Below the pieces are notes generated by a model, which was not told the DNA's origin, searched no databases, and saw only the letters and a list, made by a program, of their open reading frames with translations. Positions 1-64,000 of a DNA stretch of 64,000 bases are shown piece after piece; the first letter of the stretch is position 1, and every line of letters begins with the position of its first letter. A program made the translations under genes and the position numbers. The DNA comes from Azolla caroliniana (Eukaryota > Plantae > Polypodiophyta): the NCBI GenBank assembly GCA_043228905.1, contig JBHGNT010000015.1:4030001-4094000 (forward strand), read 5' to 3'.

Positions 1-174
1 GTTGATTGGTTAGGCTATACACCTAATGATCGAACATGGGAGCCTGCCGAACATCTTGCCAATGCCTCCGACATGGTTGTTGCATTTCACAACCAATATC
101 CTCATAAACCAAGTCTGAACTCTTTTCTTCCGACTCGTGCAACTCGTCATCGAAAAGGGGGGATAATGTCATGA
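1..174 (+). CDS. C-terminal chromodomain of a Ty3/gypsy (chromovirus) Pol, partial at window edge
   Basis: Frame 1 reads VDWLGYTPNDRTWEPAEHLANASDMVVAFHNQYPHKP..., homologous to the Pol ends at 28786-29433 and 51000-51213; followed by PPT AAAAGGGGGGA. Confidence 0.85.
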   Translation, partial: VDWLGYTPNDRTWEPAEHLANASDMVVAFHNQYPHKPSLNSFLPTRATRHRKGGIMS

Positions 175-715
175 AGACATACATCTTGGCTTATCATGAC
201 ATTCATCTTGGCGAACCAGGAATCGAACCCATAACCTCTTGGTTTACATATTGTACTTTAACCATTGTAATAACATATGTGAGATGTAATCATAATAATT
301 ATATGTTTAGTTATTACGAGATATTTAGAACATTCTAGATTATTCTAGAATGTTCTTGAATATTTCATGATTATATTTATTATTATTATTATTCATAAAT
401 ATCTAAAATATTCTAGAACATTCTAGAATACTCCATAAGGGCCTATAAATAAGAGTCCATACACTCATCACAACTCATTCGGTTCAACACCAGTCTTTAG
501 CCCTTAGCCTACTCCTTGTAATCTTCTTTCTCATAATATAATCTCATTCCCATTTCTTATCTCTCACTTATACTTTTCTCTCTCTCGCACTCTCTCCCTT
601 TTTCACTCTCTTTTGCTATCACTATCGCTATCTCTACCGCTCTCGCCATCTCTATCGTTATCGTTATCTCTATCGCCATCGCTCTCTCTCTGCTTCCTAC
701 TCAAGAGTCACGACA
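167..715 (+). repeat. 3' LTR of chromovirus A
   Basis: TGTCA...CGACA termini directly after PPT; TATAAATA at 444; similar to the LTRs at 28267-28793 and 39239-39798. Confidence 0.8.
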
Positions 716-949
716 ACACTTACGTTCTTACACGCTTAGGTATTCCAGACACACAGTGGATTAGCCGTAGCTATACACAGAATTTCAAAGAAGATAGAAT
801 TCTTTTATGATACGTTTCTTTACATTCCAAAATTACACGCTCCCTCTATCAGAGGTTTTCTGCTCTTTATATACGTAGGGTCTATCTAGCCGTTCACGCT
901 TCCTGCGTGAAGCGTTACATGTGTTATGATCTTATATTATTTCTTATTC

Positions 950-2231
950 CTACGCTCTTGTCCGTTGGTTACTATTCCGGCGGACAACAGTGTGATCACT
1001 TACGGTGGATTGGATTCCCCATATCTGAACCAAACGATCATTCATAAAATTGTGTGAGCTTCCCGAATCAAATAAAAATTGCACCGGAGATCCATTGACA
1101 TACCCGTTTGCACGTAGTAAATCATTGGGTCCCAATACATAGTCAGGGAAAGAACATTGACAATTACTTAAATGATGTGTATAGACCTCAAGGACATTAG
1201 GAATTTGACCTTTATGGTCTGCAACTTTTGCTTTGTTGTCGTGCTCTTTCCATTGAAGCTTTCGACATTGTTCCATGGTATGACCCTTCTTTTTGTAGAA
1301 TACGCAAAAAGGATGTTGTCACTTACAATCGTGATCCATGAATTCATTGGGTGTCTTGCGTTTCCCAACGAATTGTGACTGCTTAGTCCCGGACGCTTCG
1401 TTGGGTTTGTTATGGTTCTTCTTCGAAGTGCGTTGATAGCGAAGAACTATTTAAACAGCCTCGTCGAAAGATTTTGGATCCTTATCGTGCACTATCTAGT
1501 GATAGTCCGAATTGGGATGCCATTGACAAAACAAGCTATTAACCAATTGTCCCCTTCTAGACCTGATTTTTGGATTTGGGTTCTAGCATGGTGGACATAG
1601 TCTTCTAGCGAGGAAAACTTCCTGCTAGAGAGGTTCATTAAAGCTTGTGCTGCCTCGTTTTGAGAGGGAGGTTGCAGAAATTGGCTCTTAAAAACTGTGA
1701 CAAAATCTGTCTAGGTGTCGGGCAATTTCCCCAAAGTTCGGAGCCCACAGCACTAGGCAGCGGTCTTACCCCCTAGTTCTTGGCCGACATATGCAATCTT
1801 CGTACTATCTAGCGTGGGATAGAGCTCAAAATGAGAGTCCCATCGACCCAAACACGTGCAGATTGCTTCTTCGGTTCTTTCCTTTTTTCTCCCATAAATG
1901 GCTTTACAACAAATGATGGTTCACCCTGACACTCATTGGGTCTATTTGTCTCACGTTGTAAACTAATGACACATGCCTCGAGAGCACTTTGAGATTGCCA
2001 AATTTCGGACATCTGATGCACGGTTGAACTAAGGAAATGTTGTATTTGTAAAAAATATGACTCAATGGACATTGGTCCAAAAGGATTTCCTTGAGTTCCT
2101 TCCGCTTGGGCGGATGACATCGGGTCATTATTCTGAGCCATTGAATGATTATTTCTAGCAAAGAAATAGGAAGAGGTCAGGCAAATAGTCATAACATCAA
2201 GTCGTGATGTAAACATATCATGGGCAATCAT
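950..2231 (-). pseudogene. gag and aspartic protease remnants of the degenerate gypsy element
   Basis: ORFs 1809-2231 and 950-1276; D-S-G protease motif; multiple stops and frameshifts. Confidence 0.65.
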
Positions 2232-3559
2232 TAATAGATGTCATGATCTCACGTCAATACCCCATTAGACGTATGAGATGAGGTTTAAGACCAGGTTACT
2301 ATGGTAACATAAAGGTGTTTTAAAAACCATGGGGGTGACAAATGAATTTCTTTCCTTGGCCTCTATATCAATTTTTTCATTGCGGCTCCCCGAGGCTGAA
2401 CCATGTATGTTCGCGTCATGAATAGTTTATACATGAAAAAAATGTTAACAATAAACTATGTTTCTGTGCCCACATATGTGGTTTTGGCTCTTTAAGTCCT
2501 ATGACGAGGACCCCGAAGTACACTTAGACCTAAAGTCTAAACATCTATTATAGTCATATGTATCAACAATGTTGTATGGTCTTGGTCATATTTGAACTCG
2601 AGACCTTGAGAACAAATGCATTAAACACTTGAGCTAACCAAATAGGTTGCTCTTATTGAATGTTTAATGTTTTATGCGTATAAGAGATATGCGAGGCATT
2701 TTCTTATATATGTTTTTTTAAAAGAAACATATATGTCAAGAGTCCTTATTTCCCCCTCATTTACCACAAATTATGTTGGTAAGTTACCTAACCTCAAGTC
2801 TCATAATTACGATGGCATACGCCAAAGTGCAACCTAATGGTCAAGCCAAATGAGCCCTCTTTTCGTAGTAGACCTACGTGGCCCATCACATGGTTACGTC
2901 ATTACGAATGCCTTTCGTAAGAATGATCTCATGGTGGGATGTTGGATATGTGTGTCCTAGGAGCGACCTCACATGAAGTGGGTCAAGCCCTACGTTCTCA
3001 CCATCATTGTGACTATGATCGTTTCATTACGTAACGAAATCGAAGTGACCAACGGGGATGTCAACAAAAAAGATTGTTGAGAAAAGAATGATGACTATGC
3101 TATTCTCACAAAAATGTGAGGATGGACACCAAGATCCTTTCCCCTAAAAGGACAACATTCGATATAGAAATCACGTTCTAACTAACATACACATTTATAT
3201 TTATCACATATATACGATCAAACACGTATACACGTGACCAGATATGCATATATTAAAAAAAATTGTAACATCAAATAGCCAACATATGATGAAATCGAGA
3301 CACGTAATCGACGCATATAGCCTTAGCCTCTACGCACACGAAACATCCAATAATAAGGGTTAATCGTAATACGCAATTGAGGTATTGACCTCTTATGCAT
3401 ACGCCACCAAACACATATCATTTACATAAAAATCGAGGTATTGACCTCATACGCATACGTAACATATGTATGTGAACGTAATACACAATTGAGGTACTAA
3501 CCTCAAATGCATACGAAACTAATCACATATTAAATATATGTCAAATGAGGTATTGACCT

Positions 3560-3889
3560 TGTGTGTGTGAGATAGCGATAGAGAGAGAGAGAGACACAGA
3601 GTATATGCAAGGTTAAAAGTATATTGACAAAGGAGAAAGACTCAACATTATACAAGGTGGGAGGAGGGTGCTTTATGTAGTCACCCTCTCTCTTCATTAA
3701 CTTCAAGCCTCATGGAGCATGGGGAATGTGAAAGCTCATAAGTTATGTGTCATAGAATATGATTCTATGACTCATACTAAATGCTGGAATACAAAGTGGT
3801 GACATAATGGTGACTCTTGACCGTTGAGGTGTCTCTTCACTCTCAAGGTGAGTTCACACACTAGACCAAGTTGAGCTTGATTCTCAACA
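3560..3889 (-). repeat. copia-1 3' LTR (U5 end shortened)
   Basis: Matches ~8605-8934. Confidence 0.9.
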
Positions 3890-4117
3890 TGCCCCCTCAA
3901 GCTCAAGTCAGGTCGGTTTCAGGCGGTATCCGAAATCCGCTTCAATTCACATTCGGGAGTCCGCGTCGACTCGCTTTATGCAGAGTTGCGGAATCCGTGC
4001 TCCAGCTTGCGTTGTGCGTAGTTACGAAGTTTGTGGTTCGGCTTGCGTCTTTCTTCGCGGCTTTGCGCGGTAGATCGGCTCTTCACTGCTTCGTTGCGTG
4101 GTTGCGGAATCCATGCG

Positions 4118-7100
4118 TTATTGCGTAGTGTCTTCAGTACTCCCCCTCAAGCTTGGTAGGTCAAGGATCGTCAATCCGAGATCGGTCATGAATTGCCATA
4201 GCTTGTCGGCTCCTAAGGCTTTAGTGATGATGTCGGCCATTTGAAGATTGGTGCTAATGTGTTGTAGGTCGACATCGCTAGCTAGAACGCGCTCTCGGAT
4301 GAAGTGATAGTGCAATTCGATGTGCTTTGTCCGCACGTGGAACACCAGGTTCCGAGCCAGATAGATACTGCTCATGTTGTTGCAGTAAAGGGAAGTAGGA
4401 TCCTTGATGGGTACGCCCAGATCCTTCAAAATCCTCTTGAGCCATATGGCTTCACATGCAGCTACGGCTGCGCCTCTGTATTCCGCCTCCGTACTCGAAA
4501 GAGTGACGGTAGGCTGCTTTTTGCTACTCCAAGATATTGCTCCACTGCCGAGGGAGAAAACTAATCCGGAGGTTGATCTTCTATCATCTTTGTAGCCGGC
4601 CCAATCGGCGTCTGTGTACCCCTCGAGTCGTATCGGCATCGCGGTCCTGTAGAGGATGCCGCAATCCATTGTGCCGCTCACGTAGCGTAGAACTCGCTTA
4701 GCGCAATCCAAGTGAGTAACACGCGGTGTTTGCATGAATTGGCTTAGGAGACCGACCGGATAACTGAGATCGGGTCGTGTGATCATGAGGTAGATGAGAC
4801 TCCCGATGAGTTGCCGATACTGAGTCGGCTCACACGCTTTGGTGCCGGAGTTCGCATCTAGTTTGAGATTGCGATCGAGTGGTGTTGCCGTGGATTTGCA
4901 CTCAGCCATCCCGAACTTGTATAACAAGTTGAGGATGTAGTACCGTTGAGAGATCATGATTCCGGCCAGAGTCCGAATTACCTCGATGCCGAGGAAGTAG
5001 TGGAGTTCCTTCATGTCTGTCATCTTGAACTTGTCGGAAAGGAGGGATTTGACTTTATTGATTTCGACGAGATGCTCACCTCCAATGACTAGGTCATCCA
5101 CATATAGAATGATGACGATCGGACTTGCGGAATCGCTTCGTATGTAGAGGGAGTTGTCCGATTTTGACATACAGAAGCCGATTTGATGAAGATATTGCGT
5201 TATCTTCGAATGCCAAGCACGCGGTGCTTGCTTGAGGCCGTAGAGTGGCTTCTTGAGTCGGCAAACCGCTTTCGAATGGGTGCTCAAGCTGAAGCCGGGT
5301 GGTTGGATCATGTACACCTCCTCTTCTAATTCGCCTTGTAGAAAGGCGTTCTTGACGTCCATTTGATGGAGGTGCCACCCTTTCGCCGCGGCAAGCACAA
5401 TTATGGTCCGCACCGTTGTCATCTTTGCTACCGGGGAAAAGGTCTCCTCGTAGTCAACTCCGTGCATTTGGGCGTAGCCTTTCGCTACGAGTCATGCTTT
5501 GTAGCGGTTTACGGAGCCATCGGCGTTATACTTCACCTTGTAGATCTATATGCATCCAATCGCCTTTTTGTGTGGTGAGGTGGAAACGAGATCCCATGTC
5601 TCGTTCTTCCATAGTGCCTGCATCTCCTTGTTCATTGCTTCGATCCATCGCAGGTCCTTCACGGCTTCCGAAAAGGTTTCCGGCTCCCGTATTGTTGCTA
5701 CCTTCATCATGAAGGCATAATGGTATGCCATATAATCGTTGTAGCCGAATCGGCTTACGGGGTTCTTTTCACGAGTGGATCGGCGGAGCGTTTCATTTGC
5801 AGAGATGAGGGCTTTCTTTGCTCCGATTGGTACCTCGAAACCGCCGAACTCACTGTCGAGTGAGTGAGTTGACTCATTGTCGGTGAAGCGATCGTCTTCG
5901 TATTCCGCCATTTTCGCCTTGCCTTTGTCCATCTTCGGGCTAGGCCATGATGTGCTTTGATCGCTCAAAGGCTCTTGTGGTCCGCTCAATCGGGTCGTGA
6001 TCAGACTTTCTTCGAACATGCGCGTAAGGTGATCTTCGTCCTCTATCTCTTGTTCGGTGGATTCCGGGTCGAGCGGGGTCGGAGTCGAAGTTGTCTCTGG
6101 TGCGTACCAGGATGCGGACTCCTCAAAGACGACGTCTCGACTTACCCGAAATTTTTCAGTTGAGGGGTTGTAGCACTTGTACCCCTTTTGCTCCAGTGAG
6201 TATCCTACGAGGATACATTTCTCCGACTTCGGGTCAAGCTTTTGACGCTTCTTGTCGGGGATGTGCACGTACGCAATGGAGCCGAATATCTGAACATGTG
6301 ATAGGTTCGGCTTCTTTCCGAAGAATCTTTCGTGTGGAGTGACCTCGTGCACGCCGGATGTTGTGCACCGGTTCATTAGGTAGACGATCGTATTTGCCGC
6401 GCTACTTCAAGGATGTGCCGATTTTTGCGCTCGGCTACTCCGTTTTGTTGCGGAGTGTGTCGGCAAGTGAATTCTCGCCGAATTCCTTCCTTTCGGAGTT
6501 ACGTCGTGAAATCGTCCGAGAAGTACTCCTTGCCGCCATCCGATCGAAGGCATCGTACATGTCGGCCCGTGGCTTTCTCGACTTCATTCTTGAAATTTTG
6601 GAAGTGTCCGAACACTTCGCTCTTTTGCCGCATCGGGTAGATCCAAGTGTGCCTAGAAAAATCGTTGATGAAGAGCACGTAATATCGGCATCCGCCGAAT
6701 GTCGCCGTTTGAGCCGGACCCCATACATCGGAATGAATTACGTCGAGTATGCCTTTGCTCACATTCTGCTCCTTCGGAAATGGGTGTCGGTGTTGCTTGC
6801 CGAATTGGCACTCTTCGCATACACCTTCAATCTCCTTCTCTTTGAATGTCGGGAGTCTGATGACGACTCCTTCGACTCCTTTGAGTTTGTTGAGATTGAT
6901 GTGGCCGATTCGCTTATGCCATAGCTCTATGTCGGATTCGGCTTTCGTGCTTTTCGCGAACATGGCGGATTTCATCTCGTGCGAATCGAGAATGAACATC
7001 CGGCCCTCTCTTCTACCGCGTGCGATGATTCGGCCTTCTTTTTCGATGAAACACCCTTCTTGGTCGAATCGTACTTGCATCCCTTGCTCAACCATTTGGC

Positions 7101-8382
7101 CGACCGAGACCAAATTCTTTGTGATGGTGGGTACATGCAAGACATTTTTAATGTATGTTTGCTTACCTCTTTCGCCGAACGGAACATTGCCGATGTGCCG
7201 AATCGGGTGCGTAGTGTCATCTCCGGTTTCGACATAACCGGGTTGCTCCGGCTCTTGAAGTTCGAGAAACCATTCTTTATGGGAGGTCATATGGTTTGAG
7301 GCTCCGGAGTCAACAAACCATACGTCCTCCGGATTGAGGGCACTAGTTGAGGTAGAGGCCGACATAGAGTTTGCTCTATGTTTCATCATGAACATTCCGC
7401 CACGGTTAGAGTTGTATGCGTACATTCTGCCACGATCCTCGTAGTCAGAGTTGTGCCCGTACATTCCGCTATACTCTTCGTAGTCGGAATTGTGCGCATA
7501 ATTTGTGAGTTGTTGGCTTGTGGAAGCCGATTCACGCATCTTCTTTCGGCACTCTTCTTCGTGGTGGCCGAGCTTTCCGCAATATCCGCATTCGGTTGCA
7601 TTTTGACGGCTCGGGCCGGAGTGGAAGCTCCCCCTTCTTGCGAAGGTTCCTCGTTGGCCTCCGTTTTGCGGCTGAAATTGGGAGTTGTTATCGTAGGTCG
7701 GACCTGGTCCGCCTTGTCCTTGGCCGATTCGGCCTCTCGCTCGTCCGGGTCCTCTTCCTCCATTAGAGTGCGTGTAGAGCATGTGGCCTTCCGACTCATT
7801 GCTCCTTGTACACACGTAGTTTTCTTCAACCAATAGCATTGATTGGAGCTCGAAGAAGGAGGGAGATTTCTCCCGTCCTTGAATGGCGGTTCGCATCGCG
7901 CCGAAACGTGGTGCGAGACCACCGAGGCATATTTGCACCATCTCATCATTATCTATACTTACGCTTGTTGAGCCGAGCGAGTCACAAAGCTCCTTGATCT
8001 TCAAGGTGTATGTCGTGATGGACATGTCCCTTTGTTGAATGTTGTTCAACTCTTGGCGGAGTTGAAGCCTCCTTGCGGTCGTGTTGGCGGCGAAAAGCTT
8101 TCGTAGATTTTCCCATGCTTCCTTCGACGTCTTGGCTTCTCGAATGTAACCGAGCATGTGGTCGTGAACACATGTCGCCAAAGAATACATCACGGGGCTT
8201 GCGGCTTGCTCCCATGTCGCGTATCCGGGAGCCGCTTCGGCGGGTCGGTCTTCATGCGCTCCTTTGATGTAGCTCCAATAGCCTTGTCCGACAAGGTATT
8301 GGTGCATCTTGTACTCCCAAGATGCGAAGTTGTTTCGATCCAACTTCTCGGTAGGGAGAGCGCTCCCTATTTGAGTATTCAT
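4118..8382 (-). pseudogene. copia-1 Gag-Pol (gag, Zn knuckle, protease, integrase, RT, RNase H), broken
   Basis: ORFs 6499-8382 (CGYCGKLGHHEEEC, WFVDSGAS, HSDVWGP), 5546-6376, 4118-5467 (HQMDVKNAFL, LYVDDL, YTDADWA). Confidence 0.93.
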
Positions 8383-8554
8383 TATGTCGATTCTTCTTCT
8401 TCTTCTTCTTCTTCTTCTTCTCTCTTCGAATGCGAGCTATGTAGCGAAGCTACGATAGCTATGAGCCGGTTCTTGGTCGTTGGTGTAGAGCACAACACAC
8501 AATCACGATGAGGCGAATGGGCTAGATCGAGCTACCAACCTCGCTCTGATACCA

Positions 8555-8934
8555 TGTAAAGAATCAAGAGATGGATTCTTGTGAAGCGGAATAGGTGTGA
8601 ACTGTGTGTGTGTGTGAGATAGAGATAGAGAGAGAGAGAGACACAGAGTATACGCTAGGTTAAAAGTATATTGACAAAGGAGAAAGACTCAACATTATAC
8701 AAGGTGGGAGGAGGGTGCTTTATGTAGTCACTCTCTCTCTTCATTAACTACAAGCCTCATGGAGCATGGGGAATGTGAAAGCTCATAAGTTATGTGTCAT
8801 AGAATATGATTCTATGACTCATTCTAAATGTTGGAATAGAAAGGTGACATAATGGTGACTCTTGACCGTTGAGGTGTCTCTTCACTCTCAAGGTGAGTTC
8901 ACACACTAGACCAAGTTGAGCTTGATTCTCAACA
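8555..8934 (-). repeat. copia-1 5' LTR
   Basis: TGT..ACA termini, next to PBS. Confidence 0.9.
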
Positions 8935-9198
8935 GACCTCATACACATATGTAAATGTTTTATAAAACCAATTAATTCCCACTACAACATCATTACATCA
9001 ATGAAAAAAATTTCATATTGACCATATACATGATTAGATGGGAGAAGAAAAAATACAAAAAAAAACAAGAATGAGTTACCGAAGTTCCTTTGTTGATCGC
9101 TATCTGGATGAAGGTCGACCGCACGTCGATCGATCACCATCCATCAAAAAGACAAATTAAACAAAGGAAACATTAGAAACATAACCTTTGATACCAAC

Positions 9199-9650
9199 TG
9201 TTAGAGTTATGATCTAAAGTAAGCATATGATAAGGATAAAACATAGATTGATAGAAAGGAGACAGAGAAAGAAGGGTGCCCATCCACCCGACCACCCTTG
9301 AGCGAAGGGATCGAGACAGACTCGAGCCTCGATCGACGTCCTATACCACCGCCGTGGCATCAAGTCGTACTTGGTGTTGGCGCGCTCGCCACAAGGGTTG
9401 ACCCACCATGAAACACAGTCTCAATGTAGTCAAGATATGATCAAATCAGGGTAGCTAGGCCTCATATTTATAGCGATACCCAAGGCCCCCAGGCAAGTTC
9501 ACACTTGGCCTAATGGGTTGTCTCAATTCCGAGGATTAAAAGTAATCCTCCCCTTCTTTCCACTCTCGTTTACGCCTCACACTTATACACATGTATAGAA
9601 TACTATGATAAATTCTCACCACAGGATATTATATGGTCATGCCCGTAACA
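9199..9650 (-). repeat. 5' LTR of the degenerate gypsy element
   Basis: TGTTA...TAACA termini, adjacent iMet PBS. Confidence 0.7.
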
Positions 9651-10021
9651 ATCGAAGGTACACCGACGCTTCGTAGCTCAGATGAAACACTTCCAGTCAT
9701 CTTAAGGTAACTAATAATTTTGCTCTGAAAATAATATTAAGTAGCTTTCATATGACCATATAAGCTCGATGTTTTAGTCAAGCATATTCATGTATCTTTC
9801 GTTGATTGATAAAAAAATTATACTCAGCGCATTTTCCTCTATCGTAAACCTAACCCGGCTCCACACACTCTTTACTTAACTCCACCTCAGAACAATTGCG
9901 ATCTTCTGTCGATGATAAGGCCCCTTCTCTCACTATGATGACGCACTTGGAGTCATCTAGACTTTCGTGTAGATGTTATACATTCACTGAAACAATAAAA
10001 TTTTACTTCAAGACCAATGAT

Positions 10022-10094
10022 CATCGACCATGTAGCTCAAACCCATGACCGCAAGATTAAGAGCCTTGCGCTCTACCATCTGAGCTAGGCCAGC
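10022..10094 (-). pseudogene. tRNA-Lys(CUU) degenerate copy
   Basis: Several T-arm and anticodon-stem substitutions. Confidence 0.7.
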
Positions 10095-10736
10095 TCTATG
10101 TGCTTTTCACTAAGGTGTATTTATTGGGAATGGACCAAACGTTTTACTTTGACAATATGAGTAAGTGCCATGCACACTATCGTTGAATTAAGTGTGCGAC
10201 TCATTACAACTCGAAAGATTTTCACGGGTATAGGGATTTGTGGAAATTTGAGTTAGAGGCAATTCCGATCTTCCATCGAAGATATGTCGCTGCTTCGTAG
10301 CTCCGACAAAGCACTTCTATTCATCTAAAGGTAACTAATAATTTTGCTTGAAAAGAATTTTAAGCGGCTTTTGTACAACCATATGAGCTCGATGTTTTGG
10401 TCAAGTACATTCATGTATCTCTCGTTGACTGCTACAAAAATAACAAATGGTTGCTGACCATACGGCTCGAGCCCATAAACACAAGCCTTAGCGCCTTTTC
10501 CTCTATCGTAACCCTAACCCCGCTCGACGAGCTCTTTACATAACTCAATCCCAGAATAATTGCGATCTTCCATCGATGCTAAGGCTCCTTCTCTTACTAT
10601 GATGACGCACTTTGTTATAACAAGAATATTAACACCCTTGCGGACAAACGTATGATCCGAGGCTTGTCGTGTAGGAGTTTCCTACAGATATTGTTCACTA
10701 ATAGAAACAATAACATTTTACTTCGAGACCAATGAT

Positions 10737-10809
10737 TTCTGACCATGGGCCTCGAACCCATGACCACAAGGTTAAGAGCCTTGCGCTTTACCATCTAAGC
10801 TAGGGTGGC
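10737..10809 (-). pseudogene. tRNA-Lys(CUU) degenerate copy
   Basis: Anticodon arm intact; D and acceptor stems mutated. Confidence 0.7.
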
Positions 10810-11460
10810 TCCATGTGCTTTTCACTAAGGCGTATTTACAGGGAGTGGACCAAACGTTTTACCTTCACAATAGGAGTAAGTGCCCTGCATAACACTGTTG
10901 AATTTAGTGTGCAACTCATTGCAACTCGAACTATTTTCATTGGTATAGGGATTTTTGAATATTTAGTTAGAGGCAATTCTGATCTTCCCTCAAAGCTACG
11001 TCACCGCTTCGTAGCTCCGACGAAGCACTTCTATTTATTTAAAGGTAGTTGCTAATTTTGTTCTAAAAAGAATATTAAGCAACTTTCGTACGACCATATG
11101 ATATTGATGTTTTAGTCAAGTACATTCATGTATCTTTCTTTGATTCATACAAAACTAACAAATGGTTGCTAACGATAGGGCTTGACGCGCGTTTTCCTGT
11201 ACCATAAATCTACCTCGGCTAGACACGCTCTTTACTTAAGTCGACACTAGAACAATTGCTATCTTCCGTCGATGCTAAGGTGCCTTCGCTCAGTGTGATG
11301 ATGCACTTGGAGTCATCAAGAATTGACTCATCATTTTGTTCTAACAAGAATATTAATACACTTGCGGACAACCATATGATCTAAAGCTTACCGCGACGGA
11401 GTTTCCTGCAGATATTGTTCACTAATAGAAACAATAACATTTTACGTAGAGAGCAATGAT

Positions 11461-11533
11461 CACCAACCATGGGGCTCAAACCCATGACAACAAGGTTAAG
11501 AGCTTTGTGCTCTACCATCTGAGCTAGGCCGAC
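11461..11533 (-). pseudogene. tRNA-Lys(CUU) degenerate copy
   Basis: B-box mutated (GGTTTGAG). Confidence 0.7.
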
Positions 11534-12204
11534 TCCTTGTGCTTTTCACTAGCGTGTATTTACTGGGCGTGGACCAAACATTTTACTTTAATAATTTAGA
11601 GTAAGTGCCCTACACACCACCATCGAGTATAGTGTGCGACCAATGACAACTCGAAGTATTTTCACGAGTATAGGGATTTGTGGAAATTTGAGTTAGAGGC
11701 TAATCCAATCTTCCATCAAAGGTATGTCTCCGATTCGTAGCTCTGACGAAGGACTTCTATTCATCTAAAGGTAACTCATAATTTTTCCACGAAAAGAATA
11801 TTAAGCGGCTTTCGTACGACCATATGAGCTCTAGGTTTTGGTGAAGTACATTCATATATCTTTCGTTGTCTGGTACTTAATAAAAAATGGATGCTGACCA
11901 TAGGGCTCGCACACATGACCAGAAGGCTTAGCGCTTTTTCCTCTACCGTAAACCTAACCCAGCTCGACGAGCTCTTTACATAACTCAACCCTAGAATAAT
12001 TGCGATCTTCCGTCGATGCTAAGTCGCCTTCTCTCATTGTGATGACGCACTTGGAGTCATCTAGAATTGACTCCTCAGTCTGTTCTAATAAGAATATTAA
12101 CACACTCGTAGACAACCATATGATGTAAAGTTTGCCGTGAAGGAATATCCTGCAGATATTATTCACTAATAGAAACTATAATATTTTACTTAGAGAGCAA
12201 TGAT

Positions 12205-12277
12205 TTCCGACCATGGGGCTCGAACCCATGACCACAAGGTTAAGAGCCTTGTGCTCTACCATTTCAGCTAGGTCGGT
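12205..12277 (-). pseudogene. tRNA-Lys(CUU) degenerate copy
   Basis: Near consensus; terminal and D-arm changes. Confidence 0.7.
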
Positions 12278-12768
12278 TCCATGTGCTTTATTTAAAGGTA
12301 GGTGCTAATTTTGCTCTGAAAAGAATATTAAGCGGCTTTCGTACAACCATATGAGCTCGACGATTTGGTCAAGTACATTCATGTATCTTTCTTTGATTGA
12401 TACACAAATAACAAATGGCTGTTGACAATAGGGCTCGAGCCCATGACCAGAAGGCTTAGCGTGTTTTCCTGTATCGTAAATCTAACTCGGCTAGACGCGT
12501 TCTTTACTTAATTCAACCCCAGAACAATTGCGATTTTCTGTCAATGCTAAGGTGCCTTCTCAATTGCGATCTTTCGTCGATGCTAAGGTGCCTTCTTTGA
12601 TTGTGTTGATACACTTGGAGTCATCTAGAATTGACTCATCATTTAGTTCTAACAAGGATATTAACACCCTTGGGGACAACCATATGAACTAAAGCTCGCC
12701 ATGACGGAGTTTCTTGCAGATATTGTGCACTAATAGAAACAATAAAATTTTACTTCGAGACCAATGCT

Positions 12769-12841
12769 CGCCGACCATGGGGCTCGAACCCATGACCACA
12801 AGGTTAAGAGCCTTGCGCTCTACCATCTGAGCTAGGCCGGC
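12769..12841 (-). tRNA. tRNA-Lys(CUU), intact cloverleaf
   Basis: Reverse complement GCCGGCC TA GCTC AGATGGTA GAGC G CAAGG CTCTTAA CCTTG TGGTC ATGGG TTCGAGC CCCAT GGTCGGC G; all stems pair; anticodon CTT. Confidence 0.9.
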
Positions 12842-13485
12842 TCCATGTGCTTTTCACTAAGGCATATTTACAGGGAGTGGATCAAACGTTATACCTTCAC
12901 AATCGGAGTAAGTGCCCTGCACAACACCTTTCAATTTAGTGTGTGATTCATTACAACTCGAACTATTTTCATTAGTATAGGGAATTCTGAATATTTAGTT
13001 AGAGGCTAAGGTGCCTTCTCTCACTGTGATGAGGCACTTGGAGTCATCTAGAATTGACTCATCATTTTGTTCTATCAAGAATATTAACACCCTTGCGGAC
13101 AAGCATATGATGTAAATCTTGCCATGACGGAGTTTCCTGCAGATATTGTTCAATAATAGAAACACTAAAGCTTGGTAACGATAGGCCTCGAGATCATGTC
13201 CACAAGGCTTAGCGCATTTTCCTCTACCGTAAATCTAACTCGGTTAGACGCGCGATTTACTTAATTAAACCCCGAAACCATTGCGATCTTCCATCGATGC
13301 TAAGGTGCCTTCTCTCATTGTGATGATGCACTTCGTGTCATCTAGAATTGACTCATCATTTTTTTCTAACAACAATATCAACACCCTTGCGGACAAGCAT
13401 ATGATCTAAAGCTTGCCATGACGGAGTTTCCTACAGATATTGTTAAATAATGGAAACAATAACATTTTAGTTCGGGACCAATGAT

Positions 13486-13558
13486 CGCTGACCATGGGCC
13501 TTGAACCCATGACCACAAGGTTAAGAGCCTTGCGCTCTACCATCTGAGCTAGGTCAGC
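13486..13558 (-). pseudogene. tRNA-Lys(CUU) variant copy
   Basis: T-loop substitutions. Confidence 0.7.
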
Positions 13559-16522
13559 TCCTCGTGATTTTCACTAAGGCGTATTTACAGGTAGTGGATC
13601 AAACATTTTACTTTGATAATTTAGAGTAAGTGCGCTACTCACCACTATTGAGTTTAGTGTGCGACCAATGACAACTCGAAGTATTTTCACGAGTATAGGG
13701 ATTTGTGGAAATTTGAGTTAGAGGCTAATCCAATCTTCCATCAAAGGTATGTCTCCGCTTCGTAGCTCCGACGAAGGACTTCTATTCATCTAAAGGTAAC
13801 TGATAATTTCTCCCCGAAATGAATATTAAGCAGCTTTCGTACGACCATATGAGCTCTAGGTTTTGGTCAAGTTCATTCATGTATCTTTCGTTGTCTGGTA
13901 CTTGGATGTTGACCATAGGGGATCGACCTTTAGCGTGCCAACGCACCTTCGTGTTTGGCTATTACCAAGGTCCGCACTCCATATCCATCTCTGATCTGGC
14001 TGTAATCACCCATCGCATTGTGCACCGGTGTTGTTTACCAAGCTCCACGCTCCATCTCCGTCTCTGATGTGGCTGTAATCACCCACCACACTATGCACTT
14101 GGGTTGTTTAATAGAAACCCTCCTTGCTTAACAAACGTTGTTCTCAGTGTCTTGCCCGTGTCCTAAGACCTACGCAATTCTCAAACGGCTCCCTTCTCAT
14201 TTCCTCGGTTCCTCGGTTCGAGACCCTAGTGGTCCTGACCGATTTCCAGGCATCCGCGAGAATTTCCTCGACATCTTTGGTGAACCCGACGTGAAGAAGG
14301 GCGGCAAAGGAATCGGGAGATGAGAGGAAGTGAACTGGCAGAAGCAATGGCGGTGGCGGTAGACCGCCTGGTTAGTGCCCTCAACTGAACCATAGAAGCA
14401 ACAGTCAGCAAGATAGGCCAGTTCGGCGGAAAGGACGCCACGAGTTACATAGAGGGCTACAAATCTGCAATGCAGATGAGAAACTTACCTGAAAATAGAC
14501 GGCTAGCGGGGTTTCCCCGGGTCATAACACCACACATCCATACAGAGATGGTCGAGATTCAAGCAGGCTATCGCGATTGGGCGGAATTCGCAGAGGAAGT
14601 TCTCGAGAGGTACAACTATGATGACTCACTCCGGCTATCAAGAAAGAATTTTATGGACTGGGTCAATAGCCCCGACAAGGGTCCGAACGCTTCGGTGCTC
14701 CTCCAGGAGTTCGAGTCACGGTTCACGCGACTCTCTAGATTGGACCGAACCATGCTCGAAACAAGCAAAGTCCTATTTTTCGTGACATCTTTCGATTCGT
14801 GCATCCGGGATAGCGTGGGTCTTCTTCTGGAAACCAACCGGGGTCTCACATCTGACTGGACGACTGTCAAAGAAGTATGCAACAGGATTGACAAACGCCG
14901 AGACTGGAGAGAAAAGGGATCCTCGTCGGTCGGACCGCCTATCGAAATCAAGGCCGAACCGACGTCGACCCGAATGGAAGAAACGAGGAGGTGGCTCGAG
15001 CTAGGCCCAACCACGACGAATAGTCGCGAAACCTGTAGGTGGCGCAGGGCTAGAAGAGCTAACAAGGATGGTACGCGACCTCCAGATCGCCCAAGCCTGC
15101 CGAAGCGACGAGGGTCAGCCGCGCGACCGGTGACCTCCGGCCAATTAGAGGTGCGTATGGTGCGACGCCACCGGACATACCCGAAGAGAATGTGTTGACT
15201 TCAGAGAAGCACTCAGGAGTAATGTAGTCTACCTTTCGAACGGTCGGATACATGCGAGCGACACGCGAAGACACGCGACCCCATTGAAGAAAGCACCGAC
15301 TTTGTGGAAGCCACGTGTAGGAACTACGAGGACCTGATCGACGAAAGACGAGCAGGGAAAACCGTGGGAGTGGGTCCTTCGGGGAGGTATGACACCCGAA
15401 GCACGCCCAAAAAGAACGATGCCGCTCCGACCGGGTCCCAGGAGAAGGAGAAGGGTAGGATTCCGACCTTCCGCGTAAGCTCGGAAATCGAGAAAACAAC
15501 GAACGTACAAAAGGTTCTAAAGGAGCTAGTTCTCAACAGTCGCATAGAACTCATGCTTAGGGAAGTGCTCGATATAGCGAGAAGGGAGTTCCACGACAAC
15601 ATCGTGGACCTCGTGAAGAGGAAGCGTCTCACGACGGAATTAGAGCCCAAGAAGCCGGTCGAGGTGAGGGCGGCACTTCTCGACGAGATTGTCATGGAAG
15701 ACGAGCTTGCAAAAAGCCACTACGCCAAGCTGCACTAGGCAAGAGCTACTACGGAGACCCCGGTTCGAATCGGGAATGTCAAGGAACCGGTGGTGGAATT
15801 AATCGACCACGGGTCGGAAATTAACCTAATGTCCATGGACTTCTACAAAAATGGAAATTGGCCGATCAACACCAAACACGGGTGGAAGATACGCGCGGCA
15901 ACAAGAGCCACAGAAGAGCTGCACGGGGCATGTCCGAATGTCAGGGTGAGCATTGGAGACGTCGACATAAACCAACACTTTTTTGTGCAAGAAACGTCCT
16001 CCCACCCGGTCATCCTCGGAGAACCATACATCACAGCGGCTAGAATGGAGACGAAAGTGTTGGACAATGGTTCAGCCTATGCGAGGGTAAAAAGTTAGGA
16101 CGGCCGTCACTCCGTCCAATTTTTGACCGTTTGGAAGAACCACGAACAAAACCGGGACACCCTCGGGAATGATGATAAACCGGATTTTTAGATAGGGCTA
16201 TCGAGGCATGGGGCCACAATAGTCCGGACAACCGGGAAACTCCCCACACTTGTAAAATAGTTAGGAAATTTATGTTCTCCAATAACGGGGGGTGTACCAT
16301 AGCCAGCATCAGCAACAGAGAAAGAAAACAGGCCGAGATACGCTTGAAGGCATGCAGAGCCTTAAGCCACCACGAAGGAATTGGGGAAGCCGTGGAGGCG
16401 GTCTCGTTCGATGACACCTTGGGGAAAATCGGGAAGGCAGTCAGAGGAGGTCTAAACGAAGACCGAGTCATACCGGTCAACTTGATCGACATGTATGAAG
16501 TCATTGCGGACTTCGAAAGAGG

Positions 16523-17142
16523 TGTTGGGAAACAGGTCCCTCCGGATGGTGCATGCCCGGTATGAACCGGATGAGGAGTACCCGGCTACGGAGAGCCGGA
16601 TGGTGCAGGCCCGGTATGAACCGGATGAGGAGTACCCGGCTACGGAGAGCCGGATGGTACAGACCCGGTGAGAACCAGATGAAGAGACATATTCGTAAAT
16701 ATGTTTCTGAGAGCCCATCGAGGCTACATTTGTAAATAGCCGAAAAGTCATATTAGTATAAATATGACCTAGGGCAATCTTTTAGTAACTGTTGTTGTTG
16801 TCTTTTTTCTTTGTTGGTGCAAGAAGAAGAGAGTGCACGTAATAGTGTACAGAGAGAGAGAGAGAGAAAGAGGTCGTTGCCTCTGTTGTAACCGCCGCGT
16901 TTGCGAAGATCTGTGAGCACGAGGTCGTTGCCTTAGTGAACTCACTGTTGTACATTCATACATAGTGACAGTTTGCAGCCTGTGGGCTGCCGTGGTTTTT
17001 CCCCTAGTTTGGGGCTTTCCACATTAACCTCTTGTGTATTCTTCCTCTCCTTTGTGTCACGCTTCATTTCTTGTTTTCTGTGTATGAAAAGAAGCTCGGT
17101 TGTGGCCGAGTGTTGGAAATAAGGAGCTAGGAGTTCCCGTCA
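16523..17142 (+). repeat. copia-2 5' LTR (two 54-bp U3 repeats)
   Basis: TG..CA, matches the 3' LTR. Confidence 0.95.
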
Positions 17143-17172
17143 AGTGGTATCAGAGCAAAATCGACACAGAAA

Positions 17173-20100
17173 ATGGACGAATCATTTGGCGGCATGTTCA
17201 AGCTCACCGGCTCCAACTATTCAGTATGGAAGTCGAAGATGAGGGACATGCTCGTTGTTAAAGACCTCTGGCTGCTGGTTCAATTCGGGGACAAGAGATC
17301 GGACATAATCGACGCCGCGATATGGGAGGTGATGCACATGAAGACAACGGCGTACATACGGTGCTTCATCGACATGAGCCTGTACAACAACTTCAATGAA
17401 GAGAGCAAGGCTCATGAGCTCTGGGAGAAAATCGGCATAATGTTTCAAAACAAAAATGCTGTTAATCAGGTTTCGGTATTCCGGAAGCTAGTAAGACTCC
17501 GGTACCAAGATGGCTCCAGCATGGCGGAGCATATGAATGCCTTCCAGGGGCTGATACACCAGGCAACGTCATTGGAAGTACCTCTTGCCGATGAGGTACT
17601 AGCGCTACTCCTGCTCGGTTCCCTCCCGGATAGCTGGGAGACGTTGGTTGTCACTTTGGGCAACGCCGGACCGGAAGGAAAACGGTTATCCCTAGCAAGA
17701 GTAAAGTCGAGCTTGCTAGATGAGGAGGCGCGTCGGAAAGACAAAGATACGAGCTCCGACTCCAAAGCGCTCCTTACCGAATCGGAACGCGGAAGACATA
17801 GAAACCGTAGTCCTCAGAACCGGGAGAAGTCAGGGACACGGTCAAAGTCAAGGGAGAGGCCCACTTGCTTCTATTGCGGCAAGCCGGGACACTTCCAAAA
17901 GAACTGTCGGCATTTCCGTAAAGACAAGGAAAAAGACGGTACCGATTCGAAGCAAACCCTGGACCGGAACGGTAAAGACCGGAACGGTAAAGACCGGAGG
18001 GGGCCGGACCGGAAGGGAACGACGGCAATTGCGGCAAGTGAAGAAGAGTTGATGCTCATCACCGAGGAGAGTGAGATAAACCTTGCCGGCGACGAGATGA
18101 CCTGGGTGGTAGACTCCGGAGCGTCGTTCCACCTTACCCTGGACCGGAAATGCTTCTCATCCTACTCAGCCGGTGATCACGGCTGTGTCCGGATGGGGAA
18201 TGAAGGAACATGCCGAATTGTCAACATAGGAGACGTGTGGCTCACAACACCAACCGGATGCAAGTTGCTGCTGAAGGATGTCCGAGACGTTCCAGAGGTT
18301 CGTCTGAACCTGATATTAGCCGGTCGGCTAGATGATGAAGGCTACACGGGTAGCATCCAGAACGGTGTCATGAAGTTCAGCAAAGGGAGCCTGATTGTGG
18401 CTCGGGCCCGGAAGGTAAACACACTGTACCTGATGAATGCCCGGTTATGTCCGGAAGAAGTGAACGTGGCATCTGACACTGTCGGTGAGCTGTGGCACAA
18501 GAGGCTGTGTCACATGAGTGAGAAGGGGATGAAGAGGCTTGCAGACGACAACCTCATTCCAGTGAAGAACGTGCACTTAGAGAAGTGCACTGATTGTCTG
18601 ACCGGTAAGCTGTGGGCCACACCGCTGAAGACGAAGGATCAGGTGTTATCCGTCTTGAAAGAGCTCCACGCGAGAGTGGAAAGAGAAACTGGCCGGAAGA
18701 TGAAGGCGGTTCGAGCAGATAACGGAGGAGAGTACCGGGGGCAGTTCGAGGAGTATTGCCGCTCGAAGGGAATTTGGCTCGAATTTACCGTGCCGAAGAC
18801 GCCGGAACTAAACGGACTGGCCGAGAGGATGAACCGGACCATAATGGAGAGGGTCCGGAGTATGCTAACGCATGCAAAACTACCCAAGAAGTTTTGGGCT
18901 GAGGCACTGTCGATGGCGACATACGTGATAAATAGATCACCCTCAGTACCCTTGGACGGAGACACGCCACAGAGAGTGTGGACCGGTAAGGAAGTATCCT
19001 ACCGGCATTTGAAGGTGTTCGGGTGTCTCGCTTACGTGCATGTAGCCAAGGAACGGAGAGGTAAGTTAGATCCAAAGACCCGGCCATGCATATTCCTCGG
19101 TTACGGTGACGATGAGTTCGGCTACCGAGTGTGGGACCCGGTCGAGAAGAAGGTATTCCAGAGTCGAGATATTATCTTCATGGAGGACAAGACGCTCGTC
19201 GATTGGGAGTCGTAGAAGAAGATAATGAACTCTGAGTCGACCGGTAAGGATAGACTCTACGATGAGCAGACCCAACCGGCAAGAGACGGGTTAGCACTCG
19301 AGGAACCAGCCAGTTACGGTGAGGATACCGAACCGGCAGAAGAAGAAGTAGAGGAAGCTGAGACCGGAACCGGCCAAGACCCCGAATCAGATTCGGATGA
19401 AGAGCAAATGGAGGAGCCGGTTACCGAAGCCCGAAGACGTAGATATCCTCTTAGAGAGAGAAGGGCGCCCCAGAGATTTCCGGATGCAGAGCATGTTCTG
19501 CTGACCGATGAGGGGTAGCCGGAAAGCTTCGAAGAAGCGAAGGAAGACACCCACAACCAAAAATGGTTAAGTGCCATGCAGGATGAGATGGATTCCCTGC
19601 ATGAGAACCATACGTACGAATTGGTGGAGCTGCCGAAAGGAAAACGGGCACTCCGAAACAAGTGGGTGTACAAGTTGAAACCGGGAGATGCCGGCAACCC
19701 CCCGAGATACAAAGCCAGGATCGTGGTGAAGGGGTTCCAGTAGAAGAAGGGCGTGGACTTCGACAAGATATTTGCCCCGGTAGTAAAGATGACCTCCATC
19801 CGGACGGTGCTGAGTATAGCAGCAAGCATGGACCTCGAGGTAGAGCAGCTGGACGTGAAGACGGCATTCCTCCACGGTGATCTCGAAGAGGAGATCTACA
19901 TGCAGCAACCGGAAGGATTTGTGGAGAAAGGGAAGGAGCACCTGGTATGCCGGTTGAAGAAGAGCCTGTACGGACTGAAGCAGGCTCCCCGGCAATGGTA
20001 CTGGAAGTTCGACTCCTTCATGACCGATCAAGGGTACCACAAGACGCAGGCCGATCACTGCGTGTTTGTGAAGAAGTTCGAAGGAGGGGACTTCTTGATA

Positions 20101-21087
20101 CTCCTCCTGTACGTGGATGACATGTTGATCGTCGGACGAGACCAAGTCAAAATACGGATGCTGAAGAAGGCTCTCAACCGGACCTTCTCAATGAAAGACT
20201 TGGGTCCGGCAAGACAAATGTTGGGGATGCACATCACTCGGGACCGGTCAGTGAAGCAATTATGGCTGTCACAGGAGAAGTATGTGACAAAGGTGCTTCA
20301 CCGGTTCAACATGTCAGAAGCAAAACCGGTCGGATCGACACTTCCGGCAAACTGCAAGTTGTCCGGTAAGCAAAGCCCGAAGACGAAAGCAGAGAAGGCG
20401 GATATGATGAAGATTCCATATGCCTCTGCCGTCGGGAGCTTGATGTACGCAATGGTTTGTACCCGACCGGACATAGGATACGCAGTCGGAGTGGTGAGCC
20501 GGTTTATGAGCAATCCTGGCAAGGAGCACAGGAACGCGGTCAAATGGATACTCTGGTATTTGAAGGGCACTTCAAATATGTGTCTCCGATTCGGCTCCGG
20601 AAAACCTCAACTGGACGGTTTCACCGATTCGGACATGTCGGCTGATGTGGATACCAACCGGTCTACATCCGAGTATGTAATGACATATGCAGGGGGGGCT
20701 GTTTCGTGGCAGTCGAGGCTGCAGAAGACGGTTGCATTGTCAACCACGGAGGCGGAGTACATGGCTGCTGTGGAAGCCGGCAAGGAAGTTTTATGGATGA
20801 AGGACTTCATCGGAGAGCTCGGTAAACGGCAAGAGGAATACCGACTCTATTGCGACAGTCAAAGTGCCATCCACCTTGCTAAGAATGCGGCCTACCATTC
20901 CCGGACGAAGCATATCCAGCGGAGGTATCACTGGATCCGGGAAAGAGTAGATGACCAGGAGTTCGCATTGACGAAGATCTACACGACCGAGAACGGGTCA
21001 AATATGCTGACCAATGTGTTGACACCTGACAAGCTGAACGCACGCCAGAAGAAGATCGGGTTGGTAAGACACCCCATGCCGGAGTGA
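17173..21087 (+). pseudogene. copia-2 Gag-Pol with three in-frame stops and an integrase deletion
   Basis: ORFs 17173-19215, 19225-19518, 19753-21087; TAG at 19213, 19516, 19741. Confidence 0.93.
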
Positions 21088-21097
21088 AGGGGGAGTT

Positions 21098-21781
21098 TGT
21101 TGGCAAATAGGTCCCTCCGGATGGTGCAGGCCCGGTATGAACCGGATGAGGAGTACCTGGCTACGAAGAGCCGGATGGTGCAGGCCCGGTATGAACCGGA
21201 TAAGGAGTACCCGGCTACGGAGAGCCGGATGGTGCAGGCCCGGTATGAACCGGATGAGGAGTACCCGGCTACGGAGAGCCGGATGGTACAGACCCGGTGA
21301 GAACCAAATGAAGAGACATATTCGTAAATATGTTTCTGAGAGCCCATCGAGGCTACATTTGTAAATAGCCGAAAAGTCATATTAGTATAAATATGACTTA
21401 GGGCAATCTTTTAGTAATTGTTGTTGTTGTCTGTTTTTCTTTGTTGATGCAAGAAGAAGAGAGTGCACGTAATCGTGTACAGAGAGAGAGAGAGAGAGAG
21501 AGAGAAAGAGGTCGTTGCCTTTGTTGTAACCGCCACGTGTGGCGAAGATCTGTGAGCACGAGGTCGTTGCCTTAGTGAACTCACTGTTGTACATTCATAC
21601 ATAGTGACAGTTTGCAGCCTGTGGGCTGCCGTGGTTTTTCCCCTAGTTTGGGGCTTTCCACGTTAACCTCCTGTGTATTCTTCCTCTCCTTTGTGTCGCG
21701 CTTCATTTCTCGTTTTCTATGTATGAAAACAAGCTCGGTTGTGGCTGAGTGTTGGACATAAGGAGCTAGGAGTTCCCGTCA
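21098..21781 (+). repeat. copia-2 3' LTR (three 54-bp U3 repeats)
   Basis: TG..CA, after PPT. Confidence 0.95.
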
Positions 21782-24513
21782 AGAGGAACCAGGGTGCATT
21801 CGATCGCCCAAGTAGACACAAAATACAAGACTGTGGACTGGAAGGTGAAGCCCTTCGCTGCCCCCTTACCGGAGGGCAGTTGGGAACGAATAAAGAGGGT
21901 CGCTACCGACCCGAGCCTACAAAATCCGGCCGGCATAGGACACCGTTTCACCGACAAAACGCTACGAGAACTGAAGATCGGTGGGGGTGGCTTCCTACTG
22001 CCGGCAGAAGAGGACCGGTTCTGAGGAATGCTCGAGAGGCACGGGAAGGCCTTCACATTCTCACCAGGAGAGATCGGGTGCGTCGACCTGACCATCGTCG
22101 AGCTAATGGTGATCTTTACAGTACCACACATACCATGGAGTCTCAAGCCGATCCCAGTACCGGGAGCTTCTTAAGTAGAAAGTGGAGCTGGGCATCCTCG
22201 AACCGTCGAGTGCCCCCTATTCTAACCGGTGGTTTACGGTACCAAAGAAGAACGGCATGTTGCGGTTCATCCAGGACTTACAACCGGTCAACAAAGTGAC
22301 CATCCGCAATACGGGAGTAGGGCCATTGATCGACGAGTTCGCTGAAGCCTTCGCCGAAAGGTCCATATACTCGGTCAGAGACCTTTACTCAGGGTACGAC
22401 CAAATCCAGCTCGTCGTGGAGAGCAGGGAAATCACGATGATGCGGACCCCTCTTGGCCTAGTTCGAATGTGTACCCTACCACAAGGCGGAACCAACTCGG
22501 TGGCACACATGGTGAATGCAATGAACAGAGTTCTGAGGGACTGCATCCCAGACATCGCCATGCCTTTCCTAGACGACATCCCTATGAAAGGGTGTCCGGA
22601 AGACGTCAAGGATGAGTCCATCGGCGCGGACGGGTGCCGGAGGTTTGTCGCGGACCACATCTTCGACTGCGAGAAGATACTACAGAGGCTCGAGTGCGCA
22701 CGGCTTACCTTCTCGGGCGAAAAGTCGGCTTTCGGACAACCGGAGATATTAGTGGTTGGCCACCTCTATGGGCCGTACGGCCGGAGGCCATCACCGACCA
22801 AGATAGAGGCCATCTCGCCAATGAAGGAGGAGTGTGGATCCATCACGGAGGTCCGACGGTTCCTGGGAGCATGTGCCTTCTACCACATATGGATCCCTCA
22901 TTACGCGCACGTTGCCGGACCACTCTACGGCCTACTGAAGAAGAACAGAAAATTCAAATGGACAAAGGAACATACGGGGGCGGTCCAGAAACTAAAACGA
23001 ATGCTTGCCGCGGCACCGGCTTTACGCAAAGCGGAATACGCAACGAGAACTCCGGTTTACATCACTGTGGACACCAGCCCGACCGGGATCGGGTGGGTTG
23101 TAAATCAAGAGGACGAAGACAGCATGCGCTTCCCTATCCGGTTCGGTGCGAAGGTATTGAGTGAGCGACAGCGAGCGTACGCCCAAGTCAAGCGTGAGTT
23201 GTGGGGTATCGTTTCAACGGTTAAGGTCGACAAAGATTACCTAATTGGGACACAAGTAATTATCGAAACAAACTGCTTGCCGATTCTCGGTATGGTCTCC
23301 GGATGCGCAACTCCCGACCTAGCCATGCTCAAGTGGATTGGGTACATCAAGTCCCTGAACCCGAAGATATGACACATCTAGGGTAAAGACAACGCCATGG
23401 ACGATATGCTTTCTAGAGCAAGATTTGAGGATGAGGACAACATGGTATCAGAGAGAGAAGAAGTCGGCGCAGACTTCTTCAAATCGGCAAGGGTGGGGAT
23501 AAAAAAGCGAAGCGCTCCACCCGTGAATGAGTTCGACGAAGACGGCTACGACGGGGAGTGGCTTCTAATCGAGAGATTTTTGGAGACAATGACGACGAAC
23601 GCCGCGATGACCAAGGAGGAGGCCGGACAACTCCGAAAGAAAGCATACAGATACTTCCTGCGGAACGGAAAAATCTGGAGGGTCCCAAAAAGGCGAAACG
23701 ACGCACCGCTTCGGGTGATAGCGCGGGCGAATGACCAACAGAAGCTGATGTCGAAGTTCCACAAGAGCCCTTGGTCTGGACACCGGGGTACATGGGCTAC
23801 ATTCGAGAAGTTAAAAGGAAAGTATTGGTGGCCAGGCATGTACATGAGCGTGCACAACATCGTGTCCACATGCGAAAGCTGCCAGATACACTCGGTGGTT
23901 CGACACCGCGACGAACTACACCCAACCTATCCTTCACAAAAGGACTAGGTGACCTATACACCACCATTGAGTTTAGTGTACGACCCATGACAACTCGAAG
24001 TATTTTCACGGGTATAGGGATTTGTGGAAATTGGACTTAGAGGCTAATCCAATCGTCCCTCAAAGGTATGTCACCGCTTCGTAGCTCTGACGAAGAACTT
24101 CTATTTATGTAAACGTAGCTGCTAATTTTGCTATGAAAAGAATATTAAGCGGCTTTCGTACAACCATATGAGCTCGATGATTTGGTCAAGTACATTCATG
24201 TATCTTTCTTTAATAGATACAAAAATAACAAAGGGTTGCGGACGATAGGGCTCGAGCCCATGACCACAAGGTTTAGCGCGTTGTTGACTTTATTCAACCC
24301 TAGAACATTTGCTATTTTCCGTCGATGCTAAGGTGCCTTCTCTCACAGTGATGATGCACTTGGAGTCCTCTAGAATTGACTAATTATTTTGTTTTAACAA
24401 GAATATTAAAACTCTTGCGGACAACCATATGATCTAAAGCTTGCTGTATTGGAGTTTCTTGCAGATATTGTTCACTAATAGAAACAATAACATTTTAGTT
24501 CGAGACCAATGAT

Positions 24514-24586
24514 CGCCGACCATGGCGCTCGAACCCATGACCACAAGGTTAAGGGCCTTGCGCTCTACCATCTTAGCTAGGCCGAG
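24514..24586 (-). pseudogene. tRNA-Lys(CUU) degenerate copy
   Basis: Several substitutions. Confidence 0.7.
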
Positions 24587-25214
24587 TCCTTGTGCTTTTT
24601 ACTAACATGTATTTACTGCGCCCTACACACCACCATTGAGTTTAGTGTGCGACCCATGACAACTTCAAGTATTTTCACGGGTATAGGGATTTGTGGAAAT
24701 TTGAGTTAGAGGCTAATCCAATTTTCCATCAAAGGTATGTCGCCGCTTCTCTGCGACGAAAGACTTCTATTCATGTAAAGGTAACTGATAATTTTTCTTT
24801 GAAAAGAATATTAAGCGGCTTTTGTACGACCATATGAGGTCTATGTTTTGGTCAAGTACATTCATGTATCTTTCGTTGTCTGGTACTTAATAACAAATGG
24901 ATGTTGACCATAGGGCTCGAGCACATGACCACAAGGCTTAGCCCGTTTTCCTATAGTGTAAACCTAACATAGCTCGACGAGCTCTTTACATAACTCAACC
25001 CCAGAATAATTGTGATCTTCTGTCGATGCTAAGTGGGCTTGTTTCATAGTGATGACGCACTTGGAGTCATCTATAGTTGACTCATCATTTTGTTCTAAGA
25101 AGAATATTAACACCCTCACGAAGGATTATATGATCTAAGGCTTGCAATCAAAGACTTCCATGCAAATATGGTTCACTAATAAAAACAATAACATTTTTCT
25201 TCAAGAGCAATGAT

Positions 25215-25287
25215 TGCCAACCATGGGGCTCGAACCCATGACCACAAGGTTAAGAGGGTTGCGCTCTACCATCTGAGTTAGGTCAGG
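25215..25287 (-). pseudogene. tRNA-Lys(CUU) degenerate copy
   Basis: Anticodon stem mismatches. Confidence 0.7.
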
Positions 25288-26857
25288 TCTATGTGCTTTT
25301 CACTGAGGTGTATTTACAGGAAGTGGACCAAACGTTTTACCTTCACAATAGGAGTAGATGCCCTACACAACACTGTTGAATTTAGTGTGCGACTCATTAC
25401 AACTCTAACTATTTTCATTAGTATAAGGATTTCTGAATATTTAGTTAGAGGCTATTCCAATTTTCCCTCAAAGCTACGTCGCCGCTTCGTAGCTCCGACA
25501 AAGCACTTCTATTTATTTCAAGGTAGCTGCTAATTTTGCTCTGAAAAGAATATTAAGAGGCTTTCGTACAATCATATGAGCTTGATAATTTGGTCAAGTA
25601 CATTCATGTATCTAAATTCTTTGATTGATACAAAAATAACAAATGGTTGCTGACGATAGGGTTCGAGCCCATGACCACAAGGCTTAGCGCGTTTTCCTGT
25701 AATGTAAATCTAACTTGGCTAGACGCACTCTTTATTTAATTGAACTCCAGAACAATTGCGATCTTCCGTCGATGCTAAGGTGCCTTCTCTCAATATGATG
25801 ATGCACTTGGTGTCATCTAGAATTGACTCATCATTTTGTTCTAGCAAGAATATTAACACCCTTGTGGACAACCATATGATGTAAAGCTTGCCGTGACGGA
25901 GTTTCTTGCAGATATTGTTCACTAATAGAAACAATAACATTTTACTTCGAGACCAATGATCGCCGACCATGGCGCTCGAACCCATGACCAGAAGTATTTT
26001 GACGGGTATAGGGATTTGTGGAAATTTGAGTTAGAGGTTAATCCAGTCTTCCATCGAAGGTATGTCGCCGCTTCGTAGCTCCGACGAAAGACTTCTATTC
26101 ATCTAATGGTAACTGATAATTTTTCTCTGAAAAGAATATTAAGCGGCTTTCGTACTACCAAGCGGTCTACCATATGAGCTAGGCCGGATCTATGTGATGT
26201 TGACTAAGGTGAATTTATTGGGGATGGGCAAAACGTTTTACTTTCACAATAGGAGTAAGTGCCCTGCACACCACCATTGAATTTATTGTGCGACTCATTA
26301 CAACATGAAGTATTTTCACGGGTATAGAGATTTTTGAATATTTAGTTAGAGGATATTCTGATCTTCCATCGAGGGTACATCGCCGCGTCGTAGCTCCGAC
26401 GAAGCACTTCTATTCATCTAAATGTAACTGAGAATTTTGCTCTCAAAAGAATATTAAGCGGCTTTCGTATGACCATATGAGTTGGAGTTTTTGGTCAAGT
26501 ACATTGATGTATCTTTCGTTGTCCGGTACTTAATAACAAATGGATGTTGACTATAGGGCTCGACCACATGACCATAAGGCTTAGCGCGTTTTCCTCTAGC
26601 GTAAACCTAACCCGGCTCGAAGAGCTCTTTACATAACTCAACCCCAGAATAATTGCGATCTTCCGTCGATGCTAAGTCAGCTTCTCTCACTATGATGACA
26701 CACTTGGAGTCATCTAGAATTGACTCAACATTCTTTTCTAACATGAAAATTAACACACTCGTGGACAACCATATGATGTTATGCTTGCAATGAAGGAATT
26801 TCCTGCAGATATTGTTGACTAATAGAAACAATAACCTTCTACTTCAAGAGCAATGAT

Positions 26858-26930
26858 CGCCGACAATGGGGCTCGAACCCATGACCACAAGGTTAAGAGA
26901 CTTGTGCTCTACCATTTGATCTAGGCCGAC
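26858..26930 (-). pseudogene. tRNA-Lys(CUU) degenerate copy
   Basis: Several substitutions. Confidence 0.7.
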
Positions 26931-27601
26931 TCCATATGCTTTTCACTAAGGCGTATATACTGGGAGTGGACCAAACGTTTTACTTTGATAGTTTGGAGTA
27001 AGTGCCCTACACACCACCATTGAATTTAGTGTGCGACCCATTACAACTTCAAGTAATTTCATGCGGATTGGTATGTGTGGAATTTTGAGTTAGAGGCTAT
27101 TCCGGTCTTCGATAGAAGGTATGTCACCGCTCCGTAGCTCCGACGAACTATTTCTTTTCATATAAAGGTAACTGATAATTTTGCTCTGAAAAGAATATTA
27201 AGAGGGTTTCGTACGACCATATGAGGTCGATGTTTTGGTCAAGTTTATTTATGTATCTCTCGTTGACTGCTATAAAATAACAAATAGCTGTTGAGCATAG
27301 GGCTCAAGCCCATGACCAAAAGCCTTAGCGCGTTTTCCTCTATCGTAAACCTAACACGGCTCAGCGACCTCTTTACATAACTTAACCCCAGAATAATTGT
27401 GATCTTCCGTCGATGCTAAGTCACCTTGTCTCACAGTGATGACGCACTTGGCATCATCTAGAGTTGACTCATCATTTCTTTCTAACAAGAATATTAACAC
27501 CCTCGCGGAGCACCATATGATCTGAGCCTTGCAATCAAAGACTTTCATGCAAATATGGTTGACTAATAGAAACAATAACATTTCACTTCGAGAGTAATGA
27601 T

Positions 27602-27673
27602 CACTGACTATGGGGTCGAACCCATGACCACAAGGATAAGAGGGTTGCACTCTACCATCTAAGCTAGGCTAGC
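27602..27673 (-). pseudogene. tRNA-Lys(CUU) degenerate copy
   Basis: Indel and substitutions. Confidence 0.65.
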
Positions 27674-28266
27674 TCCATGTGCTTTTCACTAAGGTGTATT
27701 TACAAGGAGTTGACCAAACGTTTTACCTTCACAATAAGAGTAGGTGCCCTGCACATCACCGTTGAATTTAGTGTGCGACTCATTAGAACTCGAACTATTT
27801 TCATTGGTATAGGGATTTCTGATTATTTACTTAGAGGCTATTCCGATCTTCCGTCAAAGCTATGTCGTCGCTTCGTAGTTCCGACGAAGCACTTCTATTC
27901 ATTTAAAGGTAGCTGATCATTTTGCTCTGAAAAGAATATTAGGTGGCTTTCGTACGACGATATGAGCTTGATGTTTTGGTCAAGTACATTCATGTAACCT
28001 TTGTTGATTGATAGAAAAATAACAAATGGTTGCTAATCATAGGGCTCGAGCCCATGACTAAAAAGCTTAGCTCCTTTTCCTCTTTCATAAACCTAACCCA
28101 GCTCTACGCGCTCCTTCCTAGACTCTACCCCAAGACAATTGATATCTTCCATTGATTGTGAGGCGCCTTCTCTCACTGTGATGACGCACTTGCAATTATC
28201 TTAAATAGACTCATCATTTTTTTCTATCAAGAATATTAACACCGTTTTTCGCAACGATGTGATTTG

Positions 28267-28793
28267 TGTCATGACTTGAGAATAGGAGAGAGAAAAATAA
28301 GATGACAGTAGAAGGTAGAAGGAGAGAGAGAGAGAGAGAGAGAGAAAGAACACTAGAAATGGAAAGAGAGTTTATATTATAAGAGAGAGAGAGAAAGAAC
28401 ACTAGAAACTGGTGTTGAACTGAATGAGTTGTGATGAATGAATAGACACCTATCTATAGGTCCTTATGGAGTATTCTAGAATGTTCTAGAATATTTTAGA
28501 TATTTATGATATTTAATATAATCATGGAATATCCTAGAATGTTCTAGAATAATCTAGATTGTTCTTGAATACTCTAGAATGTTCTAGAATACTCTAAATG
28601 TCTTGTAATAACTAATAATACATTTATTATAACTATACATCATATAGTTAAAGGTCTAACGTATAGACCAAGATGTCTTGGGCTCGAATCCTTGTAAGGC
28701 CAAAATGTATGTCGTCATGACAAGGTCTAACATATAAACCAAGACGTCTTGGGCTCGAATCCTTGTAAGGCCAAAATGTATGTCGTCATGACA
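28267..28793 (-). repeat. chromovirus B 3' LTR
   Basis: TGTCATGAC termini. Confidence 0.9.
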
Positions 28794-31234
28794 TTATCCC
28801 CCCTTTTCGACAACGAGTTCCACGAGTCGGAAGACAAGATTTCGTACTTGGCTTATGAGGATATTTGTTGTGAAATGCAGCAACCATTTCGGCGGCATTA
28901 GCAAGATTCTCAAGAGGTTCCCATGTTCGATCATTAGGTGTATAACCTAACCAGTCAACCAAATAATACAGTTTGTTGCGAACGATCTTGGAGTCGAGAA
29001 TGGCAGCAACTTCATATTCAGAGCTATTCGAAACTTTGATTGGAGGTGGGGGAGATGTAAGATGGCCTGGAATAGAGCTGGTTGTGTATGGCCCCAAAAG
29101 TGAAACATGGAAAACCGGGTGAAGATGCATATGAGGGGGAAGATCAAGGCGAAATGCCACATCATTGATCTTACCAGATATCACATATGGGCCAAAACGT
29201 TGATAATCCAATTTGCAACAAGGTCGTGTTGTTTTAATGCGACCTTGTAAAAGCCATACTCGATCCCCCACTTGAAACATAGTCGATGAATCACGTCGAT
29301 GACGGTCGGCAACCTTCTTCTGAGTGTTTTGAGCATCACATAAATGGTGCAAAAGGATATCTTGAACTTCTTGGAGTCGGGTGAGCCGATCTTCAGTAGC
29401 CGGGTTTGTCGGGAGTTCGGGATGTTCAAGCATAATTCAACGAGGATGGTACCCAATGTTTGCAAAAAATGGGGAATATCCAGTAGAAGAATGTTTTGAG
29501 TTGTTGTAAGCAAATTCCGCCAAATGTAATAGATCAACCCAATCATCTTGTTGATAGTTGACAAAACAACAAAGATATTGTTCTACTATTTGGTTGGTGC
29601 GCTCACTCTGTCCGTTAGTTTCTGGATGGTAGCCGGAAGAGAGTTTGCAAGAAGTATGTAAGATTTTGAACATGTGCCGCCAAAAATTTGAGATGAACGG
29701 GGGAACCCAATCACTGATAATATCATCAGGAAGACCATGATGCTGAAACACCTCTCGCATGAGTAACTTGGCTGTCTCTTGGCTCGTAATGGCCTTTGTG
29801 CAGGGAAGAAAATGTGCCATCTTGGTAAAACGATCTACTACCGTGAGAATAGAATCAAAACCCTTGGAAGGTGGTAGATCCGTAATGAAGTCCAATGAAA
29901 TAGATTTCCATGGACTCTCAGGAATAGGCATTGGTTGTAATAAGCCATATGGATGATGTCGAGGTTTTTTGGATCGGCAACATGTATCACAACTACGAAC
30001 ATAATCCGTAACAAAATGGCGAAGTCGTGGCCACCAATACCTTCGAGAAATTAACGCCAAAGTCTTGTGGATGCCAAAATGTCCAGCCATTGGTGTATCA
30101 TGACATTGTTGCAAGACTTGGAGTCAAGAAGGACCATCAGGCACATATAAGAGATTTTGTCAAAAAAGTAAACCATCATGCCAATTGAACTGGTTGTAGT
30201 CTTGACGAGGATTTTGAGATTGTGAACAAGAAACACGATCTAGGATAATATGGTTCAGAATATCTTGGGCGAATTCATCAGTCTCAATATGCTCCCGAAT
30301 GGAGTCTAGAAGACTTGAATCCTCGAGTGTGTCTATAACATGAAAAGCCATTAATCGTAGACGGTCAGGACCCAAGAGGATTTGCTTCTGACTTTCAAAT
30401 GTGGCCTCTCCTGGTTGAAGTTCCATATATGAATGCCGAGATAAAGCATCTGCTTTTCCTTGTTGCGTCCCAGGGCGATATAGAATTAGGAAATCAAAAC
30501 AAGTTAAAAACTGCGCCCAACAAGCTTGTCGATGACTCAAGACTGGAGCACTTTGGAAGTACGTTAGATTTTTGTGATCATTATAGACAATGATTTGTTG
30601 AGATGAACCCTCCAAAAAATGACGCCATTGTTGAAAAGAATCCACAATGGCAAGAAGCTCTTTGTCATGAATCTCATAGTTGATTTCTGCAGGTTCGAAT
30701 TTCTGTGAATGAAAAGCCACAGGGTGCAGTTGGCCATCATTGCTAATCTGGGATAATACGCTTCCTAGTGCGAAGTCAGATGCATCAGCTTCCAGTATAA
30801 AGCGCTTCAATGGATCAACATGCATCAAAATTGGTGCGGATGTAAATGCTTGCTTTAATCCTTCAAATGCAGAGTTTGCATTTATACTCCACACAAATGG
30901 TTGATTCTTCTGTGTCAGTTGAGTGAGGGGCAATACGATCTTTGAATAATCTTTGATGAACTTGCGATAAAAGTTTGCGAACCCTAAAAAACATTGTACA
31001 TCTCGCACAGACTGTGGTGTTTGCCAATCCAAAACTATTTGAACCTTTGCTGAATCCATAGAGATGCCATGTGAACAGACTATGTACCCCAAAAATTACA
31101 CTTGACGCTGGTCAAAGCTGCACTTCATCAATTTTGCATAGAGACCATATTCATGCAACCGTTGCAAAGCTTGTCGAATGTGTATATCATGATCCTCTTG
31201 AGTTTTTGTGTAGATCAAGATATCATCTGGGTAA

Positions 31235-31980
31235 TGTTGGGATTTCGGTCCCTCCGGATGGGATGTCCGGATGATGAAGACCCCGGTTACGGAGCCGGAT
31301 GAAGAGTACCCGGATACGGATCCGGATGATGAAGACCCCGGTTACGGAGCCGGATGAAGAGTACCCGGATACGGATCCGGATGATGAAGACCCCGGTTAC
31401 GGAGCCGGATGAAGAGTACCCGGATACGGATCCGGATGATGAAGACCCCGGTTACGGAGCCGGATGAAGAGTACCCGGATACGGATCCGGATGATGAAGA
31501 CCCCGGTTACGGAGCCGGATGACGAATGTACCCGGAGAGAGATTCGGATGCGGGGACATATTTGTGAATATGTTTGCTAAGAGCCCTTGTGGCTATATTT
31601 GTAAATAGCCCGAAAGTCATATATGTATAAATATGACTTAGGGCAAACAGTTTATGTTGTTGCTCATTTTTCATGAGAAGTGAGAGCAGCCGAGAGAGAG
31701 GGAGAGACGAAGAGGTCGTTGCCTCTGTGTATTACCGCCGCCTGTGGCGAAGACAGTGAGCTCAAGGTTGTTGCCTTGTAGCTTCACCAGTGTACATCCC
31801 TGTTCATAGTGATAGTTGGAGTTTGAGGACTCCCGTGGTTTTTCCCATTTAGGGTTTTCCACGTTAATCCCTGTGTCATCGTGTCCTTCTCTGTGTTTCC
31901 TATTTTCTGCTCCTTTGATTCGCAATTACTCGGTTGTGGTCGAGCGGGAGAAGGTAAATCGGGGTGGTCGATTCCTTACA
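31235..31980 (+). repeat. copia-3 5' LTR with ~4.5 x 55-bp tandem repeat
   Basis: Repeat starts 31267, 31322, 31377, 31432, 31487. Confidence 0.97.
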
Positions 31981-32009
31981 AACTGGTATCAGAGCGACTG
32001 TTGCAGAAA

Positions 32010-35000
32010 ATGGAAGGCGGCGGCAGCGGGCAGCCGATGATGATGGTGCTGAATGCACAAAATTACGCCGACTGGAAGATCAAGATGGAGGATCTTCTGA
32101 TTGTTCGGGACCTGTACGAACCGATTGACAGGTCGGAAATACCGAAAGGGGTACTTGAGTCGGAGTGGAAGCTCCTGAACCGGAAAGCCGTAGCGACGAT
32201 CCGACAATATGTCGACGTAAGCGTCCTACAACATGTGGCGAACGACACCAACGCATACGAAATGTGGAAGAAGCTGTCGGGCCTCTATGAGAGGAAGAAT
32301 GCGTTGAACCGGACCTCCCTGATGAGGAAGATTGTGAATCTCAAGTACCGGGACGGCGAGAGTATGGTGGAACACGTAAGCACGTTCATGGGATTCGTGA
32401 ACCAGCTTGCGGCGATCAAGTTCCCGTTGGAGGATGCAATGCAAGCCATCATCCTGATGTGTACATTGCCGGACAGCTGGGAGAACTTGGTGGTGACTCT
32501 CAGCACCTCCTGCACGGAAGACAACTTGTCCCTACAAACGGTAAAGACAAGTATTTCGAACGAAGAAGCGCGTCGGAGAGACAAAGAACCGGCCTCCGAC
32601 TCGAAGGCGCTGCTTACCGAATCGGAACGGGGAAGACACTGGAACCGGAGTCCGCAAAGACGGGAGAAGTCGGGGACCCGGTCGCAGTCAAGAGGAAGGC
32701 CCACGTGCTTCCACTGTGGGAAGCCGGGGCACTTCCGGAAGAATTGTCGGCATTACCGAAAGGACAACGGAGCCGACGACACCGATTCGAAGAAGTCACC
32801 GGAGAGAAACGGTGCATACCGGGGAGCCACGGACCGGAGAGGTTCGGATCGGCGAGGGCAGGACCGGAAAGGAACGACGGCACTCGCGGCAAGTGAAGAA
32901 GAAATCATGCTCATTACCGAAGAGAGGGAGCTGAACCTTGCCGGCGTAGAGATGACCTGGGTGGTCGATTCCGGAGCGTCGTTCCACCTGACCCCGGAGA
33001 AGAAATACTTCTCATCCTACACAGCCGGTGAGCATGGCTGTGTTCGGATGGGAAATGAAGGTACGTGCCGGATTGCCGGCATAGGAGACGTGTGGTTGAC
33101 AACCCCGACCGGATGCAAAATGCTGCTGAAGGATGTCCGACACGTTCCGGAGGTTCGACTGAACCTGATTTCGGCCGGGAGGCTAGACGATGAAGGCTAC
33201 ACAGGTAGCATCCGGAACGGTGTCATGAAGTTCAGCAAAGGGAGCTTGATAGTGGCTCGGGCCCGGAAGGTCAACACACTGTACCTGATGAATGCCTGGT
33301 TATGTCCGGAAGAGCTGAATGTGGCAGCCGACACTGCCGGTGAGCTGTGGCACAAAAGACTGTGCCACATGAGTGAGAAGGGGATGAAGAGGCTTGCAGA
33401 AGACAACCTTATCCCAGTGAAGCATGTGCACCTGGAGAAGTGCACCGATTGCCTGGCCGGTAAACAGAACCGAACCTCCTTCCACTCAAGGCCACCAACG
33501 AGACGTAACGCACCATTGGAGTTGGTGCACACCGATGTGTGTCAGGTAGAAACGAAGTCACATGGCGGAGCCCAGTACTTCGTAACTTTCATAGATGATC
33601 ATAGCCGAAGACTGTGGACGGCACCGATGAAGACAAAGGACCAAGTGTTGTCCGTCTTCAAAGAACTCCACGCGAGAGTGGAAAGGGAATCCGGCAAGAA
33701 GCTGAAAGCGATACGAGCGGATAACGGAGGGGAATACCGGGGGCAGTTCCAGGAGTACTGTCGCTCGAAGGGAATCCGACTCGAGTTTACTGTGCCGAAG
33801 ACGCCGGAACTGAACGGGCTGGCCGAGAGGATGAACCGGACCATAATGGAGAGGGTCCGGAGTATGCTGGCGCATGCGAAATTACCCAAGGGGTTTTGGG
33901 CTGAGGCAATGTCGACGGCGACATATGTGATAAACAGATCACCCTCAGTACCTTTGGACGGAGACACGCCGCAGAGAGTGTGGACCGGTAAGGAAGTATC
34001 CTACCGGCATCTGAAGGTGTTCGGGTGTCTCGCATACGTGCATGTGGCAAAGGACCGGAGAGGAAAGCTAGATCCAAAGACCCGGCCATGCATATTCCTC
34101 GGTTACGGCGACGACGAGTTCGGCTACCGAGTATGGGACCCGGTCGACAAGAAGATATTCAGGAGTCGTGATATCATCTTCATGGAGAACAAGACACTCG
34201 CCGACTGGGAGTCGGAGAAGAAGATGAAGAGCTCCAAGTCGACCGGTGAGGATCAACTCTACGAGGAGCAGTCCCGACCGGCAAGGGACCGGTTAGCACT
34301 CGAGGACCCGGCCGAAGACGGTGAAGAAACAGAACCGGCCGAAGAAGATGAAAACGATACCGGAACCGGCCCCGATCCCGAAATGGATTCGGATGAAGAA
34401 GAATCGGAAGAACCAGTTACCGAAGCTCCGGAACGGAGATATCCTCTAAGAGAGAGAAGGGCCCCCCGGAGATTTCCGGAACCAGAGCACGTGCTGCTAA
34501 CCGACGAAGGGGAGCCGGAGAGCTTTGAAGAAGCAAAGCATGACACCCAGAGCCGCAGGTGGTTGAGTGCCATGCAGGACGAGATGGATTCCCTGCATGA
34601 GAACCACACATATGAACTTGTGGAGTTGCCGAAAGGAAAACGGGCACTCCGTAACAAGTGGGTGTTCAAGCTGAAACCGGGAGATGCCGGAAACCCCCCG
34701 AGATACAAAGCCAGGATCGTGGTGAAGGGGTTTCAGCAGAAGAAGGGCGTCGACTTCGACGAGATATTTGCCCCGGTAGTGAAGATGACCTCCATCCGGA
34801 CGGTGCTGAGCATAGCGGCAAGCATGGACCTCGAGGTAGAACAGATGGACGTGAAGACGGCATTCCTTCACGGTGACCTCGAAGAAGAGATCTACATGCA
34901 GCAACCGGAAGGATTCGAGAAGAAAGGGAAGGAGCACCTGGTATGCCGGTTGAAGAAGAGCCTTTACGGACTGAAGCAGGCTCCCCGGCAATGGTACCGG

Positions 35001-36083
35001 AAGTTCGACTCCTTCATGACCGACGAAGGGTACCTCAAAACGCAGTCCGACCACTGCGTGTTTGTGAAGAAGTTCGAAGGAGGAGATTTTCTAATACTCC
35101 TCCTGTACGTGGACGACATGTTGATCGTCGGACGGGACCAGGTCAAGATACGGATGCTGAAGAAGGCTCTTCACCGAACCTTCTCAATGAAGGACTTGGG
35201 TCCGGCGAGACAAATACTAGGGATGCACATCATCCGGGACCGGAGCAAGAAGCAGTTGTGGCTGTCACAAGAGAAGTACGTGACAAAGGTGCTTCAACGG
35301 TTCAACATGTCGGAAGCAAGACCGGTCGGATCAACCCTACCGGCAAACTGCAAGTTGTCCAGCAAGCAAAGTCCCAAGACAAAGGCTGAAAAGGAGGATA
35401 TGATGAAAGTGCCGTATGCCTCAGCTGTCGGGAGCCTGATGTACGCCATGGTGTGTACGAGACCGGACATCGGATACGCAGTCGGAGTGGTGAGCCGGTA
35501 CATGAGCAATCCCGGCAAAGAGCATTGGAACGCGGTCAAGTGGATACTTCGATACCTGAAGGGCACGGCAAACGTGTGCCTCCGATTCGGCTCCGGTAAG
35601 CCCGAACTCGACGGCTTCACCGATTCGGATATGTCGGCTGATGCAGATACCAGCCGGTCCACATCAGGGTATGTGATGACTTATGCAGGGGGAGCCGTTT
35701 CGTGGCAGTCGAGGCTGCAGAAGACGGTTGCGTTGTCAACCACGGAGGCGGAGTACATGGCAGCTGTTGAAGCCGGCAAGGAAATAATATGGATGAAGGA
35801 CTTCATTAGAGAGCTCGGGATCCGGCAAGAGGAGTACCGACTCTACTGCGATAGTCAGAGTGCCATCCACCTTGCAAAGAACGCGGCCTACCATTCCCGG
35901 ACGAAACACATCCAGCGTAGATACCACTGGATCCGGGAAAGGATAGAAGACAAGGAGTTCATGCTGACGAAGATCCACACGAACGAGAACGGGTCGGATA
36001 TGCTGACCAAGGTGCTCACACCCGACAAGCTGGAAGCATGCCGGAAGAGGATCGGGTTGGAGAGACATCCCATGCCGAAGTGA
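32010..36083 (+). CDS. copia-3 Gag-Pol polyprotein (~1357 aa), uninterrupted
   Basis: Single ORF; ATG at 32010 after the PBS; CFHCGKPGHFRKNC, VVDSGA, HTDVC...ADNGGEY...NGLAER, LYVDDML, FTDSD. Confidence 0.96.
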   Translation: MEGGGSGQPMMMVLNAQNYADWKIKMEDLLIVRDLYEPIDRSEIPKGVLESEWKLLNRKAVATIRQYVDVSVLQHVANDTNAYEMWKKLSGLYERKNALNRTSLMRKIVNLKYRDGESMVEHVSTFMGFVNQLAAIKFPLEDAMQAIILMCTLPDSWENLVVTLSTSCTEDNLSLQTVKTSISNEEARRRDKEPASDSKALLTESERGRHWNRSPQRREKSGTRSQSRGRPTCFHCGKPGHFRKNCRHYRKDNGADDTDSKKSPERNGAYRGATDRRGSDRRGQDRKGTTALAASEEEIMLITEERELNLAGVEMTWVVDSGASFHLTPEKKYFSSYTAGEHGCVRMGNEGTCRIAGIGDVWLTTPTGCKMLLKDVRHVPEVRLNLISAGRLDDEGYTGSIRNGVMKFSKGSLIVARARKVNTLYLMNAWLCPEELNVAADTAGELWHKRLCHMSEKGMKRLAEDNLIPVKHVHLEKCTDCLAGKQNRTSFHSRPPTRRNAPLELVHTDVCQVETKSHGGAQYFVTFIDDHSRRLWTAPMKTKDQVLSVFKELHARVERESGKKLKAIRADNGGEYRGQFQEYCRSKGIRLEFTVPKTPELNGLAERMNRTIMERVRSMLAHAKLPKGFWAEAMSTATYVINRSPSVPLDGDTPQRVWTGKEVSYRHLKVFGCLAYVHVAKDRRGKLDPKTRPCIFLGYGDDEFGYRVWDPVDKKIFRSRDIIFMENKTLADWESEKKMKSSKSTGEDQLYEEQSRPARDRLALEDPAEDGEETEPAEEDENDTGTGPDPEMDSDEEESEEPVTEAPERRYPLRERRAPRRFPEPEHVLLTDEGEPESFEEAKHDTQSRRWLSAMQDEMDSLHENHTYELVELPKGKRALRNKWVFKLKPGDAGNPPRYKARIVVKGFQQKKGVDFDEIFAPVVKMTSIRTVLSIAASMDLEVEQMDVKTAFLHGDLEEEIYMQQPEGFEKKGKEHLVCRLKKSLYGLKQAPRQWYRKFDSFMTDEGYLKTQSDHCVFVKKFEGGDFLILLLYVDDMLIVGRDQVKIRMLKKALHRTFSMKDLGPARQILGMHIIRDRSKKQLWLSQEKYVTKVLQRFNMSEARPVGSTLPANCKLSSKQSPKTKAEKEDMMKVPYASAVGSLMYAMVCTRPDIGYAVGVVSRYMSNPGKEHWNAVKWILRYLKGTANVCLRFGSGKPELDGFTDSDMSADADTSRSTSGYVMTYAGGAVSWQSRLQKTVALSTTEAEYMAAVEAGKEIIWMKDFIRELGIRQEEYRLYCDSQSAIHLAKNAAYHSRTKHIQRRYHWIRERIEDKEFMLTKIHTNENGSDMLTKVLTPDKLEACRKRIGLERHPMPK

Positions 36084-36093
36084 AGGGGGAGTT

Positions 36094-36839
36094 TGTTGGG
36101 ATTTCGGTCCCTCCGGATGGGATGTCCGGATGATGAAGACCCCGGTTACGGAGCCGGATGAAGAGTACCCGGATACGGATCCGGATGATGAAGACCCCGG
36201 TTACGGAGCCGGATGAAGAGTACCCGGATACGGATCCGGATGATGAAGACCCCGGTTACGGAGCCGGATGAAGAGTACCCGGATACGGATCCGGATGATG
36301 AAGACCCCGGTTACGGAGCCGGATGAAGAGTACCCGGATACGGATCCGGATGATGAAGACCCCGGTTACGGAGCCGGATGACGAATGTACCCGGAGAGAG
36401 ATTCGGATGCGGGGACATATTTGTGAATATGTTTGCTAAGAGCCCTTGTGGCTATATTTGTAAATAGCCCGAAAGTCATATATGTATAAATATGACTTAG
36501 GGCAAACAGTTTATGTTGTTGCTCATTTTTCATGAGAAGTGAGAGCAGCCGAGAGAGAGAGAGAGACGAAGAGGTCGTTGCCTCTGTGTATTACCGCCGC
36601 CTGTGGCGAAGACAGTGAGCTCAAGGTTGTTGCCTTGTAGCTTCACCAGTGTACATCCCTGTTCATAGTGATAGTTGGAGTTTGAGGACTCCCGTGGTTT
36701 TTCCCATTTAGGGTTTTCCACGTTAATCCCTGTGTCATCGTGTCCTTCTCTGTGTTTCCTATTTTCTGCTCCTTTGATTCGCAATTACTCGGTTGTGGTC
36801 GAGCGGGAGAAGGTAAATCGGGGTGGTCGATTCCTTACA
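36094..36839 (+). repeat. copia-3 3' LTR
   Basis: Near-identical to the 5' LTR. Confidence 0.97.
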
Positions 36840-38035
36840 GGTAAATTATGACGAAAATATCGAGGAAATCTCGAAAAATGTCATTCGCCATATGTTGGAA
36901 AATTGTTGGTGCATTTGTGAGACCAAATGGCATCATTGTATACTCAAAATGGCCATAGCGAGTATGAAAAGCAGTCTTCCATTCATCCCCAGGACGAATT
37001 TGAACAAGATTGTAAGCACCTCGAAGATCTAACTTTGTGAAATACTTAGCTCCATTGAGGCGTTCCAGAAGGCTTGAAATCAATGGTAGAGCATATCGGT
37101 TTCGAATAGTTACTTTATTCAATCCTCGATAATCCACGACCAGACGAAGCGAACCATCTTTCTTCTTAACGAAAAATATGGGTGCGCCGGCACGAGATCT
37201 TGAATGCTGGATAAACCCATTTGCCAAGTTCTCATCGATATATTCCCGAAGAACCTCTAACTCCGTGGGTGAAAGGTTATAAATTGGCCCCCATGGAGGC
37301 TCTTTTCTGGGCTGCAAATCAATCGGGCAATCATATGGTCGATGCTCTGGTAGTCTATTGGCCTTCACCTTACCAAAAACATCGGAGAATTCTATATATT
37401 TCTTCGGTAGTTGGACCCCCGATTCTTGTGAGCTCGATGTGGGAGTTGTTAAAACTACGAACACCAACATGTCTTCCTTCAGTCCTTCCTCACGTAATTT
37501 ATGTATAGAGATTGTCGAAATCTTTTGGAATGTCATATCCTTTGTTGGAGTTTTAAGAGGCTCAGACTGTATTGTGACTTCTTCGATGCTTCTTTTTCTC
37601 CAATCAATAGTTGGGTTATGTAGCTCAAACCATGGAAGACCAAGAACTAGGGAGTGCTCTGGACTACTAATGATGTTGAATGAGATGACACTAGCCAAAT
37701 TGCCTAGGACTACATGAATTGGTTCAGACTCTTCAACTATATCACCTGATGTTATGGGGCATCCATCAATGACTCCGACTGACACTGGGCTTGGGAGCTT
37801 ATGCAACTGAATATTATGCATTACAGCAAACTCACGATCCATGAAACAAGAGTTGGCTCCAGAGTCTAAGAGGGCAGAAGTTGGGACTCGATGGCACCTA
37901 GATGTGTTAAGCTCAACTTGTGCAGAGAAAACTCGACTAACTTGACCGGATGAAATGGAACCAGAACTAGGGACGGATGTTACATGCCTAGGGCTGTCCA
38001 ACCAAATGGCTCCGATTTTGGCCGGACTTACTCGT

Positions 38036-39145
38036 TTAACACATCATCAATTGGCTCAAGACATCAAATGTATTTTTATGACAGGGACTACTAGGCCTAC
38101 TTAGGTTACGAGAAGGCAGGGCAGAAATTGAGATGGGATTGTCATGAGCACTTACTTGGTTAACTTGTCGTCGTGGTTTATGTGGACAATTCACAGCAAT
38201 ATGCCTTGGACCACCACAATAGAGGCATAGGTGATTCGCTCGCCGTCGTTGCTTTTCAGCATCCGATAATGGTCCTCGATGTCGTGTTGTCTCGATTTCC
38301 ATTGGAGTAGGGCCTTCCACCACACTTGACTTTGATACTTGGGGTGGAGTTGCAACCACTGAAGCATATGTTTCTGTTGGTTGAAAGCGTAACATTTGTT
38401 GGCGCTCAGAATGCCGCTCAAATAAGCGATTGTCACATCGCACGGCCCGCCTTACTGCTTCAGTAAGAGATTTTGGATCATCATGGAAGGTAAGAAGTAA
38501 ATCCTTCACATCATTGCGCAGACCTTGACGAAATTGGTCCATTAATGCCGCCTCGTCCCATGGAATATCACATGCTAGAAGGCGAAAATCTGCAGCATAA
38601 GCGGAAGTAGGACGATCTCCTTGTCGTAATCGCCGAATTTTGTTTATTGCAGTCCTCATACTATCAGTGTCTCCAAAGTTGGCTTGGAACTCATTAATAA
38701 ACCCTTCAAAATCTTCTAATAATGGTGAGTGCTTCTCTAGGAGTGGTGCAAACCACGCTAATGCGGTACCCGTTAACAAGATACCAACTAGACCCACACG
38801 AGCAACATCAGTTGGGTAACGGCTAGGATGCAATTTAATCACAAGCCGTACCTGATTTAAAAATCCACGAAATTGAGACCTTGTACCATCAAACTTGGCC
38901 GGCAGACTAATCTTGGGTTCCTTCGGCGAGGTTTGAACTTCCGCCGCTTGTCATTGCAATAGAGTAGTCTCCAATTGATGCACCCGTTAAGATAATTCTT
39001 CATATTGTTGTACTTTCTCAACACTTACTTGTTGTAGGTCTCCCAACAATCTTTGATTTTCATGCTCTAGTGCCACGAATTTGGTTGTTAGCATTTCGAG
39101 CGTGGAGAGAACACGCATATATTCTTGCTTGCTGACGGACTCCAT
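38036..39145 (-). pseudogene. chromovirus B gag
   Basis: Homologous to 46487-47644 (CLYCGGPRHIAVNC knuckle); stops in the 5' part. Confidence 0.88.
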
Positions 39146-39238
39146 AGTTGCGATAGAAAATTGCTAGATTTGGTTGAATAAGGTTAAGATAAGAAGAAGA
39201 AGTTAGAGAAGAAGAATAGAGATAGATTCGGTTCAAAC

Positions 39239-39798
39239 TGTCATGACTTGAGAATAGGAGAGAGAAAAATAAGATGACAATAGAAAGTAGAGGGAGAGAG
39301 AGAGAGAAAGAACACTAGAAATGGAAAGAGAGTTTATATTATAAGAGAGCAAGGATTACAAAGAGTAGGCTAAGGGGCTACAAACTGGTGTTGAACCCAA
39401 TGAGTTGTGATGAATGAATGGAGTATTCTAGAATGTTCTAGATTATTTTAGATATTTATGATATTTAATATAATCATGGAATATCCTAGAATGTTCTAGA
39501 ATACTCTAGATTGTTCTAGAATACTCTAGATTGTTCTAGAATACTCTAGATTGTTCTAGAATACTCTAGAATGTTCTAGAATACTCTAAATCTCTTGTAA
39601 TAACTAATAATACATTTATTATAATTATACATCATATATGTTAGTATAATGGTTAAAGGTCTAACATATAGACCAAGACTTCTTGGGCTCGAATCCTTTT
39701 AAGGCCAAAATGTATGTCCTCATGACAAGGTCTAACATATAGACCAAGACGTCTTGGGCTCGAATCCTTATAAGGCCAAAATGTATGTCGTCATGACA
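39239..39798 (-). repeat. chromovirus B 5' LTR
   Basis: TGTCATGAC termini; differs from the 3' LTR by several indels. Confidence 0.9.
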
Positions 39799-40602
39799 TT
39801 TTGAGGCTTTCCGTTCAAAATTTTCGTGCAAATATTGTTCACTAATAGAAACATTTTACTCTGAAACCAATGTTCACCGACCATGGGGTTCGAATCCATG
39901 CCCAGAAGGTTAAGAGCCTTGCGGTCTACCATCTTAGCTAGGCCGGATCTATGTATTGTTCACTAAGGTGAATTTATTGGGGATGGGCAAAACGTTTTAC
40001 TTTCAGAATAGGAGTAAGTGCCATGCACACCATCGTTTAATTTAGTGTGCGACTCATTACAACTCGAAGTATTTTCACAGGTATAGAGATTTGTGAATAT
40101 TTAGTTAGAGGCTATTCCGATCTTCCATCGAAGGTACGTCGCCGCTTCATAGCTACGACGAAGGACTTCTATTCATCTAAAGGTAACTGAGAATTTTGCT
40201 CTCAAAAGAATATTAAGCGGCTTTCGTATGACCATATGAGCTGGAGGCTGTGGTCAAGTACATTCATGTATCTTTTGTTGATTGATACAAAAATAACAAA
40301 TTTTTGCTGACGATTGGGCTTGAGCCCATGACCACAAGGCTTAGCGCGTTTTGATGTACCGTAATTCTAACTCGGCTAGACGCGGTCTTTAGTTATCTCA
40401 ACCCCAGAACAATTGCGATCTTCGATCGATGCTAAGGCACCTTCTCTAATTGTGATGATGCACTTGGATTCATCAAGACTTAACTCATCATTTGGTTCTA
40501 ACAAGAATATTAACACCCTCGTGGACAACCATATGATCTGAGGCATGCCAGCTCGGACAACCATACGGTAAACCTAACCCGGCTCGACGAGCTCTTTACA
40601 TA
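39799..40602 (-). repeat. tRNA-Lys satellite, block 3
   Basis: Continues block 2 in register across chromovirus B; tRNA copy at 39875. Confidence 0.93.
39875..39947 (-). pseudogene. tRNA-Lys(CUU) degenerate copy
   Basis: Several substitutions. Confidence 0.7.
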
Positions 40603-41772
40603 GCATGCCGTTTTAGTTTTCCCGTGATGAAGTCCTTTTTGTGTGCTATGGGGTGCGAGGATTTCCACGGGAGGTACATATAGGCATTCAGAGGTTTTTG
40701 GTGGCATGCGGTGTCGAGGATGCCCAATTCTTTAAAGTATGGGCCTTTGAAGAAGACGACGTCCAAGATGGTGATCTCTTTAGGGGAGGTTGTTGATTCA
40801 ATATGGATGTGTTGTTGTAGAGGCATGCCGTATTGGTGTAATAAGGTGTGAAGCGTATAGGGGGGAGCCTTCCGAAACTCCTCTGGTGTCATCGATGTAG
40901 CGTTTGTATTAGAGTAGTTGCGGTGTTAGGAAAGCTAGGTTGTCGTCCTCTAGTTGTGAAAGAAACAAGCAAGCATAAACAATGGCAAAATTACTACCCA
41001 TTGTGGTGCCTTTAATTTGTAACCAAAAAGCATTATTAAAGGAGAGAAAATTATTTTGAAGTATAAGTTCGGCGACACTCATAATGATTTTGGTTTTGTT
41101 TGGTGGGAAATGATGTGAGATAGATTTTTTTAAAACCAATAGACCTTCCGTGGTAGGTATACTGGGATATAGTGACACTATGTCAAAAGAAAACAATGTG
41201 CAAGTTTTGGGGAAGGTGTGGTGTGCTAGGTCCTTAACAAGTGTTAAGGATTCTTTGAGGTGTTGTTATTTAGACAATAAGACAGGATGTAGTAGATGGT
41301 GTAGCCAGTTAGAGGCTCTTTCAAAAACATAATTGTTGTAGGTACAGATAGGGCGTCCTACAATAGTGGGCTTGTGGATTTTGGGGATGATGTAGAAACG
41401 ACATATCCTAAAACCATGTTTGGGTTACTAAAGGAGGAATCTAATTTCCTCCTTGGAGAGGTGGGGGGAAGCTTTCAGACAGAGGTGTTCAAGTCGGCTG
41501 TGGAGAGTTGCTAGGGGGACGTCTTCGACGGGGGTATAAGTGTTTTTGGCGTTGAGCTGTCTAAGGCATTCGTTAAGTTACCACTCCTTAGAGAGAATGC
41601 ACATGCCTAGATTTTTATCCACGGGTTTAATAACTATGCCTTGATTTTTTTTGAGATTATGTAATGCAATTCTAAAGTTCCTATGAGGGCGAGGTTGGAT
41701 GGTGAGTGGGGAGGGGAGGGCAGCGGTGATAAATGTGATGGTTTGTGTGATTTCTGGCATGGCTAGGGGATT
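40603..41772 (-). mobile_element. Penelope-like element reverse transcriptase fragment
   Basis: IKPVDKNLG, FYIIPKIHKPTIVGRP, SFDIVSLYPSIP, QIKGTTMGSNFA, YKRYIDD (~40888-40908), HQKPLNAYMYLPWKSSHP; stops and frameshifts. Confidence 0.85.
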
Positions 41773-42944
41773 CCACACCACCATTCAATTTAGTGTTCGA
41801 CAAATTACAACTCAAACTATTTTCATGGGTATAGAGATTTGTGAATATTTAGTTTCAGGCGATTCCGATCTTCCATCGAAGGTACGTTGCCGCTTCATAT
41901 CTCCGACAAAGCACTTCTATTCATCTAAAGGTAATTGATAATTTTGCTCTGAAAAGAATATTAAGCGGCTTTCCTATAACCATATGAGCTCGATGTTTTG
42001 GTCAAGTAAATTCATGTATCTTTCGTTGATTGATACAAAAATAACAAATACTTGCTGACAATTGGGCTCGAGCCCATGACCACAAGGCTTAGCGTGTTTT
42101 CCTGTACTGTAAATCTAACTCGGCTAAACGCGCTCTTTACCTATCTCAACCCTAGAACAATTGCGATCTTTCGTCGATGCTAAGGCGCCTTCTCTCATTG
42201 TGAGGACGCACTTAGAGTCATCTAGAATTGACTCATCAGTTTGTTCTAACAAGAATATTAACACCCTCGCGGACAACCATATGATCTAAAACTTGTCGTG
42301 TAGGAGTTTCTTGCAGATATTGTTCACTAATATAAACAATAACATTTTACTTCGAGACCAATGATCGCCGACCATGGGGCGCAAACCCATGACCACAAGG
42401 TTAAGAGCCTTACGCTCTCCCATCTGAGGTAGGCCAGCTCCATGTTCTTTTTACTAAGGTTATTTACTAGGAGTGGAGGATACGTTTTACTTTCACAATA
42501 GGAGTAAGTGACCTTCACACCACCGTTGAATTTAGTGTGCAACTCATTACAACTCGAATTATTTTCACGGGTATAGGGATTTGTCAGTATTTAGTTAGAG
42601 GCTATTCCGATCTTCCATCGAAGGTACGTCGTCGTTTTCTAGCTTGAACAAAGCACTTCTATTCATCTAAAGGTAATTGATAATTTTGCTCTGAAAAGAA
42701 TATTAAGCGGCTTTCATAGGACCATATGAGCTCGAGGTTTTGGTCAAGTACATTCCTGTATCTTTGGTTGCTTGCTACAAAAATAACAATTGGTTGTTGA
42801 CCATAGGGCTCGAGTCCATGAACAAGGCTTAGCGCATTTTCCTCTACCGTAAACCTAACCCAAGAATAACTGCGATCTTCCGTCAATGCTAAGGTGCTTT
42901 CTCTCAGAGTAATCATGCACTTGGACTCATCATTTTGTTCTAAC
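41773..42944 (-). repeat. tRNA-Lys satellite, block 4
   Basis: Same monomer; tRNA copy at 42366. Confidence 0.93.
42366..42437 (-). pseudogene. tRNA-Lys(CUU) degenerate copy
   Basis: A and B boxes mutated. Confidence 0.65.
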
Positions 42945-43540
42945 TGTTGGGAGTATGTCCCTCCAATGGGAGGATGACCCGACTATTCTGAAAGCCGACA
43001 GTCGAAGAGTCGGAAAACAGGAGCCGAGTTGATGAGAAACCGGAATCGTGTAAATAGCCAACTCGGGAGACTATATTTGTAAATAATCTTAGTGTGCGCC
43101 CAATGAGGGCTACGTATGTAAATAACCAGAAAGTTGCGTCAGTATATATGCAACAAGGGAAAACATTTAGTGTTGAGATGTAGGAACAGAACTAGTCGAA
43201 AACTTTGTGCAGAAGGTGTAGAGCGTGAGAGAGAGAAAGACAGAGAGATAGAGAGTGTGTGTGAGAGCCGCGCCATAGCTGTGTGTGTAACAACAGATGT
43301 GAAGAGCCCGGTGTGGCTGATACACTCGATAGAGTGTTGTAATCATCTCTATTTTGTATATCCATTGTCTATAGTGAAGATTTTGTTCTCCCGTGGTTTT
43401 TCCCGTTTCAGGGTTTCCACGTAAATCTCTGTGTACATCTGTCATTTATGTTGTCTTTGTTATTTCTGGCATTTTTGTGTGATTTGTATTTCAACATATT
43501 ATTTGTCTATGGTAATTTATTCCGCAACGATTTCTCAACA
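42945..43540 (+). repeat. copia-4 5' LTR
   Basis: TGTTG..CAACA. Confidence 0.93.
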
Positions 43541-43568
43541 AACTGGTATTAGAGCTTGAGGTGCAAGC

Positions 43569-45989
43569 ATGGAAGGAGGTGTTAGCGGTTTCCCAAGTAT
43601 GATAGTTCTAAACTCTCAGAACTATGTAGACTAGAAGATAAAGATGGAAGACCTTCTCATAGTTAAAGACTTGTACATGCCAGTCGACAGAGCAGAAATA
43701 CCCAGGGGGGTATTGGAGTCAGACTGGAAGCTTTTGAATAGGAAGGCGGCGGCCACAATCCGACAATGTGTCGATGTAAGTGTCCTTCAGCATGTGGTGA
43801 ACGACACGAATGCCCATGAGATGTGGTAGAAGCTGTCGGGTCTATATGAGAGGAAGAATGCGCTAAACAGAACCTCGCTAATGATAAAAATCGTACGGCT
43901 GAAATACAGAGACAGTGAGAGCATCGTCGAACACATCAACACATTCATGGGGTATGTGAATCAACTTGCAGCGACCAAGTTTCCCCTGGATAACACAATG
44001 CAGGTCATTCTGTTGATGTGCACACTGTCGAAAAGCTGGGAGAACCTAGTGGTTACTCTCAGCACCTCCTGTCAAGAAGAGAACATGTCTTTACAAATGG
44101 TGAAGACAAGCATCCTAAACGAGGAGGCAAGGAGGAAAGACAAAGGAGTCCTGTCCCAAACAGAGTCGAATCTGACTCAACATATGGACAGAGGAAGGGA
44201 CCGGCGAAGAAGAAGTCCGCAGCGAACAGACAAATCCCACGCCAGATCGAAGTCCAGAGGTAAGGTTGTGTGCTTCTATTGCAGAAAACCTGGACACTTC
44301 CAAAAGGACTGTCGACACATGAGAAAAGACAAGAGTGTCGGAAATAATGTCGAACCCTGGAAAATTCCGGATGAAAAGAACAGTTCAGCCATTGCTACAA
44401 GCAATGAAGAACTCCTGTTCATTTGTGAACAGACGAGTGCAAATCTTGCGAGTGAAGATAGCACGTGGGTGATCAACTCCGGCACATCCTTTCACATTAC
44501 TCCGTCGAGAGAGTATTTCTCGACTTACATAATCGAGGATCATGGCTATCTAAAGATGGGTGATAGTGGAGAGTGCAAGATAATCGGAGTCGGAAGTGTG
44601 TGCTTAATGACGTCGACAGGGTGTCGACTAACGTTGAAGGATGTTCGACGCGTCCCCAATATCAGATTGAATCTGATATCGACCGGAAAGCTTGATGACG
44701 AAGGCTATAGTGGTAGCTTTCGGAATGGCAAGTGGAAGTTCTGCCGAGGAAATCTTATAGTGGCCCAAGCACAGAAAGAAGGCACAGTGTACATGATGCA
44801 TGCCCGACTGTGCAAATCGGAAGTAAACGTGGCAACCGACTCGGTAGGGGAGATATGGCATAAGAGGCTACGCCACATGAGTGAGAAGGGAATGCACTTG
44901 TTAGCTGACCAGAAACTTCTACCAAAAGTCAAGGGAGTACACTTGGAGAAGTGTGTCGACTGCTTAGCCGGAAAGCAGAATAGGGCGGCATTCCACCCGA
45001 GACCACCAAGGAGAAGAGAAGTTGCACTGGAACTAGTACACACGGATGTGTGCTATGTGGATGCTCCATCGCATCGAGGAGGATAGTACTTTGTAACGTT
45101 TATTGACGACTATAGTTGGAAGACATGGGCCTTCGTACTGAAGTCGAAGAATCAAGTACTTTCGGTTTTCAAGGAGTTCCAGGCAAGAACCGAAAGAGAG
45201 TCGGGTCGGAAACTGAAGGTTGTCCGAACCGACAACGGTAGCGAGTATAAAGGGCAGTTCGAATAATACAACAAGTGCCAAGGTATTCGGATCAAATACA
45301 CAATGCCAAAGACCCCAGAATTGAACGGGCTTGCAGAGAGGATGAATCGAACGATCATGGAGAGAGTAAGGAGCATGCTCTCTCATGCGAAACTATTGAA
45401 ATCCTATTGGGCTGAGGCGTTGTACACAGCTGTTTATCTGATCAACAGGTCTCCCTTAGTGCCATTAAAGGGTGATGTCCCATAGAGGGTGTGGATAGGG
45501 AAGGATGTCTCCTCCCAACACCTCAAGGTATTTGGATGTTTGGCATATACAGCAAGTAGAAAGCATGCATATTCATGGGATACTCGGAAGATGAGTTGGG
45601 TTACAGGCTATGGGACTTAGTCGACAAGAAGGTAGTGAGAAGTCGAGATGTAGTCTTTTTAGAAGACAAGACAATTGAAGACTGGAAGCAACAGAAGTCA
45701 AAACCGACTCCCCAGTCAACCTCGATTACCATCGACTTAAGGCCAAGTGAGTTGTCACCGATAGCTGTAAGGAGATAGCTGGCCGACAGAGCCGAATCCG
45801 AGTCCGTCGACTCGGAAAGACCGACAGACTATGAGTCGGAGTCGGCAGATGTACTAAAATCAATTAAGGAATATGAGTTGGAGTTGTCGAACCTAGAGAT
45901 GCCGATTGAGGAGCAGAACCCCGAGCAAAGAGAAGAGTTGGCAGAGACATCAGAAATAGAGCCAACATCGAGTGGACAAAGGTACCCAT
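43569..45989 (+). pseudogene. copia-4 gag-protease-integrase
   Basis: ORF fragments 43644-45778 with many stops. Confidence 0.9.
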
Positions 45990-46416
45990 TGTCATGAGAT
46001 GGCAAGACTCGAACCCATGACCTTATGGTATATGGGTCGAGCTCTTAACCATCTCACCATCTATTGTAATTCATAGAATATTATTTTCATTTATGTTTTA
46101 TTATAAGAAAGTAATGTATATTCCAGATTTGTCTGGAACATTCTAGAAGCTTCAGGATTATTCCTGAGAACACTATAAAAGAAGGCACTAAGCATTATGT
46201 TGAACCAAATTGGTTCAACACCAGTCTTAAGCCTCTTAGCCGATTTGTACTTATCTTTCATATAATATAAGAGCTGTTGTCATCATTCTATTTCTCTCTC
46301 TCTCCTCTTCTCACTTCCTCTCTCTCGGGAATCTTACGCAGTCCTGTCTTCATAGTACTAATAGTACTACTCTTCTTAGTACTAATTCCATCTCTGCTTT
46401 AGTACTATTCCTGACA
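45990..46416 (+). repeat. chromovirus C 5' LTR
   Basis: TGTCA..TGACA. Confidence 0.96.
46136..46180 (+). promoter_or_regulatory. Heat-shock element plus TATA box in the chromovirus C LTR
   Basis: GAAcaTTCtaGAAgcTTC (46136-46153), TATAAAA 46174-46180. Confidence 0.65.
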
Positions 46417-46486
46417 GTTTGAACCAATTTTTTCTCTCTAGCCTACTTGTCACTCTCCCTCATCCTCCTACCCTTTTCCCTATACT

Positions 46487-47644
46487 ATGGCTACTGTTAG
46501 CGCCCAAGAATACCAATCCGTTTTCTCCGAGCTACAGTACCTAAAAGAAAAGTTTGTTGCCCTGGAACAAGAAAACCAACGGCTGATAGGGGATCTGCAA
46601 CAAATCGCTCTAGAAAAACAACAAACGCAACAACAACATGGGGAGTTAGCGTTACGGGTACAACAACTCGAAGCAGTGTTGCAACAACAAGGATCCAGTC
46701 CCCAAGGATTTCATAAAGAGCCCAAGATTGGACTTCCTGTGAAATTTGATGGAACGCGTTCGCAATTCCGGGGATTCCTTAATCAGGTACGCTTAGTCAT
46801 CCAGATGCATCCTTCCCGATATCCCACTGATGCATCTCGAGTCGGCCTAATAGGCACGCTACTTAGCGGCTCAGCCTTGGCATGGTTTGCTCCGCTTCTA
46901 GAAAAACAATCACCCTTACTTAATAACTTTGAAGATTTTATTGGTGAGTTTAAAGCCTGCTTTGGAGACACCGACAGCATCAGGACGGCGATCAACAAGA
47001 TCCGGCGATTGCGTCAAGGCGATCGTCCAGCCTCTGCCTACGCGGCGGATTTCCGCCTACTTGCTTCAGATATACCCTGGGATGATCAAGCACTAATGGA
47101 GCAGTTTCGCTATGGCTTGCGAAACGATGTCAAAGATCTACTTCTAACTTTCCCCGAAGAACCAAAGTCTCTTACGGAGGCAATCAGTCGAGCAGTTCGA
47201 TGTGACAACCGCCTTTTTGAACGGCGTTCAGAACGTCAATTACAGATACCACGCTCTAGGCCAGAGCCCACCTACGCCGCAGTCGCGGCTAAACCGTTTG
47301 CACGAGACACACCTCAAGCAAATACTTCGACACCGATGGAGATTGATACCATGCGTCGACGCGGCCCGTTATCGGAAGAAGAAAAGCAACGACGACGTGC
47401 CAATCGATTATGTCTTTATTGCGGTGGACCAGGACATATCGCCATCAATTGTCCCCATAGGCCAAGAAGACAGGTAAATCAAATCGTCGCCTGTACTAAA
47501 CCCGAGTCAATTCTTCCCTTTGGAGTGTCTGATAGTATTAATAGTACTAATAGAGTGTCAGATAGTATTCATAGTACTAATAGCCCAAGTATCTCAAATA
47601 AATTTGAAATTCTTAGTCAATTAGATGAAGAGTTAAACGATTGA
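46487..47644 (+). CDS. chromovirus C Gag
   Basis: 385-aa ORF; coiled-coil N-terminus, capsid-like region, CLYCGGPGHIAINC knuckle. Confidence 0.93.
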   Translation: MATVSAQEYQSVFSELQYLKEKFVALEQENQRLIGDLQQIALEKQQTQQQHGELALRVQQLEAVLQQQGSSPQGFHKEPKIGLPVKFDGTRSQFRGFLNQVRLVIQMHPSRYPTDASRVGLIGTLLSGSALAWFAPLLEKQSPLLNNFEDFIGEFKACFGDTDSIRTAINKIRRLRQGDRPASAYAADFRLLASDIPWDDQALMEQFRYGLRNDVKDLLLTFPEEPKSLTEAISRAVRCDNRLFERRSERQLQIPRSRPEPTYAAVAAKPFARDTPQANTSTPMEIDTMRRRGPLSEEEKQRRRANRLCLYCGGPGHIAINCPHRPRRQVNQIVACTKPESILPFGVSDSINSTNRVSDSIHSTNSPSISNKFEILSQLDEELND

Positions 47645-47676
47645 GTCCAGCCAAAATAGGAGCCATTTGGTTGGAC
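47632..47676 (+). other. Putative -1 ribosomal frameshift signal
   Basis: G_TTA_AAC, 6-nt spacer, stem GTCCAGCCAAA/TTTGGTTGGAC; conserved in chromovirus B. Confidence 0.65.
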
Positions 47677-50600
47677 AGCAGCCCTAGATCTGTACAGCCC
47701 ATTAGTGGTTCCATTCCTTCCAAGCAAGTTAGCAATGTGTTCCTAGCCCAAGTCATTGTTAGTACTAAAAGTACTCCCCCAGTACCCGTTCTAGCACTTT
47801 TAGATTCCGGAGCTAATTCTTGTTTCATGGATCGAAATTTTGCCCAAGCTTCTCAGATATCCTTAAGAAAACTTCCTTGTCCCGCATCTGTAGTGGTCAT
47901 TGATGGTCGTCCCATTGCTTCCGGGAATATTGTAGAAGAATCAGAACCCATTCAAGTTGTCCTAGGTAGTTTTGTGTGTATAATATCATTTAATATAATT
48001 AGTAGTCCAGAGCATCCCATTGTCCTAGGATTACCTTGGCTTGAGTTACATAATCCAGCCATAGATTGGAGAACAAGAGAAGTCCGATATCGACCACCCC
48101 AAGAATCAACTCGCCGAGTTTCGACCATTTCACTCCATCAACTACGCGAAGAAGGACCCAAGGAGGCAATGTTCCTATTTTCCATATCAGTACATCCTTC
48201 CAGCACTATTAAGAAGGACTCCTCAGTACAACTTCCGGCAAAATATCATCCTTATGCCGATGTATTTGACAAGGTAAAAGCCGGTACCCTTCCTCATCAC
48301 CGTCCCTATGACTGTCCCATCGATTTACAACCAGGAACCGAGCCACCATGGGGACCAATTTACAACCTGTCACCCACCGAGTTAGAAGTCCTTCGAGCCT
48401 ACATAGAGGAGAACTTGGCAAGCGGGTTCATCCATCATTCGAAATCTCCGGCCGGTGCACCCATCTTCTTTGTCAAGAAGAAAGATGGCTCACTTCGTCT
48501 TGTCGTTGATTACCGCGGATTAAATAAAGTCACCATCCGGAATAGGTATGCACTTCCTCTTATATCAAGTCTTTTAGAGCGAGTTAATGGTGCCAAGTTT
48601 TTTACTAAAATCGACCTACGCGGAGCGTATAATCTCGTGCGGATCCGACCGGGAGATGAGTGGAAGACCGCTTTTCGCACGCGGTATGGGCATTTTGAGT
48701 ATACTGTTATGCCGTTTGGCCTAACCAATGCACCCGCAGTCTTCCAACACATGGCAAATGATATATTCAGAGACCTCTTGGATATCTGTTTGATCATTTA
48801 TCTGGATGATCTGTTGATTTATTCGAAGACCCAGGAAGAGCACGACTCTCATGTACTATTAGTACTAAAGCGACTCCGCGAGAATGGTCTTTATGCCAAG
48901 CTAGAAAAATGTAGCTTCGACTGCAAGCAAGTGGAATTTCTAGGCTACGTCATCTCCTCAAAGGGCATCGCCATGGATCCAGCTAAGATCCAAACTGTAC
49001 TAGAGTGGCAAATTCCACGGTCGGTACGAGATGTACAATGTTTTCTAGGTTTTGCTAACTTCTACCGTAAGTTTATACAGGATTACTCGAAGATTATTTT
49101 ACCTCTCACACAACTTACGAAGAAGGGCCAAGCATTTCTTTGGTCCATTGAAGCAGATATGGCTTTTCGGCATCTTAAGAAAGCCTTTACATCAGCACCG
49201 ATTCTAGCTCATGTGGATACAAGCAAACCATTCATCATGGAGGCCGACGCATCAGATTTCGCCCTCGGTAGCATCCTTTCTCAACAAGGTGATAAAGAAG
49301 AGTTGCATCCGGTGGCTTTCCATTCGCGCAAATTCGATGTCGCAGAAATCAACTACGAAATACATGACAAGGAGTTATTAGCCATCGTGGATTCATTTGT
49401 ACAATGGCGGCATTTCTTAGAGGGCTCTCCACATCAGGTCATTGTCTTCAGCGATCATAAAAATCTTGCTTATTTTCAGAACGCTCGCGTACTAAATCGA
49501 CGGCAAGCTCGGTGGGCGCAATTCCTCACGCGTTTCGACTTCAAAATCACATATCGACCGGGGAAGCAGCAAGGAAAAGCAGATGCACTATCACGACGTT
49601 CATATCTTGCACCTCGTCCTGGTGAAGCAACATTTGATAATCAAAAGCAAGTAATCTTGGGACCAACACGATTGCACACGACGCGGATTTTTCACACCCC
49701 GATGGATTCACGGATTACCGATGACATACGTGCAACCTTGAAGACGGATAGTTTTGCTCAAGACATCCTGGCGCACATTGATACTTCTCGGGCATCCTGT
49801 TCTCAGTCTCAACAACCAGGTATTGACTACCGACAATTCGAATATCATGATGGTTTGTTATTCTTTAAAAAGCGCGTATATGTCCCCGATTGCTCCTGTC
49901 GCCTTCAAATTGTCCAACATTGTCACGACACCCATACGGCGGGACATTTCGGTAGTACTAAGACGTTGGAGCTAGTGCAGCGATCTTTTTGGTGGCCCCA
50001 CATGCGCCGTTTTATCGACGACTACGTTCGGACCTGTGATGCTTGCTGCCGAGCAAAGATGCCACGACACCATCCATATGGCTTGTTGGAACCTTTACCA
50101 ATTCCAAGTAAGCCATGGCAGTCTATTTGTCTTGATTTTATCACAGATCTGCCGGTCTCGAAAGGGTTCGATGCTATCCTAACCGTCGTCGATCGATATA
50201 CGAAGATGGCACATTTTGTGCCATGTACTAAAGCCATCACTAGCGAGGAAACCGCCGCTCTTGTTATGCGTGAGGTTTTTCGGCATCATGGCCTCCCAGA
50301 CAGTATTATCAGTGACCGAGGCCCGCAATTTGTCTCCAAATTTTGGCAGCATCTCTTCAAGATGCTCAAGGTCTCCTGCAACCTCTCCTCCGGCTACCAT
50401 CCTCAGACCGACGGACAGGCGGAACGAACAAACCAAACGCTGGAGCAATATCTCCGGTGTTTCCTGAGTTATCAACAGGACGATTGGGCCGAGATTCTCC
50501 ACTTTGCGGAGTTTGCGTATAATAATGCTATTCACTCCTCGACTCGGGTCTCCCCATTTTTCGCTTATACCGGTTTCCATCCTCGCTGGTCGGTGATCGA

Positions 50601-51213
50601 CGCTCCGGAGCTACCTACCAACCCTCGTGCCGAGGATCATTTGGAGAGGCTACGCAAGATCCAGATGGATCTCTCTACTCACCTTCGTCATGCTCAACAC
50701 ACACAGAAGACTTATGCGGATCGTCATCGGATTCCCTCCTCTTTTGCCATCGGAGATCGAGTATGGCTCTTACGTCGTCACATCAAGACTACTCGACCGT
50801 GCGACAAGTTGGATTATCGACGACTCGGTCCTTTCCGTATTACGGGGAAGATTAATGATGTCACCTTCCGCCTTGATCTCCCTCCGCAGCTTCAGATACA
50901 TCCGGTTTTCCATTGTTCTCTTCTTGAACCTTATAAAGCAAACACCATTCCCGATCGTGTGACACCACCGCCGCCCCCACTGGAGTTGGACGCCGGCCCG
51001 GAGTATGAAGTTGCTGCCATCCTCGATTCCAAACTTGTTCGCAACAAACTCTATTACTTGGTCGATTGGCTCGGTTATAGTCCGAGCGAACGTACTTGGG
51101 AACCCGTCGAGAATGTTGCCAATGCACAAGATCTTCTTGCTGATTTCCACCAAAAGTATCCGGACAAACCCGGTCCGCAAGTAGCGCTGACTCGTTCCAC
51201 TCGTCGTCTTTAA
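47641..51213 (+). CDS. chromovirus C Pol (protease, RT, RNase H, integrase, chromodomain), -1 frame relative to gag
   Basis: 1190-aa ORF; LLDSGA, IIYLDD, EADASD, H-H-C-C, ISDRGPQF, YEVAAILDSK...YLVDWLGY. Confidence 0.95.
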   Translation: MSPAKIGAIWLDSSPRSVQPISGSIPSKQVSNVFLAQVIVSTKSTPPVPVLALLDSGANSCFMDRNFAQASQISLRKLPCPASVVVIDGRPIASGNIVEESEPIQVVLGSFVCIISFNIISSPEHPIVLGLPWLELHNPAIDWRTREVRYRPPQESTRRVSTISLHQLREEGPKEAMFLFSISVHPSSTIKKDSSVQLPAKYHPYADVFDKVKAGTLPHHRPYDCPIDLQPGTEPPWGPIYNLSPTELEVLRAYIEENLASGFIHHSKSPAGAPIFFVKKKDGSLRLVVDYRGLNKVTIRNRYALPLISSLLERVNGAKFFTKIDLRGAYNLVRIRPGDEWKTAFRTRYGHFEYTVMPFGLTNAPAVFQHMANDIFRDLLDICLIIYLDDLLIYSKTQEEHDSHVLLVLKRLRENGLYAKLEKCSFDCKQVEFLGYVISSKGIAMDPAKIQTVLEWQIPRSVRDVQCFLGFANFYRKFIQDYSKIILPLTQLTKKGQAFLWSIEADMAFRHLKKAFTSAPILAHVDTSKPFIMEADASDFALGSILSQQGDKEELHPVAFHSRKFDVAEINYEIHDKELLAIVDSFVQWRHFLEGSPHQVIVFSDHKNLAYFQNARVLNRRQARWAQFLTRFDFKITYRPGKQQGKADALSRRSYLAPRPGEATFDNQKQVILGPTRLHTTRIFHTPMDSRITDDIRATLKTDSFAQDILAHIDTSRASCSQSQQPGIDYRQFEYHDGLLFFKKRVYVPDCSCRLQIVQHCHDTHTAGHFGSTKTLELVQRSFWWPHMRRFIDDYVRTCDACCRAKMPRHHPYGLLEPLPIPSKPWQSICLDFITDLPVSKGFDAILTVVDRYTKMAHFVPCTKAITSEETAALVMREVFRHHGLPDSIISDRGPQFVSKFWQHLFKMLKVSCNLSSGYHPQTDGQAERTNQTLEQYLRCFLSYQQDDWAEILHFAEFAYNNAIHSSTRVSPFFAYTGFHPRWSVIDAPELPTNPRAEDHLERLRKIQMDLSTHLRHAQHTQKTYADRHRIPSSFAIGDRVWLLRRHIKTTRPCDKLDYRRLGPFRITGKINDVTFRLDLPPQLQIHPVFHCSLLEPYKANTIPDRVTPPPPPLELDAGPEYEVAAILDSKLVRNKLYYLVDWLGYSPSERTWEPVENVANAQDLLADFHQKYPDKPGPQVALTRSTRRL

Positions 51214-51224
51214 GGGGGAGATAG

Positions 51225-51651
51225 TGTCATGAGATGGCAAGACTCGAACCCATGACCTTATGGTATATGGGTCGAGCTCTTAACCATCTCACCATCTATT
51301 GTAATTCATAGAATATTATTTTCATTTATGTTTTATTATAAGAAAGTAATGTATATTCCAGATTTGTCTGGAACATTCTAGAAGCTTCAGGATTATTCCT
51401 GAGAACACTATAAAAGAAGGCACTAAGCATTATGTTGAACCAAATTGGTTCAACACCAGTCTTAAGCCTCTTAGCCGATTTGTACTTATCTTTCATATAA
51501 TATAAGAGTTGTTGTCATCATTCTATTTCTCTCTCTCTCCTCTTCTCACTTCCTCTCTCTCGGGAATCTTACGCAGTCCTGTCTTCTTAGTACTAATAGT
51601 ACTACTCTTCTTAGTACTAATTCCATCTCTGCTTTAGTACTATTCCTGACA
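51225..51651 (+). repeat. chromovirus C 3' LTR
   Basis: TGTCA..TGACA. Confidence 0.96.
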
Positions 51652-52063
51652 GTACCCACTCAGAGAAAGGAAAGCACCGACTACATATGTCAGTCAATAC
51701 ATTCTCTTGACTGATGACGGTGAACCAGAGTGCTGTGAAGAAGCCATTGCCGACGAGAGCAGTGAAAAATGGCTGAACGCGATGCAAGAGGAGATGGAAT
51801 CCTTGCACGCAAATTACACCTACGACCTAGTAGAGCTGCCGAAAGGTAAGAGAGCACTCAGGAATAAATGGGTCTACAAGGTGAAGACTGGAGAAGTCAA
51901 CACCGAGCCCAGGTATAAAGCCCGCATAGTGGTGAAGGGTTTCCAACAGAGGAAGGGCGTCGACTTTGACGAAATATTCGCACCAGTCATAAAGATGACA
52001 TCCATACGAACTGTTCTGAGCATAGCGACCAACATGGATCTGGAGATCGAACAGTTGGATGTC
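51652..52063 (+). pseudogene. copia-4 RT N-terminal part
   Basis: YPLRER...KWVYKVK...YKARIVVKGFQQ...QLDVK. Confidence 0.9.
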
Positions 52064-52381
52064 AAAAAACACCGGGTCATTTGGAACAGGTAATATGTCG
52101 CATTATGAGAACACTACGTCAAAAAAGGGCACAAAAGCACGCAGTTTTCAAAAAGGCACGATGCATGCGTAAAGCTTTTCAGAAAAGGTGGCAAAATATA
52201 TTGAATTTGAACATGACTACCACTTTGAGGCCTCCAAAAATACATCACCAAAATTACAAAATAGTGTACAACATGTCTACCAGTTACAATTATACATATT
52301 CGTGAGTTTACATCCAAAACAAATTTACAAAGTTTCCGATCATGTAGTAAAACAATCCCCAACTTGAACCAAACCAATATA

Positions 52382-55057
52382 TTAAGACATGTCTGATGGA
52401 CTAGAAGAGCATTCTGACGTCTCATCCTCATCATCAGTGGCAATCAAAGCATTATCCTCATCCAATTCCAACCCAACATCTTTGTGGTTATGAGAATTGC
52501 TTTTGGTTATTCTCTGTATTTCGTTTGACACCATGTTTGGGATTTTCTCCTTTATTATCTTGATAGTTGCTTGTCTTAGATGACCTGATTTTGTCAATGA
52601 GAAGTCATATACTAGTATGTCAACACGGTCTAGTGCGAGAGTAGCCGTGCTTGGTATATTCTTTCTTCTTCTCTTTCTGCTTGAACATCCGACATCCTTA
52701 ACCATCTCTAAAGAATACTTTCCTGTAAATGCATCAGGTGAAGTTGTCTGATACCAGTGGACTACTATTGACTTTGTCTGACTATTTTCTTCATCCCTTA
52801 CTAATTCAATAATTTTTGCAATCCAAAATGGATGGCCCAAGGTATCGTCCCCTGCTAATGTTGCAACCAACATTCCCACTTGTAGTTCTTGCAAATTACC
52901 TTGCCATCTTGCCTCAACAGTACGTGACTTTCTTGGTCCCACATAAATATCTCTTTGCAGTGGCCGAACTAAATCATGAAGCTCCATATTATTCGATTGT
53001 TGGTGATGAGTCTGTGATATCGTTGATGTCATCCCAATGTTCCATGTGAATGGGATACGGATTGGCCATAAACCGGCGAATGTAATTATCTAAAATGGTG
53101 CGTTGATGGGTGAAGAAAATCTCCCACCATTCAACATCCTCATCACCGGCATACTTCTTAGTCCGATCAATATTATTTTGTTTCTCTGCTAGACATCTCA
53201 ACCAATATGCCCTTTGTTCATCAATAGTACTATTTGGTGCTACATTTTTACGATCATCATATGGCATTTGTTGTGCACCATGTAGAGGTTCATCTGGGAT
53301 ATGAAGAAGGAGCCTACAACCTTCTTGGGGCTCCCATTGTGCACTAGATGAGTATTGTTTCGCAAACAACACCGTCATCTTGAGGTGGGCCGATCTTTGT
53401 TTTATGAGGAAGACATGGTTGAAACTTATATTATTAAGAGGTGCAAGCACCCTACCTTTAGTCCCGTCACTATCCATGCAGAAACGTTTGAAGTCGTATA
53501 CTTCTTCCAAGTGTTGTACTTCAGGCTTTGGTGTATATGATTCACTAATCAATTTGGATAGCGTGGGAAGTGTGAAAGCATTACAGCGAGCAAGTTTCTT
53601 TGAGAACCTACTGAACATTTGATCTATGTGATCATGGGTATGACCAACCAACAAGAAGTTAACCTTTATCTTTTAAAATATGCCCCTCTCTACTAGCATG
53701 CTTAGATAGCCGAAGACAGTTGAGTTCTTATTCTCTCTTGCTGTGTTGTCTAGTTGCACATATAGAACTGGCGGGAGTATACCTGACCATGATTGCAATA
53801 CCCTGTGCATGACAGTGACAGTAAGATTAGTGTCGTTGTGGATATTGGGATAAGTTAAGAACACTTGCGGTGTTATAGTTTGACAATATGTCAAACAACC
53901 CACTAGATGCATTTGCACTAGACACTCATCTCCAATATCCTTGGGGAGTCTTTGAAAATGCGGCAAACAAGTTTTCTTTTGATCCATGCCATCAATAATC
54001 ATGCACATACACTTTTCGGGAGATTGAAACGCTTTTTGTCGGTGATGCATAGCCTTAGTACGTTCCAATGCCTGACTTTCACGATGTTCTTTTAACAGGT
54101 TCTTGTAATACTTGATCTCTACATCTGATTTTCCACCCTTGGCCATACTTTTTAAACTCGCACATATTGAGCAGACTCCCATTCGCACCTTTCGTGGGAT
54201 AACCACGTTATTAAATTGTAACCTCCATAGTCGATTAAAATGCATGTACTGTATGTAAGGCTCAACATCGGAAGACATGTCGTCCTTGTACGATTGGTAA
54301 ACTTCCCTTCGAGTAAAGTTATCTGACAAATTAAGTCTTCCTGTCGTTGGCATAACTTCGCACTGTTTTGAAAAATATACCTCCATCCACCTAATTGCCT
54401 GTTGCCCAATTTGACCCTTACATCCAGAACCATTTTGATCGAACTGTACCCAGGAGCCCTTCAGAAGTCGCTCTTGAACTCGTTGCAGCCGCATATTTCC
54501 AATGCTATGAGTGATTTTAAAAGCTGCTCGACAACACTTGGTAATTAGTCCAAGGAAATATTCAACTTGCGTTGAATTAGGCCCTGCTTTGTGATCCAAT
54601 TTAAGTTGCATATGCGAAAGAAGAAATGTATCTTGCTCTTCCCCATTAAGCGACAAGTATTTTTGTCGTGTTTCACGTAACCTTGACTTTCCATAAGTTG
54701 ATAGACAGAGATTCGCACAACACAATTTGTTCAAGTCGCATAGAAGTTGACGATCAGAACATAAGAAATTATTTATCTCTTTTCACTAACTTGTCGAGGA
54801 ACTCTTTTAAATGCTAGAGGTTTAGTAATGCTATTGTTATCTATCGACGAAGAACCGTCCGCTTGTAAGCTTGCATGAAGAGGGCCATCAACAGGATCAA
54901 TTGAAAACAGAGAATTCGAAGTACTAGGAGCCACACTTTTCTGTTTAAGCCGCGAATGTTTTTTGTGGTCGTACTCTTCTATTGAGAAATACGAGTTGTC
55001 TGACAATGAAAAGGGGGCAATAGAAAAAAGAGATGTTCTACTTGTAGAAGAAGACAT
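52382..55057 (-). pseudogene. Sola1-like DDD transposase with a C-terminal beta-barrel-like domain, frameshifted
   Basis: ORFs 54773-55057, 53673-54734 (CSIC, IIDGMDQ, VQLDNTARENKN), 52989-53654 (LVGHTHDHIDQMFS), 52382-53032. Confidence 0.8.
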
Positions 55058-55354
55058 TTGAGGGAGTCTAACTGTATTCTAAAACCTTCTTTTGAGAAAA
55101 TTAAGGAATGCTAAAGCCTAACTATATAACTACCCGAACACTTAGATTAACTATATTATTTTCCGACATTTTTCTAAAAAACAAATAATTAAAAATTATT
55201 TTTTATTTTAAAAGGAATGCTAAAGTCTTCTATATAAGGAGGTTAGAAATTTCATTTTCATTATCACGTGAAAGAATCCATCAAGCTCAGAGCACAGGCC
55301 AATTTTCGAGCACTCAGAAGCACATCGTCGACAGCACTACCTCCGGCACGAATC

Positions 55355-58300
55355 ATGAACAAGGGAAAGAAAATCGTCAGGTTAGTAATATTCTTTACAT
55401 TTTTTAAGATTCCTAAAGATTCCTTAAAGATTCCTTTCCTCAACACATAGAAATTTTATTTTATTTTGTACAACGAACTTGGAAAGCAATTCTGAAAGGC
55501 AGGACCTTCAACGAAAATCTGATGCAGTGCATCGGATTTTCGTTGAAAGGCAGGACCTTCAGCGAAAATCCGATGCAGTGCATCGGATTTTCGCTAAAAC
55601 TCCTGCGATAGTTTTTTATCGCAAAAACAACATTTTTTTCAACGAAAATGTTGTTTTTGCGATAAAAAACTATCGCATGGGACCATAATATTGACGTAAT
55701 TTAGATGATAATTTGCGTGATTTAGAAAAAATTGTACGTTGTTTCTATGTTTTCACCAACGTTTTTAATTTCAGTGAACCCAGACAAAAAGTTCCTTCAT
55801 TTAGATTGAAGATTCGATCTCCGACAAAACGAGATTTTGGCTCCTTCATGAAGGACACGAGTAAAAAGATTTTATTTGACTCAACGGGGGAAGGAGGATC
55901 CAAGTCATCTGTGGCTACTACCAAAATCAACAAAGGTAGTACGCAAGAGGAGAAAACGGTTGAGGTGAAATATAAGGATTACCCCGAACTTGAATGGTGT
56001 CTCTCCTATGTCGAGGAGGATGGGGTGTTGTTATTGATAACAGCAAAATCGGACGGGGAAGGGAAACTTCAGCTTGGAAAAACATTTAATTACGGCATGT
56101 AACCAAGCTAGAGTACGAAGACATTGACTCTACAAGTATTTTAATCGACGTCTCGAGCTCAGTTGGCAATAGGCGATTGCGACTTGATGAGGGAAACCTA
56201 GTACCCGAATCTTGCAATCCCAAGGCTTTGCGTAAAGACCTGCAAACGAAAAATAACTTGTTGGTAGCTCTTCGGCCGTACGTGACAGGAGAGATGATGA
56301 CCGGTGAAGCAGAAACTCCACCGAAAAAGTCTAGGAAGACAAATCCTGTTCAAAAGAAATATACTAAATGACCACGACCCGAAGAAGAAGAAGAAGAAAT
56401 ATTAGAGTTCGTGGAAGAAGAAGACGACCAACAAGTCGACGTCGTGGCTCCAGGCGGACAACTATCTTCTGGTGTCCTGACGTCAGAACAAAATAAAATA
56501 AGAGAAAATATTGTGAAGACTAAACTTGTGCGCAGGGGCCAGCTATTTCATTTGCCCATTACTTCTATCCAGAGGCCCCCCATTGACCCCGTGACTGGAA
56601 GACGTCCCCTGGAAATTAGGGAGCCGCACTCCGTCCATGTGCAAAACCTAAAAAGCAAAATGAAAATCAATCCTCACGCTACTGTGGTGCCATTTTTGGT
56701 AATGGTTGATCAAGAACAATGCCCAACAATAGCAGATTTCAAGTATAGCTCTGCAGACGATTGCATATACTATGTAATCGGAGGATCACATTCAGCCGAA
56801 GCTCAACGACAACTTGTCAAAGAATATCCTCTCACGCCGTTCTTCAAGTACGCCGAATGTAAGGTATATGCAGGACTAACTCATGAGGAGGCGAAGCTGC
56901 TCGCATGGGACCATAACAATGACAACGATTATAGGCAAAAGATGTCATGTATAGAGAGGATAAGATTTTTTCATCATGAATACCTGGATGCCTTGAATCG
57001 TTTTGGTCCAAGATTGTGGCCTAGATTGCAACGCCAGTGTTTATTGGAAGTAGGGATTGCAGTGGATGAGAGTACCAAATCCGAAGGTCTCCGAAAATAT
57101 GATTCTTGGTTTCAACTAGCTTTTCGGACTGGAGAGGTGTGGGATCTCCAAGACAAAATATTCTCTATGTGGGAGCGGAAAGAAGTCAAGGGGCAAAGAT
57201 AAAAAAAGGGAAGAATTGATCCACAAGTTGAGATGAAATCAAAGACCAAGGGAAAAAGCGACTTGGTAATCGAGGAGTTAGCAGAGGACATGAAACTTTT
57301 ACCTTGGAGATCATTACAAGGTATCAAAGATGATAGATTGTTAATATCCGTGCTATCTCGAGTGGTCGCCAAGGAATTTAGTTTGGACGAGATGGTAACA
57401 GACTTGCAAAAGTAAGTGTTTATAGTATACCTTTTCATGAAAGTCTTTAATTATTTTGAATATCTTATTTCTAATTTCATATTGATTGTGCAGTGACAAG
57501 GTATACATGAAGATTCAGGAGTTGATGATGCAAAAACTGAGTTTACCGACATGGGAAGAAGTTGAACAAGCCTGCCCGATAACTTCTTCCTACAAGGCAT
57601 TGGAGGAATATTTTATTGTATTTAGAGAATGGGTATGTGTCTTTTGAATGTTGATATGTTAGAAAGTAATGTTCCCTACTAACAACAATGACACTTGCAG
57701 AAACCATCAAAATCGAAAAAGAACAACGACAATAATGACGGTATTCCAGCGGCCTTCATCACGCACTTAGAACGTGCGAAGTATGAGAAGAGAATGACCA
57801 AAGGGAAGGAAATGGAACTGCTCGAGGATTCGGAGACTGTAAAGAGTTTTTTGCATAGGTCCGATCCTTTCAAATAGCTTCATTATAGTGTTTTCAATGG
57901 TGAAGTATCCCAGATGCTCGAACTGTTACCGAGAAGGCACTACACTTTGCTGATAGCTGACATAGCATATGGTTTCCGTATTGCGGGATCAACATATGAT
58001 GATGTGCCTTTCAAGTACCCTCAGATCGAGAAAATGGTAAAGGATTTCGCAGAACTGACATTGGCCCCCTTGTGGAGGATAGTCATATTTCATAGCATGG
58101 GGCAATCACTGTCAGTCACAACAGCTTTGAAGTCCCGTTGTCATGCCACTGAACATATGCATTGGTGCGTTATAGTTCACTTTTACTCATTACAGTACTT
58201 CTTATTATATGTACACATTTACACCTCTAATACTTTATTTTCTTTCTCTATAGGATCAAAACAAATATTACACGTAGCCCTGGCAATCGAATGGTTAGTG

Positions 58301-58982
58301 CGGTCGAACATTTTTGTGTGGGCTACTATGATTCAATTACAAAGAAGAAGGCTAGAGCACATGTCAATGAGCGTAACGTGGTTAACTACATCATGTGCCC
58401 AGCTGTAACCAAAAAATTAAGACATGTGTCAGGGGATAAAAGTATGGTGAACCCTTATCAAAAACCTCAAAGATTGATCAACCGCCTCATAGAGCTCTTC
58501 TCAAATCCAGATGATTGGGTCCTAGACTTGTTCTCTGGCACAGGTATAATATATATATTTAATTTCAATCCTGTCGATCAAGTTTAAGACGTTACTTCTT
58601 ATATATACTTGTTTGTGTTCATGCGACCATTAGGTACAGCGACAGCTTGTGCATTGAAGATGTTTAGAAATTGTGTTGCATTGGAGAAGGACCCTGCTCA
58701 AGTTAACTTCATCAAAATGAGGATCACAGGAATCTGGGACTGTCCAGATCAGGATCAAGAAGTCAGAGCAAAACACATCAACAAGACAGAGATGTTCCAG
58801 ATGACTTCACGAGAACCAATGGAACCAATTGATGAAGAAGCAGGGGAGCGGTGGACCTAGAAGATGTAGCACAGTTTGACCATACATCAGATTCGGGAGA
58901 GCTTGGAGATGACACAAATGAAAACAGTCTAGAACAATCAACGCCAGAGGAGCCTGCTCTGCCTGATTTGCTTATAGATTGA
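55355..58982 (+). pseudogene. Spliced gene: ParB-like domain fused to a beta-class N6-adenine/N4-cytosine DNA methyltransferase
   Basis: GT-AG introns 55381-55774, 57412-57493, 57633-57700, 58165-58253, 58544-58633 all keep the frame; motifs LLIADIAYG, W-IKTN, NPYQKP, WVLDLFSGTG, RNCVALEKD; premature stops at 56100, 56369, 57200, 57875. Confidence 0.82.
55604..55678. repeat. Near-perfect ~75-bp inverted repeat inside intron 1
   Basis: TGCGATAGTTTTTTATCGCAAAAACAACATTTT...AAAATGTTGTTTTTGCGATAAAAAACTATCGCA. Confidence 0.85.
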
Positions 58983-59745
58983 TGTAGATGGCGTAATGTA
59001 AAAATTGAGGATTTTGAGGCATAATGTTCACCATCACTTCATATTATATTTGTATATGAGAACATCTGTAATTGTTTATCGTTTAATTAAATTCACATGT
59101 TCATAATTTCCCTTTTTAATCATTATTGGAACCGTAGTTTGTATTTACATATAATTGGTCACCATGCTCTTCTTCAGTTTGAGATATTAACATGATATTG
59201 TAATTTCTCATTTCCGTTAGCATGATTGTATATGAAAAGGCGAATGTTTTTTATAATAAGAGGTTTTTAGTTACCTACGGTTCAAGTCTACTGGTTCCAC
59301 ATAGTATAAATGAATGTCGTACGTAGTTGTTACTCTTACCAATTACATTGTCATGAACTATATGACATTATACAATGAAACTATCGATATACCCGTCCAA
59401 CAAGTGGGGTACTACTTTATTCCTAAACCCAAAACCACATATTTATAATTACGGTTTATGTAGTTTTACTCTATAATTTGAATATGGATACCAATTTTAG
59501 AACTTTATATTGAACCAAGTCTTCAATTGTGCTCCATGATATGCAAATTGACACGAATATGGACACATATACAATTTAGTAATTGCTAGGTTTTTTTTGT
59601 TCTATATTTAACCATCAAGTCGCAAAAGGGGTACGCATGCATCGTATATTTTCGATATCGGGCTAAAATAGGGTACTTTTCTACATCTGGCCAACTATGC
59701 CAAAAGAGAATACGACATATTACCTGTTTCAAATGACCCGGTGTT

Positions 59746-60957
59746 AAAACCGCATTTCTGCACGAGGAGCTATAAGAAGAAATCTACATGTAGCAACCCG
59801 AAGGCTTTGAGGAGAAAGGAAAAGTGAATATGGTGTGTCAACTGACGAAAAGCTTGTACGAACTGAAACAAGCTCCATGCCAATGGTACAAGAAATTCGA
59901 GTCCTTCATGATGGAACATCGGTTCTAGAAAACATAGGCCGATCATTATGTGTTCGTCAAAAGGTACGAGGAAGGAGATTTCTTGATTCTCTTGTTATAT
60001 GTTGATGATATGTTGATAGTAGGTCAAGACGCAAGGAAGATTGGAAGCTTGAAGAAAGCTCTCGGCAAATCATTTGCCATGAAAGACCTTGGACCGGCAA
60101 AGCAAATCCTAGGAATGCACATAACCCAAGACAGATCTTGGAAGGTATTATGGTTGTCACAACAGAAGTATGTGACGAAGATCCTAGAGAGGTTCAACAT
60201 GTCGAACGCAAAGTCGGTCGGCTTTGTGTTGCCGACAAACTGCAGATTGAATGCAAAGTAGTGTCCAAAAGGGCAGAAGGAGAAGGCTGAGATGAAGAAG
60301 GTACCATATGCCTCGACTGTCAGCAGTCTAATCTATGCTATGGTCTGTATGAGACCGGACATAGCATTTTTTGTGGGAGTAGTAAGCCGATATATGAGTA
60401 ATCCAAGGAGACAACACTGGGCAGCGGTGAAATGGATACTCAGGTACTTGAAAGGCACCTCGGACGTGTGCCTAAGGTATGGTGTCGGAGAACCTGTACT
60501 GGAAGGTTTTACCGATTCGGACATGAGCCGATCCATGTCAGGGTACGTGATGACCTATGCAGGGGGAGCAGTGTCGTGGTAGTCACGATTGTAGAAGTCT
60601 GTAGCTTTATCCACTACAGAGGTAGAGTATATGGCAGCGGTAGAAGCTGGAAAAGTCCTGATTTGGATGATAAATTTTCTCACCGAACTAGGCATGAAGC
60701 AAAAAGAGTTCTTGCTTCAATGTGATAGCCAAAGCGCCATACACCTAGCCAAGAATGTGACATACCACTCTCGGACCAAGCACATACAAAGGAGGTATCA
60801 CTGGTTGCGGGAGAGAGTCGAAGAAGGAGAGTTTTCTCTCGAAAAGATCCATACTCACGACAATGGATCCGACATGCTGACGAAGAGCCTACCTATGGAT
60901 AGACTTAGAGTCTGTTGACAAAATACAGGACTGACAGATTTCCACCCACAAGAGTGA
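59746..60957 (+). pseudogene. copia-4 RT C-terminal part and RNase H
   Basis: Resumes at (K)TAFLH; LYVDDML, FTDSD, CDSQSAIHLAKN. Confidence 0.9.
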
Positions 60958-60967
60958 AGGGGGAGTT

Positions 60968-61567
60968 TGTTGGGAATATGTCCCTCTAGTGGGAGGATGA
61001 CCCGACTATTTTGAAAGACGACAGTCGAAGAGTCGGAAAACAGGAGCCGAGTTGATGAGAAACCAGAATTGTGTAAATAGCCAACTCGGGAGACAATATT
61101 TGTAAATAGTCTTAGTGTGCGCCCCATGAGGGCTATGTATGTAAATAACCAGAAAGTTGCGTAATTATATATGCAACTAGGGCAAACATGTTGTGTTGAA
61201 ATGTAGGAACAGAAGTAGTCGAAAACTCTGTGTAGAAGGTGTAGAGCGTGAGGGAGAGAGAGAGAGTGAGACAGAGAGTGTGTGTGTGAGCCGTGCCATA
61301 GCTGTGTGTGTAACAGCAGACGCGAAGAGCCCTGTGTGGCTGATACACTCTATCGGCAGAGTGTTGTAATCATCTTTGTTCTGTATATACACTGTCTATA
61401 GTGAAGATTTTGTTCTCCCGTGGTTTTTCCCGTTTCAAGGTTTCCACATAAATCTCTATGTACATCTGTCGTTTATCTTGTGTTTGTTATTTTTGGTATT
61501 TCTATGTGATTCGTATTTCAGCGCATTATTTGTCTATGGTGATTTATTCCGCGACGATTTCTCAACA
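60968..61567 (+). repeat. copia-4 3' LTR
   Basis: TGTTG..CAACA; visibly diverged from the 5' LTR. Confidence 0.93.
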
Positions 61568-61687
61568 CTAACAAGAATATTAACACCCTCCCGGACAATC
61601 ATATTATCTGAAGCTTACCATGAAGGAGATTGTTGTAGATATTGTTCACTAATGGCAACAATAACATTTTTCTTCAAAACCAATAAT

Positions 61688-61760
61688 CGCCGACCATGGG
61701 GCTCGAACCCATGACCACAAGGTTAAGAGCCTTGCGCTCTACCATCTGAACTAGGCCGGC
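61688..61760 (-). tRNA. tRNA-Lys(CUU), one D-stem substitution
   Basis: One change versus 12769-12841. Confidence 0.8.
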
Positions 61761-62430
61761 TCCATGTGCCGTTTTCACTAAGGTGTATTTACTAGAAGTG
61801 GAGCATATGTTTTACTTTCACAATAGGAGTAAGTGCGCTTCACACCACCGTTGAATTTAGTGTGTGACTTATTACAATTCGAACTATTTTTACGGGTATA
61901 GGGATTTGTGAATATTTAGTTAGAGGCAATTCCGACCTTCCATCGAAGGTACGGCGTCGCTTCCTACCTCCAACAAAGCACTTCTATTCATGTAAAGGTA
62001 ATTGAAAATTTTTCTTTGAAAAGAATATTACGCGGCTTGGCTTTCGTATGACCATATGAGCTCTATGTTTTGGTCAAGTACATTCATGTATCTTTCGTTG
62101 ATTCATACATAAAAAACGAATGGGTTTTTGACCATAGCGCTCGAGCCCATGATGACAAGACTTAGAGTGTTTTCCTCTACCATAAATATAAGTGGCCCAT
62201 GATGACAAGACTTAGAGCGTTTTCCTCTACCATAAATATAAGCGGGCTGGACACCACCTTTACTTAAATCAACCCCAGAACAATTGCATTCTTCCGTGTA
62301 TGCTAAGTCTCCTTTTCTCACATTAACTCCCTCGCGGAGCACCATATGATCTGAGGCTTGCCCGTAAGGAAGTTCTTGCAGATATGGTTCACTAATAGAA
62401 ACAATAACATTTTACTTCTAGACCAATGAT

Positions 62431-62503
62431 CGCCGACCATGGGGCTCGAACCCATGACCACAAGGTTAAGAGCCTTGCGCTCTACCATCTGAGCTAGGTC
62501 GGC
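62431..62503 (-). tRNA. tRNA-Lys(CUU), intact cloverleaf
   Basis: As above with a perfect acceptor stem GCCGACC/GGTCGGC. Confidence 0.9.
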
Positions 62504-63167
62504 TTCATGCACTTTTCACTATAATGGTGTATTGACTGGGAGTGGACCAAACGTTTTACTTCCACAATAGGAGTAAGTGCCCTACACACCACCATTGAAT
62601 TTAGTGTGCGACTCATTACAACTCGAACTATTTTCATGGGTATAGGGATTTGTGGAATTTTGAGTTAGAGGCTATTACGATTTTCCATTGAAGGTACGTC
62701 GCCCCTTCGTAACTCCGGCGAAACACTTCTAGTCATCTAAAGGTAACTGCTAAGTTTGGTCTGAAAAGAATATGAAACGGCTTGCGTACGACCATATGAG
62801 CTCGATGTTTTGGTCAAGTACATTCATGCATATTTCGTTGACTACTACAAAATAAAAAATGGTTACTGACGATAGGGCTCGAGCCCATGCTTAGCGAGTT
62901 TTCATCTACTGTAAAACTAACCCGGCTCGACGAGCTCTTTTCATAACTCAACCCCGGAATAACTGCGATCTTCTGTTGATGCTAAGGTGCTTTCTCTCAG
63001 AGTGATGACGCACTTGCAGTCATCTTCACTTGACCCAGCATTTTGTTCTCACAAAAATATTAACACACTCTCGGACAACCATATGATCTGAGGCTTGTCA
63101 TGAAGGAGTTTGTTGCAGATATTGTTCACTACTGTAAACAATAACAGTTTATGTTGACACCAATAAT

Positions 63168-63239
63168 CGCCGACCATGGGGCTCGAACCCATGACCACAA
63201 GGTTAAGAGCCTTGCGCTCTACCATCTGAGCTAGGTCGC
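63168..63239 (-). tRNA. tRNA-Lys(CUU)-like copy, 1-nt deletion in the acceptor stem
   Basis: Otherwise identical to consensus. Confidence 0.6.
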
Positions 63240-63911
63240 TCCATGTGCTTTTCACTAAGGTGTATTTATTGGGAGTGGACAAAACGTTTTACCTTCACAA
63301 TAGGAGTAAGTGCCCTACACACCACCATTGACTTTAGTGTGCGACTCATTAGAACTCAAACAATTTTCACGGGTATAGGGATTTGTGGAATTTTGAGTTA
63401 GAGGGTATTACGATTTTCCATTGAAGGTACATCGCCGCTTCGTAACTCCGACGAAGCACTTCTAGTCATCTAAAGGTAATTGATAATTTTGCTCTGAAAA
63501 GAATAGGAAGTGGCTTGCGAACGACCATATGAGCTCGATGTTTTGGTCAAGTACATTCATGCATATTTCGTTGACCGCTACAAAATAACAAATGGTTATT
63601 GACCATAGGGCTCGACCCCATGAGCACAAGGCTTAGCGCATTTTCCTCTACTATAAACCTAACCCGGCTCGACGAGCTCTTTCCATAACTCAACCCCAGA
63701 ATAATTGTGATTTTTCGTCAAATACTAAGGCGGCTTATCTCACATTGATGATGCAGATGGAGTTATCTAGACTCTACTCATAATTTTGTTTTAACAAGAA
63801 TATTAACACCCTCACAGACAACAATATGATGTTAGGTTTTTCCGTGAAGGAGTTTCCTGCAGATATTGTGCACAAATAGAAACAATAACATTTTACTTTG
63901 AGACCAATGAT

Positions 63912-63984
63912 CACCAACCATGGGGCTCAAACCCATGACCACAAGGTTAAGAGCCTTGCGCTCTATGATATGAGGTTGGCCAGC
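63912..63984 (-). pseudogene. tRNA-Lys(CUU) degenerate copy
   Basis: D arm degraded. Confidence 0.65.
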
Positions 63985-64000
63985 TCCACGTGCTTTTCAC

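Follow-up and report, generated by a model that had tools for sequence, protein, structure and literature searches.

The design of a transposon that carries a ParB-methyltransferase gene has already been published for algal transposons (PMC12477816). Sola1-1_Ec32 of Ectocarpus is a Sola1-type DNA transposon with an accessory gene; Dinatale, Craig et al. (Genome Biol 2025, PMC12477816) suggest that proteins of this kind bind the transposon encoding them and modify it epigenetically. For the Plavaka accessory genes PAG2 and PAG3 of red algae, inverted-repeat tandem arrays adjoin the ParB-like gene, and self-binding and self-modification have been proposed there as well (Petroll et al. 2025, bioRxiv 10.1101/2025.02.11.637652). 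The one established plant parallel that these algal papers cite (PMC12477816; 10.1101/2025.02.11.637652) is VANDAL anti-silencing. DNA amino-methyltransferases are considered scarce in land plants (Iyer et al. 2016, PMC4738411). In the literature that we searched, we found no land-plant report of ParB-methyltransferase transposon cargo, which is not proof of absence. Reports of 6mA and 4mC in plant DNA are debated. A working model for a self-encoded methyltransferase may be offered by the Dam control of IS10/Tn10 and IS50/Tn5, in which transposition is gated by adenine methylation of sites in the element ends and in the promoter of the transposase gene, although the methylase there is a host enzyme.

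Positions 52068-59745 of the window (the whole 64,000-nucleotide stretch of Azolla caroliniana DNA analysed here) are a 7.7 kb DNA transposon bounded by terminal inverted repeats (TIRs). A first-pass annotation had described a transposon carrying its own ParB-like and beta-class amino-methyltransferase gene, and our analysis bears this out; both genes lie inside the TIRs, and the layout recurs. Like Sola1-1_Ec32, as judged from its description, the element encodes one ParB-like and N4/N6 methyltransferase protein on the strand opposite the transposase. The algal element is 21.5 kb long and known from two intact copies in a brown alga, with a protein of 1104 aa, whereas the family described here is 7.7 kb long, very abundant and found in land plants. 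Beyond what is described for the algal element, we document a palindrome array next to the gene and AACACC termini that are conserved. PAG2 and PAG3 differ further: they encode two separate proteins, a methylase with a SET domain and a ParB-like protein with a 2OG oxygenase, on an EnSpm/Plavaka carrier, whereas here both domains reside in one polypeptide of a DUF7869 element.

The protein also resembles prokaryotic and phage enzymes that are fused or linked to ParB (CcrM, M.RsrI and M1.HpyAVI type) in having motif IV before motif I, PxQKP, FxGSGT and a ParB/Srx-fold partner. It departs from them in the D-x-P-Y (not DPPY) of the eukaryotic clade, in its spliceosomal introns and in being transposon-borne, and even the closest prokaryotic sequences are far removed from it. 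MpDN4MT1 of Marchantia and the bdelloid N4CMT are likewise bacterial-type PF01555 enzymes in eukaryotes, but these are host genes with a (T)SPPY motif (TSPPY in MpDN4MT1), in which Ser takes the place of the Asp found here, and they have not been reported as autonomous-transposon cargo or as ParB fusions.

Element boundaries and insertion site

The boundaries and the spacer between the two genes were placed as follows.

52064..52067, no strand: left copy of the target-site duplication, AAAA (sequence reading and restored Copia reverse-transcriptase frame)
52068..52104, plus strand: left TIR, first letters AACACCGGG (inverted-repeat search; core counted in the window)
55058..55354, no strand: 297-bp spacer between the two divergent start codons (coordinates read from the sequence)
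59709..59745, minus strand: right TIR (inverted-repeat search; core counted in the window)
59746..59749, no strand: right copy of the target-site duplication, AAAA (sequence reading and restored Copia reverse-transcriptase frame)

The TIRs are 37 nt each and 95% complementary, and their 31-nt core occurs twice in the window, once in each TIR, against 0 occurrences expected. The element is inserted in a Copia reverse-transcriptase frame, which is whole again (..LDVK/TAFLH..) once the element and one AAAA are taken out. These coordinates and flanks agree with the annotated 7.7 kb element with 37-bp TIRs and a 4-bp duplication, and the 297 bp between the start codons, presumably a bidirectional promoter region, with its two divergent genes about 300 bp apart. 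The exact TIR is present in 45 metagenome contigs; at the TIR ends in such contigs, AA precedes CACCGGG in 43 of 46, beyond which the flanks are unrelated.

A DUF7869 transposase gene

The minus-strand gene is recognizable as a transposase.

52385..55057, minus strand: transposase gene remnant, DUF7869, Sola1-like (Pfam matches; 890-aa open reading frame of contig L023 over the same stretch)

Pfam DUF7869 matches two pieces of it (53676-54734, E = 1.2e-21; 52992-53654, E = 3.2e-20) and the intact reading frame of the metagenome contig L023 at 1.7e-52. A D..D..D/E core is kept in the transposase alignment (IDGMDQ, LDNT..ENKN and GHTH.xID), and the last ~215 codons (52385-53032) may form a BAH-like beta domain, for which fold support was weak. 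Among named homologues, the closest belong to ferns (Ceratopteris, 57%; Adiantum, 50%), and DUF7869 clusters were found also in molluscs, arthropods and oomycetes; the name 'DUF7869' did not appear in the literature searched. The Sola1 trait of a 4-bp duplication with TIRs is present, as AAAA in the window and as TAGA at an element of the liverwort Riccia (L001), both with AACACC termini. The family is therefore consistent with Sola1, judged by the 4-bp duplication, DUF7869, the AACACC termini and analogy to the published Sola1-1_Ec32. Of the annotated Sola1-like minus-strand transposase, the transposase and its strand stand on the DUF7869 matches, and the Sola1 label on the duplication, DUF7869 and that analogy.

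A decayed copy of a family with an apparently intact member

The plus-strand gene was searched exon by exon, with intact homologues standing in for the whole protein. Its exon-intron structure is predicted, as we found no RNA run holding this stretch.

55355..58982, plus strand: ParB-like and beta-class amino-methyltransferase gene, broken in the window copy (homologue and contig alignments)
55381..55774, plus strand: putative intron 1, GT..AG (sequence reading)
56411..57199, plus strand: ParB/Srx-fold domain and helical DNA-binding part (alignment, AF2 model, Foldseek)
57412..57493, plus strand: intron 2, GT..AG, 82 nt (sequence; flanking coding sequence contiguous in the intronless homologue P0016)
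57633..57700, plus strand: intron 3, GT..AG, 68 nt (sequence; homologue alignment)
57914..58164, plus strand: N-terminal half of the methyltransferase with motif IV, D-I-A-Y-G here and D-I-P-Y-G in the family (alignments)
58165..58253, plus strand: intron 4, GT..AG, 89 nt, the splicing of which rebuilds the W of W-x-K-x-N (sequence; alignment)
58254..58543, plus strand: methyltransferase exon with W-I-K-T-N, NPYQKP and the start of motif I, LDLFSGTG (Pfam, NCBIfam)
58544..58633, plus strand: intron 5, GT..AG, 90 nt, splitting the SAM-binding motif (sequence; alignment)
58634..58982, plus strand: last exon with RNCVALEKD and an acidic tail, frame lost after 58849 in the window copy (alignments)

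The 26-nt exon 1 is proposed from its ATG and splice-site reading only.

The window copy is dead and can make neither protein. Its methyltransferase gene has three nonsense codons (TGA 56369-56371, TAA 57200-57202 and TAG 57875-57877), two frameshifts (1-bp deletions after 56093 and after 58849) and a Pro>Ala change in the catalytic motif (57965), and its transposase gene has one nonsense codon (TAA 53673-53675) and two frameshifts (near 52989-53032 and 54735-54775). None of these defects is found in L023, a natural contig 97.2% identical over the whole element, in which motif IV is D-I-P-Y-G and the transposase frame runs to 890 aa. Assembled from a metagenome at high coverage, L023 may merge several copies into one mosaic; as it reads, it is intact, and by that reading the element family is not dead. 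Among the 87 substitutions between the two, the window has A/T for G/C of L023 at 45 sites and the reverse at 16. C>T and G>A transitions thus account for most of the decay of the window copy, which is the pattern that a 5mC-methylated plant repeat should show.

Spread and constraint of the two-gene layout

A transposase gene head to head with a ParB-methyltransferase gene was found in Riccia, in the fern Adiantum (L003) and on a metagenome contig (L004). The Riccia gene lies inside TIRs, flanked by its duplication. In the window, L023, Riccia and L004, the ParB-like and N4/N6 methyltransferase domains form one protein encoded opposite the transposase, and the window element, Riccia and L004 have in common the AACACC termini and clusters of element-specific palindromes; for Adiantum the two-gene layout was recovered, and the termini and palindromes were not. 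No matching 4-bp duplication was found in the flanks of L023 and L004, which are repeat metagenome contigs with probably chimeric flanks. Between 762 and 2685 Logan DNA contigs per run, under three species labels, match the methyltransferase gene, and relatives also occur among Ginkgo and Chara proteins. The family is thus a high-copy, autonomous cut-and-paste transposon family, of which the window element is an inactivated copy.

The bacterial flavour of the domains, and nothing else, would point to a single transposon copy that once captured a host or bacterial gene, or to an artefact of assembly or contamination. Conserved coding sequence is interrupted by four canonical GT..AG introns, several plant runs carry the gene on thousands of contigs, the layout is shared by Riccia, Adiantum, L004 and L023, and bacterial methyltransferases match no better than E 1e-4 to 1e-3. 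We consider this explanation highly improbable and rejected it on the recurring layout, the many Logan contigs and L023. Compared with the homologue L005, dN is 0.09 and dS 1.1 (dN/dS 0.08, ParB part only), and by this measure the accessory gene is under strong purifying selection between lineages.

The methyltransferase domain

Pfam N6_N4_Mtase (PF01555) matches the plus-strand exon at 58291-58548 (2.8e-9, 37.7 bits, cut-off 26.7), the corresponding L023 exon (38.1 bits) and the Ginkgo homologue (7.6e-18, 65.7 bits), whereas NCBIfam gave only weak CcrM-type matches on single exons (CcrM, 1.1e-5, exon 58254..58543). The alignments show a permuted order, with motif IV followed by W-x-K-x-N, PYQKP and motif I (FxGxG). 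The beta-class amino-methyltransferase call of the first-pass annotation is upheld by the profile match above cut-off and by this order. Its quoted motif IV, LLIADIAYG, has to be corrected, because the A comes from a copy-private G at 57965 and the family reads D-I-P-Y-G.

Across the family, motif IV is D-[I/F/A/L]-P-Y-G (D-I-P-H-G in the Ginkgo model), and from Chara to seed plants the alignments retain D-x-P-Y-G, W-x-K-x-N, PYQKP and FSGSGT. A D/N/S-x-P-Y motif is therefore present in the family, alongside the low dN/dS. Relative to the canonical (D/N/S)-P-P-(Y/F/W), the first P is missing in every eukaryotic member seen, and the D, second P and Y are kept; with that proline missing, catalysis is not assured. 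Against PDB, the family profile scored best with the N6-adenine enzymes M1.HpyAVI (3.5e-11), CcrM, RsrI and MboIIA, and N4-cytosine structures scored lower, a further difference from MpDN4MT1 and N4CMT. A word-indexed search with the Ginkgo methyltransferase domain returned mostly fragments of the eukaryotic family, with bacterial methyltransferases only at E 1e-4 to 1e-3, so no prokaryotic donor can be named.

The ParB-like domain

The ParB part of the first-pass annotation stood as a fold but not as a sequence family. The AF2 model of the domain (pLDDT 83.7) shows a ParB/Srx fold at its N-terminus and, after it, a helical DNA-binding domain, and the best 50 Foldseek matches in PDB were all ParB, Noc, KorB, PadC or sulfiredoxin structures (best E 7e-5). 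Pfam ParBc did not match (the only match was DUF6551, E 0.03), a PDB profile search with 20 family members came back blank and phmmer of the ParB-like reading frame against PDB gave noise only. The conserved box is G-G-x-H-x-x-x-A, lacking the arginines of the ParB GxxRxxA/CTP-binding box. Because the sequence-profile search was blank, ParB identity rests on the predicted fold, which supports a ParB/Srx assignment of the N-terminal domain.

Palindromes and proposed function

A repeat search located the candidate binding sites.

55493..55677, no strand: palindrome array of two 51-nt tandem units, each with a palindrome of ~20-nt arms, then a perfect palindrome with 33-nt arms

The number of units differs between copies (L023 and Logan contigs). 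In the window, Riccia and L004, a palindrome cluster stands between the two genes, just upstream of the accessory gene. The Riccia 16-mer has ~22 sites, all inside the element (0.03 expected), and the L004 8-mer has 8 (0.27 expected); the palindrome sequences differ between these three distant lineages. In Riccia they occur in both subterminal regions too. The longer half-site is absent from the subterminal regions of the window element, where only the 7-nt core CGATGCA recurs, an enrichment found post hoc, and a subterminal link in the window, resting on this 7-mer, is weak.

ParB recognises parS, and KorB recognises its operators. By the same logic, the ParB-like module may recognise the element's own palindromes as candidate sites and bring the methyltransferase to element DNA, where the enzyme would add an N6-methyl group to adenine (more likely) or an N4-methyl group to cytosine. 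Such a mark could serve the element by modulating transcription from the bidirectional promoter, by interfering with host silencing or by gating the transposase, the last as Dam methylation does for IS10/IS50. The first-pass annotation had also suggested a mark on the element's own ends, escape from 5mC silencing and a route by which amino-methyltransferases reach plant genomes; we treat these as conjecture. On balance, and with moderate confidence, we favour the reading that the window holds a decayed member of a Sola1-consistent family whose ParB-like module docks on its own palindromes and whose methyltransferase marks the element's DNA.

Alternatively, the accessory protein may be a pseudo-enzyme that does not methylate, serving as a DNA- or SAM-binding scaffold, a KorB/Noc-like regulator or an architectural factor on promoter palindromes. 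The D-x-P-Y of all eukaryotic members would fit this, as would the position of the palindrome cluster and the presence of ParB-family repressors such as KorB among the fold matches. Inactive methyltransferase homologues such as METTL14, however, usually lose acidic or aromatic residues instead, and here motif IV retains its D, its second P, its Y and its G across streptophytes, with FSGSGT and PYQKP kept as well; the dN/dS of 0.08, for the ParB part only, also speaks against it, and we regard a pseudo-enzyme as unlikely.

An active enzyme might also be aimed elsewhere, methylating host chromatin or other targets broadly, for example to disturb silencing genome-wide, with the palindromes being transposase sites. 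Beta-class enzymes such as CcrM do act genome-wide, and the subterminal regions in which Riccia has palindromes are the usual place of transposase binding. Against this, three distant lineages retain both the ParB-type fusion and a palindrome cluster despite differing palindrome sequences, which fits a co-evolving pair of protein and site encoded by one element, and we think broad targeting quite improbable. The favoured reading, of an element marking itself, can be extended to land-plant transposons (of ferns, liverworts and probably gymnosperms) that are active and run their own palindrome-targeted 6mA/4mC system, countering 5mC/H3K9 silencing or licensing transposition and contributing a large share of any 6mA/4mC signal measured in these genomes; this extension is speculative, and we hold it possible but doubtful.

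Implications

The window copy itself is only a dated, decayed specimen. The family places a bacterial-type amino-methyltransferase gene in very many plant copies, with at least one contig reading as intact. If the enzyme is inactive, it would still be a widely conserved transposon accessory protein. If it is active, the family would give non-5mC DNA methylation in plants a concrete, testable origin and would be a rare example of self-marking by a transposon; its ParB-like domain and palindrome would form a natural pair that may be usable for targeted DNA methylation.

Structure and insertion site of the element

The window holds a dead copy of a transposon family that carries its own ParB-methyltransferase gene. 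Inverted repeats of 37 nt, 95% complementary, bound the copy (52068-59745), and AAAA lies outside both ends as a 4-bp duplication. Removal of the element together with one AAAA regains a Copia reverse-transcriptase frame across the flanks (left ..LEIEQLDVK, right KTAFLHEEL..), which marks a genuine insertion that duplicated 4 bp and bears out the terminal structure proposed in the first-pass annotation. The insertion host is a decayed Copia-type element (51707-52067 and 59750-60300) with in-frame stops (KTAFLHEEL*EEIYM*QPEGF..). A whole-window search found the 31-nt core of the terminal inverted repeat (TIR) nowhere else in the window (0 expected). Across 45 metagenome contigs with the exact TIR, AA precedes CACCGGG at 43 of 46 ends, with unrelated flanks beyond, indicating that the terminus reads AACACC.. 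and that there have been many independent insertions.

Some 25 further loci, beside contigs L033 and L037, share with the window element only the outer 45-140 bp of its ends and then diverge. Both element ends lie about 130 bp apart or less in L033 (18-128) and L037 (1316-1384). Contigs of this sort may represent other subfamilies with the same termini, or else short MITE-like derivatives that are not autonomous.

Decay of the window copy

Features of the element copy (window coordinates)
52385-55057, minus strand: transposase gene; two pieces match Pfam DUF7869
55355-58982, plus strand: accessory gene
55381-55774, plus strand: putative 5' fifth intron, from reading of the sequence alone
57412-57493, plus strand: GT..AG intron, well supported; flanking coding contiguous in homologues
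57633-57700, plus strand: GT..AG intron, well supported; flanking coding contiguous in homologues
58165-58253, plus strand: GT..AG intron, well supported; flanking coding contiguous in homologues
58544-58633, plus strand: GT..AG intron, well supported; flanking coding contiguous in homologues
After 56093, plus strand: defect, 1-bp deletion
56369, plus strand: defect, TGA
57200, plus strand: defect, TAA
57875, plus strand: defect, TAG
57965, plus strand: defect, GCA (Ala) for CCA (Pro) in motif IV
After 58849, plus strand: defect, 1-bp deletion

The accessory gene was searched exon by exon, by reference. Each of its four well-supported introns interrupts coding sequence that runs on unbroken in homologous proteins and in an intronless open reading frame (ORF) on the metagenome contig L004. 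An 11-nt tandem repeat (AAGATTCCTTA, 2.9 copies, 55406-55436) lies directly after putative exon 1, upstream of the palindrome array.

Six defects break the gene, and each is confined to this copy or is a minority state. In Logan DNA contigs (four runs), all or nearly all sequence covering 57875 and 57965 reads C, and most contigs have an extra G after 56093; related ORFs encode Arg at the window TGA and L, T, Q, A or S at the window TAA. LLIADIAYG, as motif IV of this copy was first read, contains the copy-private Ala at 57965; motif IV is D-x-P-Y-G, not DPPY, in all eukaryotic members. The transposase frame is likewise broken, by a TAA (53673-53675) and two frameshifts. The transposase core keeps D (IDGMDQ), D (LDNT..ENKN) and D/E (GHTH.xID). 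None of the six accessory-gene defects, nor the transposase TAA, is present in L023, a full-length natural contig. Among 87 substitutions between the two, the window has A/T for G/C in L023 at 45 and the opposite at 16, an A/T-ward bias that bears the signature of methylated-cytosine deamination in the window copy. The window copy is a fossil, and it is the family that merits experiment.

A constrained family with a shared layout

L023 is 7870 bp long, has both TIRs and, at L023 180-7773, is 97.2% identical along the entire window element. It encodes a single 890-aa transposase ORF (DUF7869, 1.7e-52) and also carries the accessory gene, with open exons. It comes from metagenome assembly ERZ1034427 (coverage 111); no matching duplication was found at its flanks, and many copies may have been collapsed in its assembly. 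In L007, identity is 87% over the stretch from the accessory gene through the right TIR; L015, a relative at 66-70%, shares the TIR and has additional palindrome units. The accessory gene is covered by 762 to 2685 Logan contigs per run, under three species labels.

Searching 1.84 billion representatives by phmmer with the ParB-like ORF returned 283 matches. Those that are long terminate in N6_N4_Mtase; their sources are Ginkgo, Riccia, Adiantum, Chara (with numerous paralogues) and the transcriptome of an amoebozoan. In the Riccia (L001), Adiantum (L003) and L004 loci, a transposase homologue is encoded upstream of the accessory gene, on the opposite strand; AACACC termini and a TAGA duplication mark the Riccia element, and L004 has 28-nt TIRs beginning AACACCG. 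Capture of a host or bacterial gene once by a single copy, or an artefact, is refuted by the recurrence of this layout in L023, Riccia, Adiantum and L004, and the accessory gene belongs to the transposon family. Comparison with L005, a natural contig of 81% identity, gives dN 0.09 and dS 1.1 (ratio 0.08) for the ParB-like domain; against L006, synonymous sites are saturated and 73% of residues are kept.

A relative of the ParB-like domain in the amoebozoan Clastostelium recurvatum (P0146, 684 aa) is a Trinity transcript, so at least one distant member is transcribed and the family extends past plants and algae. Chara braunii has at least seven paralogous ParB-methyltransferase proteins; around the gene in L002 (10001-12319), the 10 kb on each side contain no transposase homologue. 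The element may be built differently here, its neighbours may have decayed, or the copy may be domesticated. In Adiantum nelumboides (L003, 10950-25740), about 15 kb separates the ParB-like part from the methyltransferase part, probably a nested insertion bridged as an intron by the gene model.

Domains of the two proteins

Alignments give the methyltransferase motif order IV, W-x-K-x-N, PYQKP, FSGSGT, that of the beta class. The solved relatives best matched by the family profile are N6-adenine enzymes (M1.HpyAVI at 3.5e-11, then CcrM, RsrI and MboIIA), with N4-cytosine enzymes lower (2.5e-5 and 7e-3). These matches together with the Asp at motif IV suggest a lean towards 6mA, albeit a weak one.

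The ParB-like part was not recognized by sequence profiles, although the 50 best structural matches to its model (pLDDT 83.7) are all ParB, Noc, KorB, PadC or sulfiredoxin; the ParB assignment stands at the level of fold. The arginines of ParB are missing from its conserved box, G-G-x-H-x-x-x-A, from which we infer that a CTP-clamp mechanism is unlikely. A less likely rival explanation is that the accessory protein is a non-catalytic KorB-like regulator. In its favour, KorB is among the structures matched and motif IV departs from DPPY in the eukaryotic members; against it, the D, second P, Y and G of that motif are conserved across streptophytes.

At the transposase C-terminus, ~130 conserved residues (PFWIAK.., VHWY; window 52385-53032, minus strand; L023 507-1150) form a beta barrel plus helix fold. 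Its best PDB matches, weak at E ~0.01, are the BAH histone readers DNMT1 BAH1, EBS, SHL and AIPP3, and the domain may serve to read chromatin when targets are chosen.

A recurrent palindrome cluster

The window array, located between the divergent genes, consists of two tandem units of 51 nt, each forming a palindrome with ~20-nt arms, and then a perfect palindrome with 33-nt arms; unit number differs among element copies. A 7-nt core recurs ~90-107 bp from either end, with five of six window matches inside the element, a pattern found post hoc; the window's subterminal regions lack the longer motif. The Riccia element (L001, 3246-13545) has a different, CG-rich 16-nt palindrome, TGTATGCGCGCATACA, which with its variants occupies ~22 sites against 0.03 expected: an array directly upstream of the accessory gene, the introns of both genes and both subterminal regions. 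It is found nowhere outside the element in the 23-kb locus, and another DUF7869 gene there (18.5-21.8 kb) is devoid of it. In L004 the palindrome is again a different one; its half-site occurs at 8 sites (0.27 expected) that cluster in the element's central part, with an inverted-repeat array directly upstream of the accessory ORF. Sequence thus varies between lineages and position is constant, which fits a co-evolving protein-site pair. The ParB-like module would dock on these palindromes and the enzyme would methylate element DNA, probably at adenine N6, and could thereby affect the activity of the promoter, silencing by the host or the action of the transposase. Less probably, the enzyme may be active but untargeted; the fusion to a ParB-type module and the palindrome cluster, both conserved in three distant lineages, speak against this.

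Relation to known systems

The first-pass observation holds, and its reading as a mobile epigenetic system is supported in part: the transposon family is autonomous, conserves a ParB-fold/beta-class methyltransferase gene under constraint and has its own palindrome cluster, and the window copy is dead. The family resembles Ectocarpus Sola1-1_Ec32, in which a gene with ParB-like and 4mC/6mA methyltransferase parts lies on the strand opposite the transposase (Dinatale et al. 2025, PMC12477816), and red algal Plavaka elements, with PF01555 and ParB-like cargo and inverted-repeat arrays (Petroll et al. 2025, bioRxiv 10.1101/2025.02.11.637652). It differs from MpDN4MT1, a host gene with TSPPY, in being transposon cargo with D-x-P-Y-G. 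This methyltransferase clade is absent from the land-plant listing of Iyer et al. 2016 (PMC4738411), and our literature search found no land-plant report of ParB-methyltransferase transposon cargo. Given the Ectocarpus and red algal precedents, the kind of cargo is already known; to it the present family adds land-plant members, abundance, conserved termini and a recurrent palindrome cluster.
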